Part shown: positions 1 to 64,000 of the stretch, one piece after another
Numbering within the stretch: position 1 is the stretch's first letter
Layout: each line of letters starts with the position of its first letter
Assembly: GCF_000143415.4 (NCBI RefSeq)
Contig: NW_003314271.1
Coordinates: forward strand, 2,544,312 to 2,608,311
Length of the DNA stretch: 64,000 bases
Origin: Selaginella moellendorffii
Taxonomy: Eukaryota; Plantae; Lycopodiophyta
Reading direction: 5' to 3'
Notes under the pieces: model-generated
What the model was told of the DNA's origin: nothing
The model's database searches: none
What the model saw: the letters and a program-made list of their open reading frames with translations, nothing else
Program-made: the position numbers and the translations under genes

Positions 1-1635
1 GGGGAGGAACTCCGTTGGTTGTCAAGACCGCCGGGGGTCTCTCGGCAGCTACGTAAGTTCTATTGATCATCCAGCAAAGTCTTTACGGTTTCGCTCGCAG
101 GGGATTCATCGTGACCATCTTTGGATCGACTGGAATGCTGGGACGGGCAGTGGTGAACAACCTCGGTATGCTACTGGTGTTTCTTTCTATCATTCGTTCT
201 AGATGGTTTTTTACTCTGTCTCTAGCAAAGATTGGAGCACAGTGTATGATACCATACAGGGGGCTGGAGGATAAGCCTCGACATCTAAAAGTGATGGGTG
301 ATCTCGGTCAGGTAATCTCGTTTGCTCTCAAGCTTTTGTATTTCGAGTTTATGCCTTTAACTTGAAGGTCAGATCGTGCCGTTTGTGTGTAATATCCGGG
401 ATGATGATGCCATACGCGCTGCCATTGCGAAATCCAACGTTGTCATCAACTTGATTGGTCAGTGCTTCCTTTTACATTCGATATTTAGAACTTGACAGGA
501 AGTTGTTTATTTGCTATATCGACAGGAAGAGAATACGAAACTCGTAACTACGGTTTCGAGGAGGTCAACATTGATATTGCACAACGTATTGCTCGGGTAT
601 TTCACAATGCTGTTTCTCCGTGTCTTGAATGAGTTGTCACAAGAGCTCGTTTTTACAGATATCGAAAGAGCACGGTGGGATCGTGCGATATATCCATACG
701 TCGTGCGTCGGTGCGGACGAGAACTCTCCTTCCAAACAACATAGAACAAAGGCCCTGGGAGAAGAAGCAGTCAGACAGGAATTTCCTGAGGTTTGCCAAA
801 CTGTTTCCTTTTCCGGGTTTTAGAGTTTGTCTCTTCTAAACCTTCAGGCTACTATTATGCGACCCGCGAGTATGTTCGGCTACCACGACAAGTTCCTTAA
901 CAGATTTGCCACGAAGGCAAAGTTCTGGCCCAATGTTCCAACGTTTTTCGATGGCAAAACAAAGTAACCAAACGTCCTGCGCCGAAGCTTGCTCTAAAAC
1001 TTCTGTCGCAGGGTTCAACCGGTTTGTGTTCTTGACGTCGCAGCTGCTTTTCTAGCCGCAGTGAAAGAAAAAGAAGGTATTCACGTCGGGAAAGTCTATG
1101 AACTCGGGGGACCGGATGTTTACACGATTCACGAGCTCGTAAGTTCGACCTCCTCCTATTCTACAATCACCAGCTCTAAAAAACTGCAATCCTTTCCAGC
1201 TTCTGTGGATGTTTGAAGTTCTTCGCGAGAAACCGCGGATCATCAACATTCCATTGCCGCTAGCCGAGGTACAGAAACGAAGCATCGTCTTCTTCTTCTT
1301 CTTCTTTGTAACTCGTGATTTCTCCATCCAGGCCGTGTCCCGCGTCCGAGAGTTCTTCTTCAAGAGAGTACCCGTGCCACTCCCACAGCTATGGCCGTGC
1401 TACCGTCACTACATCGATTCTCTCAAAGTGGATCAAGTCGTCTCTCCCGATGGTAACGCTAGAACGGGTGAATCTCACTCCGAGGAACTAAGTTTTTCTC
1501 CATTTTGATTGTCCTGTGCTAGCTCTAACGTTCGAAGAGCTGGGGATCAAACCCAGACCTCTTGGAGGCCTGGCGACCGAGTACCTCTTCTACTACAGAG
1601 AGGGTGGTCCACACATGGGACAATTCCGTTTGTGA
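1..1635 (+). CDS. NDUFA9: NADH dehydrogenase (complex I) 39-kDa subunit, 5'-truncated by window, many short introns
   Basis: Spliced peptides IVTIFGSTGMLGRAVVNNL, IPYRG, HLKVMGDLGQ, SNVVINLIG, KALGEEAVRQEFPE, YELGGPDVYT; GT-AG introns ~50 nt; TGA at 1633-1635. Confidence 0.93.
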
Positions 1636-2184
1636 AAAATCACCAGCAAAAGGTAAATTTTGTCCCGGAAAAAACATTTTTTTTGTAAAATAAAAAACTT
1701 TGTCATGATCATCTGATTTTACTTATCATTTTTGCCGACTGTTCCAAACTTTACAGAGGAAGCATCCTTGTAGTTTTTCTTTTGCCAGGCGAGTGTGTGA
1801 AGAACAGGAGTAGAAATAAAATGCCCAGACCTCCAAAAGCTCCAGAGATTCTCACATACCCACAGCACAGAGCTACAACACACAACACAAGAAATTTACA
1901 GCACAAGAAGAGGAAAAATTTCAGTGGTAGCTTCCCAGGGCTGTTAATAGTTGGAGATTTTATCACTCAATCAAAATGGGGAGCCTCACCTGGAAGAAAT
2001 GTTAGATGTGGAAGAGAAAAATGAGATGGATGCCCAGCGATTGGCAGATTGGAGCTGATAATCTCGCAGCTGCTCCTTTAGATCCTTCCGCATTTTCCCT
2101 TTCCCCTTGGCAAGATACAATCTCCAGGAGCCCTAAATTTGCTAATAGCAATTTATTCTTTAAGATAATCATATACATGGACGT

Positions 2185-3757
2185 CTAGTCTCTTCTCTTG
2201 CTCCCTCTTCGTAGCTGTTCTTCCGGGCCTTGGAATTTCGCTGGGAACGCTTGCGACGAATCAAACTGCAGCGATGGATGTGGTTCCTGTTGCTGCTGCT
2301 GCTGCTGGAGCTTTGGAGAAACAAAGCGCTCGGGATTCGGTGACGAAGACGACGAAACTAATGGTGAGGCGAGAAAGCTGCTGGGAAATCTCAGTGCTGT
2401 AGAGGGCACGCTTCTCGGCTTCTCTGTTGGACTTATCGCTGCTGGAGAGGCTATCTTCAAAGAATGGAATTGATCCAGAGCTGGCTTTGCGTTTGATCCT
2501 GTTGAGTTTCCCTGAGCGCTGGCGGTAGTGACGAACGGGAGCAAGCTCGAGTTGTGGAGAAACTCCTGTTGCTGCAAGTAATTCTGCTGGACCGTGATGA
2601 GCGACGTCTGCTGGTGGTTCTGCTGCTGCTGGTACTGCACCGCTGGCCCGACCGGAGTTTGAAATAGTTCCAGTCTTTGCTGGTGATGCTGCTGTTGCTG
2701 GTCGTGATGGTGATGATGATGCTGCCGATGATCAGTGTGAACCAAACTTGAGCACGGATCTTCGTACAGACTATAGCTGCTCGGATGCAGAAAGTTCTTC
2801 CAGTCTCGCTGCTGCTGCTGCAACTGGCAACTTGTGGCCGGCATGGCAGTGTGTGCAGAGATATGACCAGAATTGAAAGGAGCTATACTTGCATGAGCTC
2901 CAACTTCCCGGCCTGTTCTTGTTGAGCTGCCTTCTCCAACTGACATGGTTATGTCCGCTCCAAGGTCCTCACCGGGTCTCTGTCTCGGAAATGCGTCGCT
3001 CTCGTCAACGGCTTGATGGTCGCGGGCGGAGCTCGAGCACACCTTGAGCTCGGGGCTCTGGTTCTCCAGCTCCTGATCGCTAACAAGGCTCGCCTGCTGT
3101 ATAACTCCCTTTAGTTGCATGTCCGAGCCTGAGCTAAACGATGCTCCTCCTCTCTCTAACGAGAAGTGGCCACCACCACTTTCGTTAGAAGCCGAAAGTG
3201 CCCCCGACCCGGAGTATCCGAACCCGAGAGCGGTGTTGTAAGACGAGCTAGGAAGCGTGAGCCTGTCGATTCCGGGGAGTGGTATCTGCGACAGCTCGTC
3301 GATGGCATTCTTGGCCTTTTTCATCAACCATTCCACGGCCTTGCTTGGTTGGTCGTAGCCGAGCCTGTCCTGGACGTCGTAAAACTGGATGGCTGTGGAA
3401 ACGGACAGCCGAACTCTCCGGTCCCTCGGCCCTTTGGCCGTGAAGACCTTGCTGTGCCGATCCTTACCTCCCGAGGGCCTCAAAGTCCGAGCAGATATGT
3501 TCATGTGGAGCTCGGTTTGATCGTCACGCCGCCCCAGAAGATTTGACAGGACTGAAGCTTCGGGCCTGCTACGAACTCTTCTTTCGTCCAGCCCGGCCTC
3601 TGGAACACCGCCCCCAAGTCGTTTATACTTTTCCGGGTAGTCAGAAGAAAGCGACTCACTATTCCATTGGCCCAGCCTTCTATACTCGCTGCTCATCGTA
3701 GAAACCGGTCCGAGCATGTGTCCATAGTCTGGAAAACTTTTACTGCTGTCATGTTCT

Positions 3758-3788
<31 letters not shown>

Positions 3789-4014
3789 TGAGGCGGATTC
3801 CATCCACTTCTGGAACATCTGCGTAGCAATAATCACCTGGAACTCCACCTTCTTCCTTGAGAATCTCAGAGCGGATTCCCACTAGCGTATTATTGCTGTT
3901 GCTGCTTCGACCACGCTCTTCATCATCCATGAAATTTGCGCCACTGGTACCGTTGCGGGGTCGTTTGTGGCCCTCCATACTTCTCAGCTCCACAAATGTG
4001 ATCAGTGATATCAT
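2185..4014 (-). CDS. TCP: Class II (CIN-type) TCP transcription factor, intronless CDS with poly-Q/H tracts
   Basis: TCP domain [58 protein letters not shown]; true start may be a downstream Met (MEGHKR). Confidence 0.95.
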
Positions 4015-7000
4015 TCTGCTACAGCATATCAGCGAGCGTTGGACAAGTTCTTCCGGGACCTGCTGCCTTGTTGAGAAATTACTGCTGCCGAGCGGAGTTT
4101 CCTCTCACCACTTCACTTCCTGTGCCCCACGGAAGTAAGTTCATCCCTGACAGATCTGTTTCCCCTCCCTTTACCCAAGAAAATCATCCTCGGACTCCGT
4201 AAGTCCAACTCCAACAGCATAGCAGTAGGCCTTGGACTGATAATCTGCAAAAGAGAAAGAGACCAACAATCTCAGTCATAGAGGAACTTCCAAAACCTTC
4301 TGAATTGTATGCCTAGCTAGGAACACTGTTTGAAAACGCAAGACACCATTAAAGATTCTCATGCTTGCATCTACAAGAAAACGAACTATACTAGCTAGCA
4401 TTCATTTCAGCTCCGACTTGAGAATCTCTTGTACAGGCACTCGAATTACTCTAGAGTTGAAACTACAGATCTGGAAAAGCCTTATAGTTCAACGAGAGAC
4501 AGCAAAAGAAAGACTAGAGCAGCGAGAAAGAGAGAAAAGAAGAAGCAGAAAGAATGCATTTGCAGCGACCTTATCCACAAGTGTTCTTCAGCAACCAAAA
4601 ATTGTTACCTTATCACTTCCTCGCTTACGTCTTGCTTCACAACTAAAAGCACCTGCACACACCACACACCGCAGCGAATTAGCCATTTAGTTCTCGCGAA
4701 GGAAAGAAACAGATGAAAGAACACGAAGAAAGAACATGAACACAGGAAGCACGAAGGTGAGAAACGCAGACAGTGAATTGCAGACTCCTGGAGCACAAAG
4801 TAAAGCAAGAAGAAGAAGGAAGAGACACAGATACGCGTAGAGAATGAGAGGGAGAAAGAGAAAAATCCGGAAGAGGGAGTATCCAAGAAACCAAGTTCGG
4901 TCCAAAATCTATATACTTACAATGATATCACAATAGCCCCCAGATCGCGCGCAGCGCAAGTTTCGCCGTTTGCCCGCACACCAGGCTACAGCTACCAGGA
5001 GAGGAGGGGACCCCTTCTCTCCGTTGCAATTGGTCGTTTGCTCCTCACAACTCACACTCAACCGGACGGACGGACGTGCCTGTGCCTGCGCAAGCTGAAC
5101 AACTGTTAATGCTGTTAGTGCTGTCAAGGACGCTGGACGAGCTTCTGGACTTCAGTTCAGAGCGGCGCTAGCATCATCATCATCACAAATCTGAGAAGGC
5201 ATGCAACTAGGAACAGCAGCAGGAGAGCCAAGCACGGGGAAAAAAGAAAAAAATGGAGAAATAAGACTTATGGAGAAGAGAAAAACACTGGAAACGAGGA
5301 ATTTGGAGGAGGAAATTCACGGACATATATCAGACTCGAATATAAATGGGAGCTGCAGCAACAAGACACATCTAGCCACTTGCAGAGGCCAGTTGCAGCA
5401 TTATTCCAGCCGCAGACAGTGTCATCACTAAGACTAGTTCGACGATAGTGCTGCTGGGCAAGGTCTGCACACTACTGCACTCACTCGCCAAAGAACAAGG
5501 CCAGTGAAAGCGAACGCTGGAAGTCTATTTTGCAAGGGAAAAATGAAAGAAAAAAACACCAACAAAGCAAAAGAGGCAAAAAGGTAAATGCGTGAGTGAG
5601 AAGAACTTGACATTCGACTCTTAAACTTGACAATAATGGGAAGAACTAACAAAAGCAAGAGCGAGAAAAACGTAAATGGATGATCACTTAAAACGAAAAT
5701 ATCAGCTTAAGCACAGAAATCCATCGACTTCGATCGAAACCACAAAGAAACGCAAGAAAGACAGCATTGTCGATAAATCGCAAGTTCAGTAGAAACTTAG
5801 CGAAAGATCCACCTCTGGAAGAAATCAAAGGAAGGAAAAGCATACAGTGAAGAATAAAGCGCAAGGACTTTGCACGAGTTTCCAGGCACGAAGCCATGCA
5901 AAACACCCATCGCTAAGCGCGGATTTCCGCGCTAACAGCAAGAGAACAAAAGAGAAAATGCAGTGCGCTATCAGGATGAAACCGACTCCAAAGACTAGAA
6001 AGAACCAAAAAATTCCAGCCTACCTCCTCGCAGAGCCCCACGCCGACCATTCCGCTTTCTTGCGGCAGCAGCAGCAGCTCCATTGTTGCAATCGCGCGTC
6101 GCTGTCGCGCTCCAAGATTGAAGAACCCTAAAAAGCAGCCTTAGGGTTTACGGAGAGAATTTTGGCGCCACGTTTGAAAACTCTGAACCAGTCAACGTCG
6201 CTGACGTGGCGCACTAGAAAGAAAAAATCTCGCAATCTCTGCCTCCCTGAGGAAGGTATATTATGTCCTTTCGAGATTCCCTTCTCCACATTGAGAAGAG
6301 GCTCCAAGTTCCAATGAAGGTCCACGCGTGTGTCCGTATGACCTATTTTTCCGTGCTATTTTGACCCACATTAGAAGGAACGCGTAGAAAGATTTCTCGT
6401 GGAGCGATCTAAGCCTTCATTTGCTATATAGAGTGGAACAAATCTTGATCGATCGATCCATCACTACTTTTGTTTTGGGTGGCGGTTCATCATTGGGGAA
6501 ATTATTCATCACGGAACTCCTAGCTCGAGCTTATCCTCAGTTGATTGGATCATGTACTTCTTGAGCACCGACCTGGAGCTCCAGCGTCCACTTCTTTTGA
6601 TCAAGTCAAGCCTTGAAAGTATGTTCGCGAAAAAGCTAGAGAATCTTCTACTAGTAATTGTAATCAATATAATTATATATTATCGAGCTAAAAAATAGAT
6701 ATAATAGTTATTAGTTAAAATGAGAAGTTATTTTGCTCCGCCCAACAAACAACAAAGAAGGGCAGATGTACTGATGCGCTTTCGCGTCCCAGACCATTGG
6801 ATCACGAGGAATGGATGGAAGTGATTACGCCGTCTCTATCGTCCCATGGAGAGTGACTACGCAATCCCACTCAAAATCCATCCATCCATTATGGGGTCAT
6901 GAAAAAATGGCCTCCCTGGAACCTACGAGGTAACAATTCTCTATGATCTTCTCCTTAGACAATGCCCACGAACCAAAAAAAGAGTTTTCTTTCACGAAAG

Positions 7001-7342
7001 CAAAAATTTTCCAACCCAGGTGAAACCAACGAGGAAAAAAGCGATGGAAGTGATAGAAAAATCGCTACCTATAGATGAACCTAAAGGGACCGCAAGAGAT
7101 TCGCGCGAAAGCATTCTTTCGATAATATTTTGTCCACGTGGTTAACGGTATATTCCGCGTTTTCGATTGACGCGTTGGCTAGGGTTTGTGACGGGGAGGG
7201 GAGCGTTGGATCTGAGATCCAGCTCGCGAATTCGCGATGATCCCCGCGTAGATCCGCGCCCAGCTCCTTCTCGGATGTGGAATGCCGCCGTTCTTGACTC
7301 GCGGATCGGAGCTTTTCGGGGATAGGTTTTACGAGGTCTTAG

Positions 7343-8277
<935 letters not shown>

Positions 8278-8594
8278 GCTTAGCAATCTTCGATCGACAC
8301 GACTTTACGTACGAAGAAGGTTATCTTTTTTGGCGATGTGGATAATAATGTTCCTCTCTTCCTCTCTTATATAGATATGCTCCTTTCTATTAACACTTGT
8401 TTTTTTCTTCCTTTAACTGACGCTGCGCCAGGTATATTCCGGTTTTGTTTTTTCAAAACTACCGAAGCGCGCGTCCGCGGAGAATCCGCTTCTAGGTGAG
8501 TGAGTGAGCACTTGGTGGAAGCTTCTGATTTTCGTCTAGGATCCGTCCAAGCGGGATCACAATTGATCACTTTCAAGACTGTCCTGAGGAGCTC

Positions 8595-9733
8595 ATGGCC
8601 CCGAGCGACGATGATGAATACGGTGAATATGAGAAAGAAAAACCGTAAGCTGTCTCCTTCCCCGCTCGTTTTCTAAGCTTTTGACTCGTTGCAGGGCTGA
8701 GCAGGTCAAGAAGACCACCGACGACGTAAAAAACGCTGTCAAGGACGATGGTCAGAACAAAGGGAAGTCTGTGAGAGACAAGGCCAATGATTTAAAGCAA
8801 CAAGCTGGTGAGATTGTTGGCAAAGGACAGGGGAAGCTAGCTCCGTATTTCTCAACCGCCAAGGAAAAGACGGAAAAGCTGGAGGCAAAGAAGCCCGCGG
8901 TACAGGAGGAAGCTAAAGAAATGCTAGATCAGGCCAAGCACACGGTTAGCAAGGTGGTCCAACAGGAAAGCAAGGATGTGTTGGAAGGAGTGAAGAGGCT
9001 GGCCAAGGACGAAAAGGCATTTCACGACGCAGCTCACAAGGTTGCTGAGAAGATCCACCATGGTGGCGCAGGGGAGTCTGAAGGACATCAGCAAGAGCAC
9101 TCAAATTATAGACAACAAGAGCACTCGGATGTAAACGAGAAAAATCAGCAGCATCATATTCCAGACTTTAGTGATTTCAGTGAAATGGAAGAGGAGGACT
9201 GGTCCGACGAGGCAGAAGGATCGAGCCACCATCCTAAGCAGCACCTATTAAACGAGCACAGGGCTGCTCACGGGCATCAACACCATCCTCCTCACCAGCC
9301 TCAAAAGAGAAAAAAGAGTCCGCTGGGTTATTTCAAGGTTGGCGCCAAGTTGGCAGGGAAGGAGAAGAACAAAGGGACGCAAGATAATCACCAGGGAGAA
9401 CAGCAGCAGCAGCAACCGCAGCAGCAGCAAGAACAGCATGGTGGCGGTGTTTTGGGGACTGTCAAGTCTGTGTTTGGACAGGGGTCTGCTGGAGAGAAGT
9501 CACTCGACACGGCTTCAAATCTAGCGCAGAAGAAGCTGGGCCAAATGCGGCATGTCGTGGACGCTCAGATGGACGAAGCTGGCAACGCCACTGCCGCGGA
9601 GAAGAAGACTCAAGGCGTCGGACTCGTACAGTCCTTTGGTGAGAGTCTTTTTGCGTGAAACTTTCTTCGTTCTAACTTCTCTGTTACAGTGTGCCTATGC
9701 ACCTGTGCGTCGAGTGTTCACGTAAGCGGTTAA
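8595..9733 (+). CDS. Hydrophilic LEA-like protein (K/E/Q/H-rich)
   Basis: ATG 8595, short intron, long exon (ORF 8681-9658) with LEA-like helices (SVRDKANDLKQQAGE, STAKEKTE), His/Gln tracts; probable last exon ending TAA 9731-9733. Confidence 0.6.
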
Positions 9734-9845
9734 TCAGCAAAGAGCGGGCAAGTAGAGCAGCTTTCTGGTCAGCTGGACAGCTTCGTACGAATCAAGCCTC
9801 GTTAAAACTGGAATCTCAGTCACAGGGGCTATAACTCTAGGTGGC

Positions 9846-10686
9846 CTACAAAGCCACGACACACATCACCAACAGGAGAACTTGTGCTGCTGGAGCCAAT
9901 GACAACGAGCTCGACGCTGTTGCTGGTGGACTCCCAGTATCGGACAGCGGGTCGTCAGATCCCCCAGAAGTCTGGCCCGTCACTTGACCGTGTCCACCTT
10001 CATCGCCAGGAGGAGGATTCCCACTCGGAGGAGAAGACGAACTCCCATCTGGTGGTGGTGGCGGAAGCGTTCCAGAGGTGTTCCAGAACCACTGCCAGGG
10101 CGAGACGCGGTCGTCGGGGTCCGGGGACGAAGACGGGGTCAGAGAAACGAGCGGACAGATAGAATACACTGCAGAGAAGCCAAAGTCAGCCGCAGGAAAG
10201 CAGGGAAAACCATGCCAAAAGCAGGAAGAACTTACCGCCGGGGTCATGGCGTTCGTGATACGTGAGATTGTGGTAGCACAGGACCTGGTCGATCTTACTC
10301 TGGTCGGGGACGCAGTTCTCGTCCAGGTACTCGTTGAGCTCGCGAGTGACTTGGATGCAGTAGCGGATGTAGTCCTGGAAGACGGTGGTGCACAGGCAGC
10401 CTCCGTAGAGCGCCGTCTTGACGGACGTACAGCACGACTTGTAGTCGAGGGTGTTGCAAACTCCCATCGCCTCGAACATCTCGAAGTTGCAGCTATAGCC
10501 ATCGCCGGGATTGGGATCCTCGATCGCCCCGAGATCATCGCCCAGATCATGGACGGTGGTGCGTGAGTTGGATCCATTGACGCGCCGGAGACCATCGAGC
10601 TTGAGGGCCAGATCGAGACGAGAGGGCGACGAGCGCTGTGCGTGGAAGAGCAGGGAAGAAGCCACGAGAAGGAGAACAAGCACCAT
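9846..10686 (-). CDS. Secreted 8-cysteine-motif (nsLTP/prolamin-like) protein with Pro/Ser-rich linker and probable GPI signal
   Basis: Signal peptide MVLVLLLVASSLL; C-C-CC-CLC-C-C spacing; one phase-1 intron (~10236-10171) joins ORFs 10186-10686 and 9846-10712; hydrophobic tail AAQVLLLVMCVVAL. Confidence 0.7.
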
Positions 10687-10945
10687 TTTTTGGTTTGCTT
10701 CTTGGTTCTCAAAGGAAATCTTATAAGCTCTTTAAAGCGTCCATGGCGGGAGACGAAACGAAACGTTCTATCTTATCAAATTTCTTGATCTTTGGTTTGA
10801 GTCTCATTCTCAGATTAAAAAGTTTTTGCTTGTTTTTTCCAATCAATTTATTTACAACTTCTCTCACAAAATCCGGACCAGGAGCTATCAATCAAGGCTA
10901 TAATAAATTTCGCTACTTATTCACAGAAAAGAAAAAAAATATCTA

Positions 10946-12220
10946 TCAAGTAGTGGAAGACGAAGGCTCTTCGAGTAACATCGCCACGAAGGAATCCGGG
11001 ACAAAGCCCGCGTCTAGCTCATCGCCCAGCTCTCCCAGATTCACATCCATGTCGCCCACCACCGGAGGATCGTCCAGCCGGAACGACGATCCATCAAAAA
11101 TGCTTGGAAAATCATCCAAGCCTCCTTGCTGACGCTCCAGCCGCATCGCCAGCTCGCTCAAATCGCTCAAATCGCTCCCCTGGAGCTCCTCGATCGACTC
11201 GGAAAAGAAAGCTCCTCCAAAAGGGTCGGAGCTCGCAAGAACCGAGACCGGGGATCTGCTGCTAAACAAATCCCAGCTCGAGGAGGAGAGATCTTCCTCC
11301 TCGTCCTCATCAGTTACTTCCTTCTTGATCGCCTCGACCCTCGTCATTGCGCTGCCACCCATGCTCGAGCACGAATCTCTCTCCTCCTCCACGAATCTCC
11401 TGTTTGGCTCGATCGCTGGCTCGATCGCTATCGCGTCGATGCCATCGATCTCCTGCCGATTCGTGCGGCACACCAGCTCCATCGCCGCCGCCGGGCGCTC
11501 CGCCGCTGCCTTGAGCCGGAGCTTGAGCTCCTCTACCTTGCCCGGCTCCACGATCCTCCTCCCATCCAGCCCAAAATTGGTCTGCGCGCTCGGCCCTTTC
11601 ATCCGCCGCGCCGCGCGATCGTAGGCCTCCGCCGCCGCCTCGGCAGTGTCGAAAGTCCCCAGCCACACTCGAATCCCCCGCGAGAAATCGCGAATCTCCG
11701 CCGCCCATTTCCCCCACGGCCTCTGCCTCACGCCCCGGTACTTTGGCCGCGGGCCATCGTCCCTCTCCACGATCTTGCGCTTCTTGCTGCTGCTACTCCT
11801 CACGGATTTCTTCGCGATCTTTGCTGGCGCTGGGGCCGGCTCCGCGAAATATCCCTGCTCCTCGGTGTCCGTGGCGGCATCCGGCTCGATCTTGGGCACC
11901 GGCCGCACGAAATATCGCGTCTTCTCCTCGAGATCGGCCATGGCGTGCGCTCGAAAGACGCTAATGTAGCTGGGAACCATGGCCAGATCCCTCTCCTCCT
12001 CGCTATCCGAGGAGATCATCACCGTCGTCGCGGCGACAAGATCGCTGTCTACTCGTGCTCTGCCTGGATGTGGCATCGCCTTCTTCCCCTGTTCTTGGTG
12101 ATCCTCCTCGCCCGACGACGAGTCTGTGGCATCGGGATCGCAGCACACAACGCGAACTCGCCTCGGGCACACGTTCTTGATCGATTCACGCTCCGGCTGC
12201 TTCATCTTGGGACCCGGCAT
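10946..12220 (-). CDS. CRF: AP2/ERF transcription factor, cytokinin response factor (CRF) clade
   Basis: CRF domain [19 protein letters not shown]2 domain [19 protein letters not shown]...[26 protein letters not shown] motif. Confidence 0.92.
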
Positions 12221-13962
12221 GGGAAGATCTTCCAGAAATCTGCGCTACGACATGCAAATAAATCTCCCTCCAGTGGTGGATCGATCAATGCAGGGCCAGG
12301 GAAGCAAGAAGGCCATGCATCGCTCTCGAAACCTCGCGAAGAATCAAGGCAAAGAAAGCAAAAGAAAGGAGTGAAGAACACGCAATCCTAGATCCGGCCT
12401 CGAGGTAAGATCACCGTCTTCGCTAACGATTGATCTCGCTACGATCTAATGCGGTCTTCTCACTCTCGCGATCGATCGTCCCCTCGATCGCGCCTTCTCT
12501 CCCTCTCTTTCTTCCTTCCAATCGCGAGGCCCCGGAATTTCCCTCGCGTGTGTATATACTGAGACATCACAATGTTAAAGATGGCTGGCGGGCGCCAGCG
12601 GTCCGATCCGCCGCATCCAACGGCCGAACCCCTGACACGTGTCGCCCGTTTTGAGCTGTCTTGTCGATCAGGCGCACCCAAATTTGATGTGGCGGTGTAC
12701 AGCGGGGTCGGTCCCGCTAAATCCACCGGTCTAGCTACTGCCACGTGTAACACGGCCCAATCAACCGATAGCGCGCCTGCCACGTCGGCGTGTCTTTCGG
12801 GCCTAAAGCCTGGGAAATTTGGGCGGTTTTAATTTACCGCGGGGTGGATTGGAATCTCTGCCTGGCGTCCGTGACCTAAAAAAACGATGTTGCCGGTTTG
12901 ATGTAGAAGACTCTAGTGGGTGGCGGTGGAGTAATCGATTGGAAAGAGTTCTTTAGTGATTTGGTGGCTCCAAAGCACTAGGGTTTGCTTGAGCGGCAAG
13001 TCTGAAATTTGGACTGGATATATGCGCTGGTCGGATCAATCAATCAGTCGTAGACAAGGTCAATATGTACTAGATCAAGAGTACTTAGACTACCTAAAGT
13101 CTCCATTCTTTGCGTTTGACGATGGTCCGTGCGCATCTCGTTGGAATAATCCTCCCAAGCCACTAAGGATCTCCCAAGAACGACAATGCTGCTGTGTGGA
13201 AACAAAAGAACTCTCACGAAGAAAGGGTATCGGGTTCGATCCCGTCCAAGATAGGGTATCTAGCAGCCGCTGGATTCTCTCTTTTGTCGCCGAGTGGGAG
13301 AACCCAATGACAAAATGCCATGCCTGGGCATGACTCATCATGACCATGCATGGCTGAAATAAGACAGGGCCCGGACAAAGAAAAAAACGACTTGGCCGGC
13401 GGTATCGTGGTGCCACGTGTCAAGCGGCAAAATCTGGGCAGCCAATCGCGAGCCCCCGCCGCCCGGTTTCTTTGCCGGCCGGTGGGGAGTGGGACCCAAT
13501 CGCGCGCCGCCGCGTAGTAATGCAAAGTTTAGGGCAAAACATCCAAATTTTAGGGCAAGAAGGAGTTGCGTATACGTCTCTAATTCAATGAAGGAGCTAG
13601 TGGGCCTCAACGTGTTAATGGATTCGCCGATTTTTATATGGACCCATTCTAGCTACGCTAAAAGGCGCACAAAAGAAAGAAATCGCTCGATTAGTGTACG
13701 TGTGTGGTGTGATCTTCCGAGCAGTGCAAGAAAAAAGGGAGATTTTTTCTCGCTGCATTGCCTAGAAGAAGCCAGCACTGGAATTGTGACAGAATTGACT
13801 AGGAAAAAAAAGAGCCAACCAAGTCAAAACTGGAAGTTCTAAGCTTGTGTCCTGATCTTTACAGACAGGCACGAAGAACTTGTGATGTCCCACGGCAATC
13901 TGTGATTCTGTTCACGGGGAGGAAAGAAGAAAAAGGAGATGGTCTTAACTTGAAACACCTTG

Positions 13963-14908
13963 TCAGCAGGCGGCTCCCCACGAGGCGTCGCTCCCGACCC
14001 GAGGAAGACTTCGCGGTTGATCCTTGCGCGACTCGTCCACTTTGAAAGTGGAGCCACACATCTGTCCCTGGCTGTCCACTCGTGGCACCGGTTTCAGAGC
14101 GTTTAAAGGGTGCTCGAAGCTTCGCAAGCCACCTCCAGTTGTGAAGAAACATCCTAGAAGAGAGAGAGAGAGAGAGAGAGAAAAGAGAAATATTCGATCG
14201 GATTCACAAAAACTTTCGAAGAACTTACCAGCCGGGAATGGAGCAAACGATTTGCCGCAACCATTCCTCAAGAGATCTGCATTATCCGAGAATGCAAGTG
14301 ATTCGTCGGCAGCAATGCCCCAGAAAAATGGAACCTTGCCCTTGTCATCCTGAATGTAGCTTCAACGTTAGCAAATAAACGAGCCCAGGACAGGGAGGAG
14401 TTCTTACGTTTGCCACAAGCAGCGTTTTGGTCGCATTGTCGAAGAGAACGAATGCAAACTGGCCAGAGAGATCCTTGACAACTTGATGCGCAGGATATGG
14501 AGCCCGATCTCGCAGGGCCTTGTACATTTCGATCACCAGGGTCTCCTCACACACATTCTTCGTGAGGCCGTAGAGCTGCCTGAGTGCTGGAAGATTTTCC
14601 AGAACACCGACGAAGATGCAAAAGATATCATCCAGAACTGCGAAAGCTCTGCCAAGAACAAGAACCAAAACGTGAAAAAAAAAGTTTCCAAAGTTCCATT
14701 CCTACCGTGGCTTGAGAAGAGCTTGCTTTTCGTGAGAATAAGCCATTGCGCTAAGCCCATCCAGCTGCACCGATGCCGCCTGTGGGATCGCCGAGGTAAA
14801 TGACTGCAAAATCTGGGCGCCGCTCTTCCGGCGATCATCATCCACGCTTCCCGGAGCCGAGAGCTCTACTGGTCCCGCCGCGACCGATTTGTGAAAGACG
14901 CCCAGCAT
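13963..14908 (-). CDS. Stem-specific TSJT1 / aluminium-induced Wali7-like protein (DUF3700, GATase-like)
   Basis: MLGVFHKSVAAGPVEL, VIEMYKALRDRAPYPAHQVVKDLSGQFAFVLFD, CGKSFAPFPAG, GGLRSFEHPLN, PRVDSQGQMCGSTFKVD, PRVGSDASW. Confidence 0.93.
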
Positions 14909-15109
14909 TCTTGCGAAGAATCCCCGAAACCTAGCGCAAGAAACACAAAATCTCTGAGCCGATGCGCGATCGCGCTAACATTCCGGGCAAGAATGGCAGG
15001 AAACTCACCTGGATCGAAAAGTAGGTAAAGCGATCGATCGAGATACCTTGCAATGGGCTAGGGCTGGAGCGCTGCTATATACTAGTTCCTGGAAGAGGGA
15101 GCTTACAAA

Positions 15110-15230
15110 ATCGTGCCAGGCGGTGACGTGGAGGGCGTGGATTTAATCCAAATTCAAACCTATCCGCCCGCCGCGTCACCGCCAAGTCATCACCACGTCA
15201 GCACTGACCGTGGGTGACACGTCGTGCACA
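15110..15230. promoter_or_regulatory. Cluster of ACGT-core (bZIP G/C-box-like) elements upstream of the TSJT1-like gene TATA (~15077)
   Basis: TGACGTGG, CCACGTCA and GACACGTC within ~110 bp. Confidence 0.4.
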
Positions 15231-15270
15231 GTTTTGAAATGCAAAGAAAACGGAGAGCCCTAGAAGAACT

Positions 15271-15849
15271 TTAATCTAGAAAGAACTCTACGCAGCAATC
15301 GATAAAGGAAGAAGCGCAGGGCTCGATCGACGCCACTGCCCTCTTCATCCACTCCTGGTCCTCGATCGCCCCCTTGGACGCTTGATCCAGATCACACTGC
15401 GGCCAGTAGAAATCTCCTGCCGCTCCTTGCGCCTCGCCGAGAAATGGCGACAGCGGCTCTTGGATCGCGATCCCGAGCCCCTCGCCCAGATCGCTGCTCT
15501 GCTTGCTCTGATCACTGGACGAGTTGGAGTCGTCGTTGCGCAAGATCGCCCAGTTGGGATCCTGCTGATCATCGTCCTCCTCCGGGGATGCGAGAAGGAG
15601 ACGGAGATCCTCGCAATGGAGCTCCAGAGAGGAGGAGCAGCGCCGCTTGATCGGAGGAGGAGGCCCACCCAACAATCGCCCGGAGATGTCATCTTCTAAG
15701 AACTGATCGTTGCTCTCACCTTGGAGGAGGAGGAGATGATCCAGGCATCGCTTTCTCCATCGCCAGAAAAGAAACTCGCTCTCCTTCTGGGCTGGAAGAA
15801 GTTGTTCTTTCTTTTTCGTGCTTGGAACCGCGCGCTGGAATCGATCGAT
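15271..15849 (-). CDS. Hypothetical acidic protein, terminal exon; 5' structure unresolved
   Basis: Frame of ORF 15271-15675 stays open upstream to a CAG acceptor at ~15850 (IDRFQRAVPS...SEFLFWRWRKRCLDHLLLL...). Confidence 0.4.
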   Translation of the reverse strand: MDRFQRAVPSTKKKEQLLPAQKESEFLFWRWRKRCLDHLLLLQGESNDQFLEDDISGRLLGGPPPPIKRRCSSSLELHCEDLRLLLASPEEDDDQQDPNWAILRNDDSNSSSDQSKQSSDLGEGLGIAIQEPLSPFLGEAQGAAGDFYWPQCDLDQASKGAIEDQEWMKRAVASIEPCASSFIDCCVEFFLD

Positions 15850-16888
15850 CTGAAAGCGCCACAGCCCAGGACGAATCTAGCGGGAATATGCGTGCCACGC
15901 CCGCTCCCTTCTCAACACGTCATTCACGAATCCGCTCTACACAGATATTTTCTGTGCAAGAACGGAAAATCCGGTTACCCACCACCGCCCGTCGTGCGAC
16001 GGGCGAGATGAAGGGCGATGACGGGCGTTGACCGCCGTGCCCTAAAATTAATGTCAAACTAAATGCGTTGCCGCTTTTAAAGGAAAAGTTTGGGAGCCAT
16101 GATCTTTGCTTCACCGCCACCAGTGCAAAGCTTGTGGGAAAGGTGGCGGACTTTCTAGGGTTCCGCAAGGGTGTCTGTGCCCTGGTCCAAACTCGTTAGC
16201 TGTTTGTTGGCTGTGATGCAATGCAAATGCGTTGGACGTGATGCTTCTAACTTCTCTTCTCATGCGATGGATGGAAACGGATCTACATTTGCAAGGGACA
16301 ACGACTTCTGTAAAATAGACTAAAGCAAGTCTTTAAGAAACGCGAGGTTTGTTTGTATGCAGCGGCAGCATATTTTCGGATGAACCTGGGCGTGCGATGA
16401 CTAAATTGTCGCACGAGACTGTAGAGTGGACTCGAGATTTCCGAGACGTGGGGCGAGGGCGACAACTTGAGAAGCTGCCCAGTGGGTGAGTTTTAGGGTA
16501 ATTCATCTGACCCTCTCTCTCTCGCGGTCTCGATGAATGCGAATATGCCACGAGAATACGTTGAAAGTGTGGCGGAAAATTTGGCCCAATAAGCAACGCA
16601 CAAGTTAACCATTGGTTAACACGTTAACTACACGGAGATAGTAATACCTATAAATGTGAGAGCAGAGCATTCTTCTCTCCCGTTTCTCCACCATAGCTTT
16701 GTTTCATCCTTGGTTTGGTCTCTGGGAGAGGGAGAGAGCGAGAGGGAGAGGGAGAGAGTGAGAGTTATTTGTTTGATCTTCCATTCGACGATGATTCCTC
16801 CATCGATTTGAGAGCTTTTTCTCTCCTCTTTTTCTGCTCTCGCTCGTGATCCCTTTCACGAGAGCTCTTCTTCCTCCTCTCGCCGGCT

Positions 16889-19812
16889 ATGGAAGGCACC
16901 GACATGGAAGAAAGCCACGGCCCGCCGCCACGAATATCCTCGTCGAAGAAGCTCGGCCGGATGGATTCGCTGGAGCGTGATGCGGGGAAGGTCACGGGCA
17001 TGGAGAACCATGGACGGAAGGTAGCTTTTTCTTTCTCCTCCCCCAATCGATCGAAACGATCGAAACGTCGACCCCTCGAGTTCTCCTCCTCTTTTCTTGA
17101 TCTCGATCTCTTGAAATGAGCAAGGAATGTGGTTTCCAGATCTTGACGAGGGCGGTGATCCTCCGCCTGGCATTCCAAACGATCGGTGTGGTGTATGGCG
17201 ACATTGGAACCTCGCCGCTCTACGTGTTTAGCAGCACTTTCCCTGGCGGTATCTCGCGGGATCACTTGAAAACCAACGTTCTTGGCGTGCTGTCGCTCAT
17301 CATCTACACTCTCACGCTGAGCCCCCTCATCAAATACGTGTTCGTTGTGCTTCGAGCCAATGACAACGGCGAAGGTTGGGACAAGGAGCTTTGCTTTTGC
17401 GTTTTTGTTTGGATCTTCTCAAAGTTCCTGTGGTTTTTGTTGTTCTTGTTCTTGGAGAGCAGGTGGTGCGTTTGCGCTCTACTCGTTGATTTGTCGAAAT
17501 GCCAACGTCGATGTGATGGGCAAGAGACACCCCGAGGACAAAAACTTGTCGGCGTACAAGCTCGACTTGCCGAACCAGGGAAGGATTCGACGAGGGATCT
17601 GGATCAAGAATTTTCTAGAGGGACACAAGGCCGTCCACGTCGTGCTTCTGATGATCACCTTCTTTGGAACTTGCATGGTTATCGGCGATGGAACTCTCAC
17701 CCCCTCCATCTCTGGTAAGAAGAAATTCACAGCTTTTTCATCGATCACTCGGAAAATTCTGGTTTTATTTTTTTCTTTCCAGTGCTGTCTGCTGTGCAAG
17801 GAATCCAAGTCCAAGTTCCAAACCTCAGCCAAAGTAAGAATTCATTTTTCTCTTTTCTCTTTAAATTTGTTGTTTGTTTCTTATGTTTCTAGTGCTCTAA
17901 CTTGTTATTCGTTGCCTACGTTTCTAGTGTTCTAACGAGAAACCATGGTTGACTATCAGGTGTGATTGTCGTGGTTTCCATCGTCATTCTCATCTGCCTG
18001 TTTAGCGTCCAGCGATTTGGCACGGACAAGGTCGGCTTCATGTTTGCTCCAGTACTCACGATCTGGTTTGCCATGATCGCTATGATCGGCCTCTACAACT
18101 TAATTCACCACGATCATGGAGTTCTCGCCGCCTTCAATCCCAAGTACATCTTCGACTACTTCAAGACCAACAAGCGGGAAGGATTCATCTCGCTGGGAGG
18201 AGTTGTTCTTTGCATCACAGGTTTGTGAGGCCTCTTCCTTCTTTTTCTTTGGTTTTTGCCTTCTAAAATCGTGACACTGCTGCTCCACACCAGGAACTGA
18301 GGCCATGTTTGCGGACTTGGGCCATTTTTCGGTTCCTTCGATCCAAATCGCCTTCACAACCTACGTTTATCCTTCACTTCTCCTTGCTTACATTGGCCAA
18401 GCTGCCTATCTCATGGAGCATCCAGAGGACGTTGGAAGAGCTTTCTACAAATCAGTTCCAAGTAAGTTCATCTTGTCGAATCTCCAGAGCTTGACACCAC
18501 TTTATTCTATTTGATCCAGAGCCTTTGTACTGGCCAATGTTTGTAGTAGCAGTGCTTGCAGCGATCATCGCGAGCCAGGCAATGATCTCGGCGGTGTTTC
18601 AGATCATCAAGCAGGCCGAGGCATTGGGATGCTTCCCACGGATCAAGGTCGTTCACACCTCGAAAAACTTCGTGGGTCAAGTTTATATCCCGGAGATGAA
18701 TTGGTTCCTGATGTGTGCTTGTGTACTTATCACTGCGGCCTTCAGAGACACTACAACAATTGGAAACGCATATGGTTAGTTCTTTCTTTCTTTCTTCCAC
18801 CTCCTTTTAAATCTCTATTGTCTCTCTTTGTTTTCTTTCAGGAATCTGTGTGGTTATGGACATGGCTGTTACCACCACTTTTACAACGATTATCATGGTT
18901 TTGATATGGAAGACACAATTGTTTCTAGCTCTACTCTATCTCCTCGTCTACTGGAGTGTGGAATTCACGTATTTCTCTGCTGTGGTCTACAAGTTTAAAG
19001 ATGGAGGATGGCTTCCACTCCTCTTCGCAGCGCTCTTCCTCACGGTCATGGTCATTTGGTTCAGTGGAAACTCCAAGCGCTACAAATACGAGCTAGACAA
19101 CAAGATCTCCATGGACTGGATCACCGGACTGGGGTCAAACCTGGGAGTCTCCCGAGTTCGTGGAGTTGGATTGGTCTACACGGAGCTTGCACAAGGAATC
19201 CCTTCCATCTTCTCGCACTACATTACGAATCTCCCGGCAATGCACTCAGTGATCATGTTCGTGACGATCAAAAATTTGCCTGTGAGCAACGTTTTGTCGG
19301 AGGAGAGGTTCTTGTTTAGAAGGGTCGGGTCCAAGGAGTTTCGGATGTATCGCTGCATTGCAAGGTATGGCTACAAGGATTGTCACAGGGGCGACACCCA
19401 GTTTGAGGAGGATCTCTTCAAGAGCTTGGCCGAGTTTATAAGCATTGAGGACGATGGGAAGCAAATGGAGGCCAGGCATTTGGGCGAGGCCGACACGGAC
19501 AGCTGCAGTGTGGCGATCTATCCGGTTTCTCTCCAGTTATCGCCACCGCAAGCTCCAGAGGAGAGCGCGATCGCTATACCAGGCAGTGGAGTGGTGGAGG
19601 AGCTAGGATTTCTCGAGGAGTCCCGGAAAGCTGGGGTCGTATACTTGTTGGGCGACAACGATGTGAGAGCTCGCGAGGACTCGAGCTTTATCAACAAGTT
19701 TGTGGTGGACTACGGTTATGCGTTCCTCCGGAAAAACTTTAGGGAGAGCACTCTCATCCTCAACATTCCACATACGAGGCTCCTCAAGGTTGGCATGGTC
19801 TACTTTATATAA
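16889..19812 (+). CDS. HAK: HAK/KUP/KT potassium transporter
   Basis: [78 protein letters not shown]. Confidence 0.97.
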
Positions 19813-21199
19813 GGAAACAAACAAAAGATGTGAAGATCCCCATGAAAAAGAACAAGGAGTGATCTTTTCCAAAAAATAAGGAACGTGACACGTCGTGTAT
19901 AAAATCAAGCACCTATCACTTAGCCACCTTTCTTGTGGTCCTTGAGAGGAAGTCTTCTTTGGTGTGCTAGCTTCCGTGCACGGATATTGCAAATCAGTAT
20001 ATATGCCTGGAGGAGGGGATATGTGGAAATATTTGCGCTGACTAATTGGGTATATATTCTGGCAAATGACAAAATTGTGACAGTTGAAAGTATTCAATTA
20101 ACGTTTTATATGTAGATTAGCTCAGCAAATGTTGGGCAGAAAGTCAATGAAAGTCAATGTGGGCAATGAGCAAAACCATTTACAACATTGAAAAGTATAC
20201 TTCATTGTTAAAGTTAAAAAGATTGTGACTTATTAGTTTTTTTAATTGGGAGGAGCAGGGAAAAGTATAACTCATGTCTTATGGCCATTTTGCTATTGTT
20301 ATCTAAAATGTAAATAATATCTTTACAATCATAAATTGTTTGATTCCATTGTATAACTATTAACAATGGTGAATACATGTTTTAAATTTTTGGCCAAATT
20401 AGAAGTATAGGATCCTTGAAAACTTTCAGATTGTCCACAAATATTAATTTAAAATTTATAACAAAAGTAAATTTTTTTTCCTTTTAAAATTATAGGGTTG
20501 GTACATATGTATTTATTGGACCAGGAGAATAGGAAGCTCAGGAGCAGAGTGGCGAGCTTGCAAAAGAATGAGGAAATGATGGCACATAATATGCTTATAT
20601 ATTAAATTAATAATTTAGTCTTTAAAATTTCTGAGTTACTCTTTTTTTAAGATAGAATATTTGTAAAAAAGTTACATTTTAATTTAATTCTGTCCATATT
20701 AAAAAAATATTCTATAATACCTATAAGTGAAATGATTCTAAATTTTAAATCATATTTGTATTTATATTTGCAAGAAGTATTTAATTATTTTACACTATAT
20801 TATTCTGATTTGTTTTACTATATTATATTTCACCATTTACACTTTAATCACTTTCTTTTCTTAGCTTTATATTTTTAATATTAACTATTTTTTAAATAAA
20901 TTTTATATATAAAAGTAAAATATTTACAATAAGTTTTGAATTTTTTTATTTCTTAATTCTATTTATAATTTACTTTCTTCCATACCACTATATCTATTAT
21001 AGAGTGAATAAGTCAAACTACTAAATTTATAAAAAGGAGAAAATTAAATATTTTTATATATAAAAATTATTAAAATAAAATATATATTTGTAAATGATAA
21101 GAAATTAGAATTTTGAGTGTATGTATACATATTTGATTAGCCTAAAAATATTAATTTTTATACAAAGTGACTAATTTAGATTGAAACCAATCCAATAGT

Positions 21200-24100
21200 T
21201 ATCATATACTAATAATAGTATATAATATCATAACTATACACTTTGACCTTACATTATCCTCCCTCTTAGAAAAATAGAGGGATTTAAAAAAAAATTAAAA
21301 AAACACACTGGTGGATTATATATATAATTTTTGAGGGATTAGCTTGAAGAATATTGTGCCAAAGTTTATAAATTTAAAATCCAACTTGCTATAACTTAAT
21401 ACAATCTCTTCCATTAAATAAGGAGCCCTTTAAATAAATCATGTACCATAAAATTGGGAAAATGAACTAACACTATATACTATGTAGATGAATAATGATA
21501 AGAGTTCTAGCTCTATTTTTTTCCCATTTGTATATGACTTAAATATTCCACAAACTCAACTTGAGCCAATGAAAGAATGCTTATTAAATATTGATTTTAG
21601 ATCTAGCATTAGTAACTCATGGCAATCATAAAGATAAACTTAATTTCATTAATAATATAGAATTATGACCATATAAAAGTCTTGAAACATAAATGAAACT
21701 CTATACCCTTGTGACATGTATATATTGAAGATATAGCAATTTGATTGTTGAAAGTTTATATACTTTACAATCATTTCCTTGAAAATTCAAATGAGTTATT
21801 CCATAAAACCATCTATTTACAGATAATAAACGCTTGTAAAAGATTGATATATCCCCAATTGAGATATCAAGATGTAAAATGCCTCAACCTCAAATATAGG
21901 ACTATTATTTAAAAGAATTAGCTCCAAACAAGAATGCTAAAGCACCATTTGATTAAAGCACCCTTTACCCTATAGTGATTTGTTATAAGATAACTATAAA
22001 GCAAAATGTAAACCCTTAAACACATGGACCAAGAGTAATAGAGCAAAATTCAAGTTTAAGGCCTTGGGCCATTGAACACAGAGATAGAGTAAAACCCCTT
22101 TTGACAACCCCTCCCCCCCCCCCCCCCCCCCTAATGAGAGGAATACATGCTTTATACTTTCACCTCAATCCCAGCAGTTAGCCTCAAAAAGAATCACAAA
22201 AATTTATTAAATATGGAATGATGTTAGATTGTGAATTTGGAAGTAAAAACAACACTATTGTGTTTAGAACAATCGTTAACAAATTTAAACACTTTTCATA
22301 AATAGCTGGGACCGAATAAAACGAACACATTAGAGAATGATGTGAGAGTGTTTTGGTGGACACAATAAACTATCACCTAACAAATATTGATGGACTATAC
22401 TCAATATTATAGGGGTCTTTAACACTAACAAGTTCAAGTCAACAAATAAATTTCTCTAACTAGGTCAAGTATGTTTAATTAATAACACTTAATAACTCTG
22501 TCTTTATGTTTTTTTGGCCAACTACACACATAAAGATCAATTTTTTAATTAGCTTGGGTAGAGACTAAAAAAAGGTTCAATAATACCAACCTCTTATCAT
22601 TGTGGCAGTAAGAAAAGAATATTAAAAAAACTTGCCAACAAATAACTTTGTAATACCCATAATCAGATTTGTAATAACTAACTTCCACCCAATGATTCAA
22701 GTAATCAAAATCAATAATGATGTATTTATTGTCAACTATTAACCATAGAAAAAGCCTCATTAAATCAATTTCCACCAACTTAAACAAATAGGAAATTACA
22801 ATTGACTCCAACTATACTTTTACAGTGTAAGGAGGAGTATTATGAGTTTAACACCAAATGTAACTATGGACATATTATAGAATATTAAGTCATATCTAGC
22901 CAATAAAAAGACACACCTTTTTAGTCAATAATAATATCCCTCCTATATACTCATCTGGAATAGAAGAGTTATGGTAAGTGTGAAGAAAACATGGAATAAA
23001 TATCACAAGCACTACCTTTAGGATCAGTACTCACAAAGTAAAAAGGGTTGTCCTCAAGGTAATATTAAGAATGTAAATGTTGAAACAAAAATTCATTAAT
23101 AAGTGATGCAAAATTTTTAAATTCATCATAAAGCCTTTCAATCCAAAACTTAACCTTTTGAACCTCATAAAGTTTATCAAAAGAAGATAAATTTAATTTT
23201 ATACGTTATTGACATTGAATATCAAATACAATAATTTTTTATGGCACTATATCTTTGTCCAAAAAATTCACTAATACTAGAATAATAGACTTGTTAAGAA
23301 TATGTAAAGAGAGTGAAAAAGGGAGAGTGTTAACATCAATTATAGAATTCATTGGGTAATTAACAATTTCAAAGTTATATATTTAAAGTTTCAGAGCCTA
23401 ACAACTAACTAAGTTTTTCTACTTCTGTAATATAGTAGCAATTTAGGAGAAACTCATGTGTACTTATAATATTATGGTGCAGTATGATTAAAAAGGTAAT
23501 TAATAAAATGATTTGCACATAATTCATACTTTCGAGTAAGGAACTTTAAAATAGCTACAAGTTTGTCAAGATTAACTTATAAACCTTCATAAAAAATATA
23601 GTACTTAAGATAAACTATGTTTTTGAACCTAAACACACACTTTGACCATTTCAGTTTCAAACCAACTTTTTGTAGCTAATCAAACACTTTGCAAACTTCA
23701 TGGATATGCTCCTCCTACATCCCTTCAAATGAATTAAGATGTCATTCATAAAGTCAATAATTACCTTTATCATATTGCAAAGAATATTTTCCATCATCAA
23801 CTAGAAAATCATTTGAGCATTATTTAATCACCAAGTGTTTATATAAATTAAATGGTTTATAAAAAGTAGCCTTGCAATGCATCCCTATTTTTTATTTTTT
23901 CACTTGAACTTTTAGTTAATATTAAGAGTCAAAAATACTTAGAACACAATGTTCTATATGTTATAAGTTGGGATTCAAGTGAAACTCTTTTCTTAAATTG
24001 CTTTTATTTTTAGCATTTGTTATTTTTTCTTCTATCCATTATCCTTGGTATTTTCAAACTTCACAATTTATTCCGATTTTTCTTTCTATTTTCCTTTTTT

Positions 24101-24350
24101 ATTGACTTTCTACCATCTCATTTTCATCCTTTATCCTCCATCTATGTGCAGAATTTAGCCATTCTTTTCCAACTTGTAGGCCATGGGTTCCCACCTTATC
24201 AAAGCCTGGGCAATCCTCCTCTGGTTGTATAGCTGGGGGAATATACTTAGAGATTATTCTATGTGTTTACAGTAGATTCATTATTGAGATTGATGATATA
24301 ACACATTTTCATAATGTTTTAAATGAGATCTTGAATGTGATGGTATTGAG
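21200..24350 (-). mobile_element. Heavily decayed Ty3/Gypsy LTR-retrotransposon relic(s)
   Basis: Minus strand: RT-like EEHIHEVCKVFD*LQKVGLKLKWSKCVF (~23.6-23.75 kb); integrase-like NKYIIIDFDYLNHWVEVS (ORF 22545-22811); polypurine tract AAGAGGGAGGATAA then TGTAA at 21267-21249; boundaries approximate. Confidence 0.75.
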
Positions 24351-24421
24351 CTCTTTCGTATCTTGTCATGAGTATACGTGTGTCATTTATGCACCTCACT
24401 AACTGGAAGTTTTTAAAAGTT

Positions 24422-24449
24422 ACTAGCAGGGATCCCAGCTCCGCTGGAA
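24422..24449 (-). mobile_element. Helitron-type 3' terminus (hairpin + CTAG|T)
   Basis: Minus strand TTCCAGCGGAGCTGGGA-TCCCTG-CTAG|T. Confidence 0.7.
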
Positions 24450-25257
24450 AAAAGTAAAGAATGTTTTCAATATGAAAAAATGCAATCATACATACTTTGG
24501 GTTAGAACAACACATTTAAAAAAAATAAAATAATAGAACAATGACTTATGATGTTCGTCACTGCACAGAAACTTTGCAGGTGCAAAATGCAGCTTCAGCA
24601 CTTGCATCCACTCTAGCCGTGTCAAAGAGGGGAAGAAATTATTGGCAAAGATCCTGGGATTATCCTTTTCTAAGTTTGGTAGTTGACAATTTGTCAAAAA
24701 AGAATGGGAGAGTCTCTCTTTGCATTCTCCCCACCACCAGTAAGTCTTTTAGCAATTCAATGAGCTCTTCATTAGTCTTTGCAACTAAGTTGATTAAGAA
24801 TACCTTCAAAACCAAGAGAAAGAGTATACATCTATAAGTTCAATTACCAGATTCTGGCAACCAGCTCTGGACTCTCAAGAATCTAGAAAAAAAAAAACTT
24901 CACTTACTTCTGTTGTCACTACTCCTGTAAAGGGTCATAGTCTAAACTCCAATCATGAAATTAAGAAGTTCTTTGATGCAACTTGTCTGATCAAAAAACA
25001 TTAGAAGAGGATTGTTATGGCCCAAGTGTTGTCGAAGTTGGGTGGCTCAGAAAGGTTGCACAAGTCATTTAGTTCTGGAGGTAGATCCTCTTGTTATATG
25101 GCACCACAAACACAATGGTCATCTAGATGCTTGTCTTACTCTTTGCATTTTTTTTTAACAATGCTTCAAGGTACAACTGGAGAAATTTGCTAGAGATGCT
25201 CATCTTATACATATTATATGTTATGTAAATCTGTCTATTCTTTAATTCTTTTAAAGG

Positions 25258-26090
25258 CATCTCGTTCATTCTCACTTATCACGTACTATTGATGATGGAC
25301 GTGAGGCATGGGAGGCCACTATGTGTAGCTCCAAGACATGTGTCATACTAACCTTCCCTAAGTTGCATGAGTAGTTGGTGTTTCACATATATCTTAGTAT
25401 TATCTGGCGCACTGAAACAAAGTGGCATTGACAATGAGGTAGCCAATGAACTTACATGTGACTTAAGTTGTGTAGACCGGGAAAAAATGGTGAAAGAAAT
25501 CTATCCAAGAGCTTTTAACTCACGATCCAATCTTAACAGCAATCCAGGTGCTTGAAGTACTTGTTTGTTGTGATCACAACTTTCTCAAGCAGAGAATTTG
25601 AATTATCTGAGAAGAATCTGAGTAGTCATCTGGCTTGATGGGACAACACATTTGCAGTAGAAAATAACAGGAACAAATGTGATGAATTTAACTATGTTCT
25701 ATGCCTCGTAGATCTTATTAGTGAAGCCCTCTAAAGCAAGGCCAAGGCCTATTCTCTGTGTTGTATTTATCCTGAAATCCTGACATAAGAACAAAGTCAG
25801 ATTCCAAAAACTTTTACTGAGTTTGACACGGCAGCATTGTTTTCTACACGCCTGGGAGTGACCCTCTCCTTCTCTAAGCCACACATCCACCAGGCTCCCA
25901 CACAACTTAAGCACCGTGGAGAGGCTTATGGCAAAACCATCACAAACAGACAACTCCAGAACCACCTCCTTGCCAATCCCAGCATCAGTGACATCTATGA
26001 CACAGCACTGTGGCAAGACATCTTGTCAAAGTGGCTGAGAATCCACCAAGTTTCCACATTTCATGTACATGCCCTGTTTATCAATTTTTC
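25258..26090 (+). pseudogene. Unidentified decayed coding fragment inside the Helitron block
   Basis: Follows an AG acceptor, more GC-rich than flanks, broken frames (ORFs 25367-25555, 25837-26118); family not recognised. Confidence 0.3.
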
Positions 26091-26329
26091 TTATACTATA
26101 TACCATTGGATGCATTAGAATCAATTTTGGCTTGTTGGAAATTGTCTTTACGAATGTTAACAGTTAGAATGAACACTACATTACTGAAATCAATGCCATG
26201 AACCACTAAAATAGTGACTCGTCTTTTAAATCTGCTATGTAAACCTGTGAAAAAAAAACTAAAGAAACTACCTGATGCAAACACAGAGTGCAGCTTGTTT
26301 TGTATCAGCTTAAGTTCTTATTCCTCATC

Positions 26330-27960
26330 ATACCACGGGTCTGCTGCTCACACCACTCTGATAACCGAGCCCAGTGATCGATCTCTCCAAGAACATCCTC
26401 TTGTTAAATCCATCAAACTCGCAGTTTCCACTTGTGAGTAGAATCATCCCATCCATAACTCGGCTGACGAGTTAGTTTGGCACTCTCCTCATGGCAATGG
26501 ATGCCATTTCTCCCACTTCTGCCTGATCTACAGGCTGGAAGAATATCTCTGAATCGTTCCACACCAAGTACTATTTGGTAGTCCTTCTCAGTAAGAGGCC
26601 GTTGTATTACAAACTCTGGCACTATTTCCTGCAGTCCGGGTGGTGGCGCTGAAGTATATGAAAGATCAATTTCCTGGAAGTAAAGCAGTTAGAAAGGGAA
26701 AAGAAAAGTAGTGACGAAAGTGATATACCTTGAGTTTCGAGGTTAGACAACTGAGTTCTGCTTCATCTTCATCTACATCTTCTTCTACTTCTTCTTTGTA
26801 GTCTCTGTCCATTTGCTTGTACATATGCCAGTCCTCATCATTCATGCTAAAAGTATCTTCGTCCAAAGGTTGCTTGCATTAAGAGTTTCATTTGTTCTCT
26901 CTACACGGCAGTCAGCCTTTCACTTTTGACCGTGAGTCTGCAACTACAGTACCATGGCCGTTGGTTGTGCAAACTTTCTGCTGTTTTCTTTGGTCTACCT
27001 TTGTTGAAACTTCACAATGCCTGGCCTTCAACTCCTCTAGATACTTCTCCAGGTTTTCCTATGATGAGAAAGAGTTGTAAATATTTAGAAAGAAAAAGAT
27101 GTAAAAGATGTACAAGCGATACTCTTCTTCCATTTGTTGCTTGTGCTCTCTCTGCAGGGACTCTTCTTAACATCTTTGCCTTGCTCGAATGTGTCTATCA
27201 AGTGCACGATCCCGATTTTTTGGGTTTTCTGCCAGTGGTGCTGTTGTTTTTAAAAAAATCTTTGCTTTCTTTTTCGCTTCAATTGCCAATGCCAAGCACA
27301 CAACAGCTGACAAAAAGAAAATTTGATATACACAACTGTTCCTTGAATAAAAGGCTTTCTGCATTTTCGAGTAGAGGGTACTTTTGTGATGCTAGAATGT
27401 CACCACTATTCACTATCGTTTAACACCTTAATGCTTTCTCCGTTAGCTTTACATATACTACTTCAATCAGTCTAGATCCCGAAAAAGGTTCTTCAAGTAT
27501 TCCGCCTCATTTTCTAAATCAATAAGCTTTGAGGATAGTTTTGCTGCTGCCATTTCTTGAAGCCGCTATCACTGCTTTTCTCTCAAAGCTGCCAGTTCAT
27601 CCTCCCCAGGCTGCTCTTTTTCAGGTGGCAGTATCCATGGCACCTACCACCATCTCGTTTTCACTAATGCCTAGGGAGATTATAACTGATGAAATAAATT
27701 GCTACAACATTGACACACCGAACTGCTTACCTAAAATAGTTTTAGCTCTGCAGTATAGTCGACTGTAATGCAGCTATTCTCTGTTTTTCAAAAACCACAT
27801 GTGGTAGTTATGCTATATTCAATCAAATCGCTATGGACTTACAGATATTGAAGGCACAAAAAGCACTTTAGATAATCAGAGACATGAAAGCCTCCTACCG
27901 ATTTTCTGCAGCATACTTCCATAATAGGCTCCTTAATAGATATCTGACACAATACGAGTT
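26330..27960 (-). pseudogene. ARP5: Actin-related protein 5 fragment (C-terminal part, introns retained, stops and frameshifts)
   Basis: VGGFHVSDYLK, ENLEKYLEELKARH, DTFSMNDEDWHMYKQM, DEDEAEL, RPLTEKDYQIVLGVERFR, IFFQPVDQ, VV*AADP. Confidence 0.85.
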
Positions 27961-28079
27961 TTGAACTTACAACAAAAGCAAAAACTAACAGAGAAACCAT
28001 CAGTGTATTGGTATAATATGAGTTGTAGCAAACAAGTATACCATCAGAATTGCACGTGTGTGTGCATGCATGTGCGTGC

Positions 28080-28081
<2 letters not shown>

Positions 28082-28124
<43 letters not shown>

Positions 28125-28452
28125 ACGCACCTGTCTAGTCGATTACAGTGTCAATCCATAAGGGTGCGAGAACTGGATTGCTGGCCGCGATGGCGGCAAA
28201 ATCCAGCACTGCCGGCTTGATCCCTGCGATCCAATATTTGGACTGGATCCCGATCCGTAGGAGATGGCATCGAGGGAATCCCTCACAGAGCTGGATAGCT
28301 GGAAGCTTGTGACGTCCTCACTGCAGCAATCATGGCGGGGGAGCGCCACCATCGCCAGCCACCTGTGTGCCGACGCCAGGTTCTTGTGGCACCAGGATCT
28401 CTTTTGGTGCGTTGCTCATCACCATCCCCAATGCCATGGAAGATTGATAGGG

Positions 28453-28496
<44 letters not shown>

Positions 28497-28547
28497 ACAC
28501 ACCTGTCCAGTTGGTTACAGTGTCAATCCATAAGGGTGCAAGAATTG
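28082..28547. repeat. Direct duplication of a (GA)n tract plus ~55-bp unit
   Basis: (GA)n followed by gcac(g/a)cacctgtc(t/c)agt...ttacagtgtcaatccataagggtgc(g/a)agaa at ~28082-28177 and ~28454-28547. Confidence 0.85.
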
Positions 28548-28705
28548 ATCACGTCCACAATCAGTACAAATATGAAACCCTCAGATACAAAGAGCCATAA
28601 TAACTGTTTTTAAGAAAGTATTACATCTAAACCATTGATTTGACAAATCGAAGGGTAAGAGAATATCTGTCCCCCAATGCCAATAGCACTTTTAAATAAA
28701 GAAGT

Positions 28706-28733
28706 ACTAGCAAAAGTCCCAGCTATGCTGGGA
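28706..28733 (-). mobile_element. Helitron-type 3' terminus (hairpin + CTAG|T)
   Basis: Minus strand TCCCAGC-ATA-GCTGGGA-CTTTTG-CTAG|T; same hairpin family as the end at 24422. Confidence 0.8.
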
Positions 28734-29135
28734 GCATTGTGTTCATTTCTGATATTTTATTAATTTCAAAGAATTGTAATAGTAATTGAAATTTTTAACA
28801 TAATCATAATTATAAGATATATAGTTAAACATAAATTAATATTTATATTAAAAATCCTTTCTAAAATTGAATCTATCACCAACACACATCATAACATCAT
28901 AAATAAAACTCATTATATTATATCATATTTAAAACTGATTGTTGAGAGAAGTCTTGGATATTCTATAAATGGAATTGCTCACCACAGGATCCCATGGCCA
29001 GATGAGCCATTTAGAAATTGAGGTTTGATAACCAATCTTTTCTTTTATTTGAAATCTCTATGCAATTGACAAAAAATTATTATTACTTGATGATTCTACA
29101 ATTTTTCCTCTTAAGAAAGTAAGTGTTACTTAGTA

Positions 29136-29246
<111 letters not shown>

Positions 29247-29601
29247 ATATATATATACATATATTTTTATATATATAAAAAAAAAAATATATATAAATAT
29301 ATATATCTTTATATATATACAGACAGATAATTTGTATATGTGTGACACTATAACAAAAAAGATATGTATATGTGTTATTTTTTCTTTACATATATTTATA
29401 TATTATACATATATATCTGTGACACTCTCTTTGTGCACAATATATATAGATATGCTGTGTGAGAGTAGTATGAAAAAGAAAGATACTCTTATATATATCA
29501 CACATCTTCTTTTTGTCTATTTTTATATAGAGAGAGAGTGCCTCTCTGAAAAAAGATCTCTCTCTCTCTATGTATATGTATATATATATATATATATATA
29601 T

Positions 29602-29950
29602 NNNNNNNNNNNNNNNNNNNNNNNNNNNNNNNNNNNNNNNNNNNNNNNNNNNNNNNNNNNNNNNNNNNNNNNNNNNNNNNNNNNNNNNNNNNNNNNNNNN
29701 NNNNNNNNNNNNNNNNNNNNNNNNNNNNNNNNNNNNNNNNNNNNNNNNNNNNNNNNNNNNNNNNNNNNNNNNNNNNNNNNNNNNNNNNNNNNNNNNNNNN
29801 NNNNNNNNNNNNNNNNNNNNNNNNNNNNNNNNNNNNNNNNNNNNNNNNNNNNNNNNNNNNNNNNNNNNNNNNNNNNNNNNNNNNNNNNNNNNNNNNNNNN
29901 NNNNNNNNNNNNNNNNNNNNNNNNNNNNNNNNNNNNNNNNNNNNNNNNNN
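29602..29950. other. Assembly gap (N run)
   Basis: N bases. Confidence 1.
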
Positions 29951-30987
29951 ATATAGAGAGAATGCTAATCTGAAATAAGATTATTATCTCTCTATATTTA
30001 TGTATATATATATATATATATATATTTAAAAGCAGGGCTTTATAACACTGTTATGAATGCTGGAATTTTATTATGATAAATGAATGGTTATGGTTTACTC
30101 TATACTGGGGTAGAGTAGGGTTTGATAATATATAATTTTTCTCTATGTTAGAATTAAATATATCATAAAATTCCTGAATAGTATATAGATAGGTTTAATA
30201 TAATTAAATTGTAGTTGTTTTTCATGTATAAAAATTATGTAGGATTAAGTGTTAGAAACTTTTATGATAATATATATATGTTAGCCATTTGACAACTCAA
30301 TATATTTAATTTTATTTATGTTTTTTTAAAATAACAATGAGATTACTGATAAAAAATTATTTTAGACAAGATTTATAATCATAATTATAATTTTTAACAT
30401 AATAATAATTATAAGATATATGGTTAAACATAATATAATATTTATATTAAAAATCCCTTCTACAATTGACTCTATCAGCAACACACATCATTACATAATA
30501 AATAAAACTCATAACATTGTATCTTCGATCTTCTATAAGTGGAATTACTCATTATGAATCCCACTCTTAAGGATGGGTTCAATACAAATGGTTGTATGAG
30601 TGAAAATCCAGAAACTTAATATTTTGTGAGAGGAAGAAGCTAAAGCTTTAAAAGATCATATCTGTATATAGATGCTCATAGTGGCAGTGGTAGTGATTAT
30701 TATTTTGTATTCTACTCTATATGACCTACCATATTTCGTATGATCTATATCATAGACTCAGTTTTAGAAATAAAAAATTAGTCTATGTACTAAAATTGAA
30801 ATTATATTATTAAGCTAGATGCATATTATAATATTTATATTAAATTATTGATAATTTTAGTGATAATAATATAATACTTATTAAAATTATAGATTAGTGA
30901 TAATATTATATTTTAATATTTAAAATTATTTATTAATTCACATATTTATATGTAACAAAAATTTTATTTATTAAATCTATTCTGTAG

Positions 30988-31500
30988 CAATGTTTGCACA
31001 ACCATATTTGTCCATGTGACCAACTCTTCTTCTAAAGCAGTGATTTCTGGTACAAAGACAGTATCTGAGATGTTGTCTATCAACCTGAAGGTTTCCAAGT
31101 TCTCTGCTATTTTTCATGTTATTGTGTCAGTGAAAGAATTCCAGACTGGTGACTTCTATTACCCAGCATGTGTGAAGGTTGTCAATGGAAGCCAATGTGG
31201 CAAGAAGGTTACTCAGGTTTCGGAAAGTATGTGGCAATGCAACTCTTGTGACACTGATTCTGGAGATATTCACTTCAAATATGCACTACACTTGTGTATT
31301 CTGGACAGCACTGGACATATATAGACGGTTGCATTTGATGATGCTAATGAAATTGTAGATATGCCTGCATGTAAGCTGGCTGCGCTACAAGATGATGATT
31401 ATACTGTTTTTTCAACCGTAATGGACTCTATTTGATCAAAGATGTACAATCTGAAGATTCGTTGCAAGCTCGAGAGCTACAGAGATACCAAAAAATTATA
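30988..31500 (+). pseudogene. RPA70-like C-terminal OB-fold with Zn finger (Helitron-type RPA), disrupted
   Basis: FYYPACVKVVNGSQCGKKVTQVSESMWQCNSCD...KYALHLCILDSTGHI*TVAFDD. Confidence 0.85.
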
Positions 31501-31729
31501 GTTGGTCTTGACACTTAAAAGAAAAAATGTGTGAGAAAACAAAAAGTATGTTTTATTTCTTTCTACTATTGTTTTATAATTTGTTGTGTGTGGTATCAAG
31601 TTTCTAAGTATAAGCCCAAGCTGGAGCTTTCAAAACTAATGTTGTGTAGAAGTTGATGAATGATTAAAACAATTTGTAATAATGTAATTAGTTAAAAACT
31701 GTTTAAATTAACTAAGTATTGGTTGTAGC

Positions 31730-32450
31730 TAGCAACCATCCATTCACACAGCCATGAGACATCTTCTAATTCAGGATCAACTAAAAGGGTAGAGCCACCT
31801 GTGACTGAAATAGACTTGCCATTGTAATCTGAAATCCGGCTGCCCTTCAGGCATACAGTAGGCTTCTGCCCTTGTCCAGGTTTCTCCTCGATTTCTGAAC
31901 CTTCATCTTCGGCCTTTGAATCCCACAGACACATGTCTATACTGTGGCCTGATTCATCACTCAAAGAAAGCATCCTCCTTCTCATGAATGCTCCAGAATC
32001 CTTAGGAGAAATGTTTGTCTATTCCACATTACACCACCAATCACGTCTATAAATGTCTCTTGGCCGAGCTTAGAAGCATCTAAAACACTCATTCTATTAA
32101 GAACAACATTTGGAATACGTAGATCGTCCTCTACACACTTGATCTCCATAGTCTTGCTTGCTTTTATCTCCCAATTTGATTTATATGGTGTATATGCTGG
32201 TTTAGAGTGTTGTATACCACTGTTCCCTGAAAATATATAGACACTGCCTTGCTCAATATCATGAAAGATGCTTTGCATTCATGCCAAACCCAACAATATG
32301 TATTTTGGAACTTTATGCATCGGCAACAGCAATTGACATAACACACCCAGCTGTGCTTGTTTCAAAGAATACAAGTTTCCCTTTGTGTCTCACCTTGGCA
32401 GGAAAAGACCATCGGTAGCAGTGGCCCCTGATGTTCTTATATGGCATCTC
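31730..32450 (-). pseudogene. RPA70-like central OB-folds (DBD-A/B), disrupted
   Basis: IEQGSVYIFS, FIDVIGGV, RRMLSLSDESGHSIDMCLWD, VCLKGSRISDYNGKSISVTGGSTLLVDPE. Confidence 0.85.
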
Positions 32451-32859
32451 AGCTTCTTAGAACTCTGTCCCTTAACATGAAACAGAGAAAAAAAATTAAA
32501 AATGTTATATACATACATACATAATGTAATTAGTTACAAACAATTTGTAACTAAATAACTAATTTGTAATGTATTTAGACAAAACTAACATTAGTAGTCG
32601 TAGTGCTTTACATTTGTGTTTATTTTTTTATAAAAGAAATATCAGAAGAAAAATCTGGGAGTGTCATATATATTTCAGTTCTTGGCTTTTCGTTTATATT
32701 GTTTCTTTATATTAACAAAGAAATATTCAAGCATGAGATTTCATAGGTGGTTATGTTAAAGGTTTTGAATATGAAAGTGTGGGAAAGCTTACTTGATTGT
32801 AAGAAGAAGTTCAGCCTTTTCTATATCATGATTTTTAAATACATATTCTGTAATTACAT

Positions 32860-34400
32860 TAACCTTGAAGGATATGCACTCTAGTGTTCATTGGATCACC
32901 AATGAAAGGCACATTGATATTGTAAACATCTATCACTTTGGCTTCAGTTCTGTCATCTTGGACTATTACAAAACTTTGCAATCTCTAGAGACAGACCAGA
33001 TATTCTTCTGGCTGCTTGCTGAGCAGAACATTAAGTTGTAGTTATCTGCGCAAGTAGAGTATGTCATAATCCATGAGTTTTTTTCACGAACGTGCCTCAA
33101 CAATCCACACACAGCAGGCCTGTATATTTGATTGGAGTATATGAAGCAGTGTGATCCATGCAATGCAATTATACACATCTCTTTCCAGGTATGTAATACA
33201 TTAGTGGGAGAATTAGGAATGTTTGTAAACAGCTGATATACAAACCTTCTGATGTTGAAAGGTTAGGAATATATTCAATGGAATTGTTGCCCCCATCAAT
33301 GAAAGTTCCCATGTAAGTCAATGCTTGAAGTGCCTAAAAAAAGATAAACAAATCACAAACTTTAATGAGCATATCACCTCAAGTGCTGGGTTCTTTCAAA
33401 TGTTCCCCTGCAAAGATCCAGTGCATTGTTCTAGACTCTAACAATTTCTGCATAAAAGCTTCAGATGCTTCAACATCAGAAATCAAAGAGTAAAGGCACA
33501 GATGTAAAGGCAAAGGTTTATTTTTTTTAAGGAATGTCAAAGTTCCTTTGTTCCATACAGTTGATCAACAAAATGCGAAGGTATAGCTACTTGGAACGTG
33601 TCTTGTCCAAGGTGAAGCTGGCCCTTTAGCGTGATGTGTTCCTTTATAGGTCCTGCATATTTACATATTTTACATATTGCTTCATCTTTAGAAGTTTGTT
33701 GCAATCTTGATCCGCAGCATAATGAACAAACTGTGTGTATAAAAACTGGACAGAGCTTATCTACTTCAAAGTATCCAGGTATCTGCAAAACAACGTGTAT
33801 TTAATATGGGCTTGTTTCATTTCCTTTCGCACTTACCCCTGTGCATTCCCTTGCAATATTCCGAAAAAGTCCCAGCTACGCTAGGAGCATAGTGCATTGT
33901 ATACATTGTACATTGTATACATAGAATATTGCATTCCCTTGCAATATTCCGAAAAACAGAGTCAAGGAATTATTTTGGCATCATCTATTATACATGAAAC
34001 AATGCTCATGCCTGTGACATTTGCTCTCTTGAAATAACCGTCTCCTTGTAAATTAATGAAACATCTTGTTGGTGGAGTTCCAGAAAAACATTCATTCATC
34101 AACTCTTTGAATAATTCCATTATGTTGCCATGGAATTTGAGCTGCCATCATATAGATTATTGTCAGGGATCCACATGCTATATTGAACTTACTATATCAT
34201 ATCAGACTTGTTGATGTTATCTGTTATTGTGAGTTGACCACTGTTGTAGCCTATATCATTGATACTCACTACAACACCTTCAACAGAACCTACAGAGTCT
34301 CGGCCTCTACATGACTCCACAAAGTTTTCAATGCTGATAGTTGGTACAGACAGACGAAATTGTGGCACTATAAGCTATTACCTAAAAGCTTACGTTTTCT
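32860..34400 (-). pseudogene. Second decayed multi-exon OB-fold/Zn-ribbon gene (Helitron-associated?)
   Basis: VGSVEGVVVSIND...QLTITDN (OB-like); PVFIHTVCSLC...CKICK...ITLKGQL (RPA C-terminal-like); splice sites present. Confidence 0.5.
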
Positions 34401-34632
34401 TCCTAGCATAATAGATGCTCATCATTGTGGTGGGTCAATAAAAAGAGGAGATGCACTGGGCCTGGGTTGGAACTCAAGTCATCATGTTGTTTCGCATTTC
34501 TCTAGCATGACTCCACATTCAAATATATATAGCCACAGATACCACCTACTCAAAAATAAACTGGAGATAACCATAAAGGAAGTGCATAGAAAGAAAAATA
34601 GGCAGCTAGCCTCTTCCCACTCTTTCATGCAC

Positions 34633-35418
34633 TGTGGTCCATGCACTGTGTGCGAGTGGAATCCCGAATAGGACAGCCTTTTGCCCAATGAGCAGGCCAG
34701 GCTCAAGGCTCGGCAGGGCGTGAAATACGTTTGCCTCGATGGCTTACAGGTGCTCAACTCCGAGCTAGCAAGCAAAAAAATTTAGCAGAAGCAGCGAGCG
34801 AGTAAGGAATGACGAAGAACCAAACAAATAAGACAAATACATTATCAGAGATGAAACTCTAGAACCGGTTGCCAAGGACGGTGTCACCATTGGCGAATTT
34901 TGCATACGTGGGAACATGGTGTTCAAGGGATACTTGAACAATCCAGACTCTGGGGACTTGGCAGTTTGGCATCCCAATGGATACATCAAGATCAAGGATC
35001 GAGCCAAGGATATTATCATTTCTGGAGGAGAGAACAATAGCAGCCTGGAAGTGGAGAGCATCTTGTACAGGTAAAAGGAGAGTTTTTCCTTCTTTGTTTC
35101 TTGTTAAAGTTTGCTTCTTTTTCATCCAGGCATCCAGCAGTGTTGGAAGCTGCTGTGGTGGCGCAGCCAGATGAGCAGTGGTCCATGTGCGTTTGTGTCC
35201 CTCAAGCACAGCGTGAGTCTCCATGTGCGTTTGTGTCCCTCAAGCACGGCGTGAGAAGCAACAAGGAGGAGATACTCTTGTCGTATCGACAGCATTTACC
35301 GAAGTTCATGGTGCCAAAGAGCATCGTCATTCTCACAGCCTTGGACAAAACTGCAACTGGCAAGATCCAAAAACAGGTGCTGTGCAGCAAAGCAAGAGCT
35401 CTTGGCAGTGTCAAGTAA
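34633..35418 (+). pseudogene. Acyl-activating enzyme (AAE, short-chain acyl-CoA ligase) C-terminal fragment
   Basis: GPCTVCEWNPE*D, QARLKARQGVKY, RGNMVFKGYLNNP, SGDLAV, IKDRAKDIIISGGEN, ESPCAFV, KTATGKIQK; premature stop, insertion, deletion, 39-bp tandem duplication; intron retained. Confidence 0.88.
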
Positions 35419-35489
35419 ATCAGCAAGCTCTACAAGCCAACTATTGAACTTGTAAAGCTTGAAATCGTTCATGGCCTGGAAAATCCCCA

Positions 35490-36384
35490 ATCTAGCCTAG
35501 CAATTTTAAATCGGTCAGCTACTGTCCGTCCGTTGTAATGTACTGGAATGAAAAATAAATAAATAACATGCAAGAACCAAGAACGCAATTCATCTACCTC
35601 AAACAGTAGCTTTGTCTTATCAGCCGTCACTCTTGCATATCCAAATGCCGACCTTCGAATCAAGCTCCATGAACTAAACTGTCGACAAAAAAAATAGAAA
35701 AGGTAGAATATCAATACCATATAAAGAGCTTGAATATAGGAAACAAAGCTGCAAGCTTACATTATGAGGGAAGTCATCCAAGGTGAATTCAGCCATGCCA
35801 ACCACGGTGTGAACTGGAGCTGAGTAAATTGTAGTGTCAAAGAAATCGACGCCTGTTAAATCCTTGATCGGGTGCTGCAGGCAGCGCCCTGAAACACAGC
35901 ACAAGTTCGCAGGTAATTGTGAACATGCCCCCACACTGCTAAATCAACCTGTGCAAAAAAAAAAAAGAAAAAAGAAAAAAGACAGTTTCATTCTAGTTTT
36001 CCCTTTGAAGAGCTCGTGTTTTACCTTGTTTCTCAAGAGCAATGGTTCCACAGCTGCTACAAATTTCAGATCCACACCTGGTAAAGTTTAGAAATAAATC
36101 CCCCACAGTTGAGTGGAGTACATAGGTCGATGACTGAAAGAAAAATAGCACACATGAGTTTACAGAATGAAAATGTGAATAAAAACAGTTACCCTGTGAA
36201 AACTATCCATGGTGTACTGAATCTGCCGACAAATTCAAGGTCAGATTTCATCCAAGCGTACTGTAGAAGAAGGTTTCGTTGAAGGAAAGATGAAAAGAAT
36301 AAGAATGCATACTTGTTCACTGGTCGAGCTCCAGTCATGTTCTGTAGAGATGATTGTGAAATGCATGGGGCCAATAGCCATGGA
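35490..36384 (-). pseudogene. Purple acid phosphatase (NPP/PAP27-type) C-terminal fragment
   Basis: GPMHFTIISTEHDW, PWIVFTG|HRPMYS, WGHVHNYLRTCAVFQ, APVHTVVGMA, FGYARVTAD; several introns retained. Confidence 0.85.
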
Positions 36385-36822
36385 GCCGTGGAGCTGTGGC
36401 TGTCCCGAGGAGAAGTACAGGGACGAAAATTTCTTTTTTTTCTCTTGGTTCCAGCCTCGAGCACCTGGCACAAACAGGAACTTTAAGCCTCGAAAGAGAA
36501 TAGCAAAAAGCAAGAGAGTGAAAAACCTTGATTCTAGTCGTGGTTCCAGCCTCGAGAACCTGGAACAAACAGGGGCTTGAGAGACTCAAAAAAAATAGAG
36601 CTTAGACCCGACGGCCGTGGAGCTGTGGCTGTCCCGAGGAGAAGTACAGGGACGAAAATTTCTTTTTTTTCTCTTGGTTACAGCCTCGAGCACCTGGCAC
36701 AAACATGAACTTTAAGCCTCGAAAGAGAATAGCAAAAAGCAAGAGAGTGAAAAACCTTGATTATAGTCGTGGTTCCAGCCTCGAGAACCTGGAACAAATA
36801 GGGGCTTGAGAGTCTCGAAAAA
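36385..36822. repeat. Tandem duplication, 229-bp period, 2 copies, each with an internal sub-repeat
   Basis: gccgtggagctgtggctgtcccgagg starts at 36385 and 36614; ccagcctcgag(c/a)acctgg occurs twice per unit. Confidence 0.92.
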
Positions 36823-36825
36823 AGA

Positions 36826-37040
36826 CTGTCATTTTTCCGGCGCATGGCCATTGACAACGGTTTCCTGAGCTTTTCAATCGGTAGCAGCTTCAGATCTTCA
36901 CGTACAGCTGACTGTAGCTCTGAGGTGCTCTGCAATGAAGACCGCATCAAACACACACACACACAAAGACAGAGAGAGAGAGAGAGAGAGAGTACCTTCC
37001 CACAAGCGATGATCGACGCTCTCTCCTCGTGCTCACGCGC
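36826..37040 (-). pseudogene. Probable sulfiredoxin N-terminal fragment
   Basis: After a CAG acceptor: LKLLPIEKLRKPLSMAMRRKND, resembling plant SRX (ELPLDKIRRPLMRTRSND, from memory); preceded by a (CT)n/(GT)n intron. Confidence 0.5.
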
Positions 37041-37242
37041 CCTAAAAGACAATTAAAAGTTTTTATGATCCCAAAAGTCACGACTCCCCATTGTTTAATC
37101 TCAGCTGTTAGATTTTGGCATATGCCCAGAATAAGTGACGCCAGCATATGCTATTATTATACCGGCTCTGTCATTTAAATATATGAGTATGATGATACTC
37201 AAATGTGAGATTTTTCTTCTTGACTTTAGATTTCTAACATAC

Positions 37243-37340
37243 TTGTTTAATTTGAGGTGACATGGTGCAATTTGGCCATCTTCCAGCTGTATTTCCTCCA
37301 TTGACAACCATTGTTTATATGTTCAAAGGCATCCATATTG
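37243..37340 (-). pseudogene. Degenerate group IIa/IIb WRKY domain fragment
   Basis: INNGCQWRKYSWKMAK, then a frameshifted CTMSPQIKQ followed by a GT donor at the conserved V-type intron position. Confidence 0.75.
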
Positions 37341-38406
37341 AAAGCAAGTCTTTTAAGTTATTTGACCTATTGACTGTGTTCACTTGGTGCTCAATGCTTG
37401 CAATCGTCAGAAAAGGCCAGAAGTGCACTGCTTGTATGGGATCCTCATGCTTGATAACTTTAATCACTCACTTGGTAGGCTTTGCTCTTCAGATTTGGAG
37501 GCTGCTGGCTAGAGAATTGTGCTAGGAGCATACTCCATCCTTTCTTATCCTGCTTACTGATTATCTTAGAAGCTTTTTTCTCCCATACAAATTGGGCTTT
37601 GCTTCCTGCTAGTATGATCTAGAGAACAGAACAGGAGGAACTTGTTGGGATAAAGATCTCTTCTATTCGTTGTGGGAGGATGCACAAAGCTTTTGTTTTT
37701 GGCAGTTTGATTCCTATTGTTTTGCAACTTGAGGTGCTCCTTGAGGGCTTTGATTGCACTCTGAGTGAAGGAATGCTTGGGAATTGTATAAACAAATTAC
37801 AAAAAGTATAGAAACATGCTAGAATATACTTAGATATCCTAGGTATATTCCTTGTACCAGTAAGTTTTCTAAAACTACTTCTCTAAAAGGATGATTTCTA
37901 TATCCAAAGATTGATGAGTTCTTTAAGAAATAAATAAAGAAACTACTAGGAAGAGTAATGCCACTTTTGCTCATAATATTTCTAATGTTTTCTTAGAGTA
38001 TTTTCTTCTTACTTCTTTTACTAATTGTTCTTTGCTTTACTTTTGGATCATTCCTTACTACTAAAGCCTCTCACAGAAAGAGTTCAATAAATAGAATTTA
38101 CTTGTTTGCATCTTTTTAAAGTTACTGTATATTATTATTACATATTTATAAGGTCATCAGGTGGAAGTGTTGCAAGGGAAAACTCACACTACTTTCACAG
38201 CCTCATTAGCACTAAAGATCCTTCTTTTTTACTTTTCAAAGCAAACCAACTACTGCAGCAAAATGCAGTCAAACAGAAAATTCCATGCCTTCTATAAAGG
38301 ATAAATAAAGCTTAGAATAAAATTTCAAAATATATTCTAAGAATTTATTTCACGGCAGAATATATTGTGAGCACAAGCCCTAATTAGGGCTTGTGAAGGA
38401 GCGGCA

Positions 38407-38763
38407 ATGTTCGACTCCACCATCGGCCTGGCAGCAGACATCGAAGGGAGAGTGGTCTCCTCCGCGCGCACATCCATGTCCAATGCAGCCACCTCCATGT
38501 CCGACTTCCTTGTCCATGCCGCCGCCGCCACTCCCGGTGCACCGCAGCCGGACGAGACGCTCCACAGGTACCTCGATTCCGTGGCCATGGATTTGCACGA
38601 GTCGGCCACTGCAAAGAGGGACGCCCACGCCCAGCAGCGCTCCATCACCAGGGACTACTCGAGGAAGAAGAAGAAACTGGGGAGAGCCTCCCAAGCCCAA
38701 GACGACGATGCCCGCGTCAAAAAGTCTAAGAAGAAAAAGAAAACACAACATCACCAGATCTAA
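38407..38763 (+). CDS. Small protein with helical N-terminus and Lys-rich (nucleolar-like) tail
   Basis: 118-aa intronless ORF, GC-rich like neighbouring genes, good ATG context, tail KKSKKKKK. Confidence 0.6.
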   Translation: MFDSTIGLAADIEGRVVSSARTSMSNAATSMSDFLVHAAAATPGAPQPDETLHRYLDSVAMDLHESATAKRDAHAQQRSITRDYSRKKKKLGRASQAQDDDARVKKSKKKKKTQHHQI

Positions 38764-38859
38764 GTTCCAAGGTTTTCAGCTCAAACTTCGATCGTATCCG
38801 TGGTCTTTTTGCTTGATTACACCGAGGGAGCTCCTCTCTTCTTGCCCGATTGATCACGG

Positions 38860-41800
38860 CTATCCGTGCGAGTACTTGACCGCTGGCCTGATGCGCATCC
38901 CCTCGAACGCCCCCTCGTCCGCGTTGTAGCAATCCAGCAAGTCCTGCACAGCGTCCTCGTTCCGCACCTCCACAAACGCGCACAGCTTGGACGAGTCATA
39001 CTTGTCCCGGAAGAAGGAGACGTGCGACACCACGTAGCTCGGGCTGCCCCGCCCCTTGCGCCTCAGGAACCTGTCCAGCACCTCCTTGATCGCCGTCTCC
39101 GGGTACTTATCCGGTATCCTATCCACGTACACCGATCTCCTCCTGTCAACCTCCTTGAAAACTCCATTCCCTCCTCCTCCTCCTCTAGACCTCCCCCGGG
39201 AGTCTTGGAGATCAAACTCTGGAGTAACACTCTTGCTGACGGCGGCGGCGGCGGTGGCGATAGTGGCACCGATAGCACTGCTGCTGCTGCTGTTGTTGTT
39301 GTTGATGTTGCTGCTGTGCGGCGTTGGCTCGTCGTCTCGATCGTGCCCGTCTTCCCTGTACATGTCTTCCAGCTTCGAGTTGAAGTGCGGCTTGAGCCGC
39401 ATATGGTCGAAGATTTCCTCGTCCCGGCTGTACAGCTCCAGGGCGAGGCGAGCCAGGTCCTCTGAAACGAACACAACAAACGCACAGTACTTAGCCTTCA
39501 CATGCCGCACCTCCGTCACCACCTCGTCCCCTAGCTCCGCCTTCTGCTCGCTCGTCATGTGTTCCAGCAGCACCGCCCGGAAGATCTTCCGGATGACCGC
39601 GTCGGACGAGTTCTCCGGGAGGTGGTCCGCGTACACCGTCTTCTCCGGGTCCGACCGCTGCTTCCTCCTGCCACCATATCCATCTTCACCTTCGTCACCA
39701 TCGTCACCACCACCCGGAGCTCGCCGTTTTGGCAGCCGAGGCGTCGGGGACATGTTTCGGTCCGACCGGGCCCTGTCCAGTGCTGCAAAGCTCCGCTTCT
39801 TTTCCACCCCGTCGTTGCTCCGCCCCAGCTCCATCTTCATGTGGCCGAACTCCTCCGGGTGCCGGTTGTGGAGGTCCAGCATGTACTCGACCAGCTCCGG
39901 CGTCGCCAAGTCCACAAACATGCAGCCCCGCGACGGTACGTGACGGATCGCCGTGACGAGCTTGCCGTCCAGGGACTGGTTTATATGGCTTGCAATCACC
40001 TCCTCGAACAGCTTCTTCACTTGGTCCGCGCTCGTGTACTTCCCCAGCTCCGTCAGGTAGAGCGGCTTCACTTTCCGCCGCCCGGCATCCGCGAGCAAGT
40101 CGGTCCCAAAGTCGTCCCTGTCCCTGTCCGCTACTGCTTTGCCTCGCTGATCTTCCGCCACTAGCATATCGTAGACTTTCATGGCCGCTGGCGATGGCAG
40201 CTCCACCTTGAGCCCGCAGAACAAGTCCCTGTCCGCCGTGTAGATCTGCAGCGTAGCTTCCAGCAGCTCGTCGCTTGAAAACTCCACGAAGAACGAGTTG
40301 CTGTCTTCCGACGCGTACTTGACGTCCGAGACCATGTCTGGCGACTGCTCGAAGCCGGGAGGGAGCTCGCTGGTCTTTTTCACCCTCTCCCGCAACACAT
40401 TCTCGAAAATCCCCTTGAGCATGCGGGGTGATGCGTAGTCGGGGCAGTTTGTCACGTAGAGTGGCCGCCTTGAGAGCTTCCCGTCCTTGCTTTCTCCAGG
40501 TGGCGGTATCGACTCTTTAGCAATCTCCATCGCCACTTGGTCAAGCAGCTCCAGAGTTTGCTTCGTGGCCCGTGCAAGACCGTTTTTCCTCGCACTGCTC
40601 AGGCGGAGTCCCACCTTGGCAGATTTTTTGGCGTCACCGTCCAAGACGACACCGACCATTATACTCGTCGACTCCTGGATCCTGTCTATGCTGCTGATCT
40701 CCTCGCCGTCACCTTGGAGTTTCCGGACCACCGAAGCTACTGACAAGGGGTCGAGCTGTCCGGGATACCACAAGATCTTTGAGAAGACACCGCGCTGGAC
40801 AACGTCTCCCAAAGCTTCTGCGGCTCGCCGAACGAAGTACCTGGCCTCCGCAGAAGGACAACTTTCCGTGATGCGCGAAGATAACTTAAGATGCAGAGCT
40901 TCTGCATGGAAGAAAAATTGTTTACAGAAGAAAGTTAAAGTGAAAGCCTCCTCACCTTGCTGAGGTTCCATGACATCCATCAGAAGAGTGACACCTTCGC
41001 AAGTCACCAAGACAAGTAACATCAATCACAACAGCAGGAAAAATAACTGAGTTACTTACCATAATCCTCACGCAAGTGTCTCGCGTTTTGTACCGATGGA
41101 ACCCAGGTTCGTATGTCGGGATCACAACTTCTCACAAACATCTCCGCATACGCCTCGTTCTCATCCTCTCCAGTAACTATCGTATACTCTTTTCCCTTTC
41201 GGTCTGGACTAGAACCAGCTCGCTCCTCCGAGCCTTGATGGTGGTGCTTCGTCACCTCTCCCTTCTCTTTCCCTTGCATTTTCGCCAACGGATAGTCACC
41301 ATCTACCTCCGCCCGACCCTTCCGCCCCGCTCTACCATCGTCGTGCTTATCCGCCTCCGCCTCCTTCAAGCGCTTCCCATTGCTGCCTTTATAGTCCGGC
41401 GACCTCTCCCTCTTCTTCTTATCAAAAGCCTCATGCTTCTTACTCGGTTCCACCACCGTCACCTTCTTCCCTCTCGCATCCTTGGCGTTCTTCTCCACCG
41501 GAGGAAGAGGAGGCGGAGGAGGAGGAAGACGCTCTCGCTCCTTCTCCCTCTCCTTGGACCGGCTCCTCACTCTCTCCCTGCCACTCTGTCCTCCCCGGCC
41601 ACCATTCTCCCAGGTGTGCGGGCCCCGGTCCTTGTCACCATCGCGATGGCGACCACCTTTGCTGGTGTCTAGTCGCGGGAGATAATCGTAGTTGCCACTT
41701 CTCCTCGCATAAACACTCTCTCTGTTGTCTCGGGTGTCTCGGTCCCGATGGTCCGCCTCACGGTCCCGATCACGACGTGGTAACCGTTCCCTGTCCTGCT

Positions 41801-43844
41801 CCTTGTCCCTCTCGTGGTCCCTGTGCCGGTGCCTATCCCTTGCCTTCCCCTCTGCCTCACCACCATTGGATTTGGATTTCTTCTCGTCCTCGCCATATCT
41901 TTTCCTTCTATCGTAGCTTGCATAGGCCGCCGCTTCTTTTCCACCTTGATCCTCGCTAACCAATTGTCCTTCCTCCAAGTCCTGCTGCTGGTGCTTGCTA
42001 TCTCCAGATAAATCCACATTTGGAGCTGAAGGTGGTTTGTCTTCCACTAAAACGTCCTTCTTACTGCTAGTGACTGGCTCGTCATCGATATTCGATGCTC
42101 CATCCTTGAGCCAAGCGAAAGACTCGTCGTCGCCATCCCCGGCCGGAGAGAGTGAGACGAAGCCGTAGAGGAAATCCTCGTCGGACGAGCTCAGCTCTCC
42201 TGGCTCGGCCTCGCTGAGCGCCGACGCAGGGACAAGGTAGAGGTCCGCAAGCCACACTTTATCTTCGTCGTGGAGAGGTACCACCGCGACCAAAGGACCT
42301 TTAAGTGATAGGCCGGGATCATTTCCCGTGCCACCACCAACAAGGAATTCCACCTACAAAAAGCAAGAGGAGCACAAGTAAGAAAAAAGTTCACAAACAC
42401 ACACACACGCACGCACACGAAAAAGAAGAGAAAATGACAGTTGACGAATCCATATCCTCCCTTACCAGCTTGTTCAGATTCGGAGACGACGCGCCGGGTG
42501 ATCTTTGCGTCACTTTGACACCGGGCTCGGCTACGTACTCCTTCACAGCTCCCAGAAATCTACACGCGTAATGTTAGAGTACACAAGTAGAAAACACGAA
42601 ACTTTCAACGAAGAAAACACAAAACCATGGAACAAAAAATGGACAGCACCAAAAACACCAGAAAAAAAAAGAAGAAAAAAAGCAAAGAAAAACAAAAGAG
42701 GTCGTCCAGAGTTCACGTACTTGTCGGTACTGGGGCAGCGTTGCACGGTGAGATCATCCGCCACCTTCCGGTTCTTAAAGACGTGTTGCCATCCCCTGGA
42801 GCATGCGGCCACCATGCTAGGGACTTTAACATCTTGGAAGTTAATCTGTCCTTGCCAGATCACACTCACGAATTTCGAGTCGTCGAGGGGGTCAGAGTGA
42901 TCGTGGTGGATCATGGTCTCGCTACTGGCGTTGTTGTTCTTGGTGGCGATGGTGGTGCTGATGGTCGAATCCTCGGCAGTAAGAGGAGGAGGAGGAGCGG
43001 GCGAGCTCTCCTCCAAGGTGGTAATCGAAGTTTTCTCCTCTCGAGCATCGATAAGATCGATCGAAGAGCAAAGCTTGTCATGAGATACCTCTAAGTCTGT
43101 GGTGTTCTTCGTCGCGTTGTCGCTGGGATGATCGTTCTCGATCGGGAAGAACTCACATAAGTTTCCTGGCGCGGTGGTGTTCTTGGGTTCTTCCTCTTCC
43201 CCCACGCCCGCGCGGCCGTTCGAGTCTACGGCATTGTCGTCCGTCCTCTCGTCGCGAAACAACATCTGGAAGCTCGTAGATCTAACCAGCGCCGGCGCCG
43301 CCGGCCGCTGGGATCTGGGCCACGACGCGGATCGCTGCTGCTCCTTGGCGGCGGCGGTGGCGATGGTGGCGGAGGAGGAGAGGCGCCACTGCTTGGCATT
43401 TAGATCATCATCGTTTTCCTCGCTGGGTGAGGCTGGAAGCAAGCCCCTACATTCGCTGCCGGGCTTCTCCAGCTGAATCTCTTCTTGACTCGCTTGGATC
43501 TCCGGCGCGGCGCCTTGTTCTTGCGCCTCTTCTTCCAAAGCCCTCTTTATTGGCTTCCACTGCTCCACCGTGTGCGCTAGAAGTGACAATCCCGAGCAAG
43601 CGCCCTCCTCTTCCTCCTCCTTGTCGACCTCTCGCGCTGGCGATAGATCTTTCTCCTTTCGATCTTGCTCCTCGGCAGCCGCGGCGCGAGCCGCCGATGC
43701 CTCTGGCGCTAGCGGCTCATCCGCCGGCTCATTCAGATCAAACATCTCTTCCTCTTTCTCCAGCGCCTCTCTAGGGAAGGAATCGAGAGCTCCGGAGAGA
43801 ACCCTAAAGCTCGAATCGCGGGGAGAAGCCATGGCCATGGCCAT
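38860..43844 (-). CDS. ~1530-aa multidomain RNA-binding protein (SPOC-like, RD/RS-rich, 2 KH-like, 4 RRM)
   Basis: Exons 43844-42721, 42559-42466, 42353-41060, 40994-40956 and 40901-38860 splice in frame (4593 nt); four RRMs with RNP2 (PLYV/PLYL/TVYA/SVYV) and RNP1 (FFVEF/MFVDL/AFVVF/AFVEV). Confidence 0.85.
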
Positions 43845-44072
43845 GGCCACCGCCGGCTGACGGCAATCGGACGGCTGAGATGCCTCGGCAGTGGACTTTT
43901 GCGGTGACACGTGTCGCGTCCCAGCCGTCCGCTGTAGGCCCATCCTGTACGCCGATAGTGGAAGAGAATCTAACGGACGCTTGTCGCCCACGTCAGCGTG
44001 ATACATATCCGACCCGTTTGAAAACCAGTATTCCAATTCACAACGTGGGGGCCATGTGATAAGGCGCAAAAG

Positions 44073-45976
44073 CTAAGTCACCGTTTGTGATCCAGATGAT
44101 AGCTCTCGAGCCAAGCCTGGAACTTGGACAAGGATTCCTGTCACTGATCCATCGCCGATTTTAATCTCCAGCCCAGGACCGCCGCATTGTTTTCTAATGT
44201 AGCACAGTCCAAAATATGGAGCTTCTCTCGTGCAGCTCGTCAGCTTCCCGGCCTTGAAAAGGGTGTGAAGCTATGGAACGCAGGTTTTGAGAAAAAATTA
44301 TTTGAGTACCTTGACACCATCTCTTGTCGTCAGGATCGTTCCTGGTTCCACAGCTCCGGTGAGTTTTACACCGTGCAAGTGTTGCTTCACACCGTTGTAT
44401 GTGATTAGTCTCGCCACTGTTTCCTGCCCGATGTAGCAACCTGGGAAATGTGATTGGCTGGTTTTCGTTTACGACGAAGAAAAGAAAAACTAACCTTTGG
44501 TTTGCGAGATTGTCCTCCAGAGTCCAGCTTCCAGGACGTTGAACTCGTCGGTAAGCTCCTTGCCAGGCACTGGCCTGCCTGCGCTTGCACGTCAAGAGCC
44601 TCGGTTTTCATAAAAAACAATCGATTGATTCTTCCATTACCTTGCAAGATTCGCAAGCGTTCCCAGGCCAAAGATCCCATGTGCAAAGCACCGCATTTTA
44701 ATATCGAGGTCCACACAGGACCCGCGGCGGCAGTGGACACGAGGAAAGAGTAGCCTTTCGTGCACAGTCCAGAGCCGACTCCCACGGTTACAGGTGCCCC
44801 ATTCGCCTGAAAAGTTGGACGAGATCAAAGTGTCATCAACTTTCCTTGGCATGAATGAATGCTTACGGTGTAGTGTACATGAGTTCCGTATGGCTTATCG
44901 ATCAAAGACTCCAACTTTAGCTGCCGCATAACCTTCAACAGGAAAGCATGATTGTTGCTTGAACATAAAGACAAGGGGGCTCTTACTGACATTATCGCTT
45001 TGGGGGCCTACGATTGAAAAATAGGAGGTCTTCTCTGTGATATCATCCACTTCCACTTTGTCCGAAAAGAAAATGTACCTAAACCAAAGAAAAAGTTGAG
45101 GGTCTGACAAAGTCGAGAAGAAATCGACAAGCTACTTATTGAGCAGTTTGATAAGATCGTGCCGAGTCTCTGGAGAAACGAGAAGAATCACAGCCGTATT
45201 CTGCACCAATCATCAAGTCTGCTGCAACCATTCCAAATCAACAGAAACGTCAAAGCGTGTAAATCCTCACCATCGCCCATGCGGTTGCTAGATCGATTGT
45301 TCTTGCGGTGTTCGTCACAAAAACTGTATCGCACCCCTGAAAAGCTTTTGATATCAGGAAAACCAACTCTCACACGCTACGTAGGACTTACCTCCCCGTC
45401 CTTAAGCTGCAGCAAATCAGCAGTACTCTGGTTGTGCAGAAACCGCAACCGGTCGTCACCAGTGACTGGAATAATAAAAGTCATCAGCGCTTGCAGCACA
45501 AACAATAGTATAGAACATTCAAACCCCGGAGTCTTCCAAAGTGAGACATCTCTATCACCTGTCAGTCGAGAAAATTAAACATCGTAGAAAAAGCGCTTAA
45601 ACAGTTCTCTTACAGCACATCCGGAATCGGCCGCTTTCAATGCTTCCTCATCGTTTCCAAAAGTCTGGACGATGCCATTGTCGGAGATCTGTGCACCACT
45701 TTCGAGCAAAACATCCTGGAACATCACAGCTTGCCATCAAATCCAGCGGAAACTCTGCTCTGCTACCTCCAAATCATTTTCTATTGGCGGAGGAACGACG
45801 TCAGGAACAGCGGCCACGACGACGCGACGAGCATCAAATTTCCCACTCAAGATCCTCGCGTGAATCCGTGATCTACTGCAAACCTTCTTGCTGAATGCGG
45901 CGTCGCGAGCCAAAGATCTGGCCTGTGGGACCGCGGCGGCGACAGCGCCAGCGCCTGGAACGCACAGGCTCGCCAT
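44073..45976 (-). CDS. Plastid YgfZ/IBA57-like folate-dependent Fe-S maturation factor (GcvT family)
   Basis: Transit peptide MASLCVPGAGAV; MSHFGRLR, DRLRFLHNQST, signature GCYIGQETVARLITYNGVKQHL; TAG at 44075-44073. Confidence 0.9.
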
Positions 45977-46005
45977 GGCCGGATAAACCCTAAAACCGAA
46001 GAACA

Positions 46006-47529
46006 ATGGCCGCGATATTCAAATGGAAGCACGATGATCCTATTATCCAAGCTCTCAAGAGCTGCGCTGATAGCAGAGATCTCGCCCTGGGAAAGAAGAT
46101 CCACGAGCAAATCTTAGTCACTGAGAATCTCGGGAAGAACACGCACCTCGCCAACAGCGTTCTCGACATGTACACGAGCTGTGGATGCGTGACCGAAGCC
46201 CGCAAGCTCTTCGATTCGATCGAATCCCCCAATGGCTTCTCCTGGAGCCGGATCATCGCGGCCTACGCGCGCGGCGGGCTTCTGCGAGAGGCGCGAGAGC
46301 TCATCGATGCGATGCCTGGGCGAAATATCCGCGCCTGGAACACGATCATCGTCGCGTATGCCGATCGCGGGCGTCTGGAAGAGGCGCGATCCTGCTTCGA
46401 GAGGATGGACGATCGGGACACCGTGTCGTGGAATGTGATGATCACTGTCCACGCCAGGGCGGGGCGGCTGCGCGAGGCCTGGGGATTCTTCCAGCGAATG
46501 CGGCAGCGGGATCTCGTCTCCTGGCACGCGATCCTCACGGGCTACGCGCACAGCGGTGAATTGGCGCTGGCGAGGGAGATCTTCGAGAGAATGCCGAGGC
46601 GAGACACGATTTCCTGGACAGGAATCCTCCAGGCGAGCGCGAGAGCTGAGAATCTCGGCGAATGCAAGCGAATCTTTGATGCTATGCCGCAGAGAAACAT
46701 GATCTCCTGGAACGCGCTCATCGCCGCAAATACCCTAGCGCGGCAACTGGATCAAGTGGAAGAACTCGTCGCGAGGATGCCACTCCACGAGGTCGTCTCC
46801 TCCACGGCGCTGCTCCAAGGCTTCTCGGATCAAGGGAATATGGCCAGAGCTGAGGATCTCTTCGCATCTCTCCCCCAGCGCGATGCCGTGGCCTGGAATG
46901 CAATGCTCCAGGCATACACCCTAGCCAAGAACATCGCCCGGCTCCATCGATTCTTCGACGCCATGCCCGGGCGATCCACCGCCGCCTGGAACACGCTCCT
47001 CCAGGCGCACGCTCAGGCGGGGCACACGGATCAATGCAGACAGATCTTCGCCGCGATGCCCGACCCAGACGCGATCTCTTGGAGCACGCTCATCCAGACG
47101 TTCGCGCAGAATGGCCACGGCGATCTTGGCGTCGAGCTCTTTGGCGCGATGATCCTGGAAGGCGTCGTGCCGACCGCGATCACGTTCATAAGCGTGCTGA
47201 GCGGATTCAACCACGTCGGGATGCTGGATCGCGGCAGGGAAATCTTTCACTCGATCGCGGCCTGCCACGGCCTAGCGATCACGCTCCAGCACTACAGCGC
47301 CATGGTAGGGATTCTGGGCCGATCGAAGCTGCTGGACGAGGCAGAGGAGCTGGCGCATTCAATGCCATTCTTGCCGGATGCTCAAACCTGGACAGAGTTG
47401 CTCGCTGCGTGTGTGCTCCATGGTGACCTGGAACGGGCTGAGAGAGCTGCGACGTCCATCCATCAACTGGAACCCAAGTGCCCCTCCTCTTTCTTGCTTT
47501 TATCTAGTGCCACATACACAAAGAGTTAA
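46006..47529 (+). CDS. PLS-class pentatricopeptide repeat protein (tandem ~31-aa motifs, E-type end, no DYW)
   Basis: Repeats such as A..IF..MP.RD.VSWN; QHYSAMVGILGRSKLLDEA, MPFLPDAQTWTELLAAC; intronless. Confidence 0.93.
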   Translation: MAAIFKWKHDDPIIQALKSCADSRDLALGKKIHEQILVTENLGKNTHLANSVLDMYTSCGCVTEARKLFDSIESPNGFSWSRIIAAYARGGLLREARELIDAMPGRNIRAWNTIIVAYADRGRLEEARSCFERMDDRDTVSWNVMITVHARAGRLREAWGFFQRMRQRDLVSWHAILTGYAHSGELALAREIFERMPRRDTISWTGILQASARAENLGECKRIFDAMPQRNMISWNALIAANTLARQLDQVEELVARMPLHEVVSSTALLQGFSDQGNMARAEDLFASLPQRDAVAWNAMLQAYTLAKNIARLHRFFDAMPGRSTAAWNTLLQAHAQAGHTDQCRQIFAAMPDPDAISWSTLIQTFAQNGHGDLGVELFGAMILEGVVPTAITFISVLSGFNHVGMLDRGREIFHSIAACHGLAITLQHYSAMVGILGRSKLLDEAEELAHSMPFLPDAQTWTELLAACVLHGDLERAERAATSIHQLEPKCPSSFLLLSSATYTKS

Positions 47530-48376
47530 CATTTATCACTTTAATTACATAACTTTAGCCCTATAATTAATTTTTCAAGTATACATTTGGTTTACTTTAG
47601 AAAGGGTGTAACGAATATTTCTAGAATATTTAGGTATATTTTAAAATATTCCTAATTATTTTAGATTGAACTGTAGTGTACACTGTCTATTTACTTAGTT
47701 TATCAAATTTGATGACAACAAAATGATCTTCAAAGATCATCATCTATGTCCAACTGCCATAGTAAGGATTGATAGCTCTATAAAATTCGCAATAAAGGTT
47801 CTTTGCAGCTCCTCCTCTAAAGAAACTATTATTCCAGGATAACACCAATGCAACTGCGTGGGAGGACAAGAAGTGCTGTGGAGAGTTGAGATTTCCCAGT
47901 TCAGGTTTGTCTCTCGTTTCTAGGAGAATATAAGCTTTTTCTTGTTCTTGGGCTGCAAGAGCTACAAAGACAAACCCAGCATGATCTCTACAAGTAAGAA
48001 CTAGAGTGTGAAAGGTCTGTATGAGGTCTGTAGAGCTCATACACCATCACATGATGGCCCAAAGTTTCGCTTGCAGCTCTCAGTGCCAGAGGTATGGAGT
48101 GAAAAATGGTTGGAACTTTGGCTGGATTTGTTTGGAAGCTAGGACGGAGTAAAGAAAGAGATTTTAAGAATACACTCTTGAGTCTGTAAGGAAAGAATTG
48201 TTTCTTCTTCTTGTTATGGCTAGAAAGCTTTCTTCCCTTTTCCACACCTATTTGCAAGGTCTCAGAGATCATTGTTAAAGAATGGGGATGCCTCATACGA
48301 TTAGAAAGAAGTAAATTCATTGTTTCATAAAACGAGGGTTTTAGGGTTCTTCCATGATTTAGGGTTCTTCGAGGAG

Positions 48377-49992
48377 ATGGGCTGCTTGGCGATCGATCTT
48401 GCGGAGATCGTCCGTGCCAACTCGCGTTGTAAGTCTCCCTATCAGCTGGCGTTCCTTGATCGACCGATTTCTCCGCCTGCAGATTTTGACGAATTGGTGG
48501 ACTTGATTCCTCCGAAGTTTTATCTTCCCGCTGATGACAATGTGGAGAAACAATGGGTAAGCTCTTCTCTATCTCGGAGCATTGCGGTGTGATTTACTGC
48601 TCCTTTCTGGTATAATGCAGGTGTTTGGGATGACCAAGAGAGAAAAACGAGAGGCGAGGAGATTAACGAAGGAGCACTCGAAGAAAGCGCGGAGAGATCG
48701 TGTATGGTGTGCTAGAAAATAACTCTTTGGTTTGCCTTGCCCTTCATTGAAGCTTTTGTAACTGCAGCTCGATCCAGAGAAGTTCGTCACAACTTTGCAA
48801 GTTTTGCAGCAACGAAATGAAGTAGCGGAGGCACACGCAGAGAAAGAGGAAGAAGACGAGGAAGCGAAAGCAGAAGAAAATGGCGAAGGAGACGCAGAAC
48901 AAGGTAGGCTGTTTTCTGTCGAACCAATCCGTTTCCACGATTGAAGTCGTGGATCTTGCAGCTCCCGTTGCTGGGACGGAACGCGTCAAGTCGAGCCAGG
49001 AACTGCGAGAACGGCTCCACAAGCGAATCGAGGCGATACGAGCTGAGAGGCGAATAAACAAAGCTCGGGACTGGCAGGAAAGGACCAAGGACGCCTCGAA
49101 GAAACGCAAGAAGTCGGAGAACAAGACCACTCTGGCCAACAAGCGGCAAAAGCAAGTAAGAATCCTCCTGATTTATTCACATGAGCGTCAAAACACTTTC
49201 AGGGCCACAAGGAAACTGGGATTGTTCCAGTTTCGAGCGAAAAGGTCCCAGTTGCGAGTGATATGGAGTTTGGCCGGGTGAAAATAGACTCCCAGAAGCG
49301 AACTCTAAACCGGAAGAGCAAGGAAAAGCTGCTCGAACAGGTAAAAAACTTATTCTTAGCTAGTCGAGTTTTGATCGATGGTTTTTTCTAGGCTACGAAG
49401 CTTCAAAAGGATATCCAAGACACCGAGAAGGGCAAAGTAAGAACTGGATTTCCTTCTTATAGAGAAAGAAAGAAAAACTCACCACTGCTTTCTCTACAGG
49501 ACGTTGCATCAAAGCACTCGTGGGACGCAGCACTCAGCCGAGCTTCCGGACAGAAAGTAAAGCTTTGTTTTTCTGATGATCTATAATGTCTTTGATGATG
49601 TTTGTGATTCTACTTCTTTCCTTCACAGGTCTTCGACAATCCCAAGCTGCTCAGGCAAAGCTTGAAACGAGAGCACCAACGTCGCGAAAAGAGTGCAAAG
49701 AAATGGTCAGTGCTCCATCAATCTCACTCTGCGAAAACGAAAATCTCTCCTCTTTCTTTCCAGGCAAGATCGACACGATAGCGAAGCACAGCGAGCTCAA
49801 GAGAAGCAACAGACCCGGGCCTCTCATATCAAGGAGCGCATTGACGCTCGCAAGCAAAGGCTCATAGCGAAGGTTTGCAAGCTTGTTACATTGATTGATC
49901 TGACTCTCTTGTTTACACCACAGAGGGAGAAGAAGCTAATGCGACCCGGCTTCGAGGGAAGAAAAGCTGGCTTTCTCAACGAAGCCAAGTAA
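48377..49992 (+). CDS. SURF6: Surfeit locus 6 / RRP14 nucleolar ribosome-biogenesis protein
   Basis: FDELVDLIPPKFY, ELRERLHKRIE, KLLRQSLKRE, KSAKKW, RPGFEGRK; telo-boxes (TAGGGTT) upstream. Confidence 0.88.
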
Positions 49993-50051
49993 AATCGCCA
50001 CGAACCTCTGATAAAATAACGACGAGGAAGAAGAGAAAGAATCTGTCCTAC

Positions 50052-51721
50052 TTATTTAACTATACAAGCTCTTGGTTTCGAGCTTAACCTGTCAAAAAGG
50101 AGCTCTGTAGTCCTGTTCCAGTCCCTGTTCCTGGCTCTGGCTCTTGAACCAGTCGGCTACTTCCTGGCTAGTGATCTCCGGCTGCACGACAGATCAAAAG
50201 GTGGTCAATCGATTCACGAAAGGGGCAACCAAGAAGAACTTACTGCAACGCCAAGGGAGAAGTCCATCTCGTTGCTAAAGTTCAGGATGTCCTCCTCCTC
50301 GCAACTTATCCCCGCGACCTCCGTGAAGGCTCGAATCTCCTGGCTACTAAGGTTCTCGAACTCGGTGGCGACGTTGTTGAAACTTTCGTCGCAGAGCAGC
50401 TCCTCTATCACTCTCTCGGCAGGGGTTTGTGGAAGAGGCTGTTGAGCAGTCGGACACCTCACGAGGGACATGCCAGAAGTTGACGCTCCCTGAAAATAAA
50501 GAGGGAGTTAGTCTTGGCAAGAGAAAACGAGCAAAAGGTTACGTACATAGTAGCCGTCTATCGTTGGGCACATCTCCCCCAGCTGCGGCACCGGTCTGCT
50601 CGGACAGGGCCTCACCACCTCTGGAGTGCTCGTCGAGCAGGGCCACACCACCTCTGGAGTGCTCGTCGAGCAGGGCCTCAGCACCTCTGGAGTGCTCGTC
50701 GAGCAGGGCCACACCACCTCTGGAGTGCTCGTCGAGCAGGGCTTCACCACCTCTGGATTGCTCGTCGAGCAAGTCCTTGCCACCTTCGCAGACTCATCGT
50801 TCTCGGGCTCGCAAGCGAGGGCCGCCTCCAACTCGCGGCTGAACGAGGCTTCGTTGACGTCGTTCGAATCGTTGGCCTCAGCTACTTCGGCTCCTTCGTT
50901 GGCTTCGGCTGCTTCGTTTGCTTCGCATGGCTCGCGCACAGAGCCTCGAGGTTGAGTTTGGAAGAACACTTTGGACATGACCAGCTCGCCCTCTCTTTCG
51001 TCTTCGTGAATGCCGACGTGGTACTGATGGATCACCCAGTTTGTTTTCTTTGGCTTGGACTTCTTCTTGAAGTTCGTGTAGAGAACCATGATCTTCTTCC
51101 AGCCAATGACCTCGCCGTTCTCCATCACGGGCCTTGTCTTTCCGGTCTTGTGCCATCGGGTCTCGTCGTCATCGTCGGTCTGGACTTTCCGGCGCTTCCG
51201 GGTGCCTTTGGTGTATGCGTTGGACGGCCGGTGGAAGAAATGGCTGCTGCTTCCATCGCTCTTCACACCTTCAAAGCGAACGTTTCAGTGCCTCGGCCAA
51301 AAAAAAAAAAAAAAAAAGGAACTAGCGTCGACAAACCTGGCAACTTCTCGGGATGCTTGGAGCAAATCCCTTCGTCGTCTTCCAGAGTCGGAATAAACTC
51401 GTCGATGAGAGCATGCGGCTTTCCACCGCGACCAATCTTCGCCGCAAGATGGTCCAGAATTTCTTTGTCATTCGGATCAAACTTCACTCCGGCGGGAAGC
51501 CCAGTCCAATCTTGTGGTGCCTGCGACGTAGTTTTTGCAGCAATGGGTACGCTCTCGGAAAAGAAATGAAACAGTAACTAGCTCCATACCAGTTCATTGT
51601 CATTGTCGATGGGCTTGTTACAAGTCGGGCAGAGGTGTTCCGGCGCATCGGGAGTAATTCTCTCGACCCCTCCAGCGTTTCTAACCTTCTTCGCAAATCT
51701 ACTGCTATGAATCCATGTCAT
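50052..51721 (-). CDS. NAC transcription factor of the SOG1/ANAC044 clade
   Basis: N-terminal extension [64 protein letters not shown]; C-terminal SQ motifs (SSQE, TSQE, SQSQE). Confidence 0.9.
50605..50769 (-). repeat. Coding minisatellite, 5 x 33 bp ([11 protein letters not shown])
   Basis: cagggc..caccacctctggagtgctcgtcgag repeated five times in frame. Confidence 0.95.
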
Positions 51722-52340
51722 CCTAGAAGAGAAACGCGAAGAGAGAAAAAAAAACCTCGTTATCATAACCACCAAATAAAAGTCTACCTCTTTTCACGGA
51801 GGAAGACGCCGATCACCAAGCGCTGCCTCGAAGATGAAGCTCAGGAACTGGGAGAATGCGAATCTGGCAAGCGCCGCGAGGAAATTTCTATCTCTGACCG
51901 CGCAGACGATCGAGCAGCAACGAGAAATTGATCCGGCAGGAGAATGCAGCATCGATGCGTTGATCGTCGCGCCAGAGCCCTCGCTCCTCCTCGCTCTCAA
52001 AACCCTACAAATATGGAATCAGACAAAGGCGCCATGGAGCTCCAGTATATATGTGTGCCCAGGCTCGGCAAAACGGCTTTGGCTCGGCTTTGCCCGAGGC
52101 TGGCACTGTTAGGTCTCATGGGCTTGAGTAACTCACAAGATATCTACGAGGCATTTTCTTCTCCCTCGAGAATCGAGCGCTTGACCGCCTTGCCTCAAAA
52201 GCGCCAAACAGTGTGAGAGAGAAGAAAACCCTAGGAGAGCGCCAGAGCTACGCAGCGAATTTGCTCAATGCAGGCGCCGATTCGAGGGTGTAAGCAAGGA
52301 ATCGAGGTATGGATGTGGATTTCGTGTTTGATTGGAAGAG

Positions 52341-52603
52341 ATATCCTGACGATCAAGAATCCAGCTCATTCGATTGGGATAGTTTGAGGTGATTTGCTGG
52401 ATCGAGTAAGCGCATCATTCTTTTCTTCGTGATTTTCGCAGTAGGAGGATTTCTCGAGGGATTGACAATATCTTGACGATCAAGAATCCAGACGAGGCGA
52501 TCGGGATAGTTTGAGGTGATTTTTTTCTGGATCGAGTAAGTTTTCACCTATCTAACATCATAGTTTTTTTCTTCTTCTTTTTCTTCGTGATTTTCGCAGT
52601 AGG
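52341..52603 (+). repeat. Tandem duplication of a 5'UTR exon+intron unit
   Basis: gacgatcaagaatccag...gggatagtttgaggtgattt..ctggatcga|gtaag...cttcgtgattttcgcagtagg occurs twice. Confidence 0.85.
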
Positions 52604-52608
52604 GAAGC

Positions 52609-55141
52609 ATGGCCGAGCTGGGCCCTGTCCACAAGTATGCGGCAGGCGCGTTGTTTTCGCTTGCTTTGAACCAGGCACAAAGCCATCAGCGAAGCTTGCC
52701 ACCGAGAGTAAACGATGATCAAAATGCTATTGCCGAAGGTAGCCAGGAAGAGGAGACGCCATGGAGCAGTGAGGAGTTTGGACTCGCGCAGCACGTTTTC
52801 CGGTGAGCTGAAAATCTTCTTTGTCAATCGTAAGTGTTTGAAGTTGCCGACTAGATACTTGGATATCGAGAAGAAGTCGTGGATGGGTTTGGAGACGACC
52901 GCTATTTCTCCCGACGCTAAACACCATATAGGTGCTGTAAGTATACATTTGTTCTTACTGTTGCAATGGACACTAATTTGTCCTTAGTTTCTGAGGCTCC
53001 TGTCCGAGGAAGATGTGCCAACCACGTCAGAAACTTTGCCCGAAGACGACCTGGCCAAAGCCATAGATGCGATGAGCCTGAAACTTGAAGAGTCTTCTTC
53101 AACTTCTCCAACGCGGAACGCGAATCCTCCGTCTAGAGACCGCGAAAGCTCGTCAGCGCCACTCTCGGATCAGAGGTGTTCCATTTCACAGGAGATAGAC
53201 AGTTCGGTGCTTACGAGGCAAAGGAAAGTGGCCGTCCTCTACGAACTTCTTGTTGCTTGTGTTGCTGATGCATCAGACGAGAAGAAAGCATTCAGAGGTG
53301 GCTACGATTCTCGATACAGAGTCACATTACGACTCTTGGCCACATGGTTTGACGTAAAATGGTCGAAAATGGTCGGTGTTGCAAGCTTCAGTTGAGCTAT
53401 TAATCTTATCATTTTGTGGCAGGCTGCTATGGAGGTTATGGTGGCATGCATGGCGATGGCTGCACGTAAAGAGCAGAGCACAGCAGAAGCAGAAGCTGAA
53501 AAGAGCAAATGGTCCAAGTGGAAGCGTGGAAGTCTCATAGGCGCAGCAGCAGTGACGGGAGGGACGTTGCTAGCAATTACTGGGGGTTATTCTTTAAGCT
53601 TGTCTTCCTCACAGAGGTTTACCGTTTCAATACAGGTCTAGCGGCTCCGGCAATTGCAGCTGGTTTAGCCGCTTTAGCTCCGGCAGCTGGAACGGTTGTT
53701 CCTATCATTGGAGCAAGTGGTTTTGCAGCAGCTGCTGCTGCAACTGGAACGGCTGCCGGCTCAGTTGCAATCGCGGCGTCATTTGGAGGTAGTGACTTAT
53801 CAGAAGTATTACTAACCACTTACTTTCTCACAGCTGCTGGTGCTGGTTTAACGGGATCCAAAATGGCCAGAAGAATTGGTGATGTTGACGAGTTTGGTTT
53901 TGAGGCGATTGGAGACAACCATAATCAAGGAGTAGGACCTACTACTAGTGGTTTCTATGCTGATAGTTTCGTTTGTAGAGACTGGCGGTTGCTATTGTCA
54001 TATCTGGGATCATTTTTGAGGAAGATGACTTCACCAGGCCATGGATATTTCCAGACGCAGATCTTGAAAGGTACTTCTTCCAAGTGTATCGGAGGCAGCT
54101 GAACGTGTGATCAGGTACTCTTTACGCTGGGAAACTAACGTTTTAATGGCTGTGAGCTCTGCTATTCAAGATTGGCTGACCACAGGTATTCGATAGACAT
54201 AGCTCTCATAGAATTCTAACAAAGCTAATTACACAGCGGTTGCAAAGGAGTTGATGAAACGAGGAGCGATGATGACCGTTTTGAGTGGCCTACTTGCAGC
54301 ACTAGCATGGCCTTCTGCTTTGCTGTCTGCTACAGACTTCATCGACAGTAGATGGACCATCGCAGTTGACAGGTTCGAAGTTCTATTACGAACTGGCATA
54401 ATCCGTGATGTTCTAGATCTGACAAGGCTGGAGAAATTCTTGCGAATTGTCTGCTCAGCGGACTCCATGGCAGCAGGTAACTTTGTTCTTCTCGGCGCTT
54501 GCATTTCTGGTATTATGCCGCTTGTCCACAGGCCTGTAACGCTCTTGGGATTCTCCTTAGGAGCTCGAGTGATTTTCTCGTGTTTGGAGCACTTGGCAAA
54601 GAAAGGAAATGGTATGCTTCTATTTACCTGGCGAGAGCTCATGATTCTCGTTACAGGTGGCATTGTAGAAAGAGTGGTGTTATTGGGAGCTCCTCTTTCT
54701 CTTGATAGAAAGCGATGGATGAATGCTCGTAAGGTATGTTTTCCTGATAGCAGTTCCATTTCTTTGTTAGTTCTCAATGTGTTTTATTTTTGTTTCCAAG
54801 ATTGTGGCTGGTAGATTTGTGAACTGCTATTCATCTAACGACTGGATCTTGGGAGTCATATACCGTGCAAGGTGAGCTTCTCTTGACCAGCATTCTATCA
54901 TCTATGATTAACGATCCGGGGTTCTCACAGCATTTTGTCCCAAGGCCTCGCCGGGATACAACCAGTTGCTCTCCCAGGGATAGAAAACGTATGCATTCAC
55001 GCACCGCTTTCTTTCTCCACAAACTTTTCCTTTCAGGTCAATGTAACGCATCTGATCACCGGCCACTCCTCCTACCTCTCAAAGATCCCAGAGATTCTAG
55101 AGACGATTCATCTGGACAATTACTTCCCAGTCTTCTTCTAG
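52609..55141 (+). CDS. DUF726 / TMCO4-like protein
   Basis: KYAAGALFSLAL, GYDSRYRVTLRLL, IGAAAVTGGTLLAITGGLAAPAIAAG, RPVTLLGFSLGARVIF, VERVVLLGAP, GHSSYL. Confidence 0.92.
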
Positions 55142-55220
55142 GACAAAAGAAATATGAACACCAAAGGTTGGTCTTAGTAGTAGAGTATCGATTTGAGTCA
55201 GTGTCTCGAGCTGGCTAACA

Positions 55221-55843
55221 CTACACCTTTCTCATCAGGAGATACAGGCGCTGGTCCAGCTTTAAGTTGCCCAGGTGCTGCTTATCCCCCTTGAGCATCA
55301 TCAACAGGCCTCCGAAAGAAACATAGACGCCGCTGGAAACGATCGACGAAGAGAAACTCCAAAAACTCGGTAAGAAAGCTCGCTTACATCTTGATGGCAC
55401 CGCCGCTCTCGTCGTCATCGTACTTGTACAGCTTCCCATACATGACATACTCGTACTTGTCGGCCAGAGATTTCTTCCGAGACTGCGAGAGATCAGAGTC
55501 AGCCAGAGAAGATCCGAGCAAATGGAACCTGGTCGAAGACGCCATCGTCTGGAGTTCCATCCAATCGCAGGGTGGAGGAGAGCGCGAGCGTGAACTTGTC
55601 AGTCCTGGCGATGGGGTAGACGTCGATGTTCACGTCCAGGACGAGCTGCATATCAAACTGCTCGCTCCGGGCCTCGATGCGAGACACTGCTCATCACACG
55701 AATCCAGCGAAAAACAAATCAAATCGATCGCTCTCCTCGCTCGAAATGCCGAGAGCGAGGCGATCACCTTTGTCGAATTTCTTGCCGTCGGTGTCGATGC
55801 CGGTGATGGTGAAGATGTCCTCGAAGAGCAGCAGCTCCGCCAT
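55221..55843 (-). CDS. NRPB8: DNA-directed RNA polymerase common subunit RPB8
   Basis: [63 protein letters not shown]. Confidence 0.96.
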
Positions 55844-55967
55844 GGCTGGGCTGGATCGATAAACCCTAAAACTCGCGTCGTGGATATTCCTCCCAGATTT
55901 GGCCTTGTGGGTCTTATATAAATAGCGGGACGAGAGCGTTTGCTAGGGCTTTTGGCTTGCTTGGACG

Positions 55968-56497
55968 ATGGCGTTCCGCTCCACGGCTGCGAGGTTCCAG
56001 CAGGTGATCACCACCGCCGCCAAGACCCCCGCTAAGAAATCGCTCGCGGATGCGAAGAAGATGGCGTCCTTCTCCAAGAAGAACGCTCCCGCGGACTGGG
56101 TCCAGCGATCCGACCACCACCTCATCACCATCGACATGCCAGGTATGAAATCTTCGCTGTGGAGAGGGAACCACTCGAAGCTCTCAAGAAATCCTTTCAT
56201 AGTGGCGATGGTTTTGTGTCCCCAGGATTGTCTCACGAGGATTTCAAGATCACCACGGATGCCAACGAGATAACCATCAAAACCAAGGAGCGCGAGAGGG
56301 TGGAGCTCGAGGATGATAAGTGGCACGCCAAGGAGCGCTACGTTGGCACCGTGGTTCGCAAGTTTGAGTTCCCTGACGGCGCCAAGCTGAGCAAGGAGGA
56401 CGTGGAGGCTGTGTTTGACAATGGCGTGCTCACGCTCAAGGTTCCCACGGATCCGGAGAAGCCGAAAGAGACCATCACGATCAAGCCTGGCAACTGA
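55968..56497 (+). CDS. Small heat-shock protein (alpha-crystallin domain) with basic, possibly organellar N-terminus
   Basis: PADW...IDMPG|LSHEDFKI, WHAKERYVGTVVRKFEFPD, AVFDNGVLTLKVP; one intron. Confidence 0.9.
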
Positions 56498-56596
56498 TTT
56501 TGTCAATCTCTCAAAGAAAAAAGAATGACCTTAGCTTTGATCGATTTGATCAGAGTTTCATAGTTGTTAATGTCAACAGTGATAAACCCTACTGCT

Positions 56597-58274
56597 ATGA
56601 CGAGGAGAATGGCTGCCATGTTTTCATTGAGGACCAATTTCCTTGGCGGCCCTTCTCCGCGGCTCAAGCCATCGATTGCTACTACTGCTACAACGCTGAG
56701 CACTGTGAGAGCGCTTGCTTCTTCTTCCTCTTCTTCTCAAGGTAAATTTGGTGCTCTTTTCTTCTCAAGTGAAGTAACTTTGTCTCCAGCTTCTGGGAGC
56801 AACCAGCATTTGAAACTGGGATTCCTGGGACTTGGAATCATGGGCACAGCAATGGCAAGAAATCTCGTAAAAGCCGGGTAAAACAAGTTATTTTTCTCTC
56901 TTTTTTCTTGCTCGATTGCTAGCATGATCCGTTTTTTTTGTTGTTGTTGTTGTAGCTACGATGTCACCGTTTGGAACAGATCTGCGAGTAAATGCGAAGC
57001 TTTAGTGAGCGAAGGAGCAAGGTGGATCTCGTCTCTACTTGATTTGGTTTTCCTTATGTCTTTTTATTGTCAAGACGAGGTTCCACACCAAAGAATGTCA
57101 CCGAAATGTGCGACGTCACGTTTGCGATGCTTGCTGATCCAGTTGCAGCAGTAATGCACACTCGTAAACTTTGTGGCTGTTCCTTTACATGCTCTCACTT
57201 TTATCTTTTGCATTTTATTCCTTCTTCTACATGCAGCTCGAAGTTGCTCTTGGGAGTGATGGTGCTCTTGGAGGGTTGGGCTCGGGGAAAGGGTATAACA
57301 GATTTTTGATTGAATGAAAACGTAATTTCACACAACATGACTTTGCAGATATGTTGATGTATCAACCGTCGATGCCGGGACAACTAAAACTGTATGCGAG
57401 GCAGTGAAATCTTCAGGCTCTCTCTTCTTGGAGGTATGCTTTCTTTCTAAGAGTGAGCCAACATTTTGTGGTTTTGGAAGGCGCCAGTCTCGGGATCCAA
57501 GAAGCCAGCCGAAGAAGGAAAACTTATTTTTTTAGCTGCTGGTAAGCTCTCTCTGTCTCTGGTTTTTCACCTTAGCTAGCAAAAACACATGGTAATACGT
57601 GGTATTTCAGGAGACAAGGAGTTGTATGATACAGTAGTACCGATGCTAGACGTGATGGGCAAGGTTAAGTTCGTAACGATTATTGTCCAGAAACTTCACT
57701 TATTTTAATTCTTTTAGTCGCGGTTTTACTTGGGAGCTCCTGGAAACGGAGCTGCAATGAAAATTGTTGTTAACATGATCATGGGAAGGTTCGTGTGCCA
57801 ATATGTTTTTTACTCTTTTGAGGTTTTTCTTTCTTTTTTTTTTCTTTAGCATGATGGCAAGCTTTGCCGAGGGTCTGATTCTTGGAGACAAAGCTGGCCT
57901 TGATCCTCAAACTATACTAGAGGCATGAATTTAATCCTTGCTATTCACTCTTAGAGAATGTAACTTTCAGGTTCTATCCCAAGGTGCTATTAACAATCCA
58001 ATGTTCTCCCTAAAAGGTCCAACAATGTTAGCAAGGAACTACGCTCCAGCTTTTCCTTTAAAACACCAGCAAAAGGTTTGTAGTATGGTTTTAAATGTGA
58101 ATCTAATCTTCTTTAAATTTGTAGGACTTGAGATTGGCATTGGACATGTCTGATAAGCTTTTGCAAAACATCCCAATTGCTGCAGCGGCAAATGAAGTGT
58201 ACAAGGTTGCTAAAGGTAATGGTTTGGGTGATGATGATTTCTCTGCTGTTATTGAGGCCTTTAGAAATAAATGA
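56597..58274 (+). CDS. GLYR2: Glyoxylate/succinic semialdehyde reductase, plastid type
   Basis: Transit peptide; LGFLGLGIMG, VTVWNRS, YVDVSTVD, EAPVSGSKKPAEEG, MKIVVNMIMGS, AFPLKHQQKDLRLAL, DFSAVIEA; start could be 56609. Confidence 0.94.
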
Positions 58275-60414
58275 GGTATTTTTTATAAGAATTTATACCT
58301 TGAAACAGAATATCTACTAGGAAAATCCAGAATGATAATTAGAAATGGAATTCATTTGATTTGATGATACATTCTTTTCAAATTTCTTATAACCTTTTTA
58401 CATTATTATTTATCTTTCTAGCTTTGGACCAAAGAAAAAATAAAAATATTATAATACAAATGTAAAGATATAAACTGAAAAATTAATAAACTATATCATA
58501 TTATATAATTTCTAAACTTCCACTAACTTTTTTTAAAAGTTATTTTAATAGTTTTACAATTTTAATTTAATTATTTTATTAATTTAAATTTAACATTTTG
58601 AATGATATTTAATGTGCAATTGCATCCACTATCTGATTATGTTTGTTTTTCTCAAAACTTTTATATTATCTGATTTAATTAAAAGCCCATCATACTTATG
58701 AAAATGAATAATATCTGATTCAAATAAAACTTAAATACATAAAAATTATAACTTTTTCCAAATTAAATGTAAAATTCTCCACTTGAATATGATATTATAA
58801 ATTATATCAGTCCATTGGTGAACAAAAACACAAACAAAAGGACAAATAAATAGAATGGGAGCATAATAGATAGTATACTTGAATAAAGTAATTTTTTTTA
58901 ATCATAGAAGAGTTAGTATTCTAAAATGAGGATTATTTAATAACATTATATATATATATAATCATAATAAAAATAAATTATTATTTTTAACTACAAAATT
59001 TTTCCAACTAGATATAAAGTTTTTTATTAAATATATATTATACTCTTTATTTTAATACTTTATAAATGTTTACTATAAAAGATAAAAAGTTACATACAAT
59101 ATATAGCAAAGCCAAATGTTTTTGTAGCTTTATATATTTATAATAGTGTGCATAACATAGTCAAGATAAGTTTAAATAATTATTATGCTATGAAAAGTTT
59201 GGCTTAAATAATTATTTAGTTATCTAAGTTCATATAAATTAATTATTTTATGCATAATTATTAATGAAACTAAATTATGCCTTATAATAAAGGTATAAAG
59301 TTCAGATTTACTATAATTGAATATTACTATTAAACTAAATATTTAAAATAATTTACTACACAATAGAATACTTGGTTATCTTTGAATTTATAAAAATTAT
59401 TTTAATTTATAATATAGACTTTTCTAAGCTTCACTTTAAATACTATTTAATGGTTTTCTTGTTATATATATTTTAAAACTAAAATGTTAGTATCACTTCA
59501 TAGTATTTAGAGAATGTTGTTTTAATCTAGTAGGCCTTGGTAATTATTAGGTTTAGAATGTATGTCTTGATTCCTCTCCACCTCCAGCACATACATTTTT
59601 GCTGAAGGATTTTTGTATAGCCAAATAACAAAATAAATCTTAATGATTTTTTAGTAGCTTAGGACACAATTTTAAAAAAGGAACTTTCTTCTGCACTACA
59701 AGCGAGGTTAATGTTAATAGCCAGGTTAATTCAAGTCTAAATGTCTCTTCAGAAACACAACACATCACATCAAGGTAGGCAATAGCAACAACATTGTTCT
59801 ATCTTGTTCACTTTTCTTTTACCTTACAGAACAATTTATCTTCAAAATATAGGTATACCAATGAGTTAATTGCAAGTATCTAGATATATCTATGCTCTTG
59901 GAAGCATGAGTTGTAGCAGCTAAAACAGCTTATTCACTTTAGTTTCTCTTGTATCAACAACAATAGCTAACAAATAAGAGGGATCAAGAAGAATTAACAT
60001 TAGCCACCTCTACCAAAACAACCAAGGCTCAGTGTTAATGTTAACTAATAGTTTGTAAAACCTTACAACTATAGGAAGATCGTCTAGATCCCTACCATGT
60101 ACACCATGTTTTCTAATAATTTCATTGATGACTAGTTGAGACAAGTCTTATAGTCACACGATTTAGTGATAGAACATACATATTGGTGCAATTAGAGCAA
60201 TGCATTAGACAAATAATGGAGCATTAGACAAATAATGGAGCATTAGAGGGAGTGAAGGAACAATGGAGACAACAAAGAGTAACAATCAAGAGATCAAACA
60301 TAGTGCTATAGCTCTAATTGATTAGTTTGGTGTGGACTGTTAGGGCTTGTGTGGATGAAGTAAATAGAAGTTGGGCTGATTTCTAGAATTTGGAACTTAA
60401 ATGAAGCTAGGGCT

Positions 60415-60514
60415 NNNNNNNNNNNNNNNNNNNNNNNNNNNNNNNNNNNNNNNNNNNNNNNNNNNNNNNNNNNNNNNNNNNNNNNNNNNNNNNNNNNNNN
60501 NNNNNNNNNNNNNN
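60415..60514. other. Assembly gap (N run)
   Basis: N bases. Confidence 1.
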
Positions 60515-62894
60515 CTAACTCCTAGGACTAAAGTGTTTTCAGATAATGGGGTTAGGGTTTGTGGGGGGTTTTAAATGTATAGTAGGGATAGTGGGTAAGT
60601 TGGGTATGATTGATCACTGAGCATAATTTAATTCCTTATTTATGTGTTTGTCTTTGTTTTGCTTTTGACTTAGATCTAAGCTTAAGCTTTATACTATGCT
60701 AATTGTTGGAGTAACCATATCCTTGTGTTAAACTAACAGTATACTGAAATGGTATCAAACTCTATTTTGCATACTAGTCTTAGCATTGGGATGTTAGATA
60801 CTTTAAGATTATTCTAATATCACTCTATATTCTATCTCCTCACTCTTTAAGTTGTACACTTAGGAGTTATTTTGTGCTCTAGTTTCTTTACTCAGCTATA
60901 TATTTGAAAGTTTAGCTCCATACCTTCATTCAGTGACCCAAAGCCTTAAAACTTAAGCTTTTTTTTGTTGTCCTTTGGCCCATATTTCTAAATGTTATAT
61001 TTCACTTTATGGTTATTCTATCAAGATAATCTCTATATTTTATAAATATGTTTCATTAGTAGATCTAAACACTTTCTATAAATAGCTAATAGGACTGAAT
61101 AGGACCAACACATGAGGAATGATAGTGAGAGTATCTTGGCAGACATAATAAGCTATCATCTAGTAAATATTAAAGGACTAAGTTCAATATTGTTTGTTAA
61201 ACCAATGCAAAATAGAGCAAAAGAAGAATAAAAGTTAATTCAAGTATGTATAAGCAACAAAAAAGAATAAATTGAGAGAAGATTCATAAGGGTTCAAATA
61301 TAAAGGGAAAGGGCTTATAAATAAAAGTGCACCTCTTTTTTAATTGATTAAGGGTCTTGGGATATTTAGGGTTAAGTGTCTTTGAATTTGAGAAGTATAT
61401 AGCAATAAAACTAGCTAAAGTAGTTTCATGCTATAAATATATCAATTTACTAGTAAAAATGAACTTCAAATACTACAAGTAATAAGATTCTACTACCATA
61501 AAATTCACTAGTATATAGGCTAAGTGCCCTCTTAAAAATTTTAAATTTAGGAGCTTATATTTGGTATTAGAGAGGGAATTATTGAAATTAACATTTGGTG
61601 GTTTAGTTTATTTTGGCTAAACTCAACTCAAAGAGTAGGGTGTCAAGAGAGTAAGGCTCTTAAGAGGAGAGTTATGACTTTCAACTTTTGTTTATAAAGA
61701 TGTATACTTGCAAAAAAGCATGAAATAGATGCCAAACTTAATTTACTAACACTTGAATAAAAAAGGACTGATAAAAGGAAATAGTAATGCTTTGTGGTAG
61801 TAAGAACAGAATATCTAATAGGACTTATTGACAGATAACTTTTAATGCCTATAATCACATTTATAACACTTTCCCTCTTTTGGAGAAGAATGATATCCTT
61901 ATCAATGTATATTCTAATGCCAAGGAAACAACTTTAGAAAAAATTCACAATGTTTACATTTTGTGAGGAATGTACCAACTTAAATAAGTTAGAGGTATAC
62001 CTTTCTGTCTCCACTCAAGCACTTTTCAACCATCACTAACAAGGAAATAACTAATGGAGCTAGCCACCCTTGCTCGTTTAGATGTTATCTAATTTATAAA
62101 AAATGATATACTTCTTATAGGCGATATAGAGAGAAAAGTCAGAAATCTTAACCCTCATGAGCAAACAAACTAAACTTGTTGGTAAGGTTCAAATAGACTA
62201 CTATAAACAAATAGAGTTACGCCCTTTTACGAGAACAAAGAATATTATGAGAGAGATGAATGATATGACCAATTGACAGTAGCTATTCTATAACTAAAGA
62301 TTTCACCATACATACAAAGTGCCAAAGTTAATTTGCTTATACTGGCCTAAATGTCCTTAGAATACTTTTATGTTCTAATGAAAGACTTATTCACTAAAAA
62401 TTTTGGTTTTCAAGATATCATTATTTTTTACTTTGATATTGTCTATCTATTGATTTTTAAGTTATCATTCCATAAAAGAGAATTATAGGATATGGACCAC
62501 CAAGATTATTAAAGTTGAAAAACATAGGATTTACCATTTAATAAAATTTAATAACAAGTATATTATTAAGAAAACTCAATGATAAAGCTTAACTATTAAA
62601 TATTGTAGATAGCATGTTTAAAAACTTACAAAAAACGGTTCAAATAACATAAAATATTATCGACTGGACAGACAAAATGTTATTAATGCTTTATTTCATT
62701 AAAGTGGAACTTTTCATTATCCCACTTATGGTGTGTAGCCACATGCCATTTTTATAACAACAATAAAAAATTGAAGTTTTAGCTTTATAATTTATAAATT
62801 AAAAACTTTTCATAAGATTTTGTGTTATAATATTGTGAAATATAAAAAAATAAATTAAAAAAATGATAGAAATATTAATAAATATTAATTAAGT

Positions 62895-62921
62895 ACTAGG
62901 AAATGGCATATGCACACATGC
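62895..62921 (-). mobile_element. Helitron-type 3' terminus, different family
   Basis: Minus strand GCATGTG-TG-CATATGC-CATTTC-CTAG|T. Confidence 0.55.
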
Positions 62922-64000
62922 TAATTAATGTCCCACTTTACTGAATAAGTCCCACTTTAACGAAATAAAGCATATTACTAAAAGAAATAACACCTAAATC
63001 TATTAGAACCAATCTTAGCAACAATCAACAAAATTAAATATATGTCATTAAGTAAACACTTATGTATGCTGCACTTGCTCTACCATAGATGGTTTTGAGA
63101 GTTGGCAATAAAGGTGATTGAGATATTAGATATGGAGGTCCATAATTTTGGAATGGTAAAAGCGATGTGGTGAGAGGCCAAGGGATACAAGCCTCAAATA
63201 TTATAGCCCTTACCAATATTATGGACTTGTTATCTATGTCAAGAGCATAAAGATTGATTATTATTGTTGGAATAGTTATGTATTGCATTTACCAAAGACA
63301 ACAGCCTCTATGACCACAAAAATATATCCAAAAAATATTTAAATATAATAACTTTAAATATGAAACAAAAATAAACATCTATGTCTTTGAAGGCAAACCA
63401 CTACATATGGGTGTTGTTGTTGTATGAATTTTGACTAAAAACCTTTAAGGAAATAACACCAAATTTTAAAAGGATTTACAATTGCAAGCAATTTTTTATT
63501 GAAGATGTTATAAGTGATTTCTATATTTATGTACTTTGGATAATGAAAAACAATTGGGTGAAACTCATTATTTAGTTCCTCTTGTGATAAAATAACACCT
63601 AAAGCAAAATTTAAAACATTTGTTTCAATGAAATATAGTTTTGTGTTGTCTAGATAGATGAAAACTAGAATGAAATGAATATAGATTTCAAGAGATCAAA
63701 AAAAGTTTAGGAACAAAAAACTAGAAAAGGGGTATAATTTATGGTAGAAAGAGTGATTTTGGAGAAGTCTTAAATAAAACACTAATAAAAGTTTGTAAAA
63801 AAAAAAAAACATTAGATATCACAAATAAAAGTTAAGTGTTACCACTCAAGAATGGTGGAAACTTTAGTAAGATCTATAATGATGTAGTGACAAATAATAT
63901 AGCCTAAAAGCCTAATTTATATTGTCAAATATGCTAGAGTACAAGATAAATATGATGGAAATGTGAATCAAATTATAACACTGTCGTCGTCAACACCAAT

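Follow-up and report, generated by a model that had tools for sequence, protein, structure and literature searches.

A Selaginella gene that joins a SPOC-like domain, a KH pair and four RRM modules in a domain order not described before

Introduction

The locus studied here raises the question of whether a single plant gene carries a SPOC-like domain, a tandem of KH domains and four RRMs on one chain and, if so, what such a protein might do. It lies in a 64,000-nucleotide stretch of the Selaginella moellendorffii genome (contig NW_003314271.1, positions 2,544,312 to 2,608,311; the window). In the ORF list, three long minus-strand open reading frames lie head to tail (42543..44069, 41052..42353 and 38860..41025). 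An earlier note, made from the sequence alone, had joined them into one coding region, 38860..43844 on the minus strand, with five exons and the stop codon 38862..38860, and had proposed that the product is a fusion protein with an unprecedented order of domains.

Results

The five exons, all on the minus strand, are exon 1 (43844..42721), exon 2 (42559..42466), exon 3 (42353..41060), the 39-nt exon 4 (40994..40956), and exon 5 (40901..38860); each rests on sequence reading, on spliced contigs and on an exact match to a RefSeq protein. The reading frame is unbroken across all five, which total 4593 nt. The introns between them are of the GT-AG type: intron 1 (42560..42720, 161 nt), inside the SPOC-like domain, with the joint 42559/42721 found in X1 and X7; and intron 2 (42354..42465, 112 nt), intron 3 (40995..41059, 65 nt) and intron 4 (40902..40955, 54 nt), all on the minus strand, with joints found in all four runs. 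Although intron 4 keeps the frame and contains no stop codon, it is removed in each of the four runs of Logan contigs. Contigs from four studies lack exactly the four intron intervals and match base for base. It should be noted that the Logan runs were only guessed to be RNA; contigs without the canonical introns must derive from spliced RNA. When the exons are translated separately, each matches exactly the RefSeq protein P0020 (XP_024528816.1, 1584 aa, LOC112345746 of S. moellendorffii, annotated as "uncharacterized"), and the sole difference between this protein and the five-exon model is a start 54 codons upstream, at 44006.

We considered whether the locus could be an annotation artefact, i.e., two neighbouring genes (one SPOC-like, the other KH/RRM) wrongly joined, or a decaying pseudogene. 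In accordance with this view, the contigs in X4 and X9 are interrupted at intron 1, some of them keeping its 5' border (the exon 1/intron 1 border is crossed unspliced in X4 record 6 and in X9 records 17 and 18), and gymnosperm homologues contain the C-terminal half only. However, a spliced 4885-nt contig (X1 record 1), which extends from 43812 past 38700, covers all exons and crosses all four joints, the joints of introns 1 and 2 are both present in X7 record 15, no stop codon interrupts the frame, and the order of parts is the same in both Selaginella haplotypes and in seven full-length orthologues. An artefact is thus already contradicted, and we regard it as very improbable. The locus is one expressed single gene encoding a protein of about 1500 aa. 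The five-exon model of the earlier note holds, as does its claim of one gene rather than two: spliced contigs span all exons and the RefSeq protein covers every one of them. The peptide motifs that it quoted are all present, and its domain coordinates agree with our re-analysis to about 30 nt.

The start codon is the one part of that model that is uncertain. There are three candidate in-frame ATGs, at 44006 (RefSeq), at 43844 (the earlier note) and at 43745, and the 5' ends of the transcript contigs fall at 43812-43821, with no ATG from there to 43745. The true start is probably the ATG at 43745, because, from Chara to ferns, orthologues begin with the sequence MFDLNE(x)P and thus favour 43745 over 43844. 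This sequence is an EAR-type DLNx(x)P motif, which reads MFDLNEP in Selaginella (43725..43745, minus strand; P0020 residues 88-94), as supported by the alignment and by the N-terminus of the Chara protein P0015. A start at either upstream ATG would bury it inside the Selaginella protein. The EAR consensus is LxLxL or DLNx(x)P (PMC9956375), and DLNEP (residues 90-94) fits the latter in its shorter form, DLNxP, and not as DLNxxP. In the alignment, the N-termini of the Marchantia (Mp4g15960), Diphasiastrum, fern and Chara orthologues read MFDLNE(L/I/T)P, and the motifs DLNELP, DLNEIP, DLNETP or DLNLLP occupy residues 3-8, Chara included. The motif is at the extreme N-terminus in eight orthologues, Chara among them, and the EAR-like FDLNEP recognized earlier is both conserved and N-terminal in these orthologues. 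The motif is short.

The EAR motif is separated from the SPOC-like domain by an acidic region rich in Ser, Pro and Glu (42882..43724, minus strand), recognized by its composition; it shows no Pfam match and no conserved columns in alignment A1, and is presumed to be disordered. A second disordered region, of mixed charge, follows the SPOC-like domain (41151..42077, minus strand; P0020 residues 553-861) and likewise has no Pfam match. It had been described as an RD/RE/RS region. According to composition and dipeptide counts, the RD/RE part of this description stands, with runs of RD, DR, RE, ER and KE and a Pro stretch, whereas RS dipeptides are few, so that the region is better described as mixed-charge R/D/E/K. 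The basic clusters RRKR and KKKR within it are possible nuclear localisation signals.

The region 42078..42881 (minus strand; P0020 residues 376-552), encoded by exons 1-3 and split by introns 1 and 2, is by sequence a divergent SPOC-like domain, presumably a beta-barrel. The corresponding region of the Diphasiastrum orthologue (P0026:394-590) matches the Pfam SPOC family (PF07744) with 26.7 bits (E 5.9e-6, profile positions 4-93 of 153), above the curated cut-off of 25 bits; the Selaginella domain itself scores below this cut-off (11.8 bits, E 0.22), and the match is also weak in P0004. The SPOC membership of the Selaginella domain therefore rests on its orthology to the Diphasiastrum domain (alignment A2). 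An Atlas feature search with the region reached 0.91 to SPOC clusters, which made up 16 of the 30 matches. The AF2 model of the Selaginella region is poor (pLDDT 52, pTM 0.53). With this model, nearly every Foldseek row is a SPOC, Ku or MED25-ACID barrel (E 2e-3 to 1e-1), and VIA returned SPOC/Ku/MED25 barrels at Z 5.2-6.4 over 92-108 aligned residues, values of Z that are not decisive alone; the SPOC domains of SHARP, RBM15, FPA, PHF3 and SPOCD1 are among the fold matches. The SPOC-like domain of the earlier note is thus supported by the Pfam match in Diphasiastrum together with the Atlas and fold matches. SPOC domains are known as phosphoserine-binding hubs (PMC10111866, PMC4981400), and their phosphoserine site is a basic surface patch formed by an Arg on strand 3, a Tyr and a Lys/Arg (PMC4981400, PMC10111866). 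In most family members, the third strand ends in a basic residue (TVQR, TVEK, RVER, SSRK), as read from alignment A2 of the family members, and L-Y-L is nearly invariant in the domain.

One alternative is that the protein, like FPA or RBM15, regulates the formation of RNA 3' ends, termination or the modification of RNA; the RRMs would then pick transcripts, the SPOC would recruit processing factors, and nothing would depend on the EAR-like motif. Every RRM+SPOC protein characterised so far works in co-transcriptional RNA processing or silencing (PMC10111866), and the fold matches include the SPOC domain of FPA. Conversely, the domain order is inverted, no Spen-family RRM appears among the PDB matches of the pooled RRM profile, so that there is no special likeness, and MFDLNE(x)P is strictly N-terminal from Chara to ferns, which argues that the motif matters. 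We consider this possibility unlikely.

The SPOC-like and mixed-charge regions are followed by two KH domains, both on the minus strand: KH1, with a type-I KH fold (40792..41147; P0020 residues 863-941), spans introns 3 and 4 and exon 4, and KH2, with a KHDC4/RIK/SF1-like KH fold (40510..40785; residues 944-1035), was identified by profile, fold and Atlas searches. The AF2 model of the pair is confident (pLDDT 87.4) and contains two beta-alpha-alpha-beta-beta-alpha units. In VIA comparisons, KH1 matched the KH domains of FUBP1, N4BP1 and KSRP (Z 8-9.2), and the best solved match of KH2 was 2yqr (KIAA0907/KHDC4; Z 10.6, 22% identity), followed by the KH domains of 7vpx_D (a chain of the human pre-A spliceosome complex), Msl5 and Sam68 (Z about 8). 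The same structure, 2yqr, was the best match of the alignment A3 profile in the PDB (E 0.0087), the first row of the Atlas shape search with the KH region was the plant RIK cluster, and Foldseek with the model of the pair matched tandem-KH proteins. In Pfam, PF22675 matched 10 of 12 orthologue regions (best E 3.4e-6) with about 14 bits where scores are listed, which is probably under the curated cut-off of 30 bits despite the significant E-values; it did not match the Selaginella region, and PF23469 (KH_12) was not detected. The similarity of KH2 to KHDC4 and to SF1-type KH domains fits a splicing role and an adaptor role equally well.

The loops of both domains are unusual. The KH1 loop contains no glycines (W-V-P-S-V), hence no GXXG, and the loop between helices 1 and 2 of KH2 reads GDGEE in Selaginella and GEDG, GDDG, GDQG or GLDG in orthologues; GDDG is the sequence of an engineered KH mutant with impaired nucleic-acid binding (PMC3413153). 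Judged from the loops, the KH pair probably serves as a platform for structure or protein binding and not as an RNA clamp of the canonical kind. The earlier proposal of two KHDC4/RIK-type KH domains with a degenerate GXXG agrees with the AF2 model and with the KHDC4 and RIK matches.

The C-terminal part consists of four RRM modules on the minus strand. Module 1 (40195..40473; P0020 residues 1048-1140) was recognized by hhalign, by RRM_1 in its P0004 counterpart (24.2 bits) and by the pooled profile against the PDB; module 2 (39820..40074; residues 1181-1265) by RRM_1 (E 0.18) and hhalign; module 3 (39382..39654; residues 1321-1411), which shows the highest conservation among the modules, by RRM_1 (E 0.087) and hhalign; and module 4 (38881..39150; residues 1489-1578), which is preceded by a Selaginella-specific linker rich in Asn, Ser and Ala, by RRM_1 (E 0.015), PNMA_N (E 0.0037), hhalign and a match to U2AF65 RRM1 (E about 0.01-0.15). 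The modules are mutually homologous (hhalign probability 97.8-99.5%). RRM_1 (PF00076) matches 10 of 11 family members and the whole of P0020 with 24.4 bits, above the cut-off of 20.7; against single modules, it scores 12-24 bits. The consensus contains L-Y-V (RNP2) and K-x-C-A-F-V (RNP1), with Cys replacing the aromatic residue at position 3 and Phe retained at position 5. The pooled profile matched only RRM proteins in the PDB (nucleolin, E 1.5e-10), and its longest single alignment, over positions 3-67, was to U2AF65 RRM1 (E 0.009-0.015). The four RRMs proposed earlier, with helix 1 and strand 2 separated by a long insert, are borne out by RRM_1, hhalign and the pooled profile; of the accompanying comparison to U2AF65 RRM1, the long insert stands, whereas the likeness is weak (E about 0.01).

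The family is a small one of streptophytes, with members in Chara, liverworts, lycophytes and ferns. Liverwort, lycophyte and fern members have the full set of parts, i.e., from N- to C-terminus, the EAR motif, the acidic region, the SPOC-like domain, the mixed-charge region, the KH pair and the four RRMs. In the Chara member, the EAR motif and the KH pair are present, and three RRM modules were detected. Gymnosperm members, of about 870 aa, contain the KH pair and three RRMs, without SPOC and EAR, and the homologue search found no family member in angiosperms. In a general Pfam scan, rather than a search aimed at the UHM and ULM of U2AF or the QUA2 of SF1, only RRM-like modules, KH and SPOC were found across all members. 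No paper in the literature search mentions the Marchantia or Selaginella gene identifiers.

The earlier note had suggested a single-chain co-transcriptional 3'-splice-site or RNA-processing factor, with an SF1-like KH and U2AF-like RRMs tethered to Pol II. In such a factor, the KH pair would work at the branch point as SF1/BBP does, the RRMs would take the place of U2AF65 on the polypyrimidine tract, and the SPOC domain would tether the protein to the Pol II CTD. The ranking of KH2 matches (KHDC4, then 7vpx_D, Msl5 and Sam68) is in line with this suggestion, as are the role of KHDC4/Blom7 as a Prp19-associated splicing factor (PMC2781463), the long alignment to U2AF65 RRM1, and an RD/RE-rich region typical of splicing proteins. 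Against it stand the missing or acidic KH loops, a likeness to U2AF65 that does not exceed that to nucleolin, CELF or Sxl, and the lack of any sign of U2AF/SF1 accessory elements in the Pfam scan. Furthermore, the absence of the family from the angiosperms searched and the truncation of its gymnosperm members are unexpected for a core splice-site factor and argue against a core splicing role. We therefore find the suggestion weakly supported and rather improbable.

Discussion

As the earlier note had supposed, the order of domains in this protein has not been described before; it is absent from the survey of the SPOC family (PMC10111866). Spen proteins, i.e., factors that combine RRMs and SPOC (PMC10111866, PMC4981400), are among the closest comparisons. 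Like the Selaginella protein, SPEN/SHARP, RBM15 and plant FPA carry several RRMs and a SPOC domain; however, the family is defined by N-terminal RRMs followed by a C-terminal SPOC (PMC10111866), whereas in Selaginella the SPOC (376-552) is N-terminal to the RRMs (1048-1578). The Selaginella protein also adds the KH pair and the long mixed-charge region between SPOC and RRMs, and the N-terminal EAR motif; the RRMs of its family form a separate subtype, and its SPOC is mostly below the Pfam threshold. Because its order differs from the defining one (PMC10111866), the protein is not a Spen member.

Other known systems share single parts. RIK (the plant RS2-interacting KH protein) and KHDC4 (BLOM7, KIAA0907) have a type-I KH pair, as the Selaginella protein does, but neither the SPOC nor the RRMs, and in the Selaginella family the GXXG loop is acidic or missing. 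The U2AF65-type splicing factor consists of an RS region, a ULM, two canonical RRMs and a C-terminal UHM. U2AF65 RRM1 and the Selaginella RRMs have in common the long helix 1-strand 2 insert and an RNP1 of the type x-x-(aromatic or Cys)-A-F-(L/V)-E-F; in contrast, the number and arrangement of RRMs differ (four equivalent modules), and the other U2AF parts are unseen by Pfam. We also considered membership in the U2AF65 family and rejected it, the RRM1 match being weak (E 0.009-0.15) and a resemblance only. The TLD-SPOC proteins PHF3, DIDO and SPOCD1 also contain a SPOC domain, and that of PHF3 recognizes the Pol II CTD in its phosphorylated form; they differ in having PHD and TFIIS-like domains, which the Selaginella protein lacks. 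Finally, the di-KH proteins Krr1, Pno1/Dim2 and KHNYN, found among the Foldseek/VIA matches spanning both KH domains, have a first KH without GXXG, as in Selaginella, and a pair that forms one platform, as the Selaginella pair probably does. They are ribosome-biogenesis or antiviral nuclease proteins with no sequence relationship to the Selaginella protein, and the relative orientation of their two KH domains differs (rmsd >7.5 Å over both).

Taken as a whole, we suggest that the protein is probably a Spen-like nuclear adaptor, which would bind RNA and link it to the machinery of transcription or co-repression, a reading that we favour with moderate confidence. The four RRMs would hold RNA, probably nascent, and the SPOC-like barrel would dock on a phosphorylated partner, e.g., the Pol II CTD or a co-regulator. 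A putative role of the terminal EAR motif would be the recruitment of TOPLESS-type co-repressors. The mixed-charge region may target the protein to nuclear bodies, and the KH pair, its GXXG missing or acidic, would provide the structural or protein-binding platform. Several points weigh against this reading: the poor model of the SPOC-like region, the brevity of the EAR motif, its DLNEP form in Selaginella with two in-frame ATGs upstream of it, and the gymnosperm members. As the gymnosperm form has neither EAR nor SPOC, the core of KH pair and RRMs must have a role independent of both.

Gene structure and splicing

On the minus strand of the window, three long open reading frames (42543..44069, 41052..42353 and 38860..41025) lie head to tail in a GC-rich block (0.52-0.63) with AT-richer flanks. 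Reading of the sequence gave five exons, 43844..42721, 42559..42466, 42353..41060, 40994..40956 and 40901..38860, separated by four introns of 161, 112, 65 and 54 nt, all GT-AG; the frame is continuous and the total is 4593 nt, as in the five-exon model of a 1530-aa SPOC, KH and RRM fusion proposed in the earlier note. Translated one by one, the exons are each an exact match to the RefSeq protein P0020 (XP_024528816.1, LOC112345746, 1584 aa), and the model corresponds to its residues 55-1584. The gene is already annotated, but only as an "uncharacterized protein". A second database protein, P0001, is 99% identical to P0020 and represents the other haplotype; the best match of exon 5 falls in a cluster of two RefSeq proteins, both from Selaginella moellendorffii. 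Whole-protein analyses were based on P0020, the database protein.

The stretch is present in 20 public runs from eight studies, with a word share of ~0.8, roughly equal to the exonic share. We aligned one run from each of four studies (X1, X4, X7 and X9; only guessed to be RNA) to positions 38700-44300. Segments 40902-40955, 40995-41059 and 42354-42465 are skipped by contigs in all four runs, and 42560-42720 in two of the four (X1 and X7); one 4885-nt contig (X1 record 1) extends from 43812 across all four joints to beyond 38700. Because canonical introns are absent from these contigs, they come from spliced RNA. The spliced contigs and the exact exon matches to P0020 confirm the initial observation, and an artefactual joining of two genes was rejected.

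It should be noted that short X4 and X9 contigs (42560-42750) cross the border of exon 1 and intron 1 unspliced, which may reflect regulated intron retention or simply pre-mRNA. If intron 1 were retained, the frame would stop at 42543, within the SPOC-like domain. Intron 4 (40902-40955, 54 nt) is in frame and contains no stop codon, such that the reading frame 38860..41025 runs through it; it is spliced out in four of four runs, and an annotation based on open reading frames only would put 18 false residues into KH1. Compared with the window, the public runs carry approximately 24 single-base differences across 38789-44175 and lack 3 nt at 38838, within the 3' UTR; these differences fit two divergent haplotypes, those of P0001 and P0020.

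Position of the start codon

There are three candidate starts: the RefSeq ATG at 44006, the start at 43844 used in the earlier note, and the ATG at 43745 associated with a conserved motif. Comparison with two species of Marchantia, Diphasiastrum, Pteridium, Ceratopteris, Adiantum and Chara revealed that MFDLNE(L/I/T)P opens all full-length orthologues, with variants MLDLNETP in Ceratopteris and MFDLNLLP in P0004, an unnamed homologue. This motif aligns to P0020 residues 88-94, i.e., to the ATG at 43745. Transcript contigs of this gene stop at 43812-43821, with no ATG from there to 43745, and the region from 44257 down to ~43906 is taken up by another minus-strand transcript with deeper contig coverage, inside which the RefSeq ATG 44006 is located. 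The true start is most likely ATG 43745, giving a protein of ~1497 aa, although this is not proven because the end of a contig does not mark a transcription start; RefSeq probably sets the start codon too far upstream.

The separate minus-strand transcript (43906-44310) has contig ends at ~43906-44013 and a ~58-nt intron (donor near 44310, acceptor near 44252); it probably represents the 3' end of the neighbouring gene upstream. One contig (X7 record 15) departs from the genome at 43795 with ~30 nt of other sequence that matches nowhere in the window. An upstream exon was dropped as an explanation, since no canonical acceptor is located at the break; the extra sequence may stem from an alternative 5' end, a difference between haplotypes or a chimeric contig.

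Domain composition

The domains recognized in the earlier note proved largely right. The SPOC-like domain (P0020 residues 376-552, minus strand) was traced by Pfam, feature search and fold search. It is invisible to Pfam in whole proteins, and Pfam exon by exon yielded a weak RRM_1 match only; the exon-wise scan could not see the domain because its coding sequence is distributed over three exons. In isolation, the domain of Diphasiastrum matches Pfam SPOC with 26.7 bits (cut-off 25; E 5.9e-6), and the isolated domains of P0004 and Selaginella have E-values of 0.08 and 0.22, respectively. In a language-model feature search, SPOC clusters were at the top (0.91; 16 of 30 matches), with the SPOC-like AIPP2 at rank 13. 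The AF2 model of the Selaginella region is poor (pLDDT 52); with it, Foldseek returned almost exclusively the SPOC domains of RBM15, FPA, SHARP and PHF3, together with Ku and MED25-ACID barrels, and VIA gave Z of 5.2-6.4 to the SPOC/Ku/MED25-ACID set. Comparison of the SPOC alignment profile to PDB sequences found nothing relevant, and the Diphasiastrum SPOC region alone had no match in PDB. Taken together, sequence and model comparisons support a putative divergent SPOC-like barrel in residues 376-552.

The following charged region (residues 553-861) consists of 13% R, 10-12% K, 10-13% D and 11-12% E, with RD/DR/RE/ER/KE runs and the basic clusters RRKR and KKKR. By dipeptide composition, RS dipeptides are few, and the RS content ascribed to this region in the earlier note is overstated.

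The KH pair (residues 863-1035, minus strand) was examined by modelling and fold searches. The model is confident (pLDDT 87.4, pTM 0.77) and contains two beta-alpha-alpha-beta-beta-alpha units, and the best Foldseek matches are tandem-KH proteins, namely FBP KH3-4, PCBP2, IMP1, FMRP, Krr1/Pno1 and KHNYN. The top VIA match is the solved KH domain of KHDC4 (KIAA0907; Z 10.6, 107 residues aligned, 22% identity), followed by FUBP1 KH3 for KH1, and by a human pre-A spliceosome complex chain, Sam68 and Msl5 for KH2. The family KH profile finds the same KHDC4 chain by sequence (E 0.0087), PF22675 matches 10 of 12 orthologue regions (best E 3.4e-6), and a shape search of the ESM Atlas placed the plant "Protein RIK" cluster first, with KHDC4 also among the matches; the Atlas feature search with the KH region gave no usable match. 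KH1 is without a GXXG loop, and the KH2 loop is GDGEE in Selaginella and GEDG, GDDG or GDQG in other members; in GDDG, an engineered loop, nucleic-acid binding is impaired (PMC3413153). The loops of both KH domains seem poorly suited to canonical RNA binding, which argues against the splice-site factor suggested in the earlier note.

Pfam RRM_1 matched 10 of 11 family members, with single modules at 12-24 bits. Profile-profile comparison indicated that the four RRM modules (~85 residues) are mutually homologous, with 97.8-99.5% probability. A pooled profile of 47 RRM sequences retrieved only RRM proteins from PDB, with nucleolin first (1.5e-10), then CELF1, Sxl and HuC; U2AF65 RRM1 was found at 0.009-0.015, with the longest single alignment. 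The likeness to U2AF65 proposed in the earlier note thus exists, but it is weak and lacks specificity. Pfam detected no accessory elements of U2AF or SF1, a further point against a splice-site factor.

The linker between RRM3 and RRM4 (39151-39381) contains an Asn/Ser/Ala-rich low-complexity segment (NINNNNSSSSS...ATIATAAAAV) that orthologues do not have. It draws unrelated contigs and a false joint, 39259/42981; this X1 joint (AT..GT, with a 20-nt side) sits in low-complexity sequence and was rejected as an assembly artefact.

Phylogenetic distribution

With exon 5 as the query, exhaustive HMMER searching of 1.84 billion cluster representatives yielded only 19 proteins at E <=1e-3; several family matches are unnamed transcript assemblies. 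The EAR motif, SPOC, KH pair and four RRMs are all present in liverworts (Marchantia polymorpha, Mp4g15960, and M. paleacea), lycophytes (Selaginella and Diphasiastrum) and ferns (Pteridium, Ceratopteris and two Adiantum species). The stonewort protein (Chara braunii, 3763 aa) has the MFDLNELP start, the KH pair and three detected RRM modules, with no detectable SPOC, and the gymnosperm proteins of ~870 aa (Welwitschia, P0043; Cryptomeria, P0053; Ginkgo, P0055) have the KH pair and three RRMs only. At E up to 0.01, no SPOC was found with the family SPOC profile in Chara, in the homologues P0014 and P0047 or in any gymnosperm member. In gymnosperms, a conserved basic/acidic N-terminus, M-D/E-...KRK.EDEL..F..FK.G.L, replaces the EAR and SPOC half. 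There was no named angiosperm or moss match (the best 8000 candidates were scored in two of the searches), and the family is likely absent from both groups. The lack of an angiosperm match also speaks against a splice-site factor, as the family would be dispensable in angiosperms.

Functional interpretation

SPOC domains are phosphoserine-binding hubs linking transcription with RNA processing and silencing, and the known families are TLD-SPOC, RRM-then-SPOC and a few lineage-specific variants (PMC10111866). None of these contains KH domains or has SPOC before RRMs. The strictly N-terminal EAR motif (consensus from PMC9956375) points to possible recruitment of a TOPLESS-type co-repressor. The domain anatomy is borne out by the evidence presented, and the function that we infer is that of a Spen-like adaptor, in which the RRMs would bind RNA, SPOC and EAR would couple that binding to transcription or co-repressor machinery, and the acidic-loop KH pair may act as a platform. 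We favour the adaptor because SPOC is known as a phosphoserine hub and the N-terminal EAR points to a TOPLESS-type co-repressor; a splice-site factor is less likely.

Literature searches by gene identifier and by domain combination found no description of an EAR-SPOC-KH-RRM family, and neither the SPOC-KH-RRM architecture nor the family appears to have been described before. The inverted, KH-containing architecture adds to the SPOC protein types sorted in PMC10111866. Pfam-based surveys miss the family because its SPOC and KH score below thresholds.

A more far-reaching scenario, which we consider rather unlikely, is that these proteins form a third, previously unrecognised SPOC class with the order EAR - SPOC - di-KH - 4 RRM. 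This would be an ancestral streptophyte device that relies on RNA binding to deliver co-repressors of the TOPLESS type and contacts with the phospho-CTD to chromatin, and thus the equivalent in plants of silencing of the SPEN/Xist type. The device would predate land plants, with loss of the EAR/SPOC half in seed plants and of the whole protein in angiosperms. If true, such a history would account for the failure of model-plant genetics to find the family.

Conservation of the EAR motif from Chara to ferns, strictly at the N-terminus, suggests that an RNA-binding protein is directly connected to the TOPLESS co-repressor, an idea testable in Marchantia (Mp4g15960). The distribution makes the family a candidate for RNA regulation lost in flowering plants, and this loss could explain why the family stays uncharacterised.
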